In this document: piece after piece, positions 1-64,000 of the stretch
Numbering within the stretch: the stretch's first letter is position 1
Layout of the letters: each line of letters opens with the position of its first letter
Source of the DNA: Dehalococcoidia bacterium
Lineage (GTDB): Bacteria > Chloroflexota > Dehalococcoidia > UBA2979
DNA: 64,000 nucleotides
Direction of reading: 5' to 3'
Assembly: GCA_964291495.2 (NCBI GenBank)
Contig: OZ219871.1
Location: forward strand, 224,001 to 288,000
The notes under the pieces: model-generated
What the model was told of the DNA's origin: nothing
The model's input: the letters and a program-made list of their open reading frames with translations, nothing else
Database searches by the model: none
Made by a program: the position numbers and the translations under genes

Positions 1-440
1 GCGATCAGTGCACCGGGCGCGATTGCGCCCTCGATCGCCCGCTCGATCGCGCGCCACGCCTCACCGTCGCCGTAGGGCGGGTCGGCGAGGACGAGCGTGA
101 AGCGTTCGTCCTCGTGCGGCCGCCAGCGGCCGACACGGCCGCTCACCACCTGGCCGCGATCGCTCATGCCGGCGCGCTCCAGATTCTCGCGCAACACGCG
201 GCAGACGCGGCGGCTGGACTCGACGAAGACGCAGCGACCGGCCCCGCGCGAGAGCGCCTCGATGCCCAGCGCGCCGCTCCCGGCGTAGAGGTCGAGCACC
301 GCGCTGAGGTCGGCGTCGGCCGCCTCGAGCATGCCGAACAGCGACTCGCGGAGGCGCGCGGAGGTCGGCCGCGTGGCGCTGCCGCTCGGCGTCTGCAACC
401 GCACTCCGCGTGCGCTCCCGGCGATGACTCGCAGCGGCAT
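1..440 (-). CDS. rsmD: 16S rRNA (guanine966-N2)-methyltransferase RsmD, 3' end outside window
   Basis: Not in ORF track. Read manually from ATG at 440: MPLRVIAGSARGVRLQTPSGSATRPTSARLRESLF...VLDLYAGSGALGIEALSRGA...LADPPY, typical RsmD motifs. Confidence 0.92.
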   Translation of the reverse strand, partial: MPLRVIAGSARGVRLQTPSGSATRPTSARLRESLFGMLEAADADLSAVLDLYAGSGALGIEALSRGAGRCVFVESSRRVCRVLRENLERAGMSDRGQVVSGRVGRWRPHEDERFTLVLADPPYGDGEAWRAIERAIEGAIAPGALI

Positions 441-452
441 CGGCGTTCCCTG

Positions 453-2525
453 CTAGATGTTCCCGGCCGGGCCCGGCGGTCCCTCAGGCGGTTGCGTCGG
501 CTCCGGCGTCGGGGTGGGTTCCGGAGTGGGTTCCGGCGTGGGTTCGGGTGTCGGCTCCGGGGTTGGCTCGGGCGTCGGTTCCGGAGTGGGCTCCGGGGTC
601 GGCTCGGGTGTGGGTTCCGGAGTGGGTTCCGGAGTGGGTTCGGGTGTCGCCTCGGGCGTCGGCTCCGGCGTCGCCTCGGGCGTGGCGCTCGAATCCTCGG
701 CGCCGGACGAGGTGCTGGTGGCAGGCGTCTCGATCGCGGCCGCCGTGGGCGTGCTCGCTCCGCCGCCGCTGGGCCCGTCGGCCTCGTTGCTCGTGCCCGG
801 CGGGACGACCGGGGCCTGCGAGGCGACATGCATCACCATCCGCCTGCCGATGAAGATGGTGCCGTCCGAGACAACGAGGGTGATGTCGAAGGCGCCCTCG
901 CGCTCCGGCGCGTGCCAGACGATCACGCCCGGGCTCCCGCTCTCCTCGACGACGCCGTCCGATGCGCTCCACTCAGGGTCGAGGTACGGCCCGTACGGCA
1001 GCTCGAGGTCGACAGCGGAGCCCTCGGCGAAGCTGCTGACGAGCTCTCCGAGGTCGGGCAGTTCGTCGCTCGGCGCCGCGCCAGCCACGGCGATGCCGCC
1101 GAGGCCGAAGCGCTCCGCGAGATCGAGGCGGAAGGCGGCCGAGAACCGGTTCTCCAGCCAGACGCTGCGGGGACCGCTGCGGCCCGCGTAGACGAAGCTC
1201 ACGGCCCTCGCGCCGTCGTCCCAGAAGAGGCCGCTGTTGCCGGCCTCGCGGTCGATGTTGATGGCCGCGACGGCGACGGTGTCCCCGGGCCCGATCGCGT
1301 CGGCGGCTGCATCGCCGAGCGCGCTCGCCAGCGCCAGCCCGTCCTGCAGCGTGAGCGGGCGGAGGCCGTCCGCTGAGCGCTCCCAGGAGCGCCGGTCGAT
1401 GATCAGCGAGACGCTCGAGAGGTCGAGCCCGTCGTCCTGCTGCCAGGCGAGCGCCTCCTCCAGCACCTCGTAGTAGATCGAGGCGTCGCGCGGAGCGCGT
1501 ACCCAAAGGCCGTCGCTGCTCGCCGCGAGCGCGGACCAGTCGTATGCGCCGAAGTTCGAGCCATCCCCCGCGGGGACCGCGACCACGAGGCCCAGGCCGC
1601 GCACCCGCGCGCCCTCGGCGAGCGCGGCGATGAAGTCGCTGAACGGCGCCCGCAGGGCGGGATCGAGCTCGCCGTAGTCGATCAGCAGCCCGCTCGCGCC
1701 CTGGTCCTGCGCCGCGATCAGCAGCTCGTCGACGTGCGCGGTGGCGAGCTCGGGCAGCGCCAGCAGCCGGTCCACCGTCTCCGCGACGACGCTGCTCCCC
1801 ACCGTCACGCCGAGGTAGACGCGCGCCTCGCCGGCTTCGGCGAGCGCCGCGTCGAGCGCACCGCCCTGGACGTCTAGCGCCGGCTCCCCGGCCGCGTCCT
1901 CGCCCGGCTCGGCGGCGATCACGGCGACGATCGCCGGTGCGGGCAACGCGCCCAGGTCGGGGGCCTCGCCGGCCTCCACGATCAGCGCGATCGTGCGCTC
2001 GATCGTGGTCTCGGCGAGGACAGCGATGTTCCTCGGCACGACCTGGACCTCGCCCTGCGCCGCGGCGCCGTCTTCGACCACGCTGACGGCCGCGAGATAG
2101 CGCCATTCGCCGCCGACGTAAGTGTAGAAGCCGAGTTGCTCGCCCGCGCGAACCGGCTCGCTCAGCAGCACCGTCAGCTCGGCCGGACCGGCGATCGCGC
2201 CGTCGCCCGCGAGGTCATAGAGCTTGCTGCGCGCGCTCAAACCGCCCGGCAGGTCGGGCAGCTCGCCGCGCGCGGCGGCGCCGACGTCGGCGGGCTCGTC
2301 CCCGCCGCGATCGATGATCGAGAAGGGCGACCAGACGAGGACGGCGATCAGTGCGGCGAGGACGGCAACGACACCGATGATGCGCAGGAGTCCGCCGCGG
2401 CCGCCGCCCTCGTCGTCATCGCCGTAGTCCTCGTCGAACTCCTCGAAGGGCGAATCGAAGTCGCCCTCGTCGAGGGGCGCGAACGATTCGGGGTCATGCC
2501 GGATTGGGGGGTCAGACTTGTCCAT
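453..2525 (-). CDS. Membrane-anchored GH18 (chitinase-like) fold protein with C-terminal Pro/Thr/Glu repeat tail, probably non-catalytic
   Basis: Acidic N-terminus and one TM helix. GH18-like segments GLLIDY, GAYDW, VWLEN, LGGIA. (P/A)TPE repeats at the C-terminus. Confidence 0.65.
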   Translation of the reverse strand: MDKSDPPIRHDPESFAPLDEGDFDSPFEEFDEDYGDDDEGGGRGGLLRIIGVVAVLAALIAVLVWSPFSIIDRGGDEPADVGAAARGELPDLPGGLSARSKLYDLAGDGAIAGPAELTVLLSEPVRAGEQLGFYTYVGGEWRYLAAVSVVEDGAAAQGEVQVVPRNIAVLAETTIERTIALIVEAGEAPDLGALPAPAIVAVIAAEPGEDAAGEPALDVQGGALDAALAEAGEARVYLGVTVGSSVVAETVDRLLALPELATAHVDELLIAAQDQGASGLLIDYGELDPALRAPFSDFIAALAEGARVRGLGLVVAVPAGDGSNFGAYDWSALAASSDGLWVRAPRDASIYYEVLEEALAWQQDDGLDLSSVSLIIDRRSWERSADGLRPLTLQDGLALASALGDAAADAIGPGDTVAVAAINIDREAGNSGLFWDDGARAVSFVYAGRSGPRSVWLENRFSAAFRLDLAERFGLGGIAVAGAAPSDELPDLGELVSSFAEGSAVDLELPYGPYLDPEWSASDGVVEESGSPGVIVWHAPEREGAFDITLVVSDGTIFIGRRMVMHVASQAPVVPPGTSNEADGPSGGGASTPTAAAIETPATSTSSGAEDSSATPEATPEPTPEATPEPTPEPTPEPTPEPTPEPTPEPTPEPTPEPTPEPTPEPTPEPTPTPEPTQPPEGPPGPAGNI
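517..684. repeat. In-frame 12-bp tandem repeat, about 14 units, encoding (P/A)TPE
   Basis: Units such as ggttccggagtg and ggctcgggcgtc, with synonymous variation between copies. Confidence 0.9.
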
Positions 2526-2528
2526 GGA

Positions 2529-3668
2529 TCACTCCAGCCTGGGCAGCACGGCGATCGAACGCTGCTGGCCGCCGCGCACCACGGTGAGATCGGCTACCTC
2601 ACCGGGCTGCAACGGCTTCAGCAGATTCACAAAGGGGTTGTCGAGGTCGATCGCCACGCCGTTGACGGCGGTCACGATGTCCCCGACACGCACACCCGCC
2701 TGCTCGGCAGCGCTCCTCGCCTCGACCTCGATCACCAGCGCGCCGAGTGAGAGCGGGACGCCCTGTGAAGCCGAGAACTCGGGCGTGAGCTCGATGTGGT
2801 GGCGGAACGGCCGCTCGATGCCGAGGCGCGGCCGCACGTGCGAACCGAACAGCACGATGTCGTTGACGATCGGGCGCAGGCTGTTCGAGGACTGCGCGAA
2901 GGAGATGCCCTGGATCGGGCTCCCGGTGCCGGTGCCGCGCACCACTGTCGTGAGCAGCCCGATCACCTCGCCGTCGGCGTTGATCAGCGCCCCGCCGGAA
3001 TCGCCCGAGTTCACGGCGGCGTCGGTCTGCACGAGGTCCTCGAGGATCACGGCGTTGCGCGGCCACTGACGCCCTGTCGCGGAGACGACGCCGACGCTGA
3101 CCGAGTTCCCGATCGCGAACCCGGCGGCGGAGAGCGCCGCCACGGGCTCGCCCGGCACCAGTTGCGAGGAGTCGCCCCAGGCCGCGCTGCGCAGGCCCTC
3201 GGGCGGGACCTGGAGCACGGCGAGGTCGCTATAGGGCGAGTCGTGCGAGCGAACCACGGCGGGTCGCTGCTCGCCGGTGGTCAGGAGCACGTTGATCTCG
3301 GCGGCGCCGTCGATCACGTGGAAGTTGGTGACGATGTGGCCGCGATCGTCGATGACGATGCCGGAGCCGACGTTGCGCGTCTGTACGACGTCGCCCGCTT
3401 CGTTGCGGCGCGGAACCTCGTCCGCAATCACCGTGACGATGGTGGGCAGGACGCGTTCGATCGCTTGCTGGAGCCGCTCGGCGCTGCCGATCGCTACAGC
3501 GGTCGCCTCGGGGGTCGCGGCGGTGGCGACGGGGGTGGGCGTGACCACCTCCTCGGTCGCCTCGCGCCCGCCGGGCGCGACGACGACGACGAGGCCGCCC
3601 GCGAGGCCGCCGGCCAGTCCTGCCGCGAGGGCGAGGAAGAGTAGCGAGAGTGATCGGTGTTGTTCCAC
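2529..3668 (-). CDS. HtrA/DegP-like trypsin serine protease with PDZ domain
   Basis: TNFHV (His), DLAVL (Asp), NSGDSGG (Ser), C-terminal GDIVTAVNG PDZ motif, N-terminal TM. Confidence 0.93.
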   Translation of the reverse strand: MEQHRSLSLLFLALAAGLAGGLAGGLVVVVAPGGREATEEVVTPTPVATAATPEATAVAIGSAERLQQAIERVLPTIVTVIADEVPRRNEAGDVVQTRNVGSGIVIDDRGHIVTNFHVIDGAAEINVLLTTGEQRPAVVRSHDSPYSDLAVLQVPPEGLRSAAWGDSSQLVPGEPVAALSAAGFAIGNSVSVGVVSATGRQWPRNAVILEDLVQTDAAVNSGDSGGALINADGEVIGLLTTVVRGTGTGSPIQGISFAQSSNSLRPIVNDIVLFGSHVRPRLGIERPFRHHIELTPEFSASQGVPLSLGALVIEVEARSAAEQAGVRVGDIVTAVNGVAIDLDNPFVNLLKPLQPGEVADLTVVRGGQQRSIAVLPRLE

Positions 3669-3798
3669 GTGCGCCGGCGTGATCGTCTTGACCCCTGCCG
3701 AGGCCTGACCTCGGCGCCCCGCACCGGATTATGGTACCACCGACATGCTGGATTGTGTAAGCCCATGATCGATAGGCGGGGCGAGGCGTAGCGCGCCC

Positions 3799-4473
3799 CT
3801 ACGCCCCCGCCGGCGGCAGTCGCGCTCCGAGTGCGGCGAGATCCAACTCGCGCAGCGAGGCGACCACGAGGTGGGCGGCGGGTTGCGGCGGCGCGGCCGT
3901 CGAGGCCTGCCGCGACTGCACGACGAACATGCCGGCGGACGCTGCCGACCGCACGCCGGCGGGTGAGTCCTCGATCGCCACGCAGGCGGCGGGCGCGACG
4001 CCGAGGCGCTCCGCGGCGAGCAGGAAGATGTCGGGCTCGGGCTTGGCGCGCTCGATGTCGTCACCGCTGACGGCGATGTCGAAGGCGTCCGCCAGGCCGC
4101 AGCCCTCGAGGGTGGCGTGCACCCACTCGGCGATCGATTGCGAGGCGAGGCCGACGGCCCAGCCCGCCGCGCGCGCGGCGGCAATCAACTCGCTCGCGCC
4201 GTCGAGCGGCTCGATGTCGCCACTCCGCAGCTCGGCGGTGACGAGCGCGGCGTAGCGCCCTATCAGTTCCTCGACCGAGTCTTCGAGGCCGTAGTGCGCG
4301 CGCACCCACTCCATGAACGGCGCGATCGCAAGGCCGGTGAAACGCGCGTAGTCGTCCTCGCTGAGCGGCCGAGGGGCAACCAACCGTCGCGCGGCGCGGT
4401 GGTGGACGGGCTCGGAGTCGACGAGGACGCCGTCGAGGTCGAAGACGAGCGCGCGCGCCGCGGTCGCGCTCAC
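3799..4473 (-). CDS. HAD-family phosphatase (beta-phosphoglucomutase-like)
   Basis: C-terminal part of track ORF 3799..6009. GTG at 4473 overlaps the upstream stop. Motifs FDLDGVLVDS, KPEPDIF, IEDSPAG. Confidence 0.9.
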   Translation of the reverse strand: MSATAARALVFDLDGVLVDSEPVHHRAARRLVAPRPLSEDDYARFTGLAIAPFMEWVRAHYGLEDSVEELIGRYAALVTAELRSGDIEPLDGASELIAAARAAGWAVGLASQSIAEWVHATLEGCGLADAFDIAVSGDDIERAKPEPDIFLLAAERLGVAPAACVAIEDSPAGVRSAASAGMFVVQSRQASTAAPPQPAAHLVVASLRELDLAALGARLPPAGA

Positions 4474-4952
4474 GCCGATCCGGCGCCGTCGCCGGGCTGC
4501 GAGGCGGGCCCCGCGCCCTCGAGCAGCTGCTTGAGCCGCCACACGGCGTCGCGCAGCGCCTGGCGGCGGTGCTGGCGCTGCACGAGCAGGTCGAGCAGCC
4601 AGCCGGCGAACCCGCCCGCCGGCGTGTAGATCGCCTCGACGAGGAGGTGGACGTCGTCCGCACCCTCGGCGGTGAGCACCCAGCTCAGCGTGTCGAAGGC
4701 GCTGCGGTCGCCATCGGCGGCGCGGAAGAGCAGCAGGCGATGCGGTTCGCGCTCGGCGGCCTCGAGCCGGACGCGCTCCGACCGCAGCGGCAGCGTGAGC
4801 ACGCCCTCGAGGCGGGCGGGAGGGCCGGACGGCGCCTCGACGTCGCGGAAGCTGCGGGGCAGCCACTCTCCGTAGAGCTCGGTCGCCTCGAGGCGTTCGA
4901 ACGTCTCGCTGGCGCTGGCGTGGATGTGCACGTCCTCGCGGATGCGTCCCAC
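4470..4952 (-). CDS. SRPBCC/START-fold protein
   Basis: Size and pattern (IREDVHIHAS..TFERL; C-terminal helix RLKQLLE). Operonic with lysS. Confidence 0.65.
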   Translation of the reverse strand: MGRIREDVHIHASASETFERLEATELYGEWLPRSFRDVEAPSGPPARLEGVLTLPLRSERVRLEAAEREPHRLLLFRAADGDRSAFDTLSWVLTAEGADDVHLLVEAIYTPAGGFAGWLLDLLVQRQHRRQALRDAVWRLKQLLEGAGPASQPGDGAGSA

Positions 4953-4958
4953 GCGCCG

Positions 4959-6437
4959 CTAGCCGCCCGACTCGCGCATCGCCGGGAAGAGCACGACCTC
5001 GCGGATCGAGTGCTCGCCCGTCACGAGCATGACCAGCCGCTCGATGCCGACGCCGAGGCCGCCCGCAGGCGGCATGCCCTGCTCCAGCGCGCGCACGAAG
5101 TCCTCGTCGGCGACTTCCGCCTCCTCGTCGCCGCCGGCGGCCTTCCGCGCCTGCTCGCGCAACAGCTCGCGCTGCTCCACGGGGTCGTTCTGCTCGGAGT
5201 AGGCGTTGGCGCGCTCGATGCCGAGTGCGAACAGCTCGAAGCGCTCGGCCACGGTGGGGTCGTCGCGCTTGCGCTTGGCCAGCGGCGAGAGCTCCGCCGG
5301 GTAGTCGAAGACAAAGGTCGGGCGCACCAGGCGGGACTCGACGAACGCCGCCATCAGCGCGTCCAGCGCCGTCCCCCACGAGGCGTCCGGATCCACCTCG
5401 ACCCCGCGGTCGAGGGCGAGCGTGCGAACCTGCTTGGCCTCCGGGTGCGCGCGGTAGTCGATGCCGGTGTGCTCGAGCAGCGCCTCGCGGTAGGTGGTGC
5501 GAGCCCACGGCTCGCCGAGGTCGATCGTCTCCTCGCCGTGCCGCACCTCGAGCCCGCCGGTGACCTCGCTCACCACCGAGCGGAACAGCGCCTCGACCAT
5601 GTTCGCGACGTCCTCGTAGTCGGCGTAGGCCTCGTAGGACTCGAGCAGCGTGAACTCGGGGTTGTGGCGGTGCGAGATGCCCTCGTTGCGGAAGACGCGG
5701 CCGATCTCGAAGACCTTGTCGAAGCCGCCGATCACCAGCCGCTTGAGGTGCAGCTCGAGCGAGATGCGCAGCGCGAGGTCGCGGTCGAGGGCGCCGTGAT
5801 GCGTGTAGAACGGCCGCGCCGCCGCGCCGCCCGCCTCCTCCTGCAGGACCGGCGTCTCCACCTCCATGAAGCCGCGCCGCTGGAAGAAGCGGCGCACCGC
5901 CGCGAGCACCTCCGAGCGCGCGCGCGCGATCTCGCGTGATCGCTCGTTCGCCATCAGGTCGAGGTGACGCTGGCGGTAGCGCGTCTCCACGTCTACGAGG
6001 CCGGCCCACTTCTCGGGCGGCGGCCGCAGCGCCTTGGTCAGCACGCGCCAGCGCGTGACGGCAACCGTGACCTCGCCGTGGCGCGTGCGGAAGAGCCGTC
6101 CGCTTGCCTCGACAAAGTCGCCGAGGTCGACCAGCGCCAGGAGCCCGAACTCGTCGCCGAGCACGTTGCGCCGCAGGTGCAGCTGGATGCCGCCCGAGCC
6201 GTCGCGCACGTCGACGAAGGCGGCGCGGCCCATGTCGCGGATCGCCGTGATGCGCCCGGCGACGGTGACCGCGCGGCGGGACTCCTCGAGGCCCTCCCGC
6301 TCACTACGCGCGAAGAGCGCGACGGCCTTCGCGGCCTCGTGGGTACGGGAGGTGCGGGCGGGGTAGGCGTCGCCGAGCGCGATCAGTTGCTCGCGCTTCT
6401 GCCGGCGCAGCTCGATCAGTTCCTGTTCGGACGGCAT
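4959..6437 (-). CDS. lysS: Lysine--tRNA ligase, class II
   Basis: YRQRHLDL, FMEVETP, GGAAARPF, FRNEG, HNPEFT, GLGVGIERL motifs. Confidence 0.98.
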   Translation of the reverse strand: MPSEQELIELRRQKREQLIALGDAYPARTSRTHEAAKAVALFARSEREGLEESRRAVTVAGRITAIRDMGRAAFVDVRDGSGGIQLHLRRNVLGDEFGLLALVDLGDFVEASGRLFRTRHGEVTVAVTRWRVLTKALRPPPEKWAGLVDVETRYRQRHLDLMANERSREIARARSEVLAAVRRFFQRRGFMEVETPVLQEEAGGAAARPFYTHHGALDRDLALRISLELHLKRLVIGGFDKVFEIGRVFRNEGISHRHNPEFTLLESYEAYADYEDVANMVEALFRSVVSEVTGGLEVRHGEETIDLGEPWARTTYREALLEHTGIDYRAHPEAKQVRTLALDRGVEVDPDASWGTALDALMAAFVESRLVRPTFVFDYPAELSPLAKRKRDDPTVAERFELFALGIERANAYSEQNDPVEQRELLREQARKAAGGDEEAEVADEDFVRALEQGMPPAGGLGVGIERLVMLVTGEHSIREVVLFPAMRESGG

Positions 6438-6502
6438 CGGTCACCTGCCCGGGCAGCGGCGGCGGCAGCACGCCTGCCGTCGCGACAACGCCCGCGCGCC
6501 GG

Positions 6503-6976
6503 TCAGGACACCTCGACGATGGTCATCATCGTGTTCCCGCCGGGGGCGCTGACCTTCACTCTGTCATTCTGCTTCCTGCCGAGCAACGCCTGCCCGACGG
6601 GCGACTCGTGACTGATGCGGCCCGCGCCCGGGTTCGCCTCGGCGGGCCCGACGAGCTGGAAGGTCTGCTGCACGCCGCCCTTGAGCTCCACCGTGACGTT
6701 CGAGCCGATGCGCACATCCATCGAGTGATGCGCGGCGTCCTCGTCGATCACCTCGGCGCCTTCGAGCAGCAGCTCGATCTCGCGGATCCGGCCTTCGAGG
6801 AACGCCTGCTGGTTCTTGGCGTCCTCGTACTGCCCGTCGATCTGGGCGATGCCCAGCTCCTGGGCCTCGTGAATCGCCTCGGCGACCTCGACGCGGCGGC
6901 TGGTGCGGAGCTCGTGCAACTCGTCCTCGAGCCGCTTGAGGCCTTCCTGCGTGAGCAGTACCCGATCCTCGCTCAT
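6503..6976 (-). CDS. greA: Transcription elongation factor GreA
   Basis: ATG at 6976 after GGAGG. LTQEGLKRLEDEL, YEDAKNQQAFLEGRI, ISHESPVGQALLG. Confidence 0.95.
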   Translation of the reverse strand: MSEDRVLLTQEGLKRLEDELHELRTSRRVEVAEAIHEAQELGIAQIDGQYEDAKNQQAFLEGRIREIELLLEGAEVIDEDAAHHSMDVRIGSNVTVELKGGVQQTFQLVGPAEANPGAGRISHESPVGQALLGRKQNDRVKVSAPGGNTMMTIVEVS

Positions 6977-7108
6977 TTCCCACCTCCGAGGATGCGAATC
7001 CGCCGGCCGTCGGGCCGGTGGTCGCGGACACCCCTGAGAGACACGAATGCGGACTCGCCATCGGCAAGCCCGCAACCCAGACGACACCTCGTATCTATCG
7101 TTACGTCT

Positions 7109-7137
7109 ATTTTATCCGGCAGCCCTGCGCGTGACAA
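7109..7137 (-). promoter_or_regulatory. sigma70-type promoter of the greA-lysS operon
   Basis: TTGTCA-17 bp-TAAAAT on the minus strand, about 130 nt upstream of greA. Confidence 0.7.
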
Positions 7138-7215
7138 TGTTCGGGGCGGGCGGGACGCCGGGCCCGGCTGCCCGCTTCGTTGCCCTCGGCACGGGGGGCG
7201 CGTAGGCTCGCACTC

Positions 7216-7731
7216 GTGGAGCGCCACTTCACGGTTTCCGGCTTCCTCTCGCACGACGGGCGAACCGCGCTCCACTGGCACCGCCTCGGGCTGTGGCTGC
7301 CGCCCGGCGGGCACATCCAGCCCAACGAAGACCCGATCCAGGCGGTGTTGCGCGAGATCGAGGAGGAAACCGGCGTCGAGGCGCTCATCGTCCCCACCAG
7401 CACCCCCTACCCGCACGAGGACCCACGGCAGTTGCCGCCTCCGGTGACGATCGGCGTCTACGAGATCGACGAGCCCGGCAACCCCCACCAGCACATCGAC
7501 TTCGTCTACTTCGCGCGCCCGCGCTCGGCCCACGCCTCGGGCGCCCCGGCCCTGCCGGGCAGCCCCGACTCAGGCGAGGGCTGGCGCTGGGTGAGCCGCG
7601 AGGAGCTGCGCGAGCCGGGCGTGGTGCTCGCCGGCCCAGGCGGGTCGGCGGAAGTGCCCGAGGACGTGCGCCGCCTCGCCCTCGACGCGATCGATGCCGC
7701 CGACGCCGCGCGCACGGACCGGCAGGGCTGA
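7216..7731 (+). CDS. NUDIX hydrolase
   Basis: Nudix box GGHIQPNEDPIQAVLREIEEETG; HQHIDFVYFA. Start at GTG 7216 is inferred. Confidence 0.88.
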   Translation: MERHFTVSGFLSHDGRTALHWHRLGLWLPPGGHIQPNEDPIQAVLREIEEETGVEALIVPTSTPYPHEDPRQLPPPVTIGVYEIDEPGNPHQHIDFVYFARPRSAHASGAPALPGSPDSGEGWRWVSREELREPGVVLAGPGGSAEVPEDVRRLALDAIDAADAARTDRQG

Positions 7732-7735
7732 ACGC

Positions 7736-9064
7736 ATGCTGCCAATCCGCCTGATCCGCGAGCAGACCGACGAGGTGCGCCGCGCCTGCGCGCTGCGCGG
7801 CGTGGAGGCGCCGATCGACGAGATCCTCGAGTTCGATCGCGCGCGCCGTACGCTGCTCACCGAAGTCGAGGGCATGCGCGCCGAGCGCAACCAGGCCGGG
7901 CGCGCGATCGGCGCGACCCGCGACCCCGAGGAGCGCCAGCGGCTGATCGACGCGCAGCGCGAGGTCGCCTCGCGCCTCGACGACCTCGACGCGGCCGTGC
8001 GCGAGCGCGACGAGGAGCTGCAGCGCCTGCTGCTGGAGCTGCCGAACCTGCTCCACGCCTCGGTGCCCGAGGGCGGCGAGGAGGCGGGGCAGGTGCTCTT
8101 CGAGGGCGTCGGCGACGGCGAGCCGGTGCACACCTCTACGCCTGTGCCCGTCTCCGCTGCGCCCGCGCCCGCGAGCGAGGAGGGCCGGCGGCCACACTGG
8201 GAGATCGGCGAAGCGCGCGGGCTGATCGACTTCGAGCGCGGGACGAAGATCTCGGGGTCGCGCTTCTACGTACTGCGCGGGGCGGCGGCGCGACTGCAAC
8301 GCGCGCTCATCAGCTGGATGCTGGACCTGCATCGCGAGCGCGGCTGGGACGAGGTCTACGTGCCGTTCGTCGTCCGCGAGGAGATGCTGGTCGGCTCCGG
8401 GCAGCTGCCAAAGTTCGGCGACAACCTCTACCGAGACCACGAAGACGACGTCTGGCTGATCCCGACCGCCGAGGTGCCCGTCACCAACCTCTACCGCGAC
8501 GAGATCCTGCCGCTGGACGCGCTGCCCATCCACCACGTCGCCTACTCGCCGTGCTTCCGCCGCGAGCGCATGAGCGCCGGCCGCGACGTGCGAGGCATCA
8601 AGCGCGGCCACCAGTTCGACAAGGTCGAGCTGGTCAAGTTCTGCGAACCCGAGCGCTCGTGGGACGAGCTGGAAGCCCTGCTCGACGAGGCGCTCGAGGT
8701 CGTGCGCGCGCTCGGCTTCCGCTACCGGGTCGTGCGGCTCGCCGCGGGGGACGTGGGCGCCGCCTCGGCGATGACCTACGACGTCGAGGTCTGGGCGCCC
8801 GGCGCGGAGGAGTGGCTGGAGGTCTCCTCCTGCTCGAACTTCCTCGACTACCAGGCGCGCCGCGCCAGCCTCCGCTACCGCGACGCCGAGGGCCGCGTGC
8901 GCCACATGCACACACTCAACGGCTCCGGGCTCGCGCTGCCTCGCACCCTCGCCGCGCTGTTCGAGCAGTACGAGCGCCCCGACGGCATCGAGGTGCCCGA
9001 GGTGCTGCGCCCCTACCTCGGCGGCGCGGCCCTGATCGAGGACGAGCCTCAGCCCGGCTCCTGA
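7736..9064 (+). CDS. serS: Serine--tRNA ligase
   Basis: N-terminal coiled coil, LIPTAEVP, FRRE, HQFDKVE, HTLNGSGLA. Confidence 0.98.
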   Translation: MLPIRLIREQTDEVRRACALRGVEAPIDEILEFDRARRTLLTEVEGMRAERNQAGRAIGATRDPEERQRLIDAQREVASRLDDLDAAVRERDEELQRLLLELPNLLHASVPEGGEEAGQVLFEGVGDGEPVHTSTPVPVSAAPAPASEEGRRPHWEIGEARGLIDFERGTKISGSRFYVLRGAAARLQRALISWMLDLHRERGWDEVYVPFVVREEMLVGSGQLPKFGDNLYRDHEDDVWLIPTAEVPVTNLYRDEILPLDALPIHHVAYSPCFRRERMSAGRDVRGIKRGHQFDKVELVKFCEPERSWDELEALLDEALEVVRALGFRYRVVRLAAGDVGAASAMTYDVEVWAPGAEEWLEVSSCSNFLDYQARRASLRYRDAEGRVRHMHTLNGSGLALPRTLAALFEQYERPDGIEVPEVLRPYLGGAALIEDEPQPGS

Positions 9065-9093
9065 GCCGCTCCCCACACCGACCACCCCGCATC

Positions 9094-9160
9094 GAACGTC
9101 TGTGCTTGACAGCGGCGCACGCATGTTCCATCATGCAGGACGAGTGGCGGACATGCGTTC
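9094..9160 (+). promoter_or_regulatory. sigma70 promoter overlapped by three LexA-like boxes (GAAC-N4-GTTC type)
   Basis: TTGACA 9106-9111, 17 bp, CATCAT 9129-9134. Boxes GAACgtctGTGC 9094-9105, GCACgcatGTTC 9117-9128, GGACatgcGTTC 9149-9160, each with one mismatch. Confidence 0.7.
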
Positions 9161-9179
9161 TACGTGCGGGAGGTGAGGA

Positions 9180-9350
9180 ATGCTGTTCGCAACGCTGCTT
9201 GGAGTGCTGCTCGGGGCCGCCACGGTGCTGCTGCTGGAGCAGTGGCTGCGCGCGGAGCTGGCGCCGGTGCGCCCTGCCGTGGAGTCCCGCCTCGCGCGTC
9301 CGAGGCGCGCGACGACCTCGATCGCGCTGCGCCGCCTGCCGCCGCGCTAG
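9180..9350 (+). CDS. 56-aa single-TM microprotein, putatively SOS-regulated
   Basis: Below the ORF-track cutoff. Strong SD GGGAGGTGA. MLFATLLGVLLGAATVLLLEQWLRAELAPVRPAVESRLARPRRATTSIALRRLPPR; high GC3. Confidence 0.7.
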   Translation: MLFATLLGVLLGAATVLLLEQWLRAELAPVRPAVESRLARPRRATTSIALRRLPPR

Positions 9351-9359
9351 ACTGCGCGC

Positions 9360-9902
9360 GTGACGCAGCCCGACGGACCCACACCCTCCTCGCCGCCCGC
9401 GCTCGTGCGCCTGCTCTTCGACGCGTTCGATGAGTTCGAGCGGGTTGCCGAGGCGCTCGCAGACCTCGATCCCGACGGCGCACCCCCTGCCGGCGCCGAC
9501 CGGCTCAACACCGGCGGCTGGATCGTCTCCCACGTCGCGAAGCAGCAGGACCTCTACTGGAACGGCGCACTGCAAGACCTCGACCCCGACCCCTGGCTCG
9601 ACGAGCAGCGCGTCGGCTTCGGAGACGCACCCTCCGCCCCCGACCTGCTCGCCGCGATCAAGGCGTTCCGGCGCGTCCGCTCGCGCGCGATCCCCTGGCT
9701 GCGCCGCCTCGATGCATCGCGCCTCGATGAGGTCGTGAGCCGATCGCGCGGCCCGCGGCGCGACCAGCGCGTGAGCGACCTGCTCACGAGGAGCATCGCG
9801 CATCTCTTCGCGCACGCTGGGGAACTGAGCGCGATCGCCTCGCTGGCGGGTGCTCCGGACCTCGGCGTGCCGGGGCGGATGACGCACTCGACCCGGAGCT
9901 GA
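9360..9902 (+). CDS. DinB/YfiT-like superfamily protein
   Basis: His pattern WIVSHVA ... IAHLFAHAGE; 180 aa, helical. Confidence 0.8.
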   Translation: MTQPDGPTPSSPPALVRLLFDAFDEFERVAEALADLDPDGAPPAGADRLNTGGWIVSHVAKQQDLYWNGALQDLDPDPWLDEQRVGFGDAPSAPDLLAAIKAFRRVRSRAIPWLRRLDASRLDEVVSRSRGPRRDQRVSDLLTRSIAHLFAHAGELSAIASLAGAPDLGVPGRMTHSTRS

Positions 9903-9935
9903 CAGCAGGGAGCAGCAGCGCGGCTGTTCGCGCTG

Positions 9936-11609
9936 CTACGCGTGGAGCATCCGAGCCGCGGTCTCGCGGGCCTCGTCCAGCGTCGCGACGAAGCTGTCGG
10001 CCGGGACGCGGTCCAGGACATTGAGCGCCTGGAGCGAGGATGCCGGCGAGCCGCTCAGGCCCATCACGATGCACTCGGTGTCCTCCGCGATGGCGATGTC
10101 GATCATCTGCTCGACCACCAGCGCGGCGCTGTCATCGATGTAGTCGGTCTCGGTGAAGTCCAGGATCACGACCTCGTGGTCGCGGATGTCGACGCCGATC
10201 GTGCTGATCAGGCTGCTCGAGGAGGCGACGGTGAAGGTGCCGCGCAACGCCACCATGCCGACGCGCGCGGAGAACGCGTCCGCTGCATCCTCCTCGTCCG
10301 CCTCGTCGGCGGTGGCGAGGAAGCTCTGGTCGAGCAGCGGCACCGAAACGACACTGTCCAGCTGCAGGCGTTCGAGCCGCCGGGCGCTTGCCATCCCGGC
10401 GGCGATCAGGCCGATCGCCACCGCCGTCACGAGGTCCAGGAACACCGTCAGCGCGAAGGTGATCAGCATCACCACCAGGTGCTCCCGCTGCACGCGGTGC
10501 AGCCGGGTGACGAACCGCCAATCGATGATGTCCCAGCCGACCTTCATCAGGATCCCCGCCAGCGCCGCGTGGGGAATCGATTCGACGTAGGTGCCGAGGC
10601 CCAGCACCAGCGCCAGCAGGATGCCGGCGCGCAACGCGCCGGAGATCTGCGTCCGCCCTCCGGCGCGGATGTTCACCACCGTGCCCATCGTGGCTCCGGC
10701 GCCGGGCAGCGCACCGATCAGCCCGGCCACCGTGTTGCCGATGCCCTGCCCGACCAGCTCCCGGTTGGGGTTGTGCTGCGTCCGCGTCATCGAATCGGCC
10801 ACCAGCGAGGTGAGCAGGCTGTCGATGGAGCCCAGCAGCGCGAGGACCAGCGCGGGCTCCACGGAGCGGACCAGGACGTCGGGGGCGAGATCGGGGGCCT
10901 TCAACTCCGGCAGGCCGGTCGGGACCTCACCGATGACCGGCGTGTCGCCCAGCCAGAGGAGGCTCACCGCCGTCCCGGCGATCAGCGCCGCCAGGGTTGG
11001 TGGCAGGTACCTTCTGAGCTGGGCCGGCCAGCCCACGCCCACGGCCAATGTGACGACCGCGATCACGAGCGCGCTGCCGTTGAGATCGCCGATCGCGTCG
11101 GGCCAGGCGCGGATGGCCTCCATCGGTCCGCCCTCCACGACGGGCGCGCCGAGGAAGGGCAGGGTCTGGAGCAGGATGATGATCGCGCCGATGCCGGTCA
11201 TGAACCCGGAGATGACGGAATACGGCGTGTAGGCGACGAAGCGGCCGATGCGCGCCACGCCCAGCGCGATCTGGATCAGGCCGGCCATGATCACGATCGT
11301 GAACGCCTCGGCGAAGGTCTCGGCGTGGGTGGTGACGATCACCGCCATGGCGACGGCCATCGGGCCGGTGGGCCCCGAGATCTGCGAGCGCGTCCCGCCA
11401 AACACCGCCGCGAAGAATCCGACGGCGATCGCTCCGTAGATGCCGGCGATGGCTCCGAGGCCGGATGTCTCGCCGAAGGCCAGCCCTACGGGGAGCCCCA
11501 CCACCGCCGCGGTGATGCCGCCGAAGAAGTCGCCGCGGAAGAGCTGCGGGCTATAGGTGAACCTCAAGGGGAATACTCTCGATTCTGGTCGGCGCTCGCG
11601 CCCGAACAT
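9936..11609 (-). CDS. SulP/SLC26-family anion permease (BicA-like) with STAS domain
   Basis: GDFFGGITAAVVGLP, ISGPTGPM, NRELVGQGIGN, C-terminal STAS (VILDFTETDYIDDS). Confidence 0.93.
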   Translation of the reverse strand: MFGRERRPESRVFPLRFTYSPQLFRGDFFGGITAAVVGLPVGLAFGETSGLGAIAGIYGAIAVGFFAAVFGGTRSQISGPTGPMAVAMAVIVTTHAETFAEAFTIVIMAGLIQIALGVARIGRFVAYTPYSVISGFMTGIGAIIILLQTLPFLGAPVVEGGPMEAIRAWPDAIGDLNGSALVIAVVTLAVGVGWPAQLRRYLPPTLAALIAGTAVSLLWLGDTPVIGEVPTGLPELKAPDLAPDVLVRSVEPALVLALLGSIDSLLTSLVADSMTRTQHNPNRELVGQGIGNTVAGLIGALPGAGATMGTVVNIRAGGRTQISGALRAGILLALVLGLGTYVESIPHAALAGILMKVGWDIIDWRFVTRLHRVQREHLVVMLITFALTVFLDLVTAVAIGLIAAGMASARRLERLQLDSVVSVPLLDQSFLATADEADEEDAADAFSARVGMVALRGTFTVASSSSLISTIGVDIRDHEVVILDFTETDYIDDSAALVVEQMIDIAIAEDTECIVMGLSGSPASSLQALNVLDRVPADSFVATLDEARETAARMLHA

Positions 11610-11637
11610 ACCTAACGCAACGAGGTCTCACCACTCG

Positions 11638-11852
11638 GAGACCGTTGCGAGACTCCCACAAGCCCGATCCGGCTCCCTCTCCCTGGGGAGAGGACGGGGG
11701 TGAGGGGGAGGACTCCCGCGCGCCTGCCAGAGCCCCGATGGTGCAACGCAATTCCAGAGGGTGGGCCCTCCCTCACCCTCACCCTCTCCCTCGGGGAGAG
11801 GGGACCGGAAGGGATGCGCTCGCTGCCCTGAGGAGAGGGCTCTTAAGGTCGC
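11638..11852. mobile_element. Decayed MITE-like element containing an inverted pair of REP-like hairpins
   Basis: Left end GAGACCGTTGCGAGACTC; right end reverse complement GCGACCTTAAGAGCCCTC. ACTCG on both flanks (11633-11637, 11853-11857). Internal CCCTCACCC..CCCTCTCCC-GGGAGAGG motifs in opposite orientations. Confidence 0.55.
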
Positions 11853-11920
11853 ACTCGGGGCACGCGGGTACGCCCACGGCTGCCGTCGACCGATCGGGAC
11901 AGTGGGTTAGCGGAGAGGCG

Positions 11921-13156
11921 CTAGAGCTCGCGGACGAGCATGCCGCCCGGCTGCCGCCTCCAGGTGCGGATGCGGGCGTGCTCGATGCCGGCGGCCACCG
12001 CGTAGTCGCGGGCCCGCGCGGCGAAGCCGGAGGGGACGTAGATGTAGAGCGGCGCGTCGTCGTTCTCGAGTTGCGCCCAGACCAGCTCGGCCTGCCGCCG
12101 CGTCACCGTCTCCTTCGTCTCCACCTGCGCGACCATGATCGGGCGGTTGCGCGGATGCTCGACGACGACGATGTCCGGGAAGACCTGCGAGCGCGAGGCG
12201 CCGCCCGCTGTGAACTCCAGCGCGAGCTGCGGCTCCGGCACGTTGACGTAGGTGCGGTAGTCCGGATGCGCCTCGTCCGGGAACGGGAAGCGGTCGTTCG
12301 CGAGCTGGCTGATCGTCGTCTCCAGCTCGTGGCGGCGCGACTCCTCGCTGCGTCGCCACGGCGCGCCGGCTTCGCGCCAGCCCGCCAGCACCCGCTCGCG
12401 CTTCGCGTCGAAGCCGCGCAGCTCGCGGGCCTGCTGAACGACGAAGATCAGCAGGAACAGCAGCGCCGGGAGGACGAGGACCACGCCCAGCTCTGGCGGC
12501 CCCTGCAGGTTCCGGAAGATGCCAAGCCTCGGGATGATGTCGATGACTCCACCGATGATCGGGGTGCCGCCGTTGACCGGATCGCCCGGCGCCAACCAGA
12601 CGCCGACGAGCATGACGAGCATCCCGGCAAGCGCGACCACGCCGATCGGCGAGGGCTGGCCGTACTGCGAGACGGCAGGCCCTTCGTGGCGCCCGTGGTC
12701 CTCGACGGCCTCGATCTGTGTGCTGGCCGTGACGAGGGCGGGAGCGGCCTCGGCGGGCGCCTCCGCAGGCTCCTCGGCAGACTCAGCGGCGGGCGCTTCC
12801 GCGGCTGCCTCCTCCGCAGGTGCGGCCTCGGCCTCCGCGGGCTCCTCGGCCGCCGGTGCGGCGGGCGCAGCCGGTGCGGCGCCTCCGCCCACCATCGAGC
12901 GCGCGGCCGCGCGGTCTTCGAACCAGAGGGTGTTGATCTCGAGGAAGTGCGCCTGGTCCTCGGGCAGGTCGGCCTCGGCGAAGATCGCGCTCACCGGACA
13001 GGCGGGCTCGCAGGCGCCGCAGTCGATGCAGACCTCGGGCTCGATGTAGAGCATCCGGTCTTCGCCGGCCTCGAAGTGGATGCAGTCGACCGGGCAGACC
13101 TCGACGCAGGACTGGTCCTGCACATCGACGCAGGGCTGGGTGATGACGAAGGTCAC
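11921..13156 (-). CDS. Fusion of 7Fe-type ferredoxin, Ala/Glu/Pro linker, two TM helices and a PD-(D/E)xK-like domain
   Basis: GTG at 13156 after GGAGG. CVDVQDQSCVEVCPVDC and CIDCGACEPACP. Two hydrophobic segments. C-terminal FPDIVV...AQVET. Confidence 0.8.
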   Translation of the reverse strand: MTFVITQPCVDVQDQSCVEVCPVDCIHFEAGEDRMLYIEPEVCIDCGACEPACPVSAIFAEADLPEDQAHFLEINTLWFEDRAAARSMVGGGAAPAAPAAPAAEEPAEAEAAPAEEAAAEAPAAESAEEPAEAPAEAAPALVTASTQIEAVEDHGRHEGPAVSQYGQPSPIGVVALAGMLVMLVGVWLAPGDPVNGGTPIIGGVIDIIPRLGIFRNLQGPPELGVVLVLPALLFLLIFVVQQARELRGFDAKRERVLAGWREAGAPWRRSEESRRHELETTISQLANDRFPFPDEAHPDYRTYVNVPEPQLALEFTAGGASRSQVFPDIVVVEHPRNRPIMVAQVETKETVTRRQAELVWAQLENDDAPLYIYVPSGFAARARDYAVAAGIEHARIRTWRRQPGGMLVREL

Positions 13157-13291
13157 CCGCGCGGCCTCCCCTCCCACGCTCGCCCGAGGGCGGGCGTCAG
13201 GCGCGTCACCTTGTCGGGCATCCTATCGGCGCTCCGTGTGAGCGTCTACGCCATTCCGGAAGCCGCTGCCGGTTGCGCCCGTGCCCCCTCG

Positions 13292-14773
13292 CTACGCGTC
13301 GCTGAGGTACGTCGCCGCGGAGCGGCCGGCGGCACGGCCGAAGACGGCGCCGGACATCAGGCCTGATCCGGCCGGGTAGTTGTAGTGGAAGAGGCCGCCG
13401 ACCATCTCGCCGCAGGCGTAGAGGCCGGGAATCGGCGCCCAGTCCGTGCTGATCACCTCGGACTCCGTGTTGATGCGCACGCCGCCGAAGGTGAAGGTGA
13501 TGCCGCCGGTGATCGGGTAGGCGCGATACGGCGGCGAGTCCAGCCGCTGCGCCCAGTTGGTCTTCTCCGGCTCCAGGCCGTCCGTCTTCAGCCCGTCGCG
13601 CACACCCGGGTCGAACGTGCCTCCGCCGACGACGGCGGAGTTGAACGCCTCGAGCGTGCGATTCGCCGTCTCCTGGTCCAGCGGCAGCTGCGCGACCAGC
13701 TCTTCCAGCGTGTCGGCGACGATCGGATCGCTCGTGCGATAGCGCGGCTCGAGGGCCTCGAACACCTTGGAGTCGAAGATCTGGTAGCCGATGCCGCCCG
13801 GCTGGCGCAGCACCGCGCCGCCGGTCTTCGCGTAGGTCAGCAGGTGGAAGTCCTCGCCCTCGTCGATGAAGCGATCACCCTCGGTGTTGAGGATGACGCC
13901 GAAGGGGTAGGAGAGGCGGTTGGTCTGATCGGTGAGCCGGCGGTCGCCGTACAGCGGCGCGTCCGCGGAGATCGGCGTGCCGTGGCTGCCGGACCACTGC
14001 CCATAGGGCAGCGCGCCGACCTCGAGGGCCATGCGCAGGCCGTCGCCGTAGTTGTAGCGCGTGCCGCGCACGCGCGCCGTGTCCCAGGGCCGCCCGAGGT
14101 AGCGCGCGCGCCACTCGGGGTTGGCCTCGAAGCCGCCGCAGCCGAGGATCACCGTGCCCGCCTCGATCTCGTGCAGGCCGTCGGCGTCGTTCACCACCAG
14201 GCCGCTGATCGCGCCGCTGTCGTCGAGTGTCAGCGAGCGTGCGCCCGTGCCGTAGCGCAGCTCGATGCCGCGGTCGCGGGCCACCTCGAACCACATCCGC
14301 GACAGCCCGATGCCGATGCCGACGGCGCGGATCACCGCGCCCTGCGGCCAGCGCACCGCGCCCTCGTACTTGACGGCGGAAAGGTCGGTCGCGGGGCCCA
14401 TCACGATGCCCTGCTCGACCATCCAGCGGACCGTCTCGTAGGAGCGGCTGATCAGCGCCTCGGACAGCTCCGGGTCCGAGGAGCCCTCGGTCACGCGGTC
14501 GAGGTCGGCGCGGAACTGGGCGGCGCCGTAGGGCTTGATGTTCTGCGTGAAGCCCGGCACCTGCTCCTCGATGTTGGGGACGATCGGGAGCAGGTCCTCG
14601 GGGCTCTCGAAGGCGAAGCGGAAGAGGCCGCCGCTGTAGTGGGTGTTGCCGCCGCGCAGCTCCTCCGGAGCCTTCTCCAGCATCAGCACCCGCTCGGCGC
14701 CGTGCTCGTGGGCGGAGACGGCGGCTGCGTGGGCGGCGTTGCCCGCGCCGACGACGACGACGTCGTACTGCAT
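13292..14773 (-). CDS. tcuA: FAD-dependent tricarballylate dehydrogenase TcuA/CobZ-like flavoprotein
   Basis: ATG at 14773. VVVVGAGNAA, RGGNTHYSGG, CGGFEAN, GITFTFGG, GEMVGGLFHYNYPAGSGLMSGAVFGR. Confidence 0.85.
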   Translation of the reverse strand: MQYDVVVVGAGNAAHAAAVSAHEHGAERVLMLEKAPEELRGGNTHYSGGLFRFAFESPEDLLPIVPNIEEQVPGFTQNIKPYGAAQFRADLDRVTEGSSDPELSEALISRSYETVRWMVEQGIVMGPATDLSAVKYEGAVRWPQGAVIRAVGIGIGLSRMWFEVARDRGIELRYGTGARSLTLDDSGAISGLVVNDADGLHEIEAGTVILGCGGFEANPEWRARYLGRPWDTARVRGTRYNYGDGLRMALEVGALPYGQWSGSHGTPISADAPLYGDRRLTDQTNRLSYPFGVILNTEGDRFIDEGEDFHLLTYAKTGGAVLRQPGGIGYQIFDSKVFEALEPRYRTSDPIVADTLEELVAQLPLDQETANRTLEAFNSAVVGGGTFDPGVRDGLKTDGLEPEKTNWAQRLDSPPYRAYPITGGITFTFGGVRINTESEVISTDWAPIPGLYACGEMVGGLFHYNYPAGSGLMSGAVFGRAAGRSAATYLSDA

Positions 14774-14865
14774 GGTCGGTTCCTCGCTTCCAGGCTGTTC
14801 TTGCCTCGCTGCGCCGGGCCGATGGTACGGGCTCGCGCGGTACGGGGTAGCGCGTCCTGCCACGC

Positions 14866-16056
14866 TCAGTGGATCACGTTGTCGTGGACCAGTTCCTTGA
14901 TCTCCTCGCGACTGAGGCCGAGCAGCTCGCCGTAGACGTACGGCTCGCCGCTGCCTTGCAGCCTCGCCGCGTGGCGCACCGTCGCCGGGGTGTCGGAGAG
15001 GCTCCACGGCGAGGTCATCACCCACTTCTTCCCGAGGATGGCGTGCTCCACCTCCACCCAGCGGCCCTGGGCCGCCAGGTGCTCGTCCTCGAGCAACTGC
15101 TTGCCGTTGAGCACCGGCGCGGCGGCCACGCCCGCGGCCTGCAGCCGCGCCGCGAGGTCGCCCGGGGGCTGCGCGCTCGTCCACTCGCCGATCAGCGCGT
15201 CCAGCTCCTGCTCGTGCTCCAGCCGCTCCAGCACGCCGGCGAAGCGCGGATCCTCGGCCAGCTCGGGGCGGCCCATCTCCTCGCAAAGCGCCTGCCACTC
15301 GCCGTCCGTGCCGATGGCGATGCTCACCCACTCGTAGTCGCCGGCGCAGCGGTAGACGGCGTGCGGAGCCATCGTCGGCTCGCGGTTGCCCTGCGGCTCG
15401 GCGCTCCGTCCGTTCAGCGCCGCATCGAGCACGAGGTCGCCGACCAGCGAGGTCAGCGACTCGTTTGCGGAGAGGTCGAGGTACTGACCCTCGCCCGTGC
15501 GCTCGCGGTGGATCAGCGCATAAAGCACGGCGAAGACGAGCCAGTGCGCGCTGATCAGGTCAGGCCAGTTGACGTACTCGCCGGGCGGCCCTCCGGCATA
15601 GCCCGAGGTGAGCCCGACGCCGCTGCGCGAGACGAAGTTGGGCGCGTAGCCGACCTCGTCCTCGTCCGGCCCGCCCTTGCCGGAGGCGCTGAGCGAGATC
15701 GCGATGATGTCCGGCCGCAGCTCGCGCAGCGCCTCGTAGCCGAGGCCGAGCCGCGCGACGGAGCCAGGCCGCTGGTTCTCGACAACGATGTCGCACTGCG
15801 CGGCCAGCCGCCGCCCGAGGTCGAGGCCGCGCGGATCGCGCAGGTTGAGCCGCACGCATTCCTTGTTGAGGTAGAGCACGTTGATCGCCGGATCGTCGTC
15901 GGTGGCGCGGATGCGCGGGATCATCGCGCTGGTCACGCGGATCACCTCGGCGCCGAGGAAGCCGAGCATCTGCGTCGCCGCCGGCCCGGCGACGCCCGTC
16001 GTCAGGTCCAGGACGCGCTTGCCCGCGAGCGGGCCGGGCGCGGACTCGTCCGCCAT
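14866..16056 (-). CDS. Family III (CaiB/BaiF) CoA-transferase
   Basis: GPLAGKRVLDL, GAEVIRV, ENQRPG, catalytic-position Asp (NWPDL), RERTGEGQ. Confidence 0.92.
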   Translation of the reverse strand: MADESAPGPLAGKRVLDLTTGVAGPAATQMLGFLGAEVIRVTSAMIPRIRATDDDPAINVLYLNKECVRLNLRDPRGLDLGRRLAAQCDIVVENQRPGSVARLGLGYEALRELRPDIIAISLSASGKGGPDEDEVGYAPNFVSRSGVGLTSGYAGGPPGEYVNWPDLISAHWLVFAVLYALIHRERTGEGQYLDLSANESLTSLVGDLVLDAALNGRSAEPQGNREPTMAPHAVYRCAGDYEWVSIAIGTDGEWQALCEEMGRPELAEDPRFAGVLERLEHEQELDALIGEWTSAQPPGDLAARLQAAGVAAAPVLNGKQLLEDEHLAAQGRWVEVEHAILGKKWVMTSPWSLSDTPATVRHAARLQGSGEPYVYGELLGLSREEIKELVHDNVIH

Positions 16057-16062
16057 CAGGCC

Positions 16063-16995
16063 CTACTCCCCGCCATCGCCTGCATCGGACGCATCCGAGT
16101 CGCCGCCGCCGAGCTCGACGCCCGCCCGCTCCTCCTGGAGCCGGAAGAAGATGTTGGAGTCGTAGTCGCCCCAGCCACGCCCGAGGGCGGCGAGCATCTC
16201 CTGCTCGGAGAGCGCGGCGTGCGCCATCGGCACGCCCAGCTCGCGCGCGAGCTCGGTCGCAAGCCCGAGGTCCTTGCGCGAGAGCCGCAGTGCGAAGCTC
16301 GGCGGATCCCAGCGCTGCGCGAACACCGTGTCGACGAGGCGATGGTCGAGGAAGTGCCCCTGTCCGAACGCCCCGTCCTGCAGCACACGCCGCATCACGT
16401 GCGGATCAACGCCTGCCTTTGCCGCTAGCGTCATGCCCTCGGCGATCGCCATCCGCGAGGAGACCGAGGTCATGTTGTGCACCAGCTTGGCGACCATGCC
16501 GCTGCCGATGCCGCCGATGTAGCTGACCTTGTCGCCAATGGAGTCGAGCACGGGCTTCAGCTCCTCGTAGCGGTCGGCGTCGCCGCCGACCATCACGGCG
16601 AGCGTGCCCGCCGCCGCGCCGGTGATGCCGCCGCTCACGGGCGCGTCCAGCACCTCGATCCCGCGCTCGGCGAAGCGCGCGTGGATCTCCCGGATCAGCG
16701 TCGGCCGGTTGGAGGAGAGGTCGATGTAGACGCTGCCCTCGGCGGCGCTCTCGAGGATGCCGCCGGGGCCGAGTGCGACCGCCTCGACCTCGGGCGGGCC
16801 GGGCAGCGAGGTGAAGACGAGATCGCTCGCCTCGGCGACGGCCTGCACGCTGTCGGCCCAGCTCGCGCCCGCAGCGAGGTGCGGATCGGCCAGCTCGCGG
16901 CGCAGGTCGTTGACGGTCAGATCCTGGCCGGCCCCGATCAGGTTCATGGCCATCGGGCCGCCCATGTTGCCGAGCCCGATGAAGCCGATCCGCAT
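16063..16995 (-). CDS. NAD(P)-dependent beta-hydroxyacid dehydrogenase (MmsB/GarR family)
   Basis: [31 protein letters not shown] motifs. Confidence 0.92.
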
Positions 16996-17167
16996 GGCCG
17001 TGCCCTCCGCTCACCGCGCGTCCGGCCGGCGTTTCGCTGGCCGCTGCGGCGTCGCCCGGCGGATACTAGCAGCGGCCACGGGCAGGCGCTGCCGCTGTCC
17101 GGCACAGCGTGTAGGCTTGCGCGGCCTGCAACCCGCTTCCGCGACGCCCTCGGGGAGGATCCGCGAC

Positions 17168-18418
17168 GTGACCGCCCGACCGCTCGACGACGTGCTCGTG
17201 GTGGAGTGGTGCTCGCTCGTCTGCGGCCCGTTCTGCGGCAAATGGCTCGCCGAGGCCGGGGCCGACGTGATCAAGATCGAGGCGCCCGGCGGGGGCGACG
17301 AGGCGCGCCGCCGCGGCCCCTTCCCCAACGACGAGCCCGACCCGGAGCGCAGCGGCCTCTACCTGCTACTCAACACCAACAAGCGCAGCGTCACGCTCGA
17401 CCCCGGGACTGCGGACGGCCTCGCGATCCTGCGCGACCTGATCGCGCGCGCCGACGTCTTCCTGCACGACCGCCCGCCCACGCTCGCCGACGAGCTGGGC
17501 CTCGACTACGAGACGCTGTCGGCTCAACACGAGCGGCTGGTCGTGACGGCGATCACCCCCTACGGCTCCACCGGCCCGAGGCGCGACGAGCACGCCTACC
17601 CGCTCAACGTCGTGCACGCCAGCGGGACCACCTACCACCAGCTCGCGGGCCAGATCGCGCTGCGCGACTTCCCGGACGAAGGTCCGGTCAAGCCCGGCTC
17701 CTTCATCGCCGAGTGCGACGCGGGGCTGAACGCCGCAACCGCCACCCTCGCGGCGCTGCTCGCGCGGATGAGCACGGGTCGCGGGCAGTTCGTCGACGTC
17801 TCCAGGCAGTGGGCGCTGATGAGCACGCAGCGGCCCGAGGTGCACCGCTACGCCTCGGACGGCACGCTCGTGACGCGCGAGCTGGACACCGAGTGGTTCC
17901 CCGGCGTCTACCAGTGCAAGGACGGCTGGATCGTGATCGGCGCCGTCTGGGGCGCGCGCAACTGGGGCGCCCTCGTCGAGATGATGGGCGGTGACCCCTG
18001 GTTCGCCTCGGAGCAATGGTTCACCGAGGCGCTCTGGAACCTCCCCCAGCTCGGTATCCCCAAGCCCGACCACGCCGACGAGGTGCGCGACACGATCGCC
18101 GAGTGGTGCATGGAACGGACCCGCGAGCAGATCCAGCAGGTCGGGCAGGCGCACGGCCTCACGATCACCGGCCACGCCACCATGGAGGAGGTGCTCGCCA
18201 GCGAGCAGATGCGCGTGCGCGGCTTCCTCCGCGAGGTCGAACACCCCGAGACCGGCCCGCTGACCGACACCGCCTTCCCGTTCCGCACCTCGACGATCGA
18301 GTCGCGGCGGCCGGGCCCCGCGCCGCTCCTCGGCGAGCACAACCGCGAGATCTACTGCGACCTGCTCGGCCTCGAGCCGGAGCAGCTCCCGATCCTCCGC
18401 CACGCGGGCGCGATCTAG
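17168..18418 (+). CDS. Family III CoA-transferase, with Glu at the usual catalytic Asp position
   Basis: GTG at 17168 after GGAGG. GADVIKIE, NTNKRS, APLLGEHN; FIAECDAG segment. Confidence 0.88.
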   Translation: MTARPLDDVLVVEWCSLVCGPFCGKWLAEAGADVIKIEAPGGGDEARRRGPFPNDEPDPERSGLYLLLNTNKRSVTLDPGTADGLAILRDLIARADVFLHDRPPTLADELGLDYETLSAQHERLVVTAITPYGSTGPRRDEHAYPLNVVHASGTTYHQLAGQIALRDFPDEGPVKPGSFIAECDAGLNAATATLAALLARMSTGRGQFVDVSRQWALMSTQRPEVHRYASDGTLVTRELDTEWFPGVYQCKDGWIVIGAVWGARNWGALVEMMGGDPWFASEQWFTEALWNLPQLGIPKPDHADEVRDTIAEWCMERTREQIQQVGQAHGLTITGHATMEEVLASEQMRVRGFLREVEHPETGPLTDTAFPFRTSTIESRRPGPAPLLGEHNREIYCDLLGLEPEQLPILRHAGAI

Positions 18419-18432
18419 GCGCTCCTGCAGCG

Positions 18433-18861
18433 ATGGCTACTTCGATCCGGCTCAGGGAGTGTCGCAACGAGGATGTCGACGCCGTGCTCGCGCTCTGGCG
18501 TCGCGCGGAGACTGTTCCACGCCCGACCGACCGTCCGGACGCACTACGGCAGCGGATTCAGCACGACGACGGACTCTTCCTTGTCGCCGTCGACGGCGAT
18601 CGCGTCGTCGGATCGTTGATCGGAAGCTGGGATGGCTGGCGCGCCGGGCACGCGCGACTGGCAGTGGACCCCGAGTACCGCCGCCATGGGATTGCGACCA
18701 GGCTCGTCGCGGAGGTCGAGCGCCGCCAAGTCGTCTTGGGCGCAGAGCGATCCACGATCCGCGTCTTCCACAACGAACCCGGCGCCGTGGCATTCTGGAC
18801 TTCGCTTGGCTACGTCGCTGACTCCGACGAATCGATCTACGTGAAGGGACTCGAACGATGA
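18433..18861 (+). CDS. GNAT-family N-acetyltransferase (YpeA-like)
   Basis: ATG at 18433. WDGWRA, LAVDPEYRRHGIA motif A, N..A..FW..LGY. Confidence 0.88.
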   Translation: MATSIRLRECRNEDVDAVLALWRRAETVPRPTDRPDALRQRIQHDDGLFLVAVDGDRVVGSLIGSWDGWRAGHARLAVDPEYRRHGIATRLVAEVERRQVVLGAERSTIRVFHNEPGAVAFWTSLGYVADSDESIYVKGLER

Positions 18862-19964
18862 CGCGCGACCCGATGCAGACCCGGCTCTGCGACGAGTACG
18901 GCTGCGAGATCCCCCTCGTCGGCTTCGCCCACACCCGCGACGTGGTCGCCGCGGTGACGAACGCCGGTGGCATCGGCATGTACGGCGTGAACGCGCTGAC
19001 GCCCGAGGAGATCCGCAACGACATCCGCTGGATCCGCGAGCGCGTGGGCGACAAGCCGTTCGGCATCGACTTCCTGCTCTCCGCCTCGTACGTCGAGGGC
19101 ACGCCGGAGGAGCTGATGCCGCGCATCCCGCAGGAGCACTGGGACTTCGTCGACGGCGTGATGGCCGAGCACGGCATCCCGGAGCCGAAGACGCCCGGCC
19201 CCTGGGGCGTCAAGCGCGTCGACCTGCTGCGCAAGGCGCGCGCCAAGTTCGACGTGCTGATCGAGGAGCAGATCCCGATCTTTGCCTCCGGCATGGGGAG
19301 CCCCGCCTTCGCGCTGGAGCTGCTGCACGACGCCGGCATCAAGGTCTGGGGCCTGATCGGCCTCGCTCGCCAGGCGGCGCGGGAGCTGGAGCAGGGCCTC
19401 GACCTGATCGTGGCGCAGGGCCAGGACTCCGCCGGGCATACCGGGCGGATGGGCACCTTCTCGCTCGTCCCCGAGGTGGTCGAGCTGGCGCAGGCCTACG
19501 ACAAGCCGGTGCTCGCCGCGGGCGGCGTCACGCACGGCCGCCACATGGCCGCCGCACTCGCCCTCGGGGCGGACGGCGTCTGGACCGGCACGATCTGGCA
19601 GGCCACGCACGAGTCCGACACCTCGATGAAGAAGAAGCAGCGCCTCGTCGAGGGGCGCGGGCAGGACGCCTGGATCTCGACCGCCTACGACGGCAAGCGC
19701 GTGCGCGCGATGCGCTCGAAGTTCCAGGAGATGTGGGAGCGCGAGGACTCCCCCGAGATCCTGCCGATGCCGCTGCAGGGCATGCTCGTCGGCAAGATCG
19801 AGACGGCGATCGAGGACCACCAGCTCGACGACTGGCTGCATGTCACGGCTGGCCAGGGCCTGACCTTCATCGAGGAAGTCAAGCCCGCCCGCCAGGTCGT
19901 CTTCGACCTTGCCGACCAGGCGCGCGACGCCCTCGAGCGGCTCGGCGCCTACGGCGAGGAGTAG
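18858..19964 (+). CDS. Nitronate monooxygenase/FabK-like FMN enzyme, copy 1
   Basis: VAAVTNAGGIG, IVAQGQDSAGHTG, PVLAAGG, ALGADGVWTGT. Confidence 0.9.
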   Translation: MTRDPMQTRLCDEYGCEIPLVGFAHTRDVVAAVTNAGGIGMYGVNALTPEEIRNDIRWIRERVGDKPFGIDFLLSASYVEGTPEELMPRIPQEHWDFVDGVMAEHGIPEPKTPGPWGVKRVDLLRKARAKFDVLIEEQIPIFASGMGSPAFALELLHDAGIKVWGLIGLARQAARELEQGLDLIVAQGQDSAGHTGRMGTFSLVPEVVELAQAYDKPVLAAGGVTHGRHMAAALALGADGVWTGTIWQATHESDTSMKKKQRLVEGRGQDAWISTAYDGKRVRAMRSKFQEMWEREDSPEILPMPLQGMLVGKIETAIEDHQLDDWLHVTAGQGLTFIEEVKPARQVVFDLADQARDALERLGAYGEE

Positions 19965-19979
19965 CGCGCGGCGATCGCG
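19940..19979 (+). repeat. 40-bp direct repeat, left copy (spans the stop codon of the monooxygenase gene)
   Basis: gctcggcgcctacggcgaggagtagcgcgcggcgatcgcg; 39/40 identical to 21924-21963. Confidence 0.95.
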
Positions 19980-21896
19980 CTAGCGGCGCGGCGGGCCGAC
20001 GGCGGAGCCGCCCCAGCAGACGATCTCGCCGTCTTCGGTGAGAGCGCAGGCACGCCCCCGCTCGCCGCGTACCGCCTTGTAGCGACCCGGAGGGGCCGCG
20101 AGCACTTCGGCCTCCCACCAGGGACCCCAACACGCGATGTCGCCGGCCTCGGTGATGCCGCAGGCGTGGTACCAGCCGAGACCCAGCTCCGTGAATCGCG
20201 TCGCGGGGGCTTCCGCGTACGCCGGTAACGAACCCCAGCAAACTGCCACACCGTCAGTGGCCAGGGCGCAGGTACCGGTCAGGCCCGCGCTGATCGATCG
20301 GTAGCGGCCCGACGCCGCGGCTGTCTGTCCGGAGTTGCTGCGGCCCCAACAAACGGCCGCCCCCTGCTCAGTCAGGGCGCAACTGTGGTCCCCTCCGGCG
20401 GCGACTGCCGAATAGTGACCGGCCGGGGCGTCAGACTCGCCCTCGTCGTTTTCGCCCCAGCAGGTCAGCTCCCCGCCAGTGGTCAGGGCGCAGACATGGC
20501 CCCCACCAACGCTCACGGCCTGGAACCGGCCGGGCGGAACGTCCCAGGCACGGAAGACATCGCCCCAGCAGACGATTCCTCCGTCCCCGTTCAGGGCGCA
20601 GGCCTGTCCACCGCCAACATCGATAGCCGTATACGGGCCCATTGTCGGCGCCCCGGCTCCGAGCGGCGTCTTGCCCCAGCAGGTGATCGTCCCCTCGGCG
20701 GTCAGCGCGCAGGCGTCGCGGTCACCGACGTCGAGCGCCACGTAGCGGCCGACGGGCGCATCCCAGGCGGTGTGGCCCCAGCAGATCAGACCCCCGCCCT
20801 CAGCCAGCGCACAGCTGTGAGCTGAGCCGACGGTCACGTCGATGTATCGGCCGGAAACGGGACGGGTGTTGCCGGACCTGTCGCGGCCCCAGCAGACGGC
20901 TTCCCCTTCGACGGTGAGGGCGCAGCTGTGCTGCGACCCTGCGCTCACCGCCATGAACGGCGCATACGACCGCCACGGCGCAGCGCCGCCCCATTGAGCG
21001 CCCCAGCAGGCGAGGTCGCCGTTCTCGTCGAGGACGCAGGCGTGGTTGCTGCCCCCCTCCACGGCAACGTAGCTCCCTCCACGTTCGAGGTGTTGGCCGC
21101 GGTTGCGAGACCAGCAAGCCAGACCTCGCTCGTGGGTGATCCCGCAGACCTCGTGACTGGCCACGCTCAGCGCGACATAGCTCCCCGGCAGCGAGTACGG
21201 CGTCCCGTCGGAGGTAGCTACGATGCATGTGATCGTGCCGCCGCTACTGAGCGCGCACCTGCCATACCCACCGGCGCTCACAGCGATGTAGCCGTCATCG
21301 GGCGCGGCGGGCAACGTGTGGGACTCCACGCCGGCGCCGCCCCAGCACACCGCCTCACCTTCGACGGTCAGGGCGCAGTTCGTATCGGCGCCGCTGCTGA
21401 GCGCCGTGTAGCGGCCCGAGGGGACATCGATCTGGCCGTAGTAGTTCTGACCCCAGCAGACGATCTCACCGTCCACGGTCAGCGCGCAGATGTGTGAATA
21501 GCCGGCGCTCGCCGCTACGTAGCGGCCGGGCGCGACACCGTTCGCGGCGTCAGCGGGGAGCGCGCCGGGGCGCCACGTCTCCGTATGAATCGCGTTGTAG
21601 CCGTTGACCGTGAAGGTCACTGTCGCCCCGCCGACGGCCTTGCCCGCGCAGCTACGCCAGCGCAGCTGCAAGAGCCACTCGTAGTTGGCGTTCGCGGTGG
21701 TCGTGGCGCAGATCGTGCCGTCGATCAGCGCGCTGATCTCGTCGCCCGGATTGGCGCGCCCGTAGTACGTGGCCGGAAAGAGCTCGCTCGCCTCGGCGGG
21801 CTGTGCCGTCACGATGATCCCAAGCAATACCGCCGCCAGCGCGACGCTGCCGACTGCCGCACGAGTCGATCGGCTGGCCGGGATCGCCCGCCTCAT
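19980..21896 (-). CDS. Secreted RCC1/BLIP-II repeat beta-propeller protein
   Basis: Signal peptide, a small N-terminal domain, then many ~37-aa repeats of the form Y.A.S.G..H.CALT..G...CWG. Confidence 0.9.
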   Translation of the reverse strand: MRRAIPASRSTRAAVGSVALAAVLLGIIVTAQPAEASELFPATYYGRANPGDEISALIDGTICATTTANANYEWLLQLRWRSCAGKAVGGATVTFTVNGYNAIHTETWRPGALPADAANGVAPGRYVAASAGYSHICALTVDGEIVCWGQNYYGQIDVPSGRYTALSSGADTNCALTVEGEAVCWGGAGVESHTLPAAPDDGYIAVSAGGYGRCALSSGGTITCIVATSDGTPYSLPGSYVALSVASHEVCGITHERGLACWSRNRGQHLERGGSYVAVEGGSNHACVLDENGDLACWGAQWGGAAPWRSYAPFMAVSAGSQHSCALTVEGEAVCWGRDRSGNTRPVSGRYIDVTVGSAHSCALAEGGGLICWGHTAWDAPVGRYVALDVGDRDACALTAEGTITCWGKTPLGAGAPTMGPYTAIDVGGGQACALNGDGGIVCWGDVFRAWDVPPGRFQAVSVGGGHVCALTTGGELTCWGENDEGESDAPAGHYSAVAAGGDHSCALTEQGAAVCWGRSNSGQTAAASGRYRSISAGLTGTCALATDGVAVCWGSLPAYAEAPATRFTELGLGWYHACGITEAGDIACWGPWWEAEVLAAPPGRYKAVRGERGRACALTEDGEIVCWGGSAVGPPRR

Positions 21897-21923
21897 ACGG
21901 CCAGTGTACGCAGCCGAGCATCC

Positions 21924-21963
21924 GCTCGGCGCCTACGGCGAGGAGTAGCGCGCAGCGATCGCG
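21924..21963 (+). repeat. 40-bp direct repeat, right copy
   Basis: gctcggcgcctacggcgaggagtagcgcgcagcgatcgcg; one mismatch to 19940-19979. Confidence 0.95.
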
Positions 21964-21985
21964 GGCAACGTAGCGAGCAACGAGA

Positions 21986-22007
21986 GAGCCGCCCTCGCGG
22001 GCGGCTC
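21986..22007. terminator. Hairpin, probable bidirectional terminator
   Basis: GAGCCGCCC-tcgc-GGGCGGCTC downstream of the crotonase stop. Confidence 0.65.
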
Positions 22008-22035
22008 CGTCGTGTCTGCGGCCGAGGGAACGGCG

Positions 22036-22806
22036 TTAGCGGCCCTTCCACTCCGGCTGGCGCTTCTCGGCGAAGGCGCGCGGACCCTCGGAGATGTCCT
22101 CGCTGGTCTCGACGCGGTGCAGCAGGTGCTTGGCCATGATCATCGCCTCGTCGTGCGGCAGCACGTGGGTGCGGTAGAGGATCTCCTTGAGGCAGCGCAC
22201 GGAGAGCGGCGCGTTCTCGGTCAGGATGTTGGCCCAGCGGTAGGCCTCGTCCAGCACGTCCTCCTTCGGGACGATCGAGTTGATGAAGCCCATCTCCTTG
22301 GCGCGCTCCGGCGTGATGTACTCGCCCATCAGCACCACCTCGAGGGCGTTGCCGAGGCCGATGATGCGCGGCAGGTCCGCCACCCAGTGCGGCATCAGCC
22401 CGCGCTTCACCTCGCGAATGCCGAGGATGGCGTCGTCCGCGCAGATCCGGAAGTCGGAGCGCTGCGCCATCATCCAGCCGCCGGCCAGGCAGTAGCCGTG
22501 GATCGCGGCGATCACCGGCTTCCAGACGTTCTCCGGGTTGCTGTTGCCGGTGACGCGCACCTTGCGCCAGTCGATGCCCTGGGCGTTCATCTCCGCGCGC
22601 TCCTTGAGGTCCATCCCCGCGGAGAAGGCGCGGCTGTCCGGGTGCGCACTGAGGATCGCGACCCAGATGTCGTCGTCCTCCTCGACCTCACGCCAGGCGT
22701 CGGCGAGCGCCTGGTTGAGCTCGAAGTTGAGCGCGTTCATGACCTCGGGACGGTTCATCTCGAGGTGTGCGATGTGGTTCTCGACCTTGAAGTTCAGGAC
22801 CGACAC
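22036..22806 (-). CDS. Enoyl-CoA hydratase/crotonase family protein
   Basis: GTG at 22806. NRPEVMNALN, AFSAGMDL, KPVIAAIHGYCLAGG, EGPRAFAEKRQPEWKG. Confidence 0.92.
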   Translation of the reverse strand: MSVLNFKVENHIAHLEMNRPEVMNALNFELNQALADAWREVEEDDDIWVAILSAHPDSRAFSAGMDLKERAEMNAQGIDWRKVRVTGNSNPENVWKPVIAAIHGYCLAGGWMMAQRSDFRICADDAILGIREVKRGLMPHWVADLPRIIGLGNALEVVLMGEYITPERAKEMGFINSIVPKEDVLDEAYRWANILTENAPLSVRCLKEILYRTHVLPHDEAMIMAKHLLHRVETSEDISEGPRAFAEKRQPEWKGR

Positions 22807-23009
22807 GGTTACCCCCTGGTTGCTGCGTTCACATCCTTTGCTGAGCGCGGGTGAAGGTACGTCAACCCCCCGCCGAATGTCCACGCGCGCCGCCTGGACG
22901 CAGTCGGCGCCGCATCGCGTGCCGCCGCTTCCCGGCGCGCCCGATCTCCTCGAACCCCGCCGCGCGAGCGCGCGGGCGGGTGCCCATAACGGCGCGCCCC
23001 GGGCGCGTT

Positions 23010-23080
23010 CCCCCTCACCCCCCGCCCTCCCCCGCCGGGGGGGAGGGGGCCGGATCGGCCTCGGGAGGTGTGTCTCGCGA
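23010..23080 (+). repeat. Degenerate copy of the REP/MITE arm seen at 11645-11710
   Basis: ccccctcacccccc..ccctcccc..ggggggagggggccggatcgg..gtctcgc resembles the reverse complement of 11645-11710. Confidence 0.6.
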
Positions 23081-23172
23081 GGCGCGACCGGGCGCCGCGC
23101 GCTCCCCCGCCGCGAGTCTATCGAGGGCGGCGCGTATCATCCCCGGCGGACGATCGGGCGAGAGGAGCGGCC

Positions 23173-23964
23173 ATGGACCTGTCGACGTACGAGCACATCG
23201 AGTTCCGGCGCGAGGGCGACGTGCTGGTGATGACGCTAAACCGGCCGGAGCGCCTCAACGCGGTGCACCCGCCGCTGCGCATGGAGCTGATCCGCGCCTT
23301 CAACGAGCTGGACGACGACGAGTCGCGCGCCGTCGTGATCACCGGCGCGGGCCGCGCCTTCTGCGCGGGCGGCGACGTGCAGCGCATGGACGAGCAGGGC
23401 GGCAGCAGCACGCGCGCCAAGTTTGCCCAGGTGCGCACCGGCGAGATCGTGCGCGCGCAACTCGACCTCGAGAAGCCGTGCGTCGCCGCCGTGCGGGGCC
23501 CGGCGATCGGCCTCGGCGCGAGCATCGCGCTGATGTGCGACGTGGTCGTCGCCTCGGAGACCGCGCGCATCGGCGACCGGCACGTCAACGTCGGCCTCGT
23601 CGCCGGCGACGGCGGCGCGCTGATCTGGCCGCTGCTGGTCGGCCTGAACAAGGCCAAGGAGCTGCTGATGCTCGGCGACCTCGTCGAGGGCGAGGAGCTG
23701 GAGCGGCTCGGCATCGTCAACCACCTCGTGCCGGACGAGGAGCTGGAGGCGCGTTCGCTGGAGCTGGCGCAGCGCCTCGCGGCGATGCCGCCGTACGCGG
23801 TGAAGGCGACGAAGATCACGGTCAACACGCTGCTGCGCGACAAGCTCTCCGCGGTCCTCGACCTCGGACTGGCGTACGAGCACTACTCGGCGAAGATGGC
23901 CGACCACCGCGAGGCGACGCGCGCCTGGTCGGAGCGGCGCGACGGCGTCTTCACCGGCGAGTAG
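23173..23964 (+). CDS. Crotonase-family protein with His/Asp signature
   Basis: ATG at 23173. NRPERLNA, AFCAGGD, IGDRHVNVGLVAGDGG. Confidence 0.9.
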   Translation: MDLSTYEHIEFRREGDVLVMTLNRPERLNAVHPPLRMELIRAFNELDDDESRAVVITGAGRAFCAGGDVQRMDEQGGSSTRAKFAQVRTGEIVRAQLDLEKPCVAAVRGPAIGLGASIALMCDVVVASETARIGDRHVNVGLVAGDGGALIWPLLVGLNKAKELLMLGDLVEGEELERLGIVNHLVPDEELEARSLELAQRLAAMPPYAVKATKITVNTLLRDKLSAVLDLGLAYEHYSAKMADHREATRAWSERRDGVFTGE

Positions 23965-24006
23965 GCCACGAGGCAGCAGGGACGCACGAGGGACGGAGGG
24001 CGCACG

Positions 24007-24804
24007 ATGGCGGACTACGCGGGCTACGAGACGATCACGATCGAGCGGCAGGAGCGCGTGCTGCGGCTGACCATGAACCGCCCGGAGGCGCTCAACGCCT
24101 TCAACGCGCAGATGCACGAGGAGCTGTCCCGCCTCTTCGTCGAGATCGACATGGACCCCGACACGGACGTCGTGGTGCTGACCGGCGCCGGCCGCGCCTT
24201 CTCCGCCGGCGGCGACATGGGCTGGCTACAGGAGATGATCGACGACCCCTCGGTCTGGGACCGCACCAGCACCGAGGGCAAGCGCATCGTGCTCTCCATC
24301 CTCGAGGCGCGGCAGCCGGTGATCGCGCGCATCAACGGCGCGGCGGTCGGCCTGGGCGCGACGGTCGCGCTCGCCTGCGACGTCACGTTCGCCGCCGAGG
24401 GCGCGCTGATCGGCGACCCGCACGTCAGCGTCGGCCTCGTCGCCGGCGACGGCGGCAGCACGCTCTGGCCGGCCCTCGTCGGTTACGCGCGGGCGCGTGA
24501 GTTCCTCTACACCGGCGAGCTCATCGAGGCGACGCGGGCGGCGGAGCTGGGCCTCATCAACCACGCCGTGCCCGCCGAGGAGCTTGACGAGGTGGTCGAC
24601 GCCTTCGTCGCGCGCCTCGCGAACGGTCCGACGGTGGCGATCCAGGGGACGAAGGCCTCGATCAACCAGCCGCTGCGCGACACTGCCGTGACCAACCTCG
24701 GCCTCTCGCTTGCCCTCGAGGGCATCTCGAACGTGAGCGCCGACCACCAGGAAGGCATCACCGCCTTCAAGGAGCGCCGCGAGCCGAAGTTCACGGGACG
24801 CTGA
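24007..24804 (+). CDS. Crotonase-family protein with His/Asp signature, paralogue of 23173..23964
   Basis: NRPEALNA, AFSAGGD, IGDPHVSVGLVAGDGG, EGITAFKERREPKFTG. Confidence 0.9.
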   Translation: MADYAGYETITIERQERVLRLTMNRPEALNAFNAQMHEELSRLFVEIDMDPDTDVVVLTGAGRAFSAGGDMGWLQEMIDDPSVWDRTSTEGKRIVLSILEARQPVIARINGAAVGLGATVALACDVTFAAEGALIGDPHVSVGLVAGDGGSTLWPALVGYARAREFLYTGELIEATRAAELGLINHAVPAEELDEVVDAFVARLANGPTVAIQGTKASINQPLRDTAVTNLGLSLALEGISNVSADHQEGITAFKERREPKFTGR

Positions 24805-24816
24805 CGGCCGCGGGGG

Positions 24817-25707
24817 CTACCCCGAGCCGAAGGCCTCGCGGAAGTCGCGCAGCGCGTCGATGTGCTGCTGCACGGTCGTGAGGCCGCCCTCGAGGGTGTG
24901 CAGCGAGAAGTGCGTCGCGCCCGCCTCCTCGCAGCGCCGCGCATGCTCCGCCTGCTGCTCGGGAGTCCAGCGCGCGACGCGCGCGCGGGTCTCGATGCCG
25001 ATCTCCGCCGGGTCGCGTCCGGCGGCGCGGGCCGCCTCATGGACCCGCTCGATGGCGCCCGGCAGGTAGTCCGCGCGCGCCCAGCCGACGACCCAGCCGT
25101 CCGCGATGCGCCCGACGCGGTCCAGCACGGCGGGCGCATGGCCGCCGATCCAGACGGGGATCGAGCGCGCCGGGCGCGGGGCGATCGCGGACTCCGGCAC
25201 GGAATCGAACTCGCCCTCGAAGCTCAGCAGCGGCTCCGTCCAGAGCCGCCGCATCAGGGCGATCTGCTCCTCCGAGCGCCGCCCGCGCGCGCGGAACTCC
25301 TCGCCGAGCCCGAGCCCGCGGTACTCGACATCGGACCAGCCGGTGCCGATGCCGAGCATGAGGCGGCCGCCGGAGAGGATGTCGACCTCGGCGGCCTGTT
25401 TCGCGGCGAGCACGGTCTGGCGTTGCGGAAGCACGAGGATGCCGGTGAGGAAGCGAGGTCGGGTCGTGATCGCGGCCAGGTAGCCCATCAGCACCATCGG
25501 CTCGTGCCAGTCCGTGGTGCTGGTGTAGTAGCCGCGCCGCTCTGCTCGGCCCTGGCGGTCCGGCGCGTCGTCGGGGTCGGCGCTGAGGACGTGGTCGTAG
25601 ACCTCGATCAGGTCGTAGCCGAGGTCCTCGGCGGCCTGCGCCCAGTCGCGGATCGCGGCCGGGTCGGAGCCGATCTCGTTGGTGGGGAAGCAAGCGCCAA
25701 GTTCCAT
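24817..25707 (-). CDS. LLM-class, probably F420-dependent, oxidoreductase
   Basis: ATG at 25707. AEDLGYD..VYDHV, LPQRQTVLAAKQAAEVDILSGGR, PVWIGG. Confidence 0.88.
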   Translation of the reverse strand: MELGACFPTNEIGSDPAAIRDWAQAAEDLGYDLIEVYDHVLSADPDDAPDRQGRAERRGYYTSTTDWHEPMVLMGYLAAITTRPRFLTGILVLPQRQTVLAAKQAAEVDILSGGRLMLGIGTGWSDVEYRGLGLGEEFRARGRRSEEQIALMRRLWTEPLLSFEGEFDSVPESAIAPRPARSIPVWIGGHAPAVLDRVGRIADGWVVGWARADYLPGAIERVHEAARAAGRDPAEIGIETRARVARWTPEQQAEHARRCEEAGATHFSLHTLEGGLTTVQQHIDALRDFREAFGSG

Positions 25708-25957
25708 CGTCTCCTCCTTGCGGGTGCAGCGGCCGCGGTTCGTCTCAGAGGCTACGCCGCGAGGCAAGCACTGAGGGCCGAGCTCGCGTCTCGAGGCGCC
25801 TCGTCGGCAGGTCCTCAAGTTTGCCCGCAGACGCGCGCTCTGTTATCAACCTGTGGGCGCTCCTCGATCCACGGGGAGCGTCACGGGTCGCGCTGGCCGG
25901 GCGGGCAGAGCGCTGACACAGCGGCGGACCCCATACAGCAGACCAGAGGAGGTCTCG

Positions 25958-27232
25958 ATGAAGGTCAGTATGTTCCACCTGATGCCGTACTCGGCGATGC
26001 CGGAAGAGCCGCCGCACGGCCCCGATTGGAAGACCGCGGGCATCTGGGTGGACCTCCCGAACTCGGTCTACCAGCCCGAGATCGGCAACGAGCTCTACAA
26101 CGAGTACCTCGACGAGCTCGAGTACGCCGAGCAGGTCGGCCTGGACGGCGTTTGCGTCAACGAGCACCACGCCAACATGTACGGCACGATGCCCTCGCCG
26201 AGCATCATGCTGGCCGCGCTCGCGCGCCGCACCAGCAAGGCCAACCTGATCGTGCTGGGCACCTCGATCGCGCTCTACAACCCGCCCACCCGTGTCGCCG
26301 AGGAGATGTCGATGATCGACGTGATCTCCGGCGGGCGCGTGGTCTGCGGCTTCCCCGTGGGCACCTCGCAGGACACGAACTGGGTCTACGGCATGTCGCC
26401 CTCGACCTTCCGCGAGCGCTACTACGAGGCCGAGGACCTGATCAAGAAGGCGATGGAGACGCGCGAGCCGTTCCACTACAACGGCAAGTACACGAAGCTG
26501 CGCTACGTCTCCATCTGGCCGCGCCCCGCACAGGAGCCGCGGCCCCCGATCTGGGTTCCCGGCGGCGGCTCGATCGAGACCTGGGACTGGACCATCGAGA
26601 AGGACCACGTCTACGCGGCCCTCAGCTACGGCGGCTACAAGCGCGCCCAGCAGACCCTCAACGGCTACTGGAGCCGCGTTCGCGAGCACGGCGCCGACGA
26701 GACCCCGTACCGTGCCGCCTACATGCAGCTGACGCTGGTCTCCGACTCCTACGAGCAGGCCAAGAAGGAGTACCAGGAGGGCGTCGAGTTCTTCTACCAG
26801 AAGCTGCTCGGCTCCACCGGCCGCTACTTCCCCGAGGCGCCCGGCTACCGCACCGAGGCCTCGATCCGGGCGGGCTTCGAGCGCAGCCTCGCGCTCGCGC
26901 AGGAGTCTGCCCCGCAGGCCGGTCGCAAGGCGCCCCAGGGCGCCGGCCCGTCCTGGGACCAGCTGGTCGAGGAAGGCAACATCGTCGCCGGTAGCCCGGA
27001 CGAGGTCGCCGAGAAGCTCGTCGACATCTCGAAGAGCCTGCGCATCGGCCACCTGCTGCCGCTGCTCCAGATCGGCAACATGCGGCGCGAGACCACGATG
27101 AAGAACATCAAGATGTTCGGCGAAGAGGTTCTGCCGCAGATCCACGACGTCTGGGACGACGAGGGCTGGGAAGACCGCTGGTCGCCGCGCCCGCTCGCCC
27201 AGCGCGTCTCGCCGGCGCCGGTCGGCGGATAG
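25958..27232 (+). CDS. LLM-class flavin-dependent monooxygenase
   Basis: ATG at 25958 after GAGGAGG. DGVCVNEHH, RVAEEMSMIDVISGGR, PPIWVPG, AGSPDEV. Confidence 0.9.
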   Translation: MKVSMFHLMPYSAMPEEPPHGPDWKTAGIWVDLPNSVYQPEIGNELYNEYLDELEYAEQVGLDGVCVNEHHANMYGTMPSPSIMLAALARRTSKANLIVLGTSIALYNPPTRVAEEMSMIDVISGGRVVCGFPVGTSQDTNWVYGMSPSTFRERYYEAEDLIKKAMETREPFHYNGKYTKLRYVSIWPRPAQEPRPPIWVPGGGSIETWDWTIEKDHVYAALSYGGYKRAQQTLNGYWSRVREHGADETPYRAAYMQLTLVSDSYEQAKKEYQEGVEFFYQKLLGSTGRYFPEAPGYRTEASIRAGFERSLALAQESAPQAGRKAPQGAGPSWDQLVEEGNIVAGSPDEVAEKLVDISKSLRIGHLLPLLQIGNMRRETTMKNIKMFGEEVLPQIHDVWDDEGWEDRWSPRPLAQRVSPAPVGG

Positions 27233-27250
27233 CCGAGACGAATCGCACAC

Positions 27251-27281
27251 AACCGCCCGCCGGAGGGACCGGCGGGCGGTT
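27251..27281. terminator. Perfect 13-bp hairpin (terminator or mRNA stabiliser)
   Basis: AACCGCCCGCCGG-aggga-CCGGCGGGCGGTT. Confidence 0.65.
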
Positions 27282-27298
27282 CAGCACGGAGGTACAGG

Positions 27299-28087
27299 TT
27301 GACGACAGCCACGACCCACACTGAGCGGACCGTCTCGGTCCGGGACGGCGCCTTCGAGATCGAAGTGCGCGAGGGCGGCGACGGCCCGCCCCTGCTCTAT
27401 CTGCACAACATGATGGCCGAGTACGGCTGGTTCCCGTTCATGGATCGGCTGGCCGAGAACTTCCGCGTCATCGCGCCGATCTTCCCGGGCTTCCGGGAGT
27501 CCAGCGGCCTGCAGCACATCGACGAGCCCGTCGACACCGTCGTCTACCACAACGACCTGCTCGACGCGCTCGGCCTCGACAGCGTCACGCTGATGGGCCA
27601 CGAGCTGGGCGGCATGTTCGCCGCCGAGCTGGCCGCCCTCAGCCCGCACCGCGTCGACAAGCTCGTGCTGATCGACGCGTACGGGCTGTGGATCGAGGAA
27701 GTCCCCTGCCCGGACTACTTCGCCACGCCGCGCCGCACCCTGCCGACCCTGATGTGGCACGACCACATGTCCGAGGTCGCACAGGAGTACAACCCGCCGA
27801 CGCGTGACCCGGAGATCTCGATCCAGCGCACGCGCGCCCAGACGTCCGGCAGCCGCTTCCTCTGGCAGTTCCCGGACCGCGGGCTGGAGAAGCGCATCCA
27901 CCGCATCCAGTCGCCGACGCTGGTCGTCTGGGGCGAGTCGGACGGGCAGATCCCGCCCGAGTACGGCCAGGCCTTCAACGCGCTGATCCCGGGCTCGCAG
28001 CTGGTGACCATCCCCGAGGCCGGCAACCTGCCCCAGATCGAGCAGGTCGACGCCTTCATGGACGCCGTCTCCAGCTTCCTCGCGTAG
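27299..28087 (+). CDS. Alpha/beta-hydrolase fold protein lacking the canonical Ser and His
   Basis: TTG start after GGAGG. GDGPPLLYLH, PGFRES, GHELGG elbow, PTLVVWGESD, IPEAGNLP. Confidence 0.85.
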   Translation: MTTATTHTERTVSVRDGAFEIEVREGGDGPPLLYLHNMMAEYGWFPFMDRLAENFRVIAPIFPGFRESSGLQHIDEPVDTVVYHNDLLDALGLDSVTLMGHELGGMFAAELAALSPHRVDKLVLIDAYGLWIEEVPCPDYFATPRRTLPTLMWHDHMSEVAQEYNPPTRDPEISIQRTRAQTSGSRFLWQFPDRGLEKRIHRIQSPTLVVWGESDGQIPPEYGQAFNALIPGSQLVTIPEAGNLPQIEQVDAFMDAVSSFLA

Positions 28088-28112
28088 CCCGACTCCACGG
28101 CGAAGCAACGCG

Positions 28113-28134
28113 GCGGCCCCCTCGTGGGGGCCGC
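28113..28134. terminator. Hairpin terminator
   Basis: GCGGCCCCC-tcgt-GGGGGCCGC followed by tt. Confidence 0.6.
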
Positions 28135-28216
28135 TTCGCGTCCGCGTTCGCCGCCGCGCTACCATGCGCGAACGCCGCGAGCGGCGCGGCACGACCGCCG
28201 CTGATCGGAGGCCGGG

Positions 28217-29581
28217 TTGGGCTGGCGCAACGAGTACGAGGCGAGACTGCTGTCACCCGGCGAGGCCGCGCAGCTGGTGCAGCGCGGCGACACGCTCTAT
28301 ACGCCCATCGGCGGCGACGCCTACGCCGTGATGCCGGCGCTGATCGCCCGCATCTCCGAGCTGGACCGCCAGGTCCGGATCCGCGCCTGCGCGCCGTCCC
28401 CAGAGCAGCAGTGGTTCAAGGACGATTTCGCCGCCCTCGGCTTCGACGCCAACCTCGAGGTCTACGCCGGACCGGGCGGGCGCGCCGCGCTCGACGCGCT
28501 CCGCGCCGACTACTACCCGCAGCTCTTCTCGACCCAGTTCAGCCACTACGACGACCGCGGCTCGCACGAGCCGATCGACGTCTTCATGTCCAGCTGCGCC
28601 CCGCCCGACGAGGAGGGCTACATCCACTTCGGCGGGGTGCCCTGGCACAAGGGAGACTTCGTGCGCCGCGCGGGCGTCTCGATCCTCGAGGTCTGCCCAT
28701 GGCTGCCCAACGTGCGCACGACCGAGCGCCTGCACGTGACCGAGGTCAGCGCCTTCGTCCTCACGGAGACCGCCGAACGCCCGCCGCCGCCCGCCCGCGA
28801 CTACCCGCCGGAGGGCCCGACGATCGCCGGGTTCGTCAACGGCATCATCGAGGACGGCGACACGGTCCAGCTCGGCGCCGGCCGCACCTCGATCTTCCTC
28901 GGCGACCTCGGTGTCTTCGACGGCAAGCGCGACATCGGCTGGCACTCCGAGGTCACGCCGCACGCGGTGCTCGAGCTGATGATCGAGGGCACGGTCAACT
29001 CCAGCCGCAAGTCGCTCGAGCCCGGCCTGCACGTGACCACGAGCGTGGCCCCCTGGAACGACGAGGAGGCGCGCTGGCTGGAGCACGGGCCGCTGGAGAC
29101 GCGCGCGGTGAGCGAGGTCAACCAGATCCAGGTCGTGGCGCAGCAGCGGCGCATGACCTCGATCAACAACGCGCTCAGCGTGGACCTCACCGGCCAGATC
29201 TGCGCCGAGTCGCTCGGCACAACCGTCTACCACGGCACCGGCGGGCAGCCCGAGTTCCACATCGGCGCCTTCATCGCGCCCGAGGGCAAGGCGATCACCG
29301 TGCTGCCCTCGACGGCGCGCGGCGGCGCGGTGAGCCGCATCATCGCCCGGGTGACGGACGGCTCCTACGTCACGATCCCGCGCTCGTTCGCCGACCACGT
29401 GGTGACGGAGCACGGGGTCGCGCGGCTCGCGGGCAAGAGCCAGCGCCAGCGCGCCGAGGAGCTGATCGCCATCGCGCACCCGGACCACCGCGGCGAGCTG
29501 CGGGCCGCCGCGCTGCGGCAGTACTACCCCGCCGGGTGGGAGGCTCCGCCCGCTCCCGGGCGGCAGGAGGAGGGCGCCTGA
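28217..29581 (+). CDS. Acetyl-CoA hydrolase/4-hydroxybutyrate CoA-transferase family protein
   Basis: IEDGDTVQLG, HSE, SINNALSVDLTGQ, GTGGQ, VVTEHG, LIAIAHPDHR. Confidence 0.9.
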   Translation: MGWRNEYEARLLSPGEAAQLVQRGDTLYTPIGGDAYAVMPALIARISELDRQVRIRACAPSPEQQWFKDDFAALGFDANLEVYAGPGGRAALDALRADYYPQLFSTQFSHYDDRGSHEPIDVFMSSCAPPDEEGYIHFGGVPWHKGDFVRRAGVSILEVCPWLPNVRTTERLHVTEVSAFVLTETAERPPPPARDYPPEGPTIAGFVNGIIEDGDTVQLGAGRTSIFLGDLGVFDGKRDIGWHSEVTPHAVLELMIEGTVNSSRKSLEPGLHVTTSVAPWNDEEARWLEHGPLETRAVSEVNQIQVVAQQRRMTSINNALSVDLTGQICAESLGTTVYHGTGGQPEFHIGAFIAPEGKAITVLPSTARGGAVSRIIARVTDGSYVTIPRSFADHVVTEHGVARLAGKSQRQRAEELIAIAHPDHRGELRAAALRQYYPAGWEAPPAPGRQEEGA

Positions 29582-30840
29582 TGGCGGACGGGCCGCTCAG
29601 CGGGATTCGTTTGCTGGACCTGTCCATCATCTACGCAGGTCCCTACGCGGGCATGCATCTCTCCGACCTCGGGGCGGACGTCGTGAAGGTGGAGGCGCCG
29701 AACGGCGACCCGTTTCGCAGCACAGGGGCAGTCGTGCCGGGGCAAAGCAAGGTCTTCCAGTACCTGAACCGCGGCAAGCGCAGCTTGGTGATCGACCTCG
29801 CAAGCGTCGAGGGGCGCGCGTTGCTGCACCGCATCGTGCCGGGCTTCGACGTGGTGCTGCACAACTACCGACCGGGCGTGCCGGAGCGACTGGGCTTCGG
29901 CTACGAGACGCTGTCCGCCCTGCGGCCGGACCTGATCTACGCGGAGGTGAGCGGCTTCGGCTCAAGCGGACCGATGGCCGATCTGCCCGGCAGCAATATC
30001 GTCGCCGAGGCCCACGGCGGCGCGATGGTGATGAGCGAGAAGACCGACGAGGACGGGGCGCCGATGCGCACCGGCGTGACGATGGCCGACCTCTCGACCG
30101 GCACGGCGCTGGCGATGGGCATCTGCGCCGCGCTGCTGCACCGCGAGCGCACGGGCGAGGGCCAGGTCGTCTCCGCCTCGCTGCTGCGCTCCGTGCTCTC
30201 CCAGACCGGCATGTTCAACATGCGCGAGCCGGTCACGGACGCGGCCGTACGCGACCCGATGATGGCCGAGGTCGCCGAGCTGCGAGCGCGCGGCGCCCCC
30301 TACCGCGAGCTGCTGGCGGCGCGCATGCGCTATCACGACACGCTGGGCGGCCCCTTCCACGGCGGCTACCGCGTCAGGGACGGCGCGCTCGCCATCGGAG
30401 CGCTCACCCCCGCCACCCGCGCCGCCGCGCAGGACGTCCTCGGCATCGACGAGAGTCCCGAGGACGAGGAAGCGGGAGACCCGGCGGAGCAGCGCGTGCG
30501 CATGGCGGAGGTCCGCCGCAAGGTCGCGGCCGTGCTGCTCGGCGACACGCGCGACCGCTGGCTGCAGCGCTTCGCCGAGGCCGGCGTGCCGGCCGCACCC
30601 GTCCACTTCCCCGAGGATCTCGCCGACGATCCGCAAGGCGCGACGCACTTCGTCGAAGTCGAGCACGAGCAACTGGGCGCGCAGCGCCAGGCCGCGCCTA
30701 TCGTCGATCTCTCAAGCTCCCCGACGTCAATCGCCTCGGGATCACCGGCCCTCGGGCGGCACACGCAGGAGATCCTGCACGAGCGGGGGGTCGGGGCGGG
30801 GGAGATCGAGGAACTGCGGCGGAGCGGCGTGATCGCCTGA
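29581..30840 (+). CDS. Family III CoA-transferase
   Basis: ATG at 29581 overlaps the upstream stop. GADVVKVE, NRGKRS, NYRPG, MADLSTG. Confidence 0.92.
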   Translation: MADGPLSGIRLLDLSIIYAGPYAGMHLSDLGADVVKVEAPNGDPFRSTGAVVPGQSKVFQYLNRGKRSLVIDLASVEGRALLHRIVPGFDVVLHNYRPGVPERLGFGYETLSALRPDLIYAEVSGFGSSGPMADLPGSNIVAEAHGGAMVMSEKTDEDGAPMRTGVTMADLSTGTALAMGICAALLHRERTGEGQVVSASLLRSVLSQTGMFNMREPVTDAAVRDPMMAEVAELRARGAPYRELLAARMRYHDTLGGPFHGGYRVRDGALAIGALTPATRAAAQDVLGIDESPEDEEAGDPAEQRVRMAEVRRKVAAVLLGDTRDRWLQRFAEAGVPAAPVHFPEDLADDPQGATHFVEVEHEQLGAQRQAAPIVDLSSSPTSIASGSPALGRHTQEILHERGVGAGEIEELRRSGVIA

Positions 30841-30902
30841 GATTACGTTCTTACTGCTGCCCGATCCGCCCGTCCCGACCGCCCCAGACTTGTTTGCGCT
30901 GT

Positions 30903-30932
30903 TTGACTGCCAGCCGTCGCGGTTTCTATCAT
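30903..30932 (+). promoter_or_regulatory. sigma70-type promoter of the amino-acid ABC operon
   Basis: TTGACT-18 bp-TATCAT, about 50 nt upstream of the ATG. Confidence 0.6.
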
Positions 30933-30981
30933 CCACGATCGGGCAGGAAGTCCGAGTGACTCCCCGGAGCGAGGAGGTTCC

Positions 30982-32067
30982 ATGAAGAGACTCACATTGC
31001 TGATCCTGGCGCTGTTTGCACTGGGGCTCGCCGTCGCCTGTGACGACGACGACGAGGGCGACGGCGGTGCCGTAGCCGGTAACACGGTCGCGACAGTCCA
31101 GGACCGCGGGGAGTTGCTCTGCGGCGTGAAGCAGACCCAGCCGCTGTTCGGCTTCAAGGAGGCCGACGGCTCGGTCACCGGGTTCGACGTCGAGTTCTGC
31201 AAGGCGATCGCTGCCGCGACGCTCGGCGACGCCAACGCCGTTGAGTACGTGGACGCCTCGGACGCCTCGACGCGCTTCGAGTTGCTCGCCGACGAGCAAA
31301 TCGACGTTCTGATCCGCACGACGACGATCACCGCCTCGCGCGACCGCGAGCTGGGCGTCGACTTCGCGCAGACGACCTTCTACACCGGTCAGGGTTTCGC
31401 GGTGCACGCGGGCTCCGGCATCGCGTCCACTGAGGACATGGACGGCACGACCATCTGTGTGCAGTCCGGCACAACGACCGAACAAAACCTGGCGGACCAC
31501 TTCACCGACATCGGCAAGAGCTACACGCCGCTCGGCGGTGGCGACCAGGAGACGCAGGACGCGTTCGTGTCCGGGCGCTGTGACGTTTGGACGGCTGACC
31601 AGAGCAACCTCGCCTCGCGGATCGGGGTCCTGGACAACGCCTCGGACTTCGTAATCCTTGGTCAACTGATCTCGAAGGAGCCGCTGGCGCCTGGCGTCCG
31701 CGACTACGACAGCGAGTGGAAGGACGTGGTCAACTGGGTCGTGCACGGCCTGATCGCGGCCGAGGAACTCGGCATCACCCAGGCGAACGTGGCAGGCTTG
31801 GCTGCGAACCCGCCGAACACCACGATCGCGCGCCTGCTCGGCGTGCCGTTCGAAGGCGGTTCGGTCTCCACACTGGGCTTCGACTCGGTCGACGCGCAGT
31901 TCATCCAGCGGGCAATCGCTGCCGTCGGTAACTACGGCGAGATTTACGAGAACACGGTCGGCGACGCCGTACCGCGTCCATGCTCGCTGAACGCCCTCGC
32001 CTCGGAGGACAAGAGCGGCTGCCCACCGGGGACCGGTGGCATCCAGTACGCGCTGCCGTACCGCTAG
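30982..32067 (+). CDS. aapJ: General L-amino acid ABC transporter substrate-binding lipoprotein (AapJ/BztA-like)
   Basis: Lipobox LAVAC, GFDVEFCKAIAAA, ICVQSGTTTE, ISKEPLAP, VGNYGEIY. Confidence 0.9.
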   Translation: MKRLTLLILALFALGLAVACDDDDEGDGGAVAGNTVATVQDRGELLCGVKQTQPLFGFKEADGSVTGFDVEFCKAIAAATLGDANAVEYVDASDASTRFELLADEQIDVLIRTTTITASRDRELGVDFAQTTFYTGQGFAVHAGSGIASTEDMDGTTICVQSGTTTEQNLADHFTDIGKSYTPLGGGDQETQDAFVSGRCDVWTADQSNLASRIGVLDNASDFVILGQLISKEPLAPGVRDYDSEWKDVVNWVVHGLIAAEELGITQANVAGLAANPPNTTIARLLGVPFEGGSVSTLGFDSVDAQFIQRAIAAVGNYGEIYENTVGDAVPRPCSLNALASEDKSGCPPGTGGIQYALPYR

Positions 32068-32095
32068 GCCTACGAGCAACGCGAGCACGCAACTC

Positions 32096-32125
32096 GAGGG
32101 GTTGCCCCAGTTGGGGCAACCCCTC
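32096..32125 (+). terminator. Hairpin after the binding-protein gene
   Basis: GAGGGGTTGCCCCA-gt-TGGGGCAACCCCTC-tt. Confidence 0.7.
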
Positions 32126-32188
32126 TTGCATAAGTCCGGCTGCGCGCGTGAACGCGCGCGCGAGCCGGGCAGCCGCTAGGCTGTGACC

Positions 32189-33382
32189 ATGTCAGCTGCC
32201 GCTCCGCCCGAGCCAGCACCCGTTCCGCTGATCCACCGGCGGAGCTTCCGGGACTTCGCCACGCAGGGCGTCTACGTCGCCGTGACGGCTCTTGCCTTCG
32301 CGTATGTGTTCGTGTCGCTCGACCTGCGGGAGTTCGGCTTTACCTTCCTGGGGGAGCCAGCCGGCTTCGCCGTGGGCAGCCAGTGGATCGTTGACGTCGA
32401 CGGCGTCACCAACTCACGGCTCACGATGTACCTCGTCGGCGTGTGGGCGTCGATCCGCGCGGTGATCGTTGCGATCGTGCTCTCGACGATTCTCGGGGTC
32501 ATCGTCGGAGTGGCCCGGCTGTCGAACAACTGGCTGGTATCGCAGCTCGCGATGCTCTTCGTTGAGATTTTCCGGAACACCCCGCTGCTTGTGCAGATCG
32601 TGCTGGTCTACGCGGTCTTCCTGGTGGGGATGCCGCTGATCCAGGACGTCATCGACGTCGGTGGAGTCTTCTACCTGTCCAACCGCGGCATGGCGATTCC
32701 CTGGCCGGTCCCCAGCGGTGGCCTGTGGGGGCTCCCGCACTGGTTCGCTGGGGTGTGGGTACTCGTCCTGCTCGTACTTGCCCTGATCGCCATGCGCGTA
32801 CGAGCGCGCTGGCAGGAGCGCGAGCGTGAGACCGGCACCCCAATGAACGCGAACCGGCGAGCGTTCACGATGTTCGCCATCGGCGCGGTTGCCTCCTACA
32901 TCGTGCTGGGTGGGCCTGTGGTGATCGATGCGCCCATCATCGAGGGGACGCACTATGCCGAGGGCATGGTCGTCAATCCAGAGTTCGCGGCGCTGGTTGT
33001 TGGTCTCACGTTGTACACGGGCTCGTTCATTGCCGAAGTCGTCCGCGCCGGTATCCAGGCACTGCCCCGGGGCCAGTCCGAGGCCGCGAACGCAGTGGGA
33101 CTCACCAACTACCAGCGCCTGACGCTCGTGATCCTGCCGCAGGCGCTGCGCCAGATCATTCCCTCGGTCACAAACCAGTACCTGAACGTCAACAAGAACT
33201 CGTCGCTGGCGTACGCCGTGCTCTACGACGACCTGTTCCGCGTGGCCACCATCGTGCAGAACAAGGCGGGGCACGCGCTGGAGATGTTCTTCGTCATCAT
33301 CATCACTTACATGATCATCTCGTTCGTCATTTCCGCGATCATGAACTTCTTCAACGCCCGCGTAACGGTGCACGAGGTCTAG
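32189..33382 (+). CDS. aapQ: Amino acid ABC transporter permease (AapQ/BztB-like)
   Basis: ARLSNNWLV, FVEIFRNTPLL, IAEVVRAGIQALPRGQSEAA. Confidence 0.9.
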   Translation: MSAAAPPEPAPVPLIHRRSFRDFATQGVYVAVTALAFAYVFVSLDLREFGFTFLGEPAGFAVGSQWIVDVDGVTNSRLTMYLVGVWASIRAVIVAIVLSTILGVIVGVARLSNNWLVSQLAMLFVEIFRNTPLLVQIVLVYAVFLVGMPLIQDVIDVGGVFYLSNRGMAIPWPVPSGGLWGLPHWFAGVWVLVLLVLALIAMRVRARWQERERETGTPMNANRRAFTMFAIGAVASYIVLGGPVVIDAPIIEGTHYAEGMVVNPEFAALVVGLTLYTGSFIAEVVRAGIQALPRGQSEAANAVGLTNYQRLTLVILPQALRQIIPSVTNQYLNVNKNSSLAYAVLYDDLFRVATIVQNKAGHALEMFFVIIITYMIISFVISAIMNFFNARVTVHEV

Positions 33383-33391
33383 GGAGGCGCG

Positions 33392-34627
33392 ATGGCCGAG
33401 ATGCCTATGCAGCAGCCCCCGGGACGCATCGTCCTCCCTCCGCACCGCGAGCGCGCCGGCCGGCCGTTCTCGGTGCGCGCGCGCGAGTGGATACGTCGCA
33501 ACCTCTTCCCATCGACCGGTGGGACTGTGCTGACGCTCTCGGCAGCGGTCTTCCTCGGGCTGCTGGTCATTGGCGTGTTCTGGTTCGTGTTCGTCGACGC
33601 GAACTGGCGCATCGTCACGGTCAACCGCTGGCTGCTCTTCGCTGGCGGGTTCCCCCGCGAAGAGGCGTGGCGGCTGTGGGTCGGCATGGGCTTCGTCTTC
33701 ATGCTCATTGGCCTGACGTACGGCACCTGGTCGAGCTTCGGGCGTCGCGATCACATCTTTGTGGCGATCGCCGGGGCGTTCGTGGTCTTCGTCATGGCCC
33801 ATGGTGGGGCAGCGATCTGGTCCTCGGTGTGGTTCCTGCTCGCCGTCGGAATCATGTACCTCTCGTATGCGGCCACCGTACGGCTGCCCCGCGAGTTGAG
33901 CCCGGGCCGCACGCTGCAGCAGCGCGTGGTCGGCGGGTTGCTCGTGGTTTCGTTGCCGGTGGCTCTGGTGATCCTGCTCTCAGGCGAAGCGAATGTCCGG
34001 CAGCTCGACGGCTTCGTGTTGAACCTGGTGCTCGCCCCGGTCGGGATCATCGGCGGGCTCGTGATTGCGATCCCGCTCGCGATCGGGCGTGCCTCGAGCA
34101 TGAAGGCCATCTCCTGGACCTGCACCACCTACATCGAGGTCGTGCGGGGGGCGCCACTGCTCGGCTGGCTGTTCGTCGCGCTGTTCATCCTCGACGACGT
34201 GGTCGGCGGAGATCTGATCGTTCGCGCCATGGTGGTCATGGCTGTCTTCACCGGTGCCTACATGGCGGAGTCGATCCGCGGCGCGCTGCAGGCGCTCCCG
34301 CGCGGGCAGTTCGAGGCCGCGCACGCCGTGGGCCTCTCCCGGTTGCAGGCGCTGCGACTGATCATCCTGCCGCAGGCGCTGCGCATCTCGATCCCGCCGA
34401 TCGTCGGGCAGGCGATCGCGATCTGGAAGGACACGACGCTCGTGACCGTGATCCTTCCGCTCCGTGAGCTCAAGGGGAACGCCGACTCAGCCATTGCTCA
34501 GCGCGAGTTTATCGACGACCGCATCGAGGCGTACGTCTTCGTCGCTGTCGTCTTCTGGGTCGTCGCCTTCATGATGTCGCGCATCTCGCAGCGTATCGAG
34601 GACACGCTCGGCGTCGGCGAACGCTAG
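33392..34627 (+). CDS. aapM: Amino acid ABC transporter permease (AapM/BztC-like)
   Basis: WIRRNLF, YIEVVRGAPL, AESIRGALQALPRGQFEAA, KDTTLV. Confidence 0.9.
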   Translation: MAEMPMQQPPGRIVLPPHRERAGRPFSVRAREWIRRNLFPSTGGTVLTLSAAVFLGLLVIGVFWFVFVDANWRIVTVNRWLLFAGGFPREEAWRLWVGMGFVFMLIGLTYGTWSSFGRRDHIFVAIAGAFVVFVMAHGGAAIWSSVWFLLAVGIMYLSYAATVRLPRELSPGRTLQQRVVGGLLVVSLPVALVILLSGEANVRQLDGFVLNLVLAPVGIIGGLVIAIPLAIGRASSMKAISWTCTTYIEVVRGAPLLGWLFVALFILDDVVGGDLIVRAMVVMAVFTGAYMAESIRGALQALPRGQFEAAHAVGLSRLQALRLIILPQALRISIPPIVGQAIAIWKDTTLVTVILPLRELKGNADSAIAQREFIDDRIEAYVFVAVVFWVVAFMMSRISQRIEDTLGVGER

Positions 34628-34657
34628 GATGATTGGAAGCGGGGAAGGAGCACCGCG

Positions 34658-35443
<786 letters not shown>

Positions 35444-35485
35444 CGGATCCGCGCACCAACCGACGGGCGCCCGGACCGCGCCGCA

Positions 35486-35561
35486 TGGCGCCCTCGGGAG
35501 GATTCGAACCTCCGGCCTCCGGATTAGAAGTCCGCTGCTCTGTCCCCTGAGCTACGAGGGC
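35486..35561 (-). tRNA. tRNA-Arg(TCT)
   Basis: 76 nt: GCCCTCG TA GCTC AGGGGACA GAGC A GCGGA CT-TCT-AA TCCGG AGGCC GGAGG TTCGAAT CCTCC CGAGGGC G CCA; CCA is encoded. Confidence 0.95.
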
Positions 35562-35687
35562 GCGCGGGCGCCTGGGCCTCGATCTCAGGATACAGCGGGC
35601 CGCCTTGCTGAGCGCCCCGCACTTACGGTCCGCTAGAATCGCGCGCGGATGAGCCGCAGCCGCGGCACTCGCGCCGTTTGGAGGCAC

Positions 35688-36836
35688 ATGACCGACTCGC
35701 CGCTCCAGCAGGTTGCGATCGTCGGGGCCTACAACACCAAGGTCGCACGCCACCTCGAGGGCGAGACATCGCTCTCGGTCACGGTCGACGCGCTGCGTGG
35801 CGCGCTGGCGGACGCGGGCATCGACGGCTCCGAGGTCGACGGCGTCAACGTGCTGGCGAGCATGGAGCCGGCAGCCCAGACGCACTTCGTGCACCTGCTG
35901 GGCGGACGGCCGAGCTGGACGGGCGGAGCGCTCGTCGGCGTCTCGGCCGTACTCGAGGCGGCCTCGGCGATCGCGACGGGCTTCTGCCAGACGGTGGTGA
36001 TCGCGAACGGCCAGGCGGGCGCCTATTCCGTTCGTCCCTCGACCGCGCCGTGGACCCGGCCGAGCAACGAGTTCGTCGAGTGCTTCGGGCTCTACACCGC
36101 CGCCGAGTTCGCCCTGATCGCACAGCGGCACATGTACCTCTACGACACGAAGCCCGAGCACCTCGCCGAGGTCGCCTCGGCGATCCGCACGAACGGCGGG
36201 CGCAACCCGGACGCCGTCTACAGCGGGCAGGTGATCACGCCCGAGGACGTGCTCAACTCGCGCATGGTCGCCGACCCGTTCCACCTGCTGGACTGCGCGA
36301 TGACCGCCGAGGGCGGCGCCGGCCTTGTGCTCACGACCGTCGAACGCGCGCGCGACCTCGATGTGCCGCTGGTGCGCGTGCTCGGCGGCGGACTCGACCG
36401 GCGCGGGCCCGCGTACCACATGGCGCCGATCTGGGACCGCGTCGGCGATGTCGGCGCCTGGGCCGCGAAGAAGGCCTTCGCGATGGCGGGGCTCCAGCCC
36501 TCGGACGTGGACGTGTGCGAGTTCTATGACCCGTTCTCGTTCGAGATCATCCGCCAGTTCGAGGCGTACGGCTTCTGCGAGCTGGGCGAGGGCGGTCCAT
36601 TCGTGATGGACGGGCGGGTCCGGCCCGGCGGCGAGTTCCCGATCGTCACCGACGGCGGGACGATGTCGTTCTGTCACGCGGGCACGGCGCAGCTGCTGCA
36701 GCGCGTGGTCTCCGCCGTGCGGCAGCTGCGTGGGACTGCCCACTACAACCAGATCGAGGGCGCAGAGGTCGCGATGGTGACGAACCACGGCGCCGGGGCG
36801 CTCTTCACCGACGCCGCCCTGCTCGGCCGCGGCTAG
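35688..36836 (+). CDS. Thiolase-fold protein (SCP2-thiolase/Ltp-like)
   Basis: ATG at 35688. ALADAGI, DC..EGGAGLV, DVDVCEFYDPFS, TDGG..H, VRQLRG. Confidence 0.85.
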   Translation: MTDSPLQQVAIVGAYNTKVARHLEGETSLSVTVDALRGALADAGIDGSEVDGVNVLASMEPAAQTHFVHLLGGRPSWTGGALVGVSAVLEAASAIATGFCQTVVIANGQAGAYSVRPSTAPWTRPSNEFVECFGLYTAAEFALIAQRHMYLYDTKPEHLAEVASAIRTNGGRNPDAVYSGQVITPEDVLNSRMVADPFHLLDCAMTAEGGAGLVLTTVERARDLDVPLVRVLGGGLDRRGPAYHMAPIWDRVGDVGAWAAKKAFAMAGLQPSDVDVCEFYDPFSFEIIRQFEAYGFCELGEGGPFVMDGRVRPGGEFPIVTDGGTMSFCHAGTAQLLQRVVSAVRQLRGTAHYNQIEGAEVAMVTNHGAGALFTDAALLGRG

Positions 36837-36918
36837 GCGCGCGCGCGGGGCCGGGTCCCGGCGCTCACCACGCCGGAGCTCCTCGAACGTTCCCAAAAAT
36901 ATGTATCCTGTGTGAGCC

Positions 36919-39024
36919 ATGACGAGTACTCCCCAGGCCGCACGGGCAAGCGCCGAAGCGCGCACTGCGCCGCGCCGCGAGGCCGCGCTCGACCTCGACG
37001 ACCCGGAGCTCTACCTCAACCGCGAGCTGAGCTGGCTGGACTTCAACGACCGCGTGCTGGCGGAGGCGCAGGACCCGCGCAACCCGCTGCTGGAGCGCGT
37101 CAAGTTCGTCGCCATCACCAGCAGCAACCTCGATGAGTTCTACGAGAAGCGGATCGGCTGGCTGCAGCGCCTGCTGCGCACCAACCCCGCGCGCCGCACC
37201 GTGGACGGCCTGACCGTGGCCGCCCAGTTGATGCAGGCGAAGGAGCGCTGCGCCGCGATGCGGCACGCGACCGACGAGCTGTGGATGCGCGAGCTGCGCC
37301 CGGCGCTCGCCGCAGCCGGAGTGCGCATCGTCAGCTTCGACTCACTCAAGGAAGCCGAACAGGCGGAGCTCGGGGAGCACTTCGAGCGCATGATCCTGCC
37401 GGTGCTGACGCCACTGGTCGTCGATCCGGCGCATCCCTTCCCGTTCATCTCCGGCGGCAGTCTCTCGCTGGTGATCGAGCTGGCGGACCCCGGGAGCAGC
37501 AGCGGGCGGTTCGCGCGCGTCAAGGTGCCGCCCAACCGCCCTCGCTTCATCGAGATCGGGGACGGGCGCTTCGTCCCGATCGAGGAGGTGATCGGGGCCT
37601 TCCTGCACCTGCTCTTCAACGGCGTCGAGGTGCGCGGCTGGAACATGGTGCGCGTGCTCCGCAGCGCCGACATCGGCGAGCCCGGCGAGGCGGCGCAGGA
37701 TCTGCGCGAGCTGATCGAGAGCCAGCTCGAGCAGCGGCGCCTCGCGTCCGCGGTCGCCCTCGAGGCCCCCGTCGCGCTGCCGCCCGCACACCGGCGCCTG
37801 CTGCTCGACGAGCTGGACCTCGACGACTCCGACGTGATCGAGATCGACGACCTGATCGGCAAGGACGACCTGATGCAGATCGGCACGCTGCCGCGGCCCG
37901 ATCTGTCGGTCCCGCCCTTCACCCCGGCGGTCCCCTCCTCGTTCGCCAACGTCGAGGACGACGCCGCGCTGTTCGCGCTTCTGCGCGAGCGGGACGTGCT
38001 GGTCAGCCACCCCTACGAGTCCTTCGATGCGACGGTCGCACGCTTCGTCGAGGCCGCTGCGCGTGATCCGCACGTGCTCGCGATCAAGCAGACGCTGTAC
38101 CGCACCTCGCCGGACTCGCCCGTGCTGGAGTCGCTGATCGACGCGGCAGGCAAGGGCAAGCAGGTCGCCGTCGTGGTCGAGCTGTCGGCGCGCTTCGACG
38201 AGGCAAACAACATCGAGTGGACGCATCGCCTCGAGCAGGCAGGGGTGCACATCGCCTACGGCTCGCCGGCGCTGAAGGTGCACAGCAAGACCTGCCTCGT
38301 CGTGCGCGAAGAGGAATCGGAGCTGCGCCTCTACGCGCACATCGGGACGGGGAACTACAACTCCGCGACCGCGCGCGTCTACAGCGACCTCGGCCTGTTC
38401 ACGTCCGACCACGGCATCTGCTCGGACCTCGTGACGGTCTTCAACCACCTCACCGGATCCTCCGCGCAGCCGGTGACCGACCACCTCGTGGTCGCGCCCA
38501 CCACGCTGCGGCGCGACTTCGAGCAACGCGTGCGGCGCGAGATCGAGCACGCCCGCAACGGCCGGGCAGCGCGCGTGATCTTCAAGATGAACGCGCTCGA
38601 GGACGCCCGCTTCACGCGGCTGCTCTACGAGGCCGCCCAGGCCGGCGTGCAGGTCGACCTGATCGTGCGCGGCATCTGCCGCCTGCGGCCCGGCCTCGAG
38701 GGCCTGAGCGAGCGCGTGCGCGTGGTCAGCGTCGTGGGCCGTTTCCTCGAGCACGCCCGCATCTACTGCTTCGAGAACGACGGCGACCCCGAGTACTTCA
38801 TCGGCAGCGCCGACCTGATGGAGCGCAACATGGACGAGCGGATCGAGATCCTCACTCCGATCCGCCAGGCCGACCTGCGCGAGCAGCTGCAGGGCGTCCT
38901 CGACGACCAGCTCGACGACTGCCGCCAGGGCTGGGAGCTGCGCGACTCCGAGTGGGAGCGCGATCCGCAGTGCCCTCGGCCCGGCGTGCACGCCGAGCTG
39001 CTGGCCCGCGCCCCGTTCAGCTAG
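36919..39024 (+). CDS. ppk1: Polyphosphate kinase 1
   Basis: NRELSWLDFNDRVL, SSNLDEF, HPFPFIS, HPYESF, KVHSK, GTGNYN, RFLEH. Confidence 0.97.
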   Translation: MTSTPQAARASAEARTAPRREAALDLDDPELYLNRELSWLDFNDRVLAEAQDPRNPLLERVKFVAITSSNLDEFYEKRIGWLQRLLRTNPARRTVDGLTVAAQLMQAKERCAAMRHATDELWMRELRPALAAAGVRIVSFDSLKEAEQAELGEHFERMILPVLTPLVVDPAHPFPFISGGSLSLVIELADPGSSSGRFARVKVPPNRPRFIEIGDGRFVPIEEVIGAFLHLLFNGVEVRGWNMVRVLRSADIGEPGEAAQDLRELIESQLEQRRLASAVALEAPVALPPAHRRLLLDELDLDDSDVIEIDDLIGKDDLMQIGTLPRPDLSVPPFTPAVPSSFANVEDDAALFALLRERDVLVSHPYESFDATVARFVEAAARDPHVLAIKQTLYRTSPDSPVLESLIDAAGKGKQVAVVVELSARFDEANNIEWTHRLEQAGVHIAYGSPALKVHSKTCLVVREEESELRLYAHIGTGNYNSATARVYSDLGLFTSDHGICSDLVTVFNHLTGSSAQPVTDHLVVAPTTLRRDFEQRVRREIEHARNGRAARVIFKMNALEDARFTRLLYEAAQAGVQVDLIVRGICRLRPGLEGLSERVRVVSVVGRFLEHARIYCFENDGDPEYFIGSADLMERNMDERIEILTPIRQADLREQLQGVLDDQLDDCRQGWELRDSEWERDPQCPRPGVHAELLARAPFS

Positions 39025-39168
39025 AACCGCTACCGGCGCTCGGCATCCGGCCACGCGCACCACGCCGCGTCTCGCAGTCCAACACGGAGCACTCGCCTCG
39101 TCGCCCCGGTCGCCGGAGCGGCCCGCTACCATGACGCCCGCACTGCCGTAGCCGGCAAGGGACTTGGG

Positions 39169-40404
39169 ATGGCGCGGGCGCTCGCGAACTACCGCATCTG
39201 CGATTTCACGGGCCAGCTCGCCGGCGCGGGCGCGACGCGTCACCTCGCCGCGTTCGGCGCCGAGGTGATCCGCATCGAGGATCCCGTGAACGAGGGGCGC
39301 TGGGACATCTTGCGCGGGCAGCCGCCCTACCCGGACGAGCGACGCGGCATCAACCTCGGCGGCGCCTTCAACAACCACAACACGGAGAAGCTGGGCATCA
39401 CGCTCAACCTCCGCACGGAGCGCGGCAAGGAGCTGCTGCGCGACCTCGTGCGCATCTCCGACGCCGTGACGGAGAACTTCTCGGCCGGCGTGATGGAGCG
39501 GCTGGGCTTCGGGTACGAGCAGCTACGGGAGCTCAAGCCGGACATCGTCTACGTCTCCAACAGCGGCTTCGGCGGTAGCGGCCCCTACCGCGACTACAAG
39601 ACCTGGGGCCCGATCGTGCAGGCGATCTCCGGGCTGACGTGGACCTCGAAACTGCGCGACCAGCCGCCCGCCGGCTGGGGCTACTCCTACATGGACCACA
39701 CCGGCGCCTACTACATGGCGATCGGGCTGCTTGCCGCGCTGCACCACCGCAACGTCAGCGGCGAGGGCCAGTGGGTGGACATGGCCTGCACCGAGGCGGG
39801 CGCGACGCTGACCGGACCGGCGACCCTCGACTACACCGCCAACGGACGCCCGACGCGCCGCGACGGCCTGCCCGACTCGAACCACAGCGAGTGGCCGCCG
39901 ATGTCCCCGCACGCGATCTACCCCGCCGCCGGCGAGGACAACTGGATCGCGATCGCCTGCCGCGACGAGGACGACTGGCGCGCCCTCGCCGCCGTCGTCG
40001 CCGCGCCGTGGACCGGCGACCCGCGCTTCGCCGGCCTCGAGGCGCGACGCGAGCACGAGGACGCCCTCGACGAACGCATCGCGGCCTGGACCGGCGAGCG
40101 CGAGGCCTTCGAGACGGCCGCGCGCCTGCGGGCTGCGGGCGTGCCCGCGGCCGCCGTCGCCCGCCCCGAGGACCGCATCGACCACGACCCGAGCACGGCT
40201 GCCTGGGGCCTCTGGCCGGAGGTCACGCAGACGGAGATGGGCCGCGTCCGCGTCGACGGCCTGCCCGCGCACCTCGGCGAGACGGACTGGCAGCTCGAGC
40301 GCGGCGCGCCCTGCCTTGGCGAGCACAACGAGTACGTCTTCGGCGAGCTGCTCGGCCTCGACAGCAACGAGGTCGAGCAACTGCACGAGGACGGCGTGAT
40401 ATGA
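39169..40404 (+). CDS. Family III CoA-transferase, putative catalytic subunit
   Basis: GAEVIRIE, ENFSAGVM, SYMDHTG (Asp), APCLGEHN. Confidence 0.92.
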   Translation: MARALANYRICDFTGQLAGAGATRHLAAFGAEVIRIEDPVNEGRWDILRGQPPYPDERRGINLGGAFNNHNTEKLGITLNLRTERGKELLRDLVRISDAVTENFSAGVMERLGFGYEQLRELKPDIVYVSNSGFGGSGPYRDYKTWGPIVQAISGLTWTSKLRDQPPAGWGYSYMDHTGAYYMAIGLLAALHHRNVSGEGQWVDMACTEAGATLTGPATLDYTANGRPTRRDGLPDSNHSEWPPMSPHAIYPAAGEDNWIAIACRDEDDWRALAAVVAAPWTGDPRFAGLEARREHEDALDERIAAWTGEREAFETAARLRAAGVPAAAVARPEDRIDHDPSTAAWGLWPEVTQTEMGRVRVDGLPAHLGETDWQLERGAPCLGEHNEYVFGELLGLDSNEVEQLHEDGVI

Positions 40405-41672
40405 CGCAGCCGCCCACGTCCGCACCCGGTCCGCTCGCGAGTCTGCGCGTCGTCGAGCTCTGCGACGAGGCCGGCGAGCTGGCGGGCAAGCTGCTGGGCG
40501 ACATGGGCGCGGACGTTGTGAAGGTGGAGTCGCCCGAGGGCGCCCGCACCCGCCGCTACGAGCCCTTCCTCGGCGACGAGCCGCACCCGGAGCGCAGCCT
40601 CTACTTCTGGCACTACAACACCAGCAAGCGCTCGCTGACGCTCGACCTCGAGACTGACGAGGGCCGCGAGGCGTTCCGTCGCGTGGCAGCGAACGCCGAC
40701 GTGCTGGTGGAGGACCAGCCGCCGGGCCGCCTCGCGGCGCTGGGACTCGACTACGCGGACCTGCGCGCCGACAACCCCGGGCTGATCCACGCCGCGATCA
40801 CCTCGTTCGGGCGCAACGACCCGCGCAGCCTGGAGCCGTTCACCGACCTCACGATCCTCGCGGGTGGCGGGCCGGTCTGGTCCTGCGGCTACGACGACCA
40901 CTCGCTGCCGCCGGTGCGCGGCGGTGGCGGCCAGGGCTTCCAGACCGGCTGCCACTGGGCGCTGATCAGCATCCTCACCGCCCTCCTCCACCGAGACGGC
41001 GGTGGCGAGGGGCAGTTCATCGATGTCAGCATGCACGCCGCCTCGAACGTGACGACCGAGGCCGCGAGCTACCAGTGGCTCGTCGCCAACGCCACGGTCC
41101 AGCGCCAGACGGGACGCCACGCCGGCCCCTCGCCAAGCATCCCCACCCAGCGGGAGGCCGCCGACGGGCGCTGGATCAACACCGGCCTCTTCCCGCGCTA
41201 CCCGGACCAGTTCCGGACCGTGATCGAGTGGATGCGCGAGGTCGACCTGCTCGACGCGTTCGAGGAGGCGCCGCTGCTCGAGATCGCGGGGGGACGGGAC
41301 CGCATGCTCGACATCGGGCGCATCGGCGAGGACGGCGAGGAGGCCGCGCTGCTGGCGGCGGGGCGCGAGGCGATGAACCTGCTGGCGGCGAGCCTGCCCG
41401 CCTACGATTTCTTCGTGGGCGCCCAGGAGCGCGGCTTCCAGGTCGGGATCATCTATGCGCCCGAGGAGGTCATCAGCGACCCGCACTTCGTCGCGCGGGG
41501 CTTCCCGACGGAGGTCGAGCACCCGGAGCTGGACCGCTCCTTCACCTACCCCGGCGCACCCTGGCGCTTCGGGGCCTCGCCGTGGGCGATCAGCCGCCGC
41601 CCGCCGCTGCTCGCCGAGCACAACGAGGAGCTGCTGGCCGAGCTCGGCCTCGCCCCCACCGACGCCGGCTGA
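40401..41672 (+). CDS. Family III CoA-transferase, putative non-catalytic subunit
   Basis: ATGA overlap with the previous gene. GADVVKVE, YNTSKRS. GGQGFQTG lacks the Asp. Confidence 0.9.
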   Translation: MTQPPTSAPGPLASLRVVELCDEAGELAGKLLGDMGADVVKVESPEGARTRRYEPFLGDEPHPERSLYFWHYNTSKRSLTLDLETDEGREAFRRVAANADVLVEDQPPGRLAALGLDYADLRADNPGLIHAAITSFGRNDPRSLEPFTDLTILAGGGPVWSCGYDDHSLPPVRGGGGQGFQTGCHWALISILTALLHRDGGGEGQFIDVSMHAASNVTTEAASYQWLVANATVQRQTGRHAGPSPSIPTQREAADGRWINTGLFPRYPDQFRTVIEWMREVDLLDAFEEAPLLEIAGGRDRMLDIGRIGEDGEEAALLAAGREAMNLLAASLPAYDFFVGAQERGFQVGIIYAPEEVISDPHFVARGFPTEVEHPELDRSFTYPGAPWRFGASPWAISRRPPLLAEHNEELLAELGLAPTDAG

Positions 41673-41685
41673 CCGAGGCGACCGC

Positions 41686-42888
41686 TCAGGCAACCACTCC
41701 GCGCCCACGCAGCTCGGCGATCCGCGCCGCCTCGAAACCGAGCGATGCGAGCACGTCGTCGGTGTGCTCGCCGAGCCGCGCCGAGTGCAGCCGTACCTCG
41801 CCCGGCGTGCCGAGCAGCCTCGGCGCGACGCCTACCTGCTCGACCGTGCCCGCTTCCGGGTCCTCGATGGTCTCGACCAGCCCGCGCGCCCGCACGTGCG
41901 GGTCCGCCGCCATCTCGTCGAGGTCGAGCACGGGCGTGAGGCAGGCGTCCGCCTCGCCGAGGGCGGCGAACCACTCGTCGCGGGGCCGCGTCCGGAAGGT
42001 CGCGGCGAAGGCGTCCATCATCTCCTGCTGGCGGTCGTCGTCGTGCTGGTGCGCGATGAACTCCTCGTGGCCGAGCCCGCGGCAGAGCGCCTCGAAGAAG
42101 TACGCCTCGATCGCGCCCACGCTGATCCACTTGCCGTCGGCGCACTGGTAGACGTTGTAGAAGCAGCGCCCGCCGCCGAGGGGGTGCTCGCCTCTCGGGG
42201 GCGGCGGCTTCTCGACGTTGAACATCCTCGAGATCTGCATGCTGAGCAGCGAGGTCACGCCATCCGACATCGCGAGGTCGATGTCCTGGCCGCGCCCGCT
42301 GCGCTCGCGCGCCTGCACGGCCACCAGCACGGCGAAGGCGAGCAGCAGGCCGCCGCCGCCGAAGTCGGCGACGAGGTTGAGCGGCATCACGGGCCGGCCG
42401 TCGGCGCCACCGATCATGCCGAGCGCCCCGCCGATCGAGATGTAGTTGATGTCGTGCCCGGCCATCTGCGCGTAGGGGCCCGTCCGGCCGTAGCCGGACA
42501 GGGTGCCGGTGATGATCCGCGGGTTGCGCGCCGCCAGCGTCGCGTAGTCGATGCCGAGGCGCTCCGTGACGCCCGGCCGGAAGCCGTCGAGCACGACGTC
42601 GGCGTCATCGACCAGGCGGTAGAAGAGCTCGAGGCCCTCGGGCTCGCGCAGGTTGATGGCGATCGAGCGCTTGTTGCGGCGGAAGGCATTGGTCGCGATC
42701 TGACGCTCGGCCCGGGCGGCGGCCTCCGGGTCGCCGCCACCCTGGGCGTCGAAGCGAGGCACCGCGCCGGGCGGAATCTCCACCATCAGCACGTCCGCGC
42801 CAAAGTCGGCGAGCAGCATCGAGCCGTACATGCCGGGCCCGAGCCGGGCGAGGTCCAGCACGCGCAGGCCCTCCAACGCCTTCGTCAT
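41686..42888 (-). CDS. Family III CoA-transferase/alpha-methylacyl-CoA racemase-like protein
   Basis: ATG at 42888. GFRPGV, AGHDINY and NLVADFGGG, the AMACR-type His/Asp motifs. Confidence 0.9.
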   Translation of the reverse strand: MTKALEGLRVLDLARLGPGMYGSMLLADFGADVLMVEIPPGAVPRFDAQGGGDPEAAARAERQIATNAFRRNKRSIAINLREPEGLELFYRLVDDADVVLDGFRPGVTERLGIDYATLAARNPRIITGTLSGYGRTGPYAQMAGHDINYISIGGALGMIGGADGRPVMPLNLVADFGGGGLLLAFAVLVAVQARERSGRGQDIDLAMSDGVTSLLSMQISRMFNVEKPPPPRGEHPLGGGRCFYNVYQCADGKWISVGAIEAYFFEALCRGLGHEEFIAHQHDDDRQQEMMDAFAATFRTRPRDEWFAALGEADACLTPVLDLDEMAADPHVRARGLVETIEDPEAGTVEQVGVAPRLLGTPGEVRLHSARLGEHTDDVLASLGFEAARIAELRGRGVVA

Positions 42889-42993
42889 CGCAACCTCCCG
42901 AATCGCCGGCCGGCCGGGGCAGCCGCCGCCCTCGGGCGACACGCTAGAATGCCCGCGACGCGGGGACCACCCCCGAGAGCCGGGAGCAGCGCC

Positions 42994-44322
42994 ATGCACC
43001 TCATGTACTTCACCGAGCAACCGGACTCCGCATATCCGGAACCGCGGGATGAGGATGGCAACCTCGGCACGACGCGGGTGACGTTCTCCAACAAGTACTA
43101 CAACCCCGTCGAGGGCAGCCGCCTCTACAACGACCGCCTCCGGGAGTACCTGAAGGCCGAGGAGGTCGGGTACGACGGCATCATGCTGAACGAGCACCAC
43201 AACGCGCCGTTCTGCATGCAGTCGCAGATCACGGTCTGGGCCAGCATCCTCGCCGCCGCAACCGAGCGAGTGAAGATCGTGCTGCTGGGCACGCCGCTGC
43301 CGACCCTCGAGAACCCGCTGGCAGCGGCCGAGAGCCTCGCCATGATCGACATGATCTCGAAGGGCCGCCTCGTCGCGGGGATCGTGCGCGGAGGCGGCTC
43401 CGAGCAGCTCGCGAACAATGTCAACCCCGCGTTCAACCGCGATCGCTTCTACGAGGCGCACGACCTGATAGTGAAGGCCTGGACGGAACCCGGGCCCTGG
43501 CGCTGGGAGGGCGACCACTACCACTTCCGCACGGTGAACCCGTGGGCGCGTCCGCTGCAGCAGCCGCACCCGCGCATCTGGGTGCCCGGCACCGCGAGCC
43601 CGGAGACGATCGTCTGGTGCGCGGAGCAGCGCTACCCCTACATCGCGCTCAACACCGCCATCGACGTCACGAAGCAGATCTGGCAGCTCTACGACGACAC
43701 CGCCGCCGAGGCCGGCTACGAGGCGGGCCCCGAGCACCGCGGCTACCTGCTGCGCGTGCATGTCGCCGACACCGAGGAGAAGGCTGTCGAGAACGCCCGG
43801 CAGTTCATGTGGATGCAGGGCGAGTTCGCCGGCGTCGGCCAGCCGGAGTACCAGTCACCCTCGGGCTACTTCTCGCCGACGCGGCGCGAGCAGTACGTGC
43901 AGGTCATCAACCACCGCGGCGAGGATCCCCGCGCCCGCCCCTTCGACGACCAGCGCGAAACCCGGACGATCGTCGCGGGGACGCCGGACCAGGTCGTCGA
44001 GGAGCTGCGTGTCGTCATGGAGGCGACGCGGCCGGGCATCTTCGCCCTCTGGGGCAGCGACGGCCGCGTCAGCCACCAGGACGCGATGCGCTGCATCGAG
44101 CTGACCGGCCAGGAGGTGCTGCCGCGACTGCGCGAGATCGCGAAGGAACTGGACCTCAAGGACCCCTTCGAGACAAACGCCCCGGTCAGCTCCGGGTTCC
44201 TCGAGACCGCCACGGTGCCGGAAACGTTCGACGTGCCAACGCCCCCGGTGGAGCCGGCGCGCGTTCGCCGCGGCCCGGCCGTCGGCACCGAGAGCCTGCG
44301 CCCGGGCTCGATCGGGCGATAA
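42994..44322 (+). CDS. LLM-class flavin-dependent monooxygenase
   Basis: ATG at 42994. DGIMLNEHH, AESLAMIDMISKGR, PLQQPHPRIWVPG. Confidence 0.9.
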   Translation: MHLMYFTEQPDSAYPEPRDEDGNLGTTRVTFSNKYYNPVEGSRLYNDRLREYLKAEEVGYDGIMLNEHHNAPFCMQSQITVWASILAAATERVKIVLLGTPLPTLENPLAAAESLAMIDMISKGRLVAGIVRGGGSEQLANNVNPAFNRDRFYEAHDLIVKAWTEPGPWRWEGDHYHFRTVNPWARPLQQPHPRIWVPGTASPETIVWCAEQRYPYIALNTAIDVTKQIWQLYDDTAAEAGYEAGPEHRGYLLRVHVADTEEKAVENARQFMWMQGEFAGVGQPEYQSPSGYFSPTRREQYVQVINHRGEDPRARPFDDQRETRTIVAGTPDQVVEELRVVMEATRPGIFALWGSDGRVSHQDAMRCIELTGQEVLPRLREIAKELDLKDPFETNAPVSSGFLETATVPETFDVPTPPVEPARVRRGPAVGTESLRPGSIGR

Positions 44323-44353
44323 CTTCCACGGACCCGCTGCAAGGAGACAATCG

Positions 44354-45469
44354 ATGCCCTCCGATCCGCTTCGCACGCGCCTCTGCGACGAGTACGGCTG
44401 CGAGTACCCGGTCGTCGGGTTCGCGCACACCAAGGACGTGGTCGCCGCCGTCACCAACGCCGGCGGCATCGGCATCTACGGCGCCAACTCGCTCACCCCC
44501 GAGCAGATCCAGTCCGACGTGCGCTGGATCAAGGAGCGCGTCGGCGACCGCCCCTTCGGCGTCGACCTGCTGCTCTCCGCCTCCTACCTCGAGGGCACGC
44601 CCGAGGATCTGGAGGCACAGATCCCGCAGGGGCACATCGACTTCGTCGACAGGGTGATGGAGGAACACAGCATCCCGGAGCCAAAGACGCCGGGCCCGTG
44701 GGGCCACGCCCGCGTGGACCTGCTGCGCAAGGCGCGCGCCAAGTTCGAGGTGATCAAGGCGGAGCGCGTCCCGATCTTCGCCTCCGGCATGGGCAGCCCC
44801 GCCTTCATCCTCGACGAGCTGCACGAGGCCGGCATCAAGGTCTGGGGGCTGATCGGCCTCGCGCGACAGGCGCGCCGCGAGCTTGAGCAGGGCCTCGACC
44901 TGATCGTCGCCCAGGGCCAGGACTCCGGTGGCCACACCGGCCGCATGGGCACCTTCTCGCTCGTGCGCGAGGTGACCGAGCTGGCGAAGGACTACGACAC
45001 GCCGATCCTCGCCGCCGGCGGCGTCACGACCGGGGCGCACATCGTCGCCGCCCTCGCCCTCGGCGCATCCGGCGTCTGGTGCGGCACGATCTGGCAGACC
45101 ACGCATGAGTCCGAGACCTCGATGGCGAAGAAGCAGAAGCTGCTCGAGTCGGGCAACCAGGACGCGTGGGTCTCCGAGGCGGTCGACGGCAAGCGCATGC
45201 GCGTCATCCGCGGCGCCTTCATCGACGTGTTCGACGCGCCGGACGCGCCGCCGCCGCTCGCGATGCCGCTCCAGGGCATGCTGCTCGGCAAGCTCGAGAC
45301 GGCAGTCGAGGACCACCAGGTCTACGACTGGCTGCGCATCCCGGCCGGCCAGGGCGTCGGCTTCGTCACTGAGATGAAGCCCGCACGCCAGACCTTGCTC
45401 GACCTCGTCGAGGAGGCGCGCGACAGCCTCGACGCGATGGGCTTCGACCCGCCCGACGACGCGGAGTAG
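44354..45469 (+). CDS. Nitronate monooxygenase/FabK-like FMN enzyme, copy 2
   Basis: Same motifs as 18858..19964, with long identical blocks. Confidence 0.9.
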   Translation: MPSDPLRTRLCDEYGCEYPVVGFAHTKDVVAAVTNAGGIGIYGANSLTPEQIQSDVRWIKERVGDRPFGVDLLLSASYLEGTPEDLEAQIPQGHIDFVDRVMEEHSIPEPKTPGPWGHARVDLLRKARAKFEVIKAERVPIFASGMGSPAFILDELHEAGIKVWGLIGLARQARRELEQGLDLIVAQGQDSGGHTGRMGTFSLVREVTELAKDYDTPILAAGGVTTGAHIVAALALGASGVWCGTIWQTTHESETSMAKKQKLLESGNQDAWVSEAVDGKRMRVIRGAFIDVFDAPDAPPPLAMPLQGMLLGKLETAVEDHQVYDWLRIPAGQGVGFVTEMKPARQTLLDLVEEARDSLDAMGFDPPDDAE

Positions 45470-45524
45470 CGGCGACACGGGGCTGGCGGGACGAAGCTGC
45501 GCGGCAGCAGCAGCACGCAAGGAG

Positions 45525-46235
45525 ATGGCGATGGCAGACGAACCCACGATCGGCCTCCTCGAGGCGATCCACTCGACGCGGGCGATCCGCCGCTTCAAGC
45601 CGGACCCGATTCCCGAGGACGTGCTCTGGGCAATCCTCGACGCCGCGATCCGCGGACCGACCGGCGCCAACCGCCAGAACTGGGGCTGGGTCGTGGTCCG
45701 GGACGCGGAGGCGAAGCGCAAGATCGCGGGCTGGTTCAAGCAGGAGTACGACAACACCTACGGCCGCGTCGACGAGTCGACGCTGACGGACACCGGGCGC
45801 ATCCAGTCCGGCACCTACACGATCAACGAGGAGATCAACTATGGGCTGACCGCCCAGAACTACCGCGCGGTGAGGCACCTGGCGCACAACCTGCAGAATG
45901 CGCCGGTGATCGTCTTCCCCTGCCTCTTCGGCGGTCCCGGATCGCGCAGGCCCGGGCGCAACCCGCGCCGCGCGGGCGCCTCGATCTTCGGCGGGGTGCA
46001 GAACATGATGCTCGCCGCGCGCGCCTACGGGGTCGGCTCGGTGATCACGGGCTGGGCCGTGGACATGCCGGAGCTGCACGAGCTGCTCAACCTGCCCGAG
46101 GGCTACGAGCCGATGGCGCTCGTCCCGATGGGCTACCCAACGGTCCCCTTCTCGCAGCCGCAGCGCATCCCCGTGGACCAGGTGACGCACTGGGACCGCT
46201 GGGGCGAGCAGCACGAGCGGCCCGCACAGGACTAG
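45525..46235 (+). CDS. Nitroreductase family protein
   Basis: RAIRRFKPDPIP, PTGANRQNW, QNMMLAARAYGVGS, VPMGYP. Confidence 0.9.
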   Translation: MAMADEPTIGLLEAIHSTRAIRRFKPDPIPEDVLWAILDAAIRGPTGANRQNWGWVVVRDAEAKRKIAGWFKQEYDNTYGRVDESTLTDTGRIQSGTYTINEEINYGLTAQNYRAVRHLAHNLQNAPVIVFPCLFGGPGSRRPGRNPRRAGASIFGGVQNMMLAARAYGVGSVITGWAVDMPELHELLNLPEGYEPMALVPMGYPTVPFSQPQRIPVDQVTHWDRWGEQHERPAQD

Positions 46236-46368
46236 CGTCCGCAGACCAAAGCGGCGATCCCCGGCGCGCCGGCCTCGTTGCGGGGATCGGGTGTGGGGAC
46301 TAGAGTGTGGCGCTAGCGAGGCGTCGGCGCGCGAGGCGTGGCCGATGCGAACGAATCCGGGGGGGCAC

Positions 46369-48285
46369 ATGGCAGACGAGCACTGGTCAACGTTTATCGG
46401 ATCGCGGGTCAGTAGACGAAGCGTCATCCGCGGCGGGGTTCTCGGCGCGGCCGGACTGACCGCTGCCGCGCTGATCGGCTGTGGCGACGACGATGACGAC
46501 GACGAGGCCCCCGCGGTGGCGACCGCGGCGCCGACGGCAGCCGCCACGGCCGCTCCGACGCAGGCCCCGACGGCCGCTCCGACGCCGGAGCCGGAGCCGG
46601 AATACGTGACGGGCGCGAAGGCGCAGGGCGCGCCGTTCGCCTGGAACTACCCGGAGCCGGACGAGACCCCGAAGCGCGGCGGCATCTACAAGGGCGTGCT
46701 GACGTTCGCGCACGGCAGCTTCGACCCGAACACCTCGAGCTTCTCGTGGACGCCCAACAGCATGATCGGCGACTTCGTCGTCGGCTATAACGTCGGGCCG
46801 AGCCTGAACAAGGGCCTCGAGATCGAGCTGAACCCGGACTACGGCCTCGCCACCGCGTGGGAGACCTCGCCGGACGGGCTGACGTACACGTTCAACATCC
46901 GCGAGGCGAACTTCCAGAACGTCGCGCCGGTCAACGGGCGCGCGATGGTCGCGGGTGACATCGTCACGGCCTTCGATCGCATGCTCGCCGGGTTCTTCGC
47001 CGGGCCGCTCGGCACGCTGGACCGCATGGAGGCGGCGGACGACCGCACCCTGCTGGCCCACATGAAGATCCCGGACCCCGACCTGCCGACCACGCTGGGG
47101 AACCGGCAGTTCCCGGTCTACGCCCAGGAACCGTACGACGAGGGCACCCAGGACACGAACCCGATCGGCACGGGCTCGATGATCCTGGACAACGCAAACA
47201 CCGTGAAGGACCAGACGCTGGCCTTCGTCTCGAACCCGGACTACTGGGACGGCGCGCCGTACCTGGACGGCTTCCAGTTCGAGCGGATCCTGGACCGCGC
47301 GACGCACCTCGCGGAGTTCGTGCAGGGCCGCGTCCAGTTCGCCCGCCAGCCCGAGGAAGTCTCGCAGATCAGGAACCTCTTCGACGAAGTGCCGGGCATG
47401 CAGATCACGAGCGACCCGTTCTGGAGCTCCGGCACCACCGTCTACGCGGTCAACCCGAACATCGAGCCGTTCAACGACGTGCGTGTCCGCCGGGCCCTCA
47501 AGCTCGCGATGGACACGGTCAAGTACGGCAACCTGCGGTTCCCGCTCGGCTGGAACACCGGGCCCGCCTTCGCGCTGCCCTTCGTGTTCGGCACCGAGTA
47601 CCCCTCGCAGAAGTCGATCGACCCGGACACCGTGCCGGACGAGTTCGGGCCGTGGTTCAAGTACGACCTGGAGGAGGCGAAGAAGCTGCTCGCCGCGGCT
47701 GGCTGGGAGACCGGTCTCAAGTGGACCCATCGCGGTCCCGCCGGCTTCACCGGCGAGACCACCTCGCAGGACGCGCTCTGGCAGCAGGACATGCGGGCGC
47801 TCGGAGCGGACATCGAGTTCGCCACGCCCGAGTCGGTGAACTTCACTACCCAGTACTACGCCGGCGGCTTCCGCGACCCGGAGAAGCGGGCCACGGAGAG
47901 CATCCAGGGCTGGTCGACGGCGACGCCGACCCGCAACGGCTACTTCTGGGAGAACATCCACTCCGAGTCCAGCGTGAACCACTTCGACACGAGGGACCCG
48001 GAGGTGGACCGCCTGGCCGACCTGCAGCGCTCCGAGGGCGACCCGGATCAGCGGCAGGAGTACATCCGCCAGATCTTCGACGTCTTCAACGACCAGGCCT
48101 ACTGGATGGACAAGCCGCCCGGAACCTGGACCGGCACGGTGCTGCGGCCGGAGTCGCGGTTCTTCCGCTTCAACGCACCGCACATCGGCATCCACTGGTT
48201 CTGGGACTGGGGCTACGGAGTGCACAAGGCGTGGCTCGGCGACACCCTCACGGAATCGCCGACGATCTCGCTGCTGGACCTGTAG
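46369..48285 (+). CDS. Peptide/nickel-family (SBP family 5) ABC substrate-binding Tat lipoprotein
   Basis: ATG at 46369. SRRSVIRGG, LIGC lipobox, LATAWETSPDGLTYTF, PIGTG, PFNDVRVRRAL. Confidence 0.88.
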   Translation: MADEHWSTFIGSRVSRRSVIRGGVLGAAGLTAAALIGCGDDDDDDEAPAVATAAPTAAATAAPTQAPTAAPTPEPEPEYVTGAKAQGAPFAWNYPEPDETPKRGGIYKGVLTFAHGSFDPNTSSFSWTPNSMIGDFVVGYNVGPSLNKGLEIELNPDYGLATAWETSPDGLTYTFNIREANFQNVAPVNGRAMVAGDIVTAFDRMLAGFFAGPLGTLDRMEAADDRTLLAHMKIPDPDLPTTLGNRQFPVYAQEPYDEGTQDTNPIGTGSMILDNANTVKDQTLAFVSNPDYWDGAPYLDGFQFERILDRATHLAEFVQGRVQFARQPEEVSQIRNLFDEVPGMQITSDPFWSSGTTVYAVNPNIEPFNDVRVRRALKLAMDTVKYGNLRFPLGWNTGPAFALPFVFGTEYPSQKSIDPDTVPDEFGPWFKYDLEEAKKLLAAAGWETGLKWTHRGPAGFTGETTSQDALWQQDMRALGADIEFATPESVNFTTQYYAGGFRDPEKRATESIQGWSTATPTRNGYFWENIHSESSVNHFDTRDPEVDRLADLQRSEGDPDQRQEYIRQIFDVFNDQAYWMDKPPGTWTGTVLRPESRFFRFNAPHIGIHWFWDWGYGVHKAWLGDTLTESPTISLLDL

Positions 48286-48310
48286 CCGGCACGAACGCGG
48301 AGACTGGACG

Positions 48311-48340
48311 GAGGGAGCCGGCCGGCGGGTCGGCTCCCTC
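48311..48340 (+). terminator. Hairpin after the binding-protein gene
   Basis: GAGGGAGCCG ... CGGCTCCCTC. Confidence 0.6.
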
Positions 48341-48490
48341 TGCGTTCGGCGCGCGGAACGCGAACACGAGGGTAGTGAACCTCGCCGAGGCCAGCGCGCT
48401 ACAATGCGCCGCGTTCCGCTCGCGTCCGCCCCGCGCAGCGGCCGAGCGCGGACGACCGGATCGGGATGTGGTGACCCAGGGGATGTCGCG

Positions 48491-49483
48491 ATGACGCAGT
48501 ACCTGGTCAAGCGGCTGCTCGCCGCCGTCCCCACGCTCCTGATCGTCTCGATCGGGATCTTCGGCCTCGTGCGACTGATCCCCGGCGACGTCGTGATGGC
48601 CCGCATCGCGCAGGGCGGCAGCGGCGCGGGCGGAAGCGCGAACGAGGCGGTGATCGAGCGAACGCGCGCGGAGCTCGGCCTCGACCGCCCCTTCCATGAG
48701 CAATACCTGGACTGGCTCGCCGGAGCCGTACGCGGCGACCTGGGCAACTCGCTGATCAGCGGCGTGCCCGTCTCGGAGACACTGATCGAGCGGCTCCCGG
48801 TCACGATCGAGATCGTGATCCTCGCGATGACGCTCTCGATGCTGCTCGCCATCCCGCTGGGCATCATCTCCGCCGTGAACCAGGACAAGCCCGCCGACTA
48901 CGCGGCGAGGCTGTTCACGGTGTTCGGGCTCTCCATCCCGGACTTCGTGATCGGCACGGTCACGATCCTCTTCCTCACCTTCTACCTGGACGACGCGACG
49001 TTCGGGCTGTTCGACTCGTGGCTGCCGCCGCTCGGCTGGTACCCGCCCTGGGAGGATCCCTGGACGAACTTCCAGGCGCTGAGCATCCCGGTGGTGATCC
49101 TCGCCTACCGCTCGTCCGCGGTGAGCGCGCGCATGATGCGCTCGACGATGCTGGAGGTGCTGCGCGAGGACTACATCCGGACGGCGCGCGCCAAGGGCGT
49201 GACCGAACGCGCCGTCGTGTTCCGCCACGCGCTGCGCAACTCCGTCATCCCGGTGCTCACGATCATGGGCGCGCAGACATCGTTCCTCTTCGGCGGATCG
49301 GTGATCGTCGAGCAGATCTTCCGGATTCCCGGCATGGGGCAATGGACGCTCGACTCCGTCGGTCAGCGCGACTACACGGCGGTGCAGGGCGCCGTCCTGA
49401 TGATGGCCGTCGTCTTCATCGTCGTGAACCTCGTGGTCGATCTGATGTACGGGCTCATCGACCCGCGAATCCGCTACAGCTAG
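48491..49483 (+). CDS. Peptide ABC transporter permease (DppB/OppB-like)
   Basis: ATG at 48491. RLIPGD, GDLGNS, EDYIRTARAKG, DPRIRY. Confidence 0.93.
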   Translation: MTQYLVKRLLAAVPTLLIVSIGIFGLVRLIPGDVVMARIAQGGSGAGGSANEAVIERTRAELGLDRPFHEQYLDWLAGAVRGDLGNSLISGVPVSETLIERLPVTIEIVILAMTLSMLLAIPLGIISAVNQDKPADYAARLFTVFGLSIPDFVIGTVTILFLTFYLDDATFGLFDSWLPPLGWYPPWEDPWTNFQALSIPVVILAYRSSAVSARMMRSTMLEVLREDYIRTARAKGVTERAVVFRHALRNSVIPVLTIMGAQTSFLFGGSVIVEQIFRIPGMGQWTLDSVGQRDYTAVQGAVLMMAVVFIVVNLVVDLMYGLIDPRIRYS

Positions 49484-49512
49484 GCGAGTGAGCGGGCGAG
49501 GTACGAAGCGAG

Positions 49513-50409
49513 ATGGCTGAACGCACGTTGAACGTTGGGGCAACGCGACAGTTCGCCAGCGAGACGCGCCACCCCGCGATCGATGCTTCGATCCGGATCG
49601 TCCGCAACCCGGTCGGCGGCGGATCGACGATCGTGCTGATCGGGCTGATCGGAGCCGCAGTCGTGGCCTGGGCCGGTTTCGGCGGCGACCCCTACACGAG
49701 CCTGGGCGGGCGGCTCGACAGCCCCAACCGCGACTTCCTGTTCGGCACCGACCAGATCGGGCGCGACGTGCTCGCCCGGGTCCTGCAGGGCGCCGTCATC
49801 TCGCTTTACGTCGGGTTCCTCGCCACGGGGCTGGCGGGCGGCCTGGGGTCGCTCGTCGGGCTGGTCAGCGGGTTCGCCGGCGGCTGGCTGGACCTCGTGA
49901 TGCAGCGCGTCGTGGACGCGCTGCTCTCGATTCCCGGGCTCGTGCTCGCCCTCTTCTTCGCCGCGGTCTTCGACCCCAGCACGGAAACCGGCGTGCTGGC
50001 GATCACGATCGCCATCACGCCCGCGGTCTCGCGCGTGATCCGCAGCGCGGTGCTCGCCGCGAAGGAGAACGTCTACGTGGAGGCGGCGCGCACGATCGGC
50101 GCCACACCGCTGCGCATCATGGTGCGGCACGTGCTGCCCAACGTGACCGCGCCGATCCTGATCATGATGTCGACCCTGCTCGGCGCGGCGATCCTGATCG
50201 AGGCCAGCCTCGCCTTCCTCGGGATGGGCGCGCAGGAGCCGGACCCGTCGTGGGGCGTGATGCTGCGGTCGGCTCGCCAGTTCATGGAGGTCGCGCCCTG
50301 GCTGGTGCTGGCGCCGGGCGCGGCGATCAGCGTCACGGTGCTGGCCTTCAACCTGCTGGGCGACCGCATCCGGGACGTGCTGGACCCGCGCCTGCGAGGA
50401 TCGCGCTAG
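49513..50409 (+). CDS. Peptide ABC transporter permease (DppC/OppC-like)
   Basis: FGTDQIGRDV, YVEAARTIGA, HVLPNV, FNLLGD..RDVLDPR. Confidence 0.93.
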   Translation: MAERTLNVGATRQFASETRHPAIDASIRIVRNPVGGGSTIVLIGLIGAAVVAWAGFGGDPYTSLGGRLDSPNRDFLFGTDQIGRDVLARVLQGAVISLYVGFLATGLAGGLGSLVGLVSGFAGGWLDLVMQRVVDALLSIPGLVLALFFAAVFDPSTETGVLAITIAITPAVSRVIRSAVLAAKENVYVEAARTIGATPLRIMVRHVLPNVTAPILIMMSTLLGAAILIEASLAFLGMGAQEPDPSWGVMLRSARQFMEVAPWLVLAPGAAISVTVLAFNLLGDRIRDVLDPRLRGSR

Positions 50410-50419
50410 TCGCGCCCGG

Positions 50420-51919
50420 CTACTCCGGCCAGAGGTGCTCCTCGAAGGCCCAATCGAGCAGCCAGCGAGCCTCGTTGAAGCGGTTCGGCGCGTTGAGCAG
50501 CACGACGAAGAGCCGCCGATCGTCGCGCGCGGCAGACGCCACCAGCGTCAGGCCGGCGTCATCCGTGAAGCCGGTCTTGACGCCGTCGGCATCCGCGTAG
50601 CTGCCGAGCAGGTAGTTGCCGTTCCGCATCGAGAGTTCCCGCGAGCCGCGGGCCGTCCAGTACGTTTCGCCGACGATCGAGGCGAACTCGGGCAGCGTCA
50701 TCCCGTAGCGGGCGAGCATCGCGAGGTCATAAGCAGAGGCGTGGTGCCCGGCCTCGTCGAGGCCGTGCGGGTTCGCGAACTCGCTGTCGTCGAGGCCCAG
50801 CCGGTGCAGCAGGGTGTTCATGGCGGCCACGAACTCCTCGTCCGATCCGCTCAGGTGCCGCCCCAACGCCAGCGCCGCGTCGTTGCCGGAGGGCAGCATG
50901 AGGCCGTAGAGGAGGTCCGCCACGGTGAAGCAGTCGCCGGGCAGCAGCCCCATCAGCGAGCTGTCGTACATGAGGCGGCTGTCGACGTCGGTTTCCACCC
51001 AGCCGCCGAGGTCGCTGCCCTCGATCGCCAGGATCGCCGTCGCGATCTTGGTCAGGCTGGCCGGGGCAACGGGTAGCCGGGCGTGCTTGTCGTAGAGCAC
51101 GGCGCCGGAGCCGGCGTCGATGACGATCGCCGCCTCCGCGCTGATCTGCGGAGCGGGGCTGGCGTGAACGGGCTGCGGCGCCGCGGAGCTGGGCGGCGGA
51201 ATCGGCAGGGCCGCCGTCGCGGGCGCCCCCTCGATGCTGCGCGCGAGGCGTCCGACCGCGTGGTCGCACTTGATCATCAGCGGTGTGCCGGCCGGGATGC
51301 GCCCGCCGGGGAACTGCTGGAACCAGGCGACGTTCACGAAGGCCGGCGCCCCGAACAGATAGGAGATGAAGCCGCCCCCGGTCTTGTTCGCCCAGACCGA
51401 TCGCAGATTGCAGCCCTGCAAGGCAGCCGCGTTGGCAACTCCATGGGCCGTGCCGCCGCCCCAGAGAACCAGCCCCCATCCCGACTCCGGAACCCAGCCC
51501 AGCAACCCCGGCCCGATTCCCGAGACTCCGGCCTGTGATCCGCAGGCGGGGGTGGGCGGGACCGGAGCGAGGAACTCCGCGGCCACCCAGCCGGCGACGC
51601 CAAACACCCGCACGCGCTGCCAGTCGTACCCGTCCGCGCTGGCCGAGCCCTCCAGCACGTCCAGCGTCGTCCCGTCCTCGATGCAGCTGATCTGGCTGCC
51701 GGAGAGGGAGGGGGCGTCGCGCAGCCGCAGGCAGTCGCCGTCGCCGCGCACGACTGCCTCGTGGCCGGGAACGAGCTGCCCGAATGCAGGGCGCGCGGGC
51801 GCATCGAGCATGGCGCTGCTCGATGCCGCGCCGGCGGACGCCGAACCCAGCGCGGCTACGGGCGCGACGAGGACGGCAAGAAGAATGAGGGCAACAAAAA
51901 ACCGGCGAGGCATGACCAC
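50420..51919 (-). CDS. D-alanyl-D-alanine carboxypeptidase (peptidase S11) with N-terminal SH3b and an unknown middle domain
   Basis: Signal peptide; SH3b-like LRLRDAPS..GWVAAEFL; SxxK (ASLTK), SxN (SGN) and KTG motifs. Confidence 0.9.
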   Translation of the reverse strand: MVMPRRFFVALILLAVLVAPVAALGSASAGAASSSAMLDAPARPAFGQLVPGHEAVVRGDGDCLRLRDAPSLSGSQISCIEDGTTLDVLEGSASADGYDWQRVRVFGVAGWVAAEFLAPVPPTPACGSQAGVSGIGPGLLGWVPESGWGLVLWGGGTAHGVANAAALQGCNLRSVWANKTGGGFISYLFGAPAFVNVAWFQQFPGGRIPAGTPLMIKCDHAVGRLARSIEGAPATAALPIPPPSSAAPQPVHASPAPQISAEAAIVIDAGSGAVLYDKHARLPVAPASLTKIATAILAIEGSDLGGWVETDVDSRLMYDSSLMGLLPGDCFTVADLLYGLMLPSGNDAALALGRHLSGSDEEFVAAMNTLLHRLGLDDSEFANPHGLDEAGHHASAYDLAMLARYGMTLPEFASIVGETYWTARGSRELSMRNGNYLLGSYADADGVKTGFTDDAGLTLVASAARDDRRLFVVLLNAPNRFNEARWLLDWAFEEHLWPE

Positions 51920-52179
51920 ACCCGAGCCATTACCCGCCAGCTCGCCGTTAAGTATACACGCCAGCGGCTGCGAGGCGCAGCAGGCGAGGTCGAGCCGGGA
52001 TCCGGCGCCGGACTACGGGGTGCTTACCAACGTTTGTGATTAACCTTCAACTTCTGAAGGGCATCCTCTGGTTCAGCTGGCACTTACCAGGAGCAGGACA
52101 TGCTGCTCGTGACTGCGGACTGCAAGGTCTACCGGTTCAACTCCAGCACGTGGAGCCCACGTTCTCGGGGCGGGCGCAG

Positions 52180-52340
52180 TCAACTCCCCTTCGAGCGGAT
52201 GAGCAGATAGGCCATGATGACGCCTATCACTGCGTAGAAGATGAGGTCGTCACGCTTGGACCTGGCCCAGTAGTCGGAACGATTGAACGGCCAGCGGTCC
52301 TTCCACTTCCTCCTTGCCCATGACTGGAGCGCTGCTCCAT
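52180..52340 (-). pseudogene. Possible frameshifted single-TM microprotein
   Basis: ATG at 52340. An alternative frame without its own start reads SWARRKWKDRWPFNRSDYWARSKRDDLIFYAVIGVIMAYLLIRSKGS*. Confidence 0.3.
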
Positions 52341-52498
52341 TAGGCTACATCGAGAAGCAGCGTCAGATACAGGCTCAAGCCCAGCCTGCTGAGTAGTACG
52401 AACCCGACGATCCCGGCGCCCATCAAGAGCACGATGCGCAACAGGTCGCCCCTTGGTGGTAGTTCGTCCCACGGCACCTCGTCGCCTAACCGCCTCAT
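52340..52498 (-). CDS. 52-aa hydrophobic microprotein
   Basis: Read manually: MRRLGDEVPWDELPPRGDLLRIVLLMGAGIVGFVLLSRLGLSLYLTLLLDVA; TAATG coupling to the next ATG. Confidence 0.4.
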   Translation of the reverse strand: MRRLGDEVPWDELPPRGDLLRIVLLMGAGIVGFVLLSRLGLSLYLTLLLDVA

Positions 52499-52577
52499 CC
52501 TCGGAACCACCTGTCGATCTCGTCACCCCAACGCCACCAGCGGCTCTTGCAACCCCAATCACAAACATAAACGCCCC

Positions 52578-54083
52578 CTAGTGGTAGATGATCATGTCCG
52601 GCACGTGCGTGAGGGCCTGGATCTGCTCCGGCGACATGATCGGGTCGTCCTGCCGGAAGAACAGCTTGATCGCCGACCGCTCCGAGGGCGCGGCGAGCGA
52701 GTAGCGCTCGTAGTGCAGCAGCTTCAACCTCGCGCCGCCGAAGCCGTCCATGTCGATCGTGATCTCGACGCCGGCGACGTCCTCGACCGCCTCGCGGTCA
52801 AGCAGCATCCAGTCGACGAACTGATGCACGACGAGGATCTTCGGCGGCAGCCCCTCGTCCTCGACGAGCTCCGCGAGGTAATGCTGGACCTCGTTGAGTT
52901 CTTCGGCCTCCAGCGAGCCGATCGCCAGGCCGGGACGCACACCCCGGCTCAGGGTCGCGAATTCGGGGTCGAGCGCCAGGTGCACGAACGGCTCGCGCAG
53001 GAAGCGGTCGAGCAGCTTGACCTCGGTGAGCGGGTCGCTCCAACCGATCTGCACGTCGAGGAAGAGCAGCATCCCGTAGTCGCGAGCTGCCTCGACATAC
53101 GACTCGATCCTGTCGTCGGTCATCCGGCTCAGGTACGTACCGTCCGCCGTGGGGTAGGCCTGAGCGACAGCGGTGATCAGGTGGAACGCCGGGATCACAT
53201 CGCGTGGGCCGTTCAGCCGGTCGTAGCGCTCAGCCCAGGTTGCGACCTCCCTGGCTGTCTCCGCAGGCGAGCCCTTGCCGAGCGCGCCCATCACCGGCAC
53301 GCCCGGGTAGCCGTAGAAGGCGACGACCTGGGCGTGCTCGAACGGGGAATCGGTCTCGCGAGGCCGCGGGAACGTCCACGGCCGCTCCGCATCGGAGATC
53401 ACGAGGTACTCGCCGCCCGGGGCCAGGTATGAGAGGCCCTGCATCCCCGGCGGCACGCCGTCTCCCCAGCCGACCGAGTGCCACGGCTCGTCTTCGAGGA
53501 CCACCCAGACGGAGAGACCCGGGACGAGGCCTCCCGGGCCGCGCTCCCACTCCGCCCAGCCGAGCGCCCCGCCGGCGAAGGCATCGGGCACCTCCATGCG
53601 CGGTCCGCTCCATTGCAGGCGCATCGAGCCGGGCTTGAGCAGCACGTCGCACTGCGGAAGCGCCCTGACGCCGCGGATCGGGACCGACTGGAACCAGCCG
53701 AGGGCCTCCGAGGCGACCTCGACAGTTGGATCCTGACCGCGGCAGAGATACGCCCGCTCGTCCCTGATCCGCAGCGGCGAGCGCGCCTCCACGAAGTGCG
53801 CCGAACCGGGGCCGCCCGGCACGTGCACCTCCACCCGTGCGGTGGCATCGCACATAATCTCGATCTCGAGCGGCGTGCTCAGGGTGCCGAGGGGCGCCGC
53901 GCCGGCCTCGGCCGCGACCTGGCAGGGTGCGGCCGCTGCCGTGGCGGGGCCGCCACCCGCCAGCGTGAGCGCGATCGCGGCAAGCGCCGCAACGAGCGCG
54001 GCCAGAGCGGAAGGCAGGGAGATTCCGAGGGGAGTCCGACCCCGGGGTCGCGCCATGCGACCCAGGCGGTGCAGCGGTGGCAT
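52578..54083 (-). CDS. Secreted protein with a conserved C-terminal glycoside-hydrolase-like domain; start may be slightly downstream
   Basis: Signal peptide; VVAFYGYP, LFLDVQIG, VHLALDPEF, KILVVHQF, DMDGFG motifs. Confidence 0.65.
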   Translation of the reverse strand: MPPLHRLGRMARPRGRTPLGISLPSALAALVAALAAIALTLAGGGPATAAAAPCQVAAEAGAAPLGTLSTPLEIEIMCDATARVEVHVPGGPGSAHFVEARSPLRIRDERAYLCRGQDPTVEVASEALGWFQSVPIRGVRALPQCDVLLKPGSMRLQWSGPRMEVPDAFAGGALGWAEWERGPGGLVPGLSVWVVLEDEPWHSVGWGDGVPPGMQGLSYLAPGGEYLVISDAERPWTFPRPRETDSPFEHAQVVAFYGYPGVPVMGALGKGSPAETAREVATWAERYDRLNGPRDVIPAFHLITAVAQAYPTADGTYLSRMTDDRIESYVEAARDYGMLLFLDVQIGWSDPLTEVKLLDRFLREPFVHLALDPEFATLSRGVRPGLAIGSLEAEELNEVQHYLAELVEDEGLPPKILVVHQFVDWMLLDREAVEDVAGVEITIDMDGFGGARLKLLHYERYSLAAPSERSAIKLFFRQDDPIMSPEQIQALTHVPDMIIYH

Positions 54084-54190
54084 AGGGGCGTTCCTGTCCG
54101 GTTACCCCCACTACCATTATCGACAGCCGAGCCCGAAAGTAAAACCCGCCGCCGGTTGCGCCCCCGGGCCGCGTGCGCTACCACCCCCGC

Positions 54191-54913
54191 ATGCTGGAAC
54201 GCATCGCAGACACCGGGACCACCGAGGGCGTGCGCGAGCGCCGCTTCGACATCGTGCGCCCAGAAGGACGTGTGCCTGGCGTGCTCTGGACGCCGCAGCA
54301 GCGGGGCGGCGCCACGCCGCTGGTGCTGCTCGGACACGGCGGCGCCGGGCACAAGCGCGACGAGAGCCGCCTGGAGCGTGCGCACGCCTACGTCCGGCGC
54401 TACGGCATCGCCGCCGCCGCCATCGACGGCCCTTACCACGGCGACCGCGCCGCCCGCGGCCGCGAGCAGCGCTACGACGCCGCGGTGGCCGAGGAGATGG
54501 TGGGCGATTGGCAGGCGACGCTCGACGCGCTGCTCGGCCTCGGCGAGTTCGACGAGGAGCGCATCGGCTACGGCGGCGTCTCGATGGGGACGATGTTCGG
54601 GCTGCCCTTCCTCGTTGCCGACGGCCGCATCCGCGCGGCGGTGCTTGGCCTCTGCGGCGTGCGCAGCTCCGCCCGGACTGAGGACAGCCTCTTCGTGCGC
54701 CTGGTGCGGGACGCTCCTCGCCTCAGCTGCCCGACGCTGTTCCTGATGCAGTGGGACGACGAGCTCTTCGATCGCGACGGGATGCTGGCGCTCTTCGACC
54801 TGCTCGGCTCGGCCGACAAGCGCCTCTACGCCAACCCCGGCGGCCACGCCGAGACGCCCGAGCACGTGCGCGACATCGGCCTGGAGTTCATCGCCGCGCA
54901 ACTGCTCGCGTAG
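54191..54913 (+). CDS. Dienelactone hydrolase-like alpha/beta hydrolase
   Basis: LLGHGG, GVSMG nucleophile, WDDE, NPGGH: complete triad. Confidence 0.85.
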   Translation: MLERIADTGTTEGVRERRFDIVRPEGRVPGVLWTPQQRGGATPLVLLGHGGAGHKRDESRLERAHAYVRRYGIAAAAIDGPYHGDRAARGREQRYDAAVAEEMVGDWQATLDALLGLGEFDEERIGYGGVSMGTMFGLPFLVADGRIRAAVLGLCGVRSSARTEDSLFVRLVRDAPRLSCPTLFLMQWDDELFDRDGMLALFDLLGSADKRLYANPGGHAETPEHVRDIGLEFIAAQLLA

Positions 54914-54974
54914 CCCGCGAGCGCGCGGGCCGCTACGCTGCCCTCACGGGCCCGGTCCGCCGCCGGGGCCAGAG

Positions 54975-55685
54975 ATGCAGCGCAAGGACGGACCGCCGAT
55001 GGAAGTCGCAAACGAACTCATGGTCCGCGGCATCGTCGTCGGGGTCTTCCAGGAGAACTGCTGGGTGGTCGGCAACCGCCGCACGGGCGAGGCGATCTGC
55101 ATCGACCCCGGCGACCAGCCGGAGGAGATCCTCGCCCTCGCGCGCGACATGGGCGTGACGATCAAGGCGATCGCCAACTCCCACGCGCACCTCGACCACA
55201 TCCTCGGCGTCCACGGGGTGCACGAGGCGACCGGGGCGAAGTTCCTGCTGCACGAGAGCGACCTCGACCTGCTGCAGCACGGCTGGAAGGACTCGGCGCA
55301 ACGGATGGGGCTGGACCTGACGCAGGGCCCGCCCGACCCCGACGGTTATGTCGAGGAGTCCGACATCGTCGAGGTCGACGGCGTGCGCCTCCGCGTCATC
55401 ACCACGCCCGGGCACACGACCGGAAGCGTCAGCTACTACAACGAGGACGCGAAGTTCCTGTTCAGCGGCGACACCCTCTTCCGCGGCTCGATCGGCCGCA
55501 CCGACATGCCGGGCGGCAGCTACGCCGAGGAGATGACCAGCATCACCGAGAAGCTGCTGGTGCTGCCGGACGAGACGGTCGTGCTGCCGGGCCACATGCA
55601 GGAGACCTCGGTGGCCTTCGAGAAGGAGCACAACCCGTTCGTGCTGGACTGGGAACGGCGGCGCGCCGCCGCCGAGAGCCAGTAG
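54975..55685 (+). CDS. MBL-fold metallo-hydrolase (glyoxalase II-like)
   Basis: SHAHLDH, TPGHT, FSGDTLF, LPGH. Confidence 0.93.
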   Translation: MQRKDGPPMEVANELMVRGIVVGVFQENCWVVGNRRTGEAICIDPGDQPEEILALARDMGVTIKAIANSHAHLDHILGVHGVHEATGAKFLLHESDLDLLQHGWKDSAQRMGLDLTQGPPDPDGYVEESDIVEVDGVRLRVITTPGHTTGSVSYYNEDAKFLFSGDTLFRGSIGRTDMPGGSYAEEMTSITEKLLVLPDETVVLPGHMQETSVAFEKEHNPFVLDWERRRAAAESQ

Positions 55686-55704
55686 CCGCCGATCCCGAAG
55701 CGCC

Positions 55705-56214
55705 CTAGGCCCCTGCCGGGCCGCGCGTCCGGACCTGGTGCACGCGCCCGAAGAACGTACGAACCCCGAGGATCTCGACACTCCCGTGATCGGCCAGCGT
55801 GGTCACGTGCTGCTGCACCCAGCGGCCCGCCGGCTGTCCGCCGACCGCGGCAAGGGCGGCCGCGGTGAACGCGTTCGGGAACCGCGTCCAGGGGCGGCCG
55901 GTCGCGAGCACCAGCGTGGCCGCCAGTGCGCACAGCCCCGCGCCGACAGCGATCGTCGTGCCGCACAGCGGCGAGATCGCGAGCGACGCCTCGCCGGCCT
56001 GGAGGCGCCTGAGCGCCTCATTGGCGGCGTCGGCGACCTCGTCCGTCTCGAGGTCGCCGAGGATGACGTAGCCGCTCGCCGTGGCGCGCCCCGCGAGCCG
56101 CGTGGGGCCGCGGCGCGCGAGCAGGACCGCGACCGTCGCGTGCTCCAGCGCGTGATTGCGCCGGATCGCGTCGAGCCAGGGCCGGATCAACTCGAGCATC
56201 GCCCTCGCCTCCAT
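55705..56214 (-). CDS. Conserved membrane protein (DUF6391-like)
   Basis: IRRNHALEHAT, LAISPLCGT, two hydrophobic segments. Confidence 0.7.
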   Translation of the reverse strand: MEARAMLELIRPWLDAIRRNHALEHATVAVLLARRGPTRLAGRATASGYVILGDLETDEVADAANEALRRLQAGEASLAISPLCGTTIAVGAGLCALAATLVLATGRPWTRFPNAFTAAALAAVGGQPAGRWVQQHVTTLADHGSVEILGVRTFFGRVHQVRTRGPAGA

Positions 56215-56237
56215 GGATCGAGTGTAGCGGGGCGCGC

Positions 56238-57596
56238 TCAGTAGGCGCGGCTGGTCCCGGGCGCTCCGACCTCGAAGTCCGCATCGACGTCGATCCGGAC
56301 CTCGACATCCCTGCCCTCGCCGTTGGGCGTGCTGATGAGCAGTGTCCCCCGAGCCGTAGACCCCGGCAGCAGCGTGGGGTTGACCGTGATCGTGATCTCC
56401 GCCTCCCGGCTACAGCCGCGGCCGGTGCAGGCGATGTCCGATCCGAGGGCAACCCCGGCCGGCGGATCGACCACGATCCAGCCGTCCGACGACGTTGCCG
56501 ACCAGGAGAGGATGCCCGTGCCCGAGTTCCTGATGTGCACGGTCGCGCGGGTCTCCTCGAAGGTTCCCTCCGTGCGGATCTCGATCGGCGGCGCGTTCAC
56601 GGAGAGTCGCGGCGATGCGAGAACCGCGGAGCGGAACCCTCCGCGAACAGAGGGCGGCTCCGTCTGGTGCGCGGGCTGCGGCGTGGGCATGTCCATGCCC
56701 GCGAACGGGAAGCGGAAGTTCGCAATCGAAAGCGCCTCGAAGTAGCTGACCTGCGAGAGGTTCGGAAGCGTCGCGTCGACTGGACTCCAGAGCCGGGCGC
56801 CGTTCGGCGCGGGCGGGCGCGCCATGCAGCCCCAGATCAGCTCCTGGTAGGGGTAGCGGTTGCGCGACTGCGTTCCGTCGCAACGATAGCGCTCGCGCGG
56901 CCACCCGCCGAAGACGGGGTCGGCGGGGTGATTCGACCCGATTGCGCCGGGCCCGGTAAATCCGTTGTAGGACCAGACGGCGTAGTACCAGTTCTCGATC
57001 AGCTGCGGCGACGAGCCGGTGTCCGTGCCGACGATCGGGCGCGACTGCGGGGCGCGATTCCACTTGTCCGCGAGGATCGCCGCGCCTCGAGCGATGTTGT
57101 ACACGTAGTGCGTCGCCACGCTCACCTGCGTCTCGCTCGGCCGGCGGTCGGCGCCCAGCGGCAGCGTCATGCCTGTCGTTACCTGCATCACGCCGTGACC
57201 GCAGTCGAATGAGATCAGCGCGTCCCCGAGGGCTTCGAAGGAGACCGAGCGCGAGGCCATCGTGATACCGGACTCGACCCAGGCGACCGCGCGCAGCACC
57301 TCCACGGGCACCTGCCGCAGGGCGCTGTCGGAGCGGTTGCTGCGCGTCCCGACCTCGATTGTCGGCAGCCCGAAGAACGGGTTGTTCGGGAAGAGCGCGT
57401 TGACCGCCGCCGCGTCGATCACATCCAGGTAGGACGCGCGTGCGCGATCGGCCTCGTAGGTCTGCGGCGTGCGCAGGAATGCGCAGGCTCGCGCCGGTTC
57501 CGCGCCTCGAGGCGACGACCAGAGCCCGAGCGCCAACGCGGCGGCGAGGACGATCAGCGCCGCCCGCGCGATCCGGCGCAGGGCGACCTCAGGCAT
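56238..57596 (-). CDS. Secreted lysozyme-like/transglycosylase-fold protein with C-terminal BACON/Ig-like domain
   Basis: Signal peptide; LRAVAWVES (catalytic Glu), GVMQV, NIARGAAIL, AVWSYNG; IRNSGTGILSW....GWI. Confidence 0.75.
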   Translation of the reverse strand: MPEVALRRIARAALIVLAAALALGLWSSPRGAEPARACAFLRTPQTYEADRARASYLDVIDAAAVNALFPNNPFFGLPTIEVGTRSNRSDSALRQVPVEVLRAVAWVESGITMASRSVSFEALGDALISFDCGHGVMQVTTGMTLPLGADRRPSETQVSVATHYVYNIARGAAILADKWNRAPQSRPIVGTDTGSSPQLIENWYYAVWSYNGFTGPGAIGSNHPADPVFGGWPRERYRCDGTQSRNRYPYQELIWGCMARPPAPNGARLWSPVDATLPNLSQVSYFEALSIANFRFPFAGMDMPTPQPAHQTEPPSVRGGFRSAVLASPRLSVNAPPIEIRTEGTFEETRATVHIRNSGTGILSWSATSSDGWIVVDPPAGVALGSDIACTGRGCSREAEITITVNPTLLPGSTARGTLLISTPNGEGRDVEVRIDVDADFEVGAPGTSRAY

Positions 57597-58719
57597 CGCG
57601 CAGCCAGCCGATGAAGATCAGCTCGTGGTCCGCCAGTACGGTCGCCCGGCCGCCGGCGCTGGATATCACCACCAGCGACTCGCGACCCGGCTCATAGGCG
57701 TCGCGTCCGTCGAAGCTGCGCGCCGCCAGGTAGCGGCCGTCGCCGCTCCAGCCGAGCGGCGCGTCGAAGCCCTGCTCGGGCGCGGTCAGCCGCCCCTGTT
57801 CGCCGCCGTCCTCGAGCTGCAGTGTGAGCGGGGCTGCCCCCGCCAGGAATCCGGGCTCCTGGCCGAACGTGATGCCGTCGCCCGCGGGCGTCCAGACGGG
57901 CGAGAACTGATCGCCAACGAAGCCGTCGCTCGCCTCGATGCGCGGCTCGGCGCCGCCGTCGATCGCTGTGACGTGGAGGCGCTGAACCACGCGCTCGGCC
58001 TCGATCCGCGGCGCCAGGTAGGAGAGCGTGCCGCCGTCCGGCGAGAGGCGCCAGCCGCTTGCGATGTGATCGGAGGCGTGGAGCAGCAGCGTGGCGCCCT
58101 CGCCTTCGGCATCGACGCGGTAGAGGTCGGTGCCGCCGGTGGAGAGTTCGGCGTAGACCACGCCGCCATCCGCCGGAACGGCCACGGGCAGGATCCCGAA
58201 CCGCGTCGTCAGCTTGCGCACGGTCCGCCGCTCGCGTGTCGCGAGATCGACGCGCACCAGCGCCTGCGTCCCCTCGATGCCGTCGCTGCTGCGATAGACG
58301 AGGTAGCGACCCTCGCGGTCGAAGACGGGCGGAACGAGCAGATCGGCGTCGCCGGCGAGTCGCGTCAGATCGCCGCTGGCGGCGTCCAGCAGCCAGAGCT
58401 CGGCGGGGGAATCGCGGCGGGGTTCGGCCTCGGGCGGCAGGGCGACGAAGGCGATCAGGGCGCCGACCATCTCCGTCGCCGGCGTCAGCGCCCAGCCCTG
58501 CGCGTGCGGCACGCTCGCGAGCAGCTCGCGAGCCTCGAGGTTCCCGGCGGGCGCGGTGTAGATGCTGTCCTCGCCGGGGCCGAACTCGGCGAAGACGAGC
58601 CGCGCCTCGGCAACGGGCTCGTCCGGCTCGTCGTCGCCGAAATCACACGCGACCACGACACCGGCGGCGAGCAGGACGAGCAGGGCCAGCAGCGGCAGGA
58701 CACGGCGGGGCATGAGCAA
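57589..58719 (-). CDS. TolB-like/PD40 beta-propeller lipoprotein
   Basis: Lipobox VVAC; LSPDGGTLSY, PVWTPAG and WSGDGRYLA repeats. Confidence 0.75.
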   Translation of the reverse strand: MLMPRRVLPLLALLVLLAAGVVVACDFGDDEPDEPVAEARLVFAEFGPGEDSIYTAPAGNLEARELLASVPHAQGWALTPATEMVGALIAFVALPPEAEPRRDSPAELWLLDAASGDLTRLAGDADLLVPPVFDREGRYLVYRSSDGIEGTQALVRVDLATRERRTVRKLTTRFGILPVAVPADGGVVYAELSTGGTDLYRVDAEGEGATLLLHASDHIASGWRLSPDGGTLSYLAPRIEAERVVQRLHVTAIDGGAEPRIEASDGFVGDQFSPVWTPAGDGITFGQEPGFLAGAAPLTLQLEDGGEQGRLTAPEQGFDAPLGWSGDGRYLAARSFDGRDAYEPGRESLVVISSAGGRATVLADHELIFIGWLRDA

Positions 58720-58890
58720 GCGCCTTCGGGCTTCCCGGAGAGTTCGGCCCCCGCCAAACGAGCCACAGTCACCTGTGGGCCAGAATCACGATATGAACCG
58801 CCGTCACGCGGTGTCAACGCGCACCCCCGGACGAGCTGCCTCGCGCCCCCTGCGAGGGCGCTCTGCGGCGACCCCTGCTACGCTGGAATC

Positions 58891-59628
58891 GTGATACTTC
58901 GCTATCTGGCGGTGCTCGATGAGGCGCCGCTCGCCTTTGTCATTCTGATCGCTGCATTCGGCGCCTCGCTGCTGGTCGGCCTCGTGCTGCACGAGGTCGC
59001 CCACGCCTACGTCGCCGACTCGCTCGGGGACCGCACGCCGCGCTCGTTCGGGCGGCTCTCGCTCAATCCGAAGCGACACCTGGATCCGCTCGGCTCGGCG
59101 CTGATCTTCCTCGCCGGCTTCGGCTGGGCGCGGCCGGTGCCGGTCAACCCGTTCAACACCTCGGGCAACGTCAAGCTGAACATGGCCACGATCGCCGTCG
59201 CGGGCCCGGCGACGAACCTGGTGGTCGCGGCGATCGCCGGGCTGCCGATCAAGCTCGGCTGGGTGCCGTTTTTCCACCCCTTCGTCGCGCCCTCGCTGGC
59301 CGAGTTCGCCGTGGGGGTATGGACGGACTCGCCCGAGAACATGGTTGGGTTGTTCCTGGGGACGGTCGTGCTGCTCAACGTGATCCTCGCGATCTTCAAC
59401 CTCGTGCCGCTCGCGCCGCTCGATGGGTTCCGGGTCGCCGCCGGGCTGCTGCCGCGCCCGATCGGGGTGCACTTCGCGAAGCTGGAGCCATGGTGCCCCG
59501 GCATCCTGATGCTGCTGATCATCCTCCCCTTCCTCGGGGGGCCGGCCTGGCTGTTCGAGGTCATGGGGCCGCCGCGCGACTTCCTGCTGGAGCTATTCGC
59601 CGGCGACACCCTGGTACGGCTGGTCTGA
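58891..59628 (+). CDS. Site-2 protease (peptidase M50)
   Basis: GTG at 58891. HEVAH, GRLSLNP, AGPATN, FNLVPLAPLDG. Confidence 0.92.
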   Translation: MILRYLAVLDEAPLAFVILIAAFGASLLVGLVLHEVAHAYVADSLGDRTPRSFGRLSLNPKRHLDPLGSALIFLAGFGWARPVPVNPFNTSGNVKLNMATIAVAGPATNLVVAAIAGLPIKLGWVPFFHPFVAPSLAEFAVGVWTDSPENMVGLFLGTVVLLNVILAIFNLVPLAPLDGFRVAAGLLPRPIGVHFAKLEPWCPGILMLLIILPFLGGPAWLFEVMGPPRDFLLELFAGDTLVRLV

Positions 59629-59634
59629 CCGCGC

Positions 59635-60147
59635 GTGCTGGCCGCCGCCACGGACCTCGCGCGGCACACGCGGCGCTTCTTCCGAGGTCTCCGCGGCTCG
59701 CTCGCCCCCGCCGAGCAGCGCGCCGCGCGGGAGCTGCTCCGTCCCGCCGAGCTGCGCCTGTTCGAGGCGCTGCAGGGCCGCGAGCGCCGGCACGCCCTCG
59801 ACGTCCTCGCCTGGCTGCGCGCCAACGCGTCGCCCTCCGACGAGCTGCTGGTCGCCGCCCTGCTGCACAACACAGGCAAGGGCAGGCTGTACGTGCAGGA
59901 GCGCATCCTCCACGTGCTGCTGCTGCAGTTCGCGCCGGGGCTGCACGAGCGCCTCGCCAGCGCCGAGGGCGGACGGCTGTCGCGCGCCCTCGCGGCGCAG
60001 CGCGATCACCCCGCGCGGGGCGCGGCGCGACTTCGCGCGATCGGCTGCTCGCCGCGCGTCTGCGAGCTGGTCCGCCGCCACCACGATGCTTCTCCCGGCG
60101 ACGACCGCGAGCTGGCCTGGCTGATGGAGGCCGATCAGGTCGTCTGA
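59635..60147 (+). CDS. HD-domain-like protein (HN instead of HD)
   Basis: RHALDV, AALLHNTGK, DHPARGA, RRHH, LMEAD. Confidence 0.7.
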   Translation: MLAAATDLARHTRRFFRGLRGSLAPAEQRAARELLRPAELRLFEALQGRERRHALDVLAWLRANASPSDELLVAALLHNTGKGRLYVQERILHVLLLQFAPGLHERLASAEGGRLSRALAAQRDHPARGAARLRAIGCSPRVCELVRRHHDASPGDDRELAWLMEADQVV

Positions 60148-60247
60148 GCGGGCCGCGCCGAGGGCGCCGCGCCGCCCGTGCTACCATCGAGACTGGCAAT
60201 CCAGCGGCGCCGGACGGCGTCCGCGGAGCACGAATGGCGCGGTGCAC

Positions 60248-61276
60248 ATGACGCAGGTGGCCATCCTCGGTACGGGCCTGATCGGGGCCTCGATCGGCCT
60301 TGGGCTGAAGGCAGCCGAGGGCACGGACGACATCGAGATCATCGGCTTCGACACCAGCCGCGAGCGTGAGCGCGAGGCCGAGCGCCGCAAGGCGATCGAC
60401 CGGCGCGCGAGCAGCCTGCGCGACGCCGTCGCGGGCGCCTCGCTCGTGGTCATCAGCACACCGGTGCTCGCCACGCGCGAGGTCATGGAGACGATCGCGT
60501 CCAACCTGGCGGTGGGTGCGATCGTCACGGACACCTGCTCGACCAAGACCCAGGTGATGCAGTGGGCCGCGGAGTTGCTGCCGAACACGATCAACTTCGT
60601 GGGCAGCCACCCGATGGCCGGCAAGACGGAGTTCGGGCCCGCGGCAGCCGAGGCGGAGCTGTTCCGGGACGCGCGCTGGGTCGTCGTGCCATCACGCTCG
60701 GCCTCCAGCGAAGCCGTCGAGACGGTCTCCGGCCTCGCCACGGCGCTGGGCGCGAAGCCGATGTTCATGGACGCCGCGGAGCACGACGCCTACGCCGCCG
60801 CAATCTCGCACCTGCCGATGTTCGCCGCGAGCGCGCTCTTCCGACTGGTGCGCGACTCCGAGGCCTGGCCAGAGATGTCGCTGCTGGCCGCCAGCGGCTT
60901 CAAGGACACCACCCGCCTCGCCGGCACCGACGAGCTGATGGCGCATGACATCGCCGTCACCAACCGCGAGCAGGTGGTCCACTGGCTGCAGCGCCTGCGC
61001 GGCGCCATCTACGACCTCGAGGACATGATCACCGACCCCGATCGGGACGAGGAGTTCCTGCGCCACCTGGCGCAACTGAACATCGACCACATCGCCTACC
61101 ACGACGGCCAGATCGGGCGCGTCGAGATCGACCAGAAGGGCTCCGGCATCCCGGTGCCCGGGATGACCGACATGCTCCTCGGCGGCGCGCTCTCCGAGCG
61201 GCTACGCCAGATGACCGAAGAGAGCGACGAGGACGCGCAAACACGCCAGCGCAGGCGCTTCTTCGGCCGCCGCTAG
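60248..61276 (+). CDS. tyrA: Prephenate/arogenate dehydrogenase
   Basis: GTGLIGASI, DTCSTK, HPMAG, EHD..ISHLP, GFKDTTRLA. Confidence 0.92.
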   Translation: MTQVAILGTGLIGASIGLGLKAAEGTDDIEIIGFDTSREREREAERRKAIDRRASSLRDAVAGASLVVISTPVLATREVMETIASNLAVGAIVTDTCSTKTQVMQWAAELLPNTINFVGSHPMAGKTEFGPAAAEAELFRDARWVVVPSRSASSEAVETVSGLATALGAKPMFMDAAEHDAYAAAISHLPMFAASALFRLVRDSEAWPEMSLLAASGFKDTTRLAGTDELMAHDIAVTNREQVVHWLQRLRGAIYDLEDMITDPDRDEEFLRHLAQLNIDHIAYHDGQIGRVEIDQKGSGIPVPGMTDMLLGGALSERLRQMTEESDEDAQTRQRRRFFGRR

Positions 61277-61283
61277 CCGCGGG

Positions 61284-62591
61284 ATGAACGCGGCGCAGAT
61301 CAGGCGAGTCATCCCGCCCGCGCGGCTGCGCGGCCACGTCGAGATCCCCGGCGACAAGTCCATCACCCATCGCGCGCTGATGCTCAACGCCGCCGCCGAG
61401 GGCGAGGCGCGCATCGACGGCTTCCTCGACGCCGCCGACACCCGCTCCACCTTCGAGTGCATGCGCGCCCTGGGCGCGGAGATCGAGCAGGTCGCCGAGG
61501 ACGCGCTGATCGTGCGCGGGCGCGGCCGCGCCGGCCTCCACGAGGCGTCCGGCGTGCTCGACTGCGGGAACTCGGGCACGACGATCCGGCTGCTGAGCGG
61601 CATGCTCGCGGGGTTCCCGTTCCTCTCCGTGCTCACGGGCGACGGCTCGCTGCGACAGCGCCCGATGGGGCGCATCGTGCAGCCGTTACGCGCCCTCGGC
61701 GCGCGCATGTCCGCACGCGCGGGCGACACGCTGCCGCCGCTGGTGATCGAGGGCGGCGCGATCGCCGGCGGCCAGCGCATCGAGACGCCGGTCGCCTCGG
61801 CGCAGGTCAAGTCCGCGATCCTGCTCGCCGGCCTGGCCGCCGAAGGCGCCACGACCGTCGCCGAGCCCTCGCGCTCACGCGACCATAGCGAGCGCATGCT
61901 GGCCGCGATGGGCGCGCACATCGCCGTCGAGGACGCGACGGTTACGCTGACGCCGCCCGCCGGCGATCTGCAGTCGATCGACGTGCGCGTCCCCGGCGAC
62001 ATCTCCACCGCAGCCGTCTGGATCGTCGCCGCCACGCTTCACCCGGACGCCGACGTGCTGCTCACCGGCGTCGGCCTCAACCCCACGCGCGCGGGCGTCC
62101 TCGACGTGCTGCGCGAGATGGGCGCGGACATCGAGGAGCTCGAGTCGCGCACCGTCGGCGGCGAGCCCGTCGCCGACCTGCGCGTGCGCTCCGCCTCGCT
62201 GCGCGGCGTGCGCGTCGAGGGCGACGTTATTCCCCGCGCGATCGACGAGCTGCCGCTGCTCGCGCTGGCCGGCGCGGTCGCCGAGGGCGAGACCGTGATC
62301 GCCGACGCCGCCGAGCTGCGCGTCAAGGAATCGGACCGCGTCGCCACCACGGCGGCGGCGCTGCGCGCCCTCGGCGCGGAGGTCGAGGAGCGCGCCGACG
62401 GTCTCGCCGTCGGGGGCGGCGGGGGGCTGCGAGGCGGGCACGTCGAGGCGGCGGGCGACCACCGCCTCGCGATGCTCGGCGCGGCCGGCGCGCTGATCGC
62501 CGAGGGCGAGTCCGCGATCGAGGGCGCGGACGCCGTCGCCGTCTCCTACCCCGCGTTCTGGTCGGACCTCGATCGGCTCGGTTCGGCGTAG
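61284..62591 (+). CDS. aroA: 3-phosphoshikimate 1-carboxyvinyltransferase (EPSP synthase)
   Basis: PGDKSITHR, CGNSGTT, SAQVKS, LRVKESDR, DHRLAM. Confidence 0.97.
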   Translation: MNAAQIRRVIPPARLRGHVEIPGDKSITHRALMLNAAAEGEARIDGFLDAADTRSTFECMRALGAEIEQVAEDALIVRGRGRAGLHEASGVLDCGNSGTTIRLLSGMLAGFPFLSVLTGDGSLRQRPMGRIVQPLRALGARMSARAGDTLPPLVIEGGAIAGGQRIETPVASAQVKSAILLAGLAAEGATTVAEPSRSRDHSERMLAAMGAHIAVEDATVTLTPPAGDLQSIDVRVPGDISTAAVWIVAATLHPDADVLLTGVGLNPTRAGVLDVLREMGADIEELESRTVGGEPVADLRVRSASLRGVRVEGDVIPRAIDELPLLALAGAVAEGETVIADAAELRVKESDRVATTAAALRALGAEVEERADGLAVGGGGGLRGGHVEAAGDHRLAMLGAAGALIAEGESAIEGADAVAVSYPAFWSDLDRLGSA

Positions 62592-62602
62592 GGCGCGCGG
62601 CG

Positions 62603-63196
62603 GTGTCGACTCCCCCACCGCTGCTCGCCGTGATCTCGGGACCGTCGGGCGTCGGCAAGGACGCGCTGATGAGCGCGCTGCTCGCGGGCGACGAGTTCGC
62701 CCGCCCCGTCACAATGACGACGCGACCGCCGCGCCCCGGCGAGGTTGACGGCGTCCACTACCTCTTCGCAAGCAGCGAGGCGTTCGAGGCGGCCGTCCGC
62801 TCCGGCGAGCTGGTCGAGCACGCCGAGGTGCACGGCCGCTTCTACGGGACGCCGCGCACGCAGCTGCGCGCCGCCCTCGGCAGCGGACGCGACGTGCTGC
62901 TGCAGGTGGACGTGCAGGGCGCGCTGGCGATCCGCGAGGCGATCGCGGAGGCGCGGCTGCTGTTCATCGCGCCCGAGAGCCTCGAGCAGATCGAGCAGCG
63001 CCTGCGCGAGCGCGGCACGGACCCCGCCGAACTGGCGCGCCGCCTCGACAGCGCCCGTGCCGAGCTGGAGCAGCAGGACGCCTTCGACGCCGTCATCGTC
63101 AACGTCGAGGGCGACCTCGCCGGCACGGTCGCCCGCGTCCGCGCCTGGGTCGCCCGCGAGCGCGCGCGGCCGGGGCGGCGCGCGGTGGAGGTGTGA
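62603..63196 (+). CDS. gmk: Guanylate kinase
   Basis: SGPSGVGK, TTRPPRPGEVDGVHYLF, YGTP, DVQGA. Confidence 0.95.
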   Translation: MSTPPPLLAVISGPSGVGKDALMSALLAGDEFARPVTMTTRPPRPGEVDGVHYLFASSEAFEAAVRSGELVEHAEVHGRFYGTPRTQLRAALGSGRDVLLQVDVQGALAIREAIAEARLLFIAPESLEQIEQRLRERGTDPAELARRLDSARAELEQQDAFDAVIVNVEGDLAGTVARVRAWVARERARPGRRAVEV

Positions 63197-63208
63197 GCGG
63201 GGCGTCGA

Positions 63209-64000
63209 TCAGGGTTCGTCGGCGAAGAGTTCGGCGCTGTAGGCCTCGAAGTCCTCGTAGAAGTCCTCTACGCGGAAGCCAAAGGTCGCCCTGAACACCG
63301 GTTTCCAGACCTCGTAGGGCGACCACTGTTCGAAGAAGTCGAAGAGGGCGGTCTCGCCTGTTCGCTCCACGAGCCACTCCACCGCGAGGTAGCTGAGCGC
63401 CGTCTTGATGCCGCTCCGAAATTCGGTCTCTTCGAGGTCTCGCAACCCCCCGAGACTTCGCCGGGCCCACCCGATGTGCGATACCCGGTGCTCGGCGATG
63501 TCCAGGCCCTTCGCCTCCGCGTGATACGCAGCCGTTGCGTACTCTTGCGCACCGACTGCCAGCCACACGGGAGCGAAGAAAAACCGGGGGAGCAGGGCCC
63601 TGATGTAGTAGATGTCTTGCCGGGTGGCGGTGCCGCACGGCTGCGCGAGGGAGACGATGGCAACGTCCCGTTCCACGAACCCGCTGCAACCGTTCCAACC
63701 GCCGAGGCCGAGGAACGACACGGGAACTTCGGCGCGTAACGTGTCGACATCAGGTCCCACATAGAGCGTGAACTCGCGCGGCTCCGTGTCGAATCGTCGG
63801 GACACGAACTCACCCACTCGCTCGAAGTCGCTGCGGATCGCCTCTCGGGCCTCGGGCGGAACGTCCCCCACGAACTCGATGACGGGTCTCGTTCCCTCAT
63901 CAGTCACATGCGGCAGCAGGGACGCCACTTCCTTGCGGTACGCCTCGAAGTCCGCGTAGAACACGTCGACCGTGGTGCCGAACGCCTCGGCGAAGGCATC
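63209..64000 (-). CDS. Repeat-domain protein with a degenerate gluzincin/peptidase-MA-like domain, 5' end outside window
   Basis: Frame is open to the window edge (DAFAEAFGTTVDVFYADFEAY...). The same motif recurs at the C-terminus (FRATFGFRVEDFYEDFEAY). Confidence 0.6.
   Translation of the reverse strand, partial: DAFAEAFGTTVDVFYADFEAYRKEVASLLPHVTDEGTRPVIEFVGDVPPEAREAIRSDFERVGEFVSRRFDTEPREFTLYVGPDVDTLRAEVPVSFLGLGGWNGCSGFVERDVAIVSLAQPCGTATRQDIYYIRALLPRFFFAPVWLAVGAQEYATAAYHAEAKGLDIAEHRVSHIGWARRSLGGLRDLEETEFRSGIKTALSYLAVEWLVERTGETALFDFFEQWSPYEVWKPVFRATFGFRVEDFYEDFEAYSAELFADEP

Follow-up and report, generated by a model that had tools for sequence, protein, structure and literature searches.

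Integrases that target gene ends leave direct repeats of the gene 3' end, and integrase-borne islands, together with integrase-less derivatives, occupy the 3' ends of tRNA or protein genes. In an integron cassette, the attC site is an imperfect palindrome that follows the ORF. Variable slots of the replacement type are also termed "flexible genomic islands." Small variable segments are mostly unexplained by mobile elements, and the passages of PMC2884548 considered here report that 10 to 18% of them are flanked by direct repeats, 66 to 94% of which are under 30 bp and are interpreted as deletion substrates. The same passages describe homology-facilitated illegitimate recombination, which occurs during the uptake of foreign DNA (PMC2884548). 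In the Dup-In, as presented in the passages considered of PMC5389514, a tandem duplication is held by a marker; it is made by lambda Red recombineering with a linear fragment that carries swapped homologies and is lost by recombination between the copies, with copies of 100 to 210 bp lost no more often than background. The passages retrieved in our search of the full-text literature describe no natural case in which a long target duplication of a gene 3' end flanks a single gene.

The locus described here lies in a 64,000-nucleotide window (positions 224,001 to 288,000 of contig OZ219871.1) of a Dehalococcoidia genome, which we call G000; G001 to G017 are relatives of the same genus. An intact resident gene of the nitronate monooxygenase (NMO) family (18858 to 19964, plus strand; Pfam NMO PF03060, 1.3e-43) and a convergent resident enoyl-CoA hydratase/isomerase (ECH) gene (22036 to 22884, minus strand; called from the ORF and a Pfam match) flank an RCC1-repeat gene that encodes 638 amino acids (19980 to 21896, minus strand; RCC1_2, 6.8e-66). 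The initial annotation reported a 40-bp direct repeat with one mismatch around the RCC1 gene, and both the sequence and a repeat search confirm it. The copies, at 19940 to 19979 and 21924 to 21963 on the plus strand, are identical at 39 of 40 positions and are 1,984 bp apart from start to start. Each consists of the final 22 coding bases of NMO, the TAG stop codon (19962 to 19964 in the left copy) and 15 further nucleotides, and the sole mismatch (G at 19970 versus A at 21954) is 3' of the stop codon. The left copy is the functional end of NMO, while the right copy is a nonfunctional remnant, a pseudo-3' end, that runs into the native spacer. It was also correctly noted that the insert is nothing more than the RCC1 gene and 27 bp: the ORFs and the sequence place only the minus-strand RCC1 ORF, whose stop codon directly adjoins the left copy, and a 27-bp spacer 5' of its ATG (21897 to 21923, minus strand) between the two copies.

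When the whole 3.08-Mb assembly was searched with the 40-mer at up to 3 mismatches, only these two occurrences were found, and a reversed-pattern control gave none, so that the repeat is far beyond chance. Its edges are sharp in G000, where matches drop to 40 and 44 per 80 flanking positions, which is the background level, and no longer homology is hidden past the repeat edges at the 8 G000 loci checked. The arrangement is not a mis-join of this assembly, the artifact that had been named as a possible refutation, because contigs from other sources carry the cassette. A separately built contig of public run X20, which may be the source sample, covers 19928 to 22009 with 0 differences, and contigs of two further studies (X1 and X21) contain the cassette and both junctions at ~97 to 98% identity. 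Downstream of the right copy, the native NMO-ECH spacer contains a GC-rich hairpin (21986 to 22007) that is kept in all relatives and is likely the terminator of the ECH gene (-38.3 kcal/mol across 77 nt; z = -3.57; none of 200 shuffles as good). The 23-nt core of this hairpin was rejected as a probe for the locus in metagenomes, where it matched 58 loci, none of them with NMO or ECH, and it is a generic palindrome.

The NMO-ECH spacer is contiguous in assemblies of 9 species of the genus, and the presence/absence variation foreseen in the initial annotation is real, since the site holds RCC1, another gene or nothing among these species. NMO orthologues are 93 to 96% identical in 10 relatives and ECH orthologues are 92 to 97% identical. 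The spacer contains RCC1 in G000 (2,071 bp) and, as diverged alleles, in G004 (2,081 bp), G012 (2,189 bp) and G017 (3,253 bp), and the G012 slot is a mosaic. In G011 (2,923 bp) and G014 (3,054 bp), which are not sisters on the rpoB tree, it contains an unrelated lipoprotein-like gene of 863 amino acids that matches no Pfam family above the cutoff. Paralogues of this gene elsewhere are only 39 to 48% identical, and a stricter first look found none in G000. The spacer is empty in G009 (90 bp), G010 (113 bp) and G001 (210 bp). Unrelated or diverged contents thus occupy the interval between the same conserved flanks, as in a replacement-type variable slot. In G001 and G010 a single repeat copy is present, and the bases 3' of it are those that follow the right copy in G000, which is the arrangement that had been predicted from removal of the insert and one repeat, and a contig of run X2 also fits a precise empty site with one copy. 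The G009 spacer, in contrast, keeps the left junction and 13 nt of the RCC1 3' end (17 of 18 positions identical to G004), indicating that this empty site arose by imprecise deletion. In the contig sets of four public runs, which drop rare variants, neither the 19979-to-21964 joint of the strain itself nor a circular form was seen. One run labeled as a sponge metagenome contains the empty site of a close relative. Further runs, with small shares, mostly carry the same label, and we do not take them to indicate a habitat.

Comparison with the relatives changes how the near-perfect repeat is read. Within-genome repeats at the site are 121 bp at 86.8% identity in G011, 125 bp at 89.6% in G014, 70 bp at 87.1% in G012 and only 41 bp at 85.4% in G004. 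In G000 the right copy begins with NMO position 1083; in G011, G012 and G014 it starts at position 749 and has an internal gap, such that an additional NMO-like piece of 45 to 96 bp from position 749 is fused to position 1052. The longer, decayed duplications in these three relatives, which comprise a pseudo-3' end of NMO together with the spacer, indicate that the target duplication was once at least ~450 bp long and that the 40-mer is what trimming has left of it. The right junction (ATG, 27 to 35 bp, then NMO from about position 1083) is common to G000 and G004 and is present as a 26-bp remnant in G017; the genomes that share it fall in two sub-clades of the rpoB tree. (A 330-aa stretch of RpoB matches RNA polymerase beta chains of solved structures, the best of them apparently mycobacterial.) The junction is therefore old and was not newly made in G000. 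The initial annotation is borne out as to a single-gene unit, but a young and precise cassette is not supported, since sister species carry the longer decayed duplication.

The G000 copies appear to have been recently homogenized, by gene conversion or an equivalent exchange from copy to copy, because they share substitutions that are private to this genome. At a site where both carry GAGGAG, the other 12 copies that can be compared have GGCGAG, GACGAG or GGCGCG (the right copy of G017 was left out because it could not be aligned), and the G000 right copy carries the left-type GATCGCG where right copies elsewhere have CTCGCG or CTCGCC. Recent homogenization would make the G000 copies look young and precise. 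Their near-identity could equally have come from a recent within-species excision and reintegration.

The RCC1 gene has about 11 to 12 repeat units spaced 102 to 114 nt apart. As read from the sequence, its product begins with a signal-peptide-like stretch and would hence be secreted. The initial annotation proposed looking for long flanks at other RCC1 genes, but G000 has no second RCC1 gene: all 9 RCC1_2 matches in the genome are inside this one, and tblastn returned only the gene itself. The motif TACACT lies on the minus strand at 21908 to 21903, 6 nt ahead of the ATG, and is possibly the -10 box of a leaderless transcript; a consensus promoter scan found 0 sigma-70-type sites. A spacer homologous to the 27-bp stretch is also present in G004. 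The GC content of the insert is 0.70, compared with 0.71 for the genome, and a search of genome contigs for a donor of the protein found only relatives of 23 to 29% identity, in unrelated organisms. RCC1 alleles are 60 to 66% identical in amino acid sequence, compared with 93 to 99% for the flanks, and have dS values of 0.62 to 0.82, compared with 0.08 to 0.20. The high dS would fit old alleles exchanged between species, but would also fit repeat shuffling or weak codon bias.

The architecture is not confined to this locus. At least five other loci in G000 have 36- to 142-bp duplications of a resident gene 3' end around foreign-looking inserts, relatives carry single-copy empty sites at all five, and the cargo at the three of these loci with a called gene is in each case a secreted protein. 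At C6:802120, a 36-bp repeat flanks a trypsin-like secreted peptidase, a spacer-like but diverged stretch adjoins the functional copy, and the site is empty in 9 of 10 flank-matching relatives (for the remaining one, G014, a match was obtained at the right flank only; 8 of the empty sites were aligned). At C6:780680, a 63-bp repeat flanks a lipoprotein gene and the site is empty in 5 of 5 relatives searched. Each G000 copy at this locus has one private change, both copies look native, and the resident gene has no donor-like tract and no excess of private substitutions; no relative of the cargo above 50% identity was found in 99 genomes of the order. The loci C6:519644 (86 bp), C5:363650 (51 bp) and C5:879783 (142 bp) are polymorphic among relatives, and the two copies at C6:519644 carry different alleles that both segregate among relatives. 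Across the repeat-flanked inserts of G000 the repeat is 36 to 175 bp long and is in each case the end of its own resident gene. The other inserts are single-copy in the genome and have a GC content of 0.61 to 0.67, compared with 0.71 genome-wide. Long flanks at other accessory genes, for which the initial annotation proposed a check, are therefore found at several secreted-protein loci with empty sites but not at the gene that had been given as an example, the 688-aa gene at 63209 onward, which has no flanking repeat of ≥18 nt at both ends.

At two loci, the single-copy empty sites of relatives demonstrate that the duplication came with the insertion. An enrichment test of repeats at stop codons, based on 83 pairs (24 to 400 bp, ≥90% identical, 300 to 12,000 bp apart) and on rough gene calls that cover 67% of the genome, gave 7 pairs compared with 4.9 ± 2.1 expected (maximum of 12 in 1,000 random shifts), which is not significant, so that the recurrence of the architecture rests on comparisons with relatives and not on statistics. 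Two other ideas were considered and rejected. Six of nine resident genes end in TAG, but TAG as a target is not indicated, as it is the commonest stop codon genome-wide (53% of 1,691 rough gene calls; P = 0.43 to 0.57 for ≥5 TAG codons in a set of 8 or 9 genes). Template switching from other loci is not indicated either, since the six short inserts, including RCC1, are single-copy; their only extra matches are local or are weak or partial, at C1:76300-77164.

The genome encodes five recombinases, three tyrosine (Phage_integrase) and two large serine (Resolvase) enzymes, at C1:48473, C6:190383, C5:842207, C8:18048 and C5:849152, and none of these is at a repeat-flanked locus. The RCC1 insert is a single ORF and contains no recombinase and no transposase. 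No DDE_Tnp_1 match was found genome-wide and no RVT_1 match was found in the assembly, which is 93.7% complete; Ku is present. An insertion sequence or transposon was rejected on the grounds that there is no transposase, that the inserts have no common termini and that the duplications vary in length from 36 to 175 bp instead of being short and fixed. An integron gene cassette was rejected because the repeat is the coding end of the neighbor and not a palindrome, and because there is a single cassette instead of an array, with no adjacent integrase.

Based on the decayed duplications, the old junction and the recurrence at other gene ends, we consider it probable that RCC1 entered the variable slot between the conserved convergent genes long ago, as the cargo of a duplication-insertion allele made by general recombination. 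Foreign DNA would have joined the chromosome by two joints in swapped order, so that the segment they enclose would come to flank the insert on each side. This segment would at first have extended from about codon 250 of NMO to the far edge of the intergenic spacer (a length of at least ~450 bp), with the left copy preserving an intact NMO and the right copy left as a dead remnant. The joints could have been made by general recombination and repair, as one homologous crossover and one illegitimate joint, or alternatively as two illegitimate joints bridging sister chromosomes, and no integrase, transposase or reverse transcriptase specific to the cassette would have played a part. Comparison among the relatives shows that the dead copy then decayed and was trimmed to 40 bp in the G000 allele, that species came to hold different RCC1 alleles, another secreted-protein gene or nothing, and that the gene was lost by deletion, which was imprecise in at least one case. 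The G000 copies would have been homogenized lately, as their shared private substitutions suggest, and events of the same kind would have occurred at several other gene 3' ends in the genome. The indications differ as to which joints were homologous, in that both copies at C6:780680 look native and those at C6:519644 are of different alleles. No locus yielded a donor arrangement or an intermediate.

An alternative that we regard as possible, though doubtful, is that the unit is mobile without a recombinase, as a circle of cargo plus one repeat, formed by recombination between the repeats, that reintegrates into empty sites of other cells by a single crossover of the Campbell type in the short homology and did so recently in G000; the resident gene end would then act as a private attachment site. 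This would account for the 39 of 40 identical positions with G000-private substitutions in both copies, for the empty sites of the closest relatives (G001, G010 and a G005-like genome) and for the patchy distribution of cargo types on the rpoB tree, where the 863-aa gene is in nonsisters. It would also suit the different segregating alleles at C6:519644, as if one copy had come with the cargo, and the diverged spacer-like stretch beside the functional copy at C6:802120. However, the right junction shared with G004 and G017 is old, the origin of the first repeat is not explained by such a model, and the contigs show neither a circle nor a same-strain empty junction, which counts only weakly. 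A length of 40 bp is also close to the lower limit of RecA-type recombination, quoted as ~30 bp for Escherichia coli in the passages considered of PMC2884548, and the background-level loss of 100- to 210-bp Dup-Ins (PMC5389514) argues in the same direction. That RCC1 is ancestral, with the repeat made by local tandem duplication and deletions and with every empty site a loss, is unlikely. Its alleles are found in both sub-clades, G009 has a deletion scar and the GC content of the insert is near that of the genome, but the same slot contains an unrelated gene with the same kind of flanking duplication, and other loci have clean lineage-private insertions of the same architecture. In seven genomes of the other sub-clade a close orthologue of this site is lacking, so there is no outgroup to polarize the root.

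The initial annotation favored delivery by an att-like or retro route, and neither fares well. It is improbable that the 40-mer is the attL/attR core of a small integrative cassette on which a tyrosine or serine recombinase from another locus acts in trans. A repeated gene 3' end is the usual trace of gene-end integrases, the genome has candidate enzymes of both types, the single copy in G001 and G010 is followed by the expected bases and the slot accepts other cargo in G011 and G014. Against this, neither the insert nor its immediate neighborhood contains a recombinase; every other insert has the repeat of its own resident gene, so that no constant core is reused, and the 40-mer is found nowhere else in the genome. 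The repeat length also varies (36 to 175 bp among loci and 41 to 125 bp between species at this one), the right copy in three species reaches a pseudogene fragment upstream of any plausible core, and the gene loss in G009 is an imprecise deletion. These observations also argue against classing the unit as a site-specific integrative element. Reverse transcription, or a diversity-generating retroelement with a template and a variable repeat at the gene 3' end, is scarcely credible. A gene-3'-end repeat with a downstream copy does resemble the variable/template layout, and the single mismatch has A in the noncoding copy, but the nearly complete assembly has no RVT_1 match, the mismatch is 3' of the stop codon, other repeat pairs differ at G/C as well as at adenines, and the insert holds a normal ORF that has a start region of its own.

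If the duplication-insertion reading is right, accessory secreted-protein genes enter and leave a compact genome without mobile-element machinery, and duplication of the gene end both keeps the resident gene intact and leaves homology for later loss, conversion or exchange. With at least five further loci, some of them young, the genus would be a natural system for illegitimate or homology-assisted insertion, which is otherwise known mostly from laboratory transformation experiments. There is also a caution for genome scans, in that a near-perfect long direct repeat need not mean a young or site-specific event, because copies can homogenize long after insertion. We suggest only tentatively that the genus may hold a recombinase-free pool of single secreted-protein gene cassettes, each traveling with a copy of a resident gene end. 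The kinds of cargo in such a pool would be RCC1 proteins, a trypsin-like peptidase, lipoproteins and possibly LRR proteins. Were it to exist, homology of 36 to 175 bp would permit entry to and exit from empty sites by ordinary recombination, any conserved gene end would be a private attachment site, and surface repertoires would be reshuffled across species without mobile-element enzymes. Turnover of repeat and surface proteins may, speculatively, have a bearing on host interaction.

The known systems, as far as the passages considered describe them, each share part of this architecture. Integrase islands likewise have a gene 3' end on both sides of the insert and leave the resident gene intact, but the G000 inserts have no integrase or shared core and are single genes of 0.5 to 2 kb, and one loss is imprecise. 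The passages on small variable segments describe alternative contents between the same conserved flanks of related genomes, as seen here, whereas the repeats in G000 are 36 to 175 bp long and are built of the resident gene 3' end (PMC2884548). Homology-facilitated illegitimate recombination imports DNA by a homologous anchor and an illegitimate joint without a mobile-element enzyme; an illegitimate joint inside the 3' end of the anchor gene would yield a displaced gene-end remnant like the right copy, a product that the passages considered do not state (PMC2884548). The Dup-In is similar in that, in the passages considered, the insert is at the join point of a direct native duplication with one gene copy intact and one truncated, loss between the copies restores the site, short duplications are stable and the unit can be transferred from strain to strain via its flanks. 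Correspondingly, the copies around the inserts here are single and contiguous in the empty state (in G001 and G010 and at C6:802120 and C6:780680), and the left copy completes an intact NMO while the right copy is a truncated remnant. The Dup-In is an engineered construct that relies on 40-nt homologies chosen by design and on recombinases from phage (PMC5389514), whereas the RCC1 locus is natural and old, its duplicate is decayed and its cargo is a secreted-protein gene.

The 40-nt direct repeat that the initial annotation described on either side of the RCC1-repeat gene is confirmed by the sequence, by a genome-wide count of the 40-mer, and by independent contigs. The two copies (19940-19979 and 21924-21963) are identical at 39 of 40 positions, have a spacing of 1984 bp, and are made up of the final 22 coding bases of a nitronate-monooxygenase-family gene (NMO, 18858-19964; Pfam match, 1.3e-43), its TAG stop codon, and 15 bases past the stop. 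(TAG is the commonest stop in the genome under study, G000, which has a GC content of 71%: 896 of 1691 rough gene calls, or 53%, end in TAG, 41% in TGA, and 6% in TAA.) Between the copies there is nothing but a minus-strand ORF of 638 amino acids (19980-21896; RCC1_2 repeats, 6.8e-66; ~11 to 12 units at a spacing of 102 to 114 nt), whose stop codon abuts the left copy, and 27 bp that include TACACT 6 bases ahead of the RCC1 ATG. A consensus scan found no sigma-70-type promoter, and so TACACT as a -10 box is a reading only. A strong hairpin (21986-22007) lies 3' of the right copy, ahead of a convergent enoyl-CoA hydratase gene (ECH, 22036-22884). In the 3.08-Mb G000 assembly, the 40-mer is found at these two sites only, with up to 3 mismatches allowed. 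The cassette and both junctions are also present in independent contig builds from three public runs from three studies, one with 0 differences over 19928-22009 and the other two ~97 to 98% identical. The 23-nt hairpin core (21987-22009) occurs exactly in 58 metagenome contigs (L132 to L189), none of which carries NMO or ECH, and it resembles a generic, GC-rich palindrome of the terminator type. Convergent NMO/ECH pairs are found as paralogous modules of ~75% identity elsewhere in G000 (e.g., C6:494050-495982; C numbers are G000 contigs unless otherwise stated) and in relatives.

When 41 related genomes were searched at the DNA level, NMO and ECH orthologues that are 91 to 97% identical were detected in ten species of the genus, and these loci were fetched and their parts mapped. 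The NMO-ECH spacer, which is 2071 bp in G000, also contains an RCC1 allele in G004 (639 amino acids; spacer, 2081 bp), in G012 (split by an in-frame stop into 364 and 281 amino acids; spacer, 2189 bp), and in G017 (636 amino acids; spacer, 3253 bp), where an IS5-like transposase ORF is present between the hairpin and ECH (L023, 4320-5294; DDE_Tnp_1, 2.6e-28, and DUF772). The spacers of G011 and G014 (2923 and 3054 bp) contain a minus-strand 863-amino-acid gene that is unrelated to RCC1, has a lipoprotein-like N terminus, and matches no Pfam family above the cut-off; in both, the left spacer copy ends exactly at the expected ECH stop position, and the cargo stop codon is there. The site is empty in G009, G010, and G001 (spacers of 90, 113, and 210 bp), and also in a contig of a relative that is ~94% identical, from a run labelled sponge metagenome (X2). 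The G005 contig breaks at the hairpin, but the site looks empty because the two contig ends overlap; approximately the first 50 bases of its contig C121 (L026, 1-50) are off-locus and look like what is left of a sequencing adapter, a possible cause of the break. The G002 locus has a contig break as well. No RCC1 orthologue was found elsewhere in the genomes of G001, G002, G005, G009, or G010.

The within-genome repeat is 121 bp in G011 (86.8% identical), 125 bp in G014 (89.6%), 70 bp in G012 (87.1%), and only 41 bp in G004 (85.4%), and the right-copy remnant of G017 is 26 bp. In G011 and G014 the repeat starts at NMO position 1052, passes the stop, and continues through the spacer hairpin, and in G012 it ends only 14 nt beyond the stop. 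The right copies of G011, G012, and G014 have an added piece of 45 to 96 bp that matches NMO from position 749 and is joined directly to position 1052, which indicates that the original duplication reached at least from NMO position 749 as far as the spacer's end. This puts the original duplicated stretch at ~450 bp or more; it later decayed and was trimmed. A short right junction (ATG, 27 to 35 bp, and NMO from ~1083) is common to G000, G004, and G017. Because G004 and G017 share this junction, the G000 repeat does not come from a new insertion, and this, together with the longer, decayed duplication in G011, G012, and G014, speaks against a young, precise cassette.

The youthful appearance of the G000 copies has another source. 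Both have GAGGAG just ahead of the stop in the junction alignment; the 12 other comparable copies, from eight genomes, have GGCGAG, GACGAG, or GGCGCG (the right copy of G017 could not be aligned at this point). In addition, the right copy of G000 has the left-type GATCGCG at a place that reads CTCGCG or CTCGCC in the other right copies. It is not credible that two private changes arose independently, in identical form, in both copies, which argues that the copies were homogenised in the G000 lineage, presumably by gene conversion or an equivalent copy-to-copy exchange.

An rpoB tree was built for 18 of the genus's genomes; among the eleven that carry the locus, G004, G014, G011, G017, and G012 form one group (support, 100/100) and G000, G009, G005, G010, and G001 a second (87/93), and G002 is unplaced. 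Same-junction RCC1 alleles are found in both groups, and G011 and G014, the carriers of the 863-amino-acid gene, are not sisters. The RCC1 alleles have 60 to 66% amino acid identity and a dS of 0.62 to 0.82, compared with a flank dS of 0.08 to 0.20; part of the RCC1 value could reflect repeat shuffling and a weaker codon bias. The G012 allele is a mosaic of an RCC1 body that is 88% identical to that of G004 and the right junction of the 863-amino-acid allele, 95.6% identical to that of G011. In G009, which pairs weakly with G000 (74/64), the "empty" spacer keeps the left junction and 13 nt from the 3' end of RCC1 (17/18 identical to G004), indicating that the gene was lost in an imprecise deletion that took the right repeat with it. 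The slot thus holds a set of old, diverged, patchily distributed alleles, which fits exchange by recombination in the conserved flanks.

A self-comparison of G000 yielded 69 direct-repeat pairs (≥28 bp, ≥90% identical, 300 to 12000 bp apart), which were inspected for pairs with one copy over a resident gene's stop codon and the other past an insert. At C6:802120/803730, a 36-bp repeat of a CoA-transferase gene flanks a 497-amino-acid trypsin-like peptidase with a PPC domain; the site is single-copy and empty in 9 of 10 relatives matching the flanks (8 aligned), and G014 matches at the right flank only. At C6:780680/782143, a 63-bp repeat of a thiolase-like gene flanks a 392-amino-acid lipoprotein gene (insert GC, 0.61); the site is empty in 5 of 5 relatives searched, and the two G000 copies have one private change apiece. 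This lipoprotein (L077, 1913-3091; C6:780916-782091) is a member of a large family of secreted multi-module proteins; it was detected in all 18 of the genus's other genomes but in just 3 of 80 others searched from the order, and its best non-self identity is 50%. At C6:519644/521746, an 86-bp repeat of an ammonium transporter gene flanks a 650-amino-acid secreted protein gene; the site is empty in six relatives, while G004, G011, and G014 have a diverged cargo with no recognisable second copy, and on the right side diverged cargo is also found in G003 and, by a 70-bp match, in G013. Upstream of this locus (L075, 1-750 and beyond; C6:516693-518750), G000 and relatives have a run of ~730-bp units that are 75 to 78% alike at a spacing of ~530 bp. 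Two inserts have no called cargo gene: 668 bp within a 51-bp repeat of a peptidase M50 gene (C5:363650/364369; G001, G010, and G009 carry the insert, and the site is empty in G005 and G004) and 515 bp within a 142-bp repeat of a CoA-transferase gene (C5:879783/880440; empty in G001, insert in G009 and G005). Thus, two expectations of the initial annotation were borne out: the RCC1 site varies, with relatives holding RCC1 alleles, the 863-amino-acid gene, or an empty spacer, and long flanking duplications recur, at five further G000 loci with empty sites in relatives.

Also seen, with G000 as the only genome covered, are a 52-bp repeat at C1:76248, a 730-amino-acid leucine-rich-repeat protein gene within a 74-bp repeat pair (C8:57830-62353; 94.6%), and an 8.8-kb block (C6:331372-340150; with flanks, C6:331197-340325) between 175-bp direct repeats (98.9%) of the 3' end of a DinB-family gene. 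This block contains peptide ABC transporter parts and luciferase-like monooxygenase, methyltransferase, and glyoxalase-like genes, and no recombinase. Some remaining pairs are paralogues or dispersed palindromic elements; one such intergenic element (core CCCTCTCCC ... GGGAGAGGG) is found repeatedly on the downstream side of genes, at C5:158634/159017, C5:1639784/1640672, and C6:441025/441358. Each insert is single-copy in G000, and the five short ones (the listed loci and C1, excluding RCC1) have a GC content of 0.61 to 0.72, with 0.70 for RCC1 and 0.71 for the genome. In inspected cases the repeat ends 0 to 15 nt past the resident stop, even with spacers of ≥90 nt, and cargo ORFs are bounded very tightly, in a young insert as well. 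The excess of repeats over stop codons is not significant (7 observed versus 4.9 ± 2.1), and so recurrence rests on the locus-by-locus comparisons.

These loci show that insertions come with a target duplication holding the resident gene's 3' end, which keeps the gene whole, and that single-copy empty sites, decay, trimming, homogenisation, and imprecise loss have all occurred. The att-like route first suggested would make the insert a site-specific element, but there is no integrase, inspection found no sequence common to the loci's repeats and hence no shared core, and repeat extent varies. G000 has three Phage_integrase matches (two strong and a weaker one at C5:842207) and two Resolvase-family matches in ORFs of 646 and 670 amino acids, none of them near the RCC1 locus. 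The retro route finds no RVT_1 match in the G000 assembly (93.7% complete), which likewise has no DDE_Tnp_1 match. The insert is a single ORF. The RCC1 locus does not classify as an integron cassette, as an insertion sequence or transposon, or as a retroelement or diversity-generating retroelement. It is structurally a duplication-insertion allele and a replacement-type variable slot.

We consider a general-recombination origin fairly likely. Two insert-chromosome joints, in swapped order, would have been made by general recombination and repair; Ku is encoded in G000. One route would combine a homologous crossover in the resident gene with an illegitimate joint inside its 3' end, the process that PMC2884548 summarises under the name homology-facilitated illegitimate recombination. 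In the other, two joints would bridge sister chromosomes, as proposed for engineered duplication-insertions in PMC5389514. The evidence is split between these routes, and we rank neither above the other: at C6:780680 both copies seem to be native, with no foreign tract in the resident gene; of the 5 sites that differ between the C6:519644 copies, the remnant copy agrees with the nearest relative, G009, at 4, and the functional copy has G001/G010 alleles at 3; and at C6:802120 a diverged, spacer-like stretch adjoins the functional copy. Spread by a circle that carries the cargo and one repeat and integrates through a single crossover is possible, but this leaves the first insertion event unaccounted for.

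We conclude that the RCC1 feature is a real structural allele with an ordinary mechanism and an instructive history, and its recurrence across loci is what lends it moderate interest. A full-text literature search returned no account of natural 36- to 175-bp gene-end duplications around single secreted-protein genes. In a survey of small variable segments, 10 to 18% have flanking repeats, mostly under 30 bp (PMC2884548). The analogue in the literature is the engineered duplication-insertion (PMC5389514), compared with which the G000 locus is natural.
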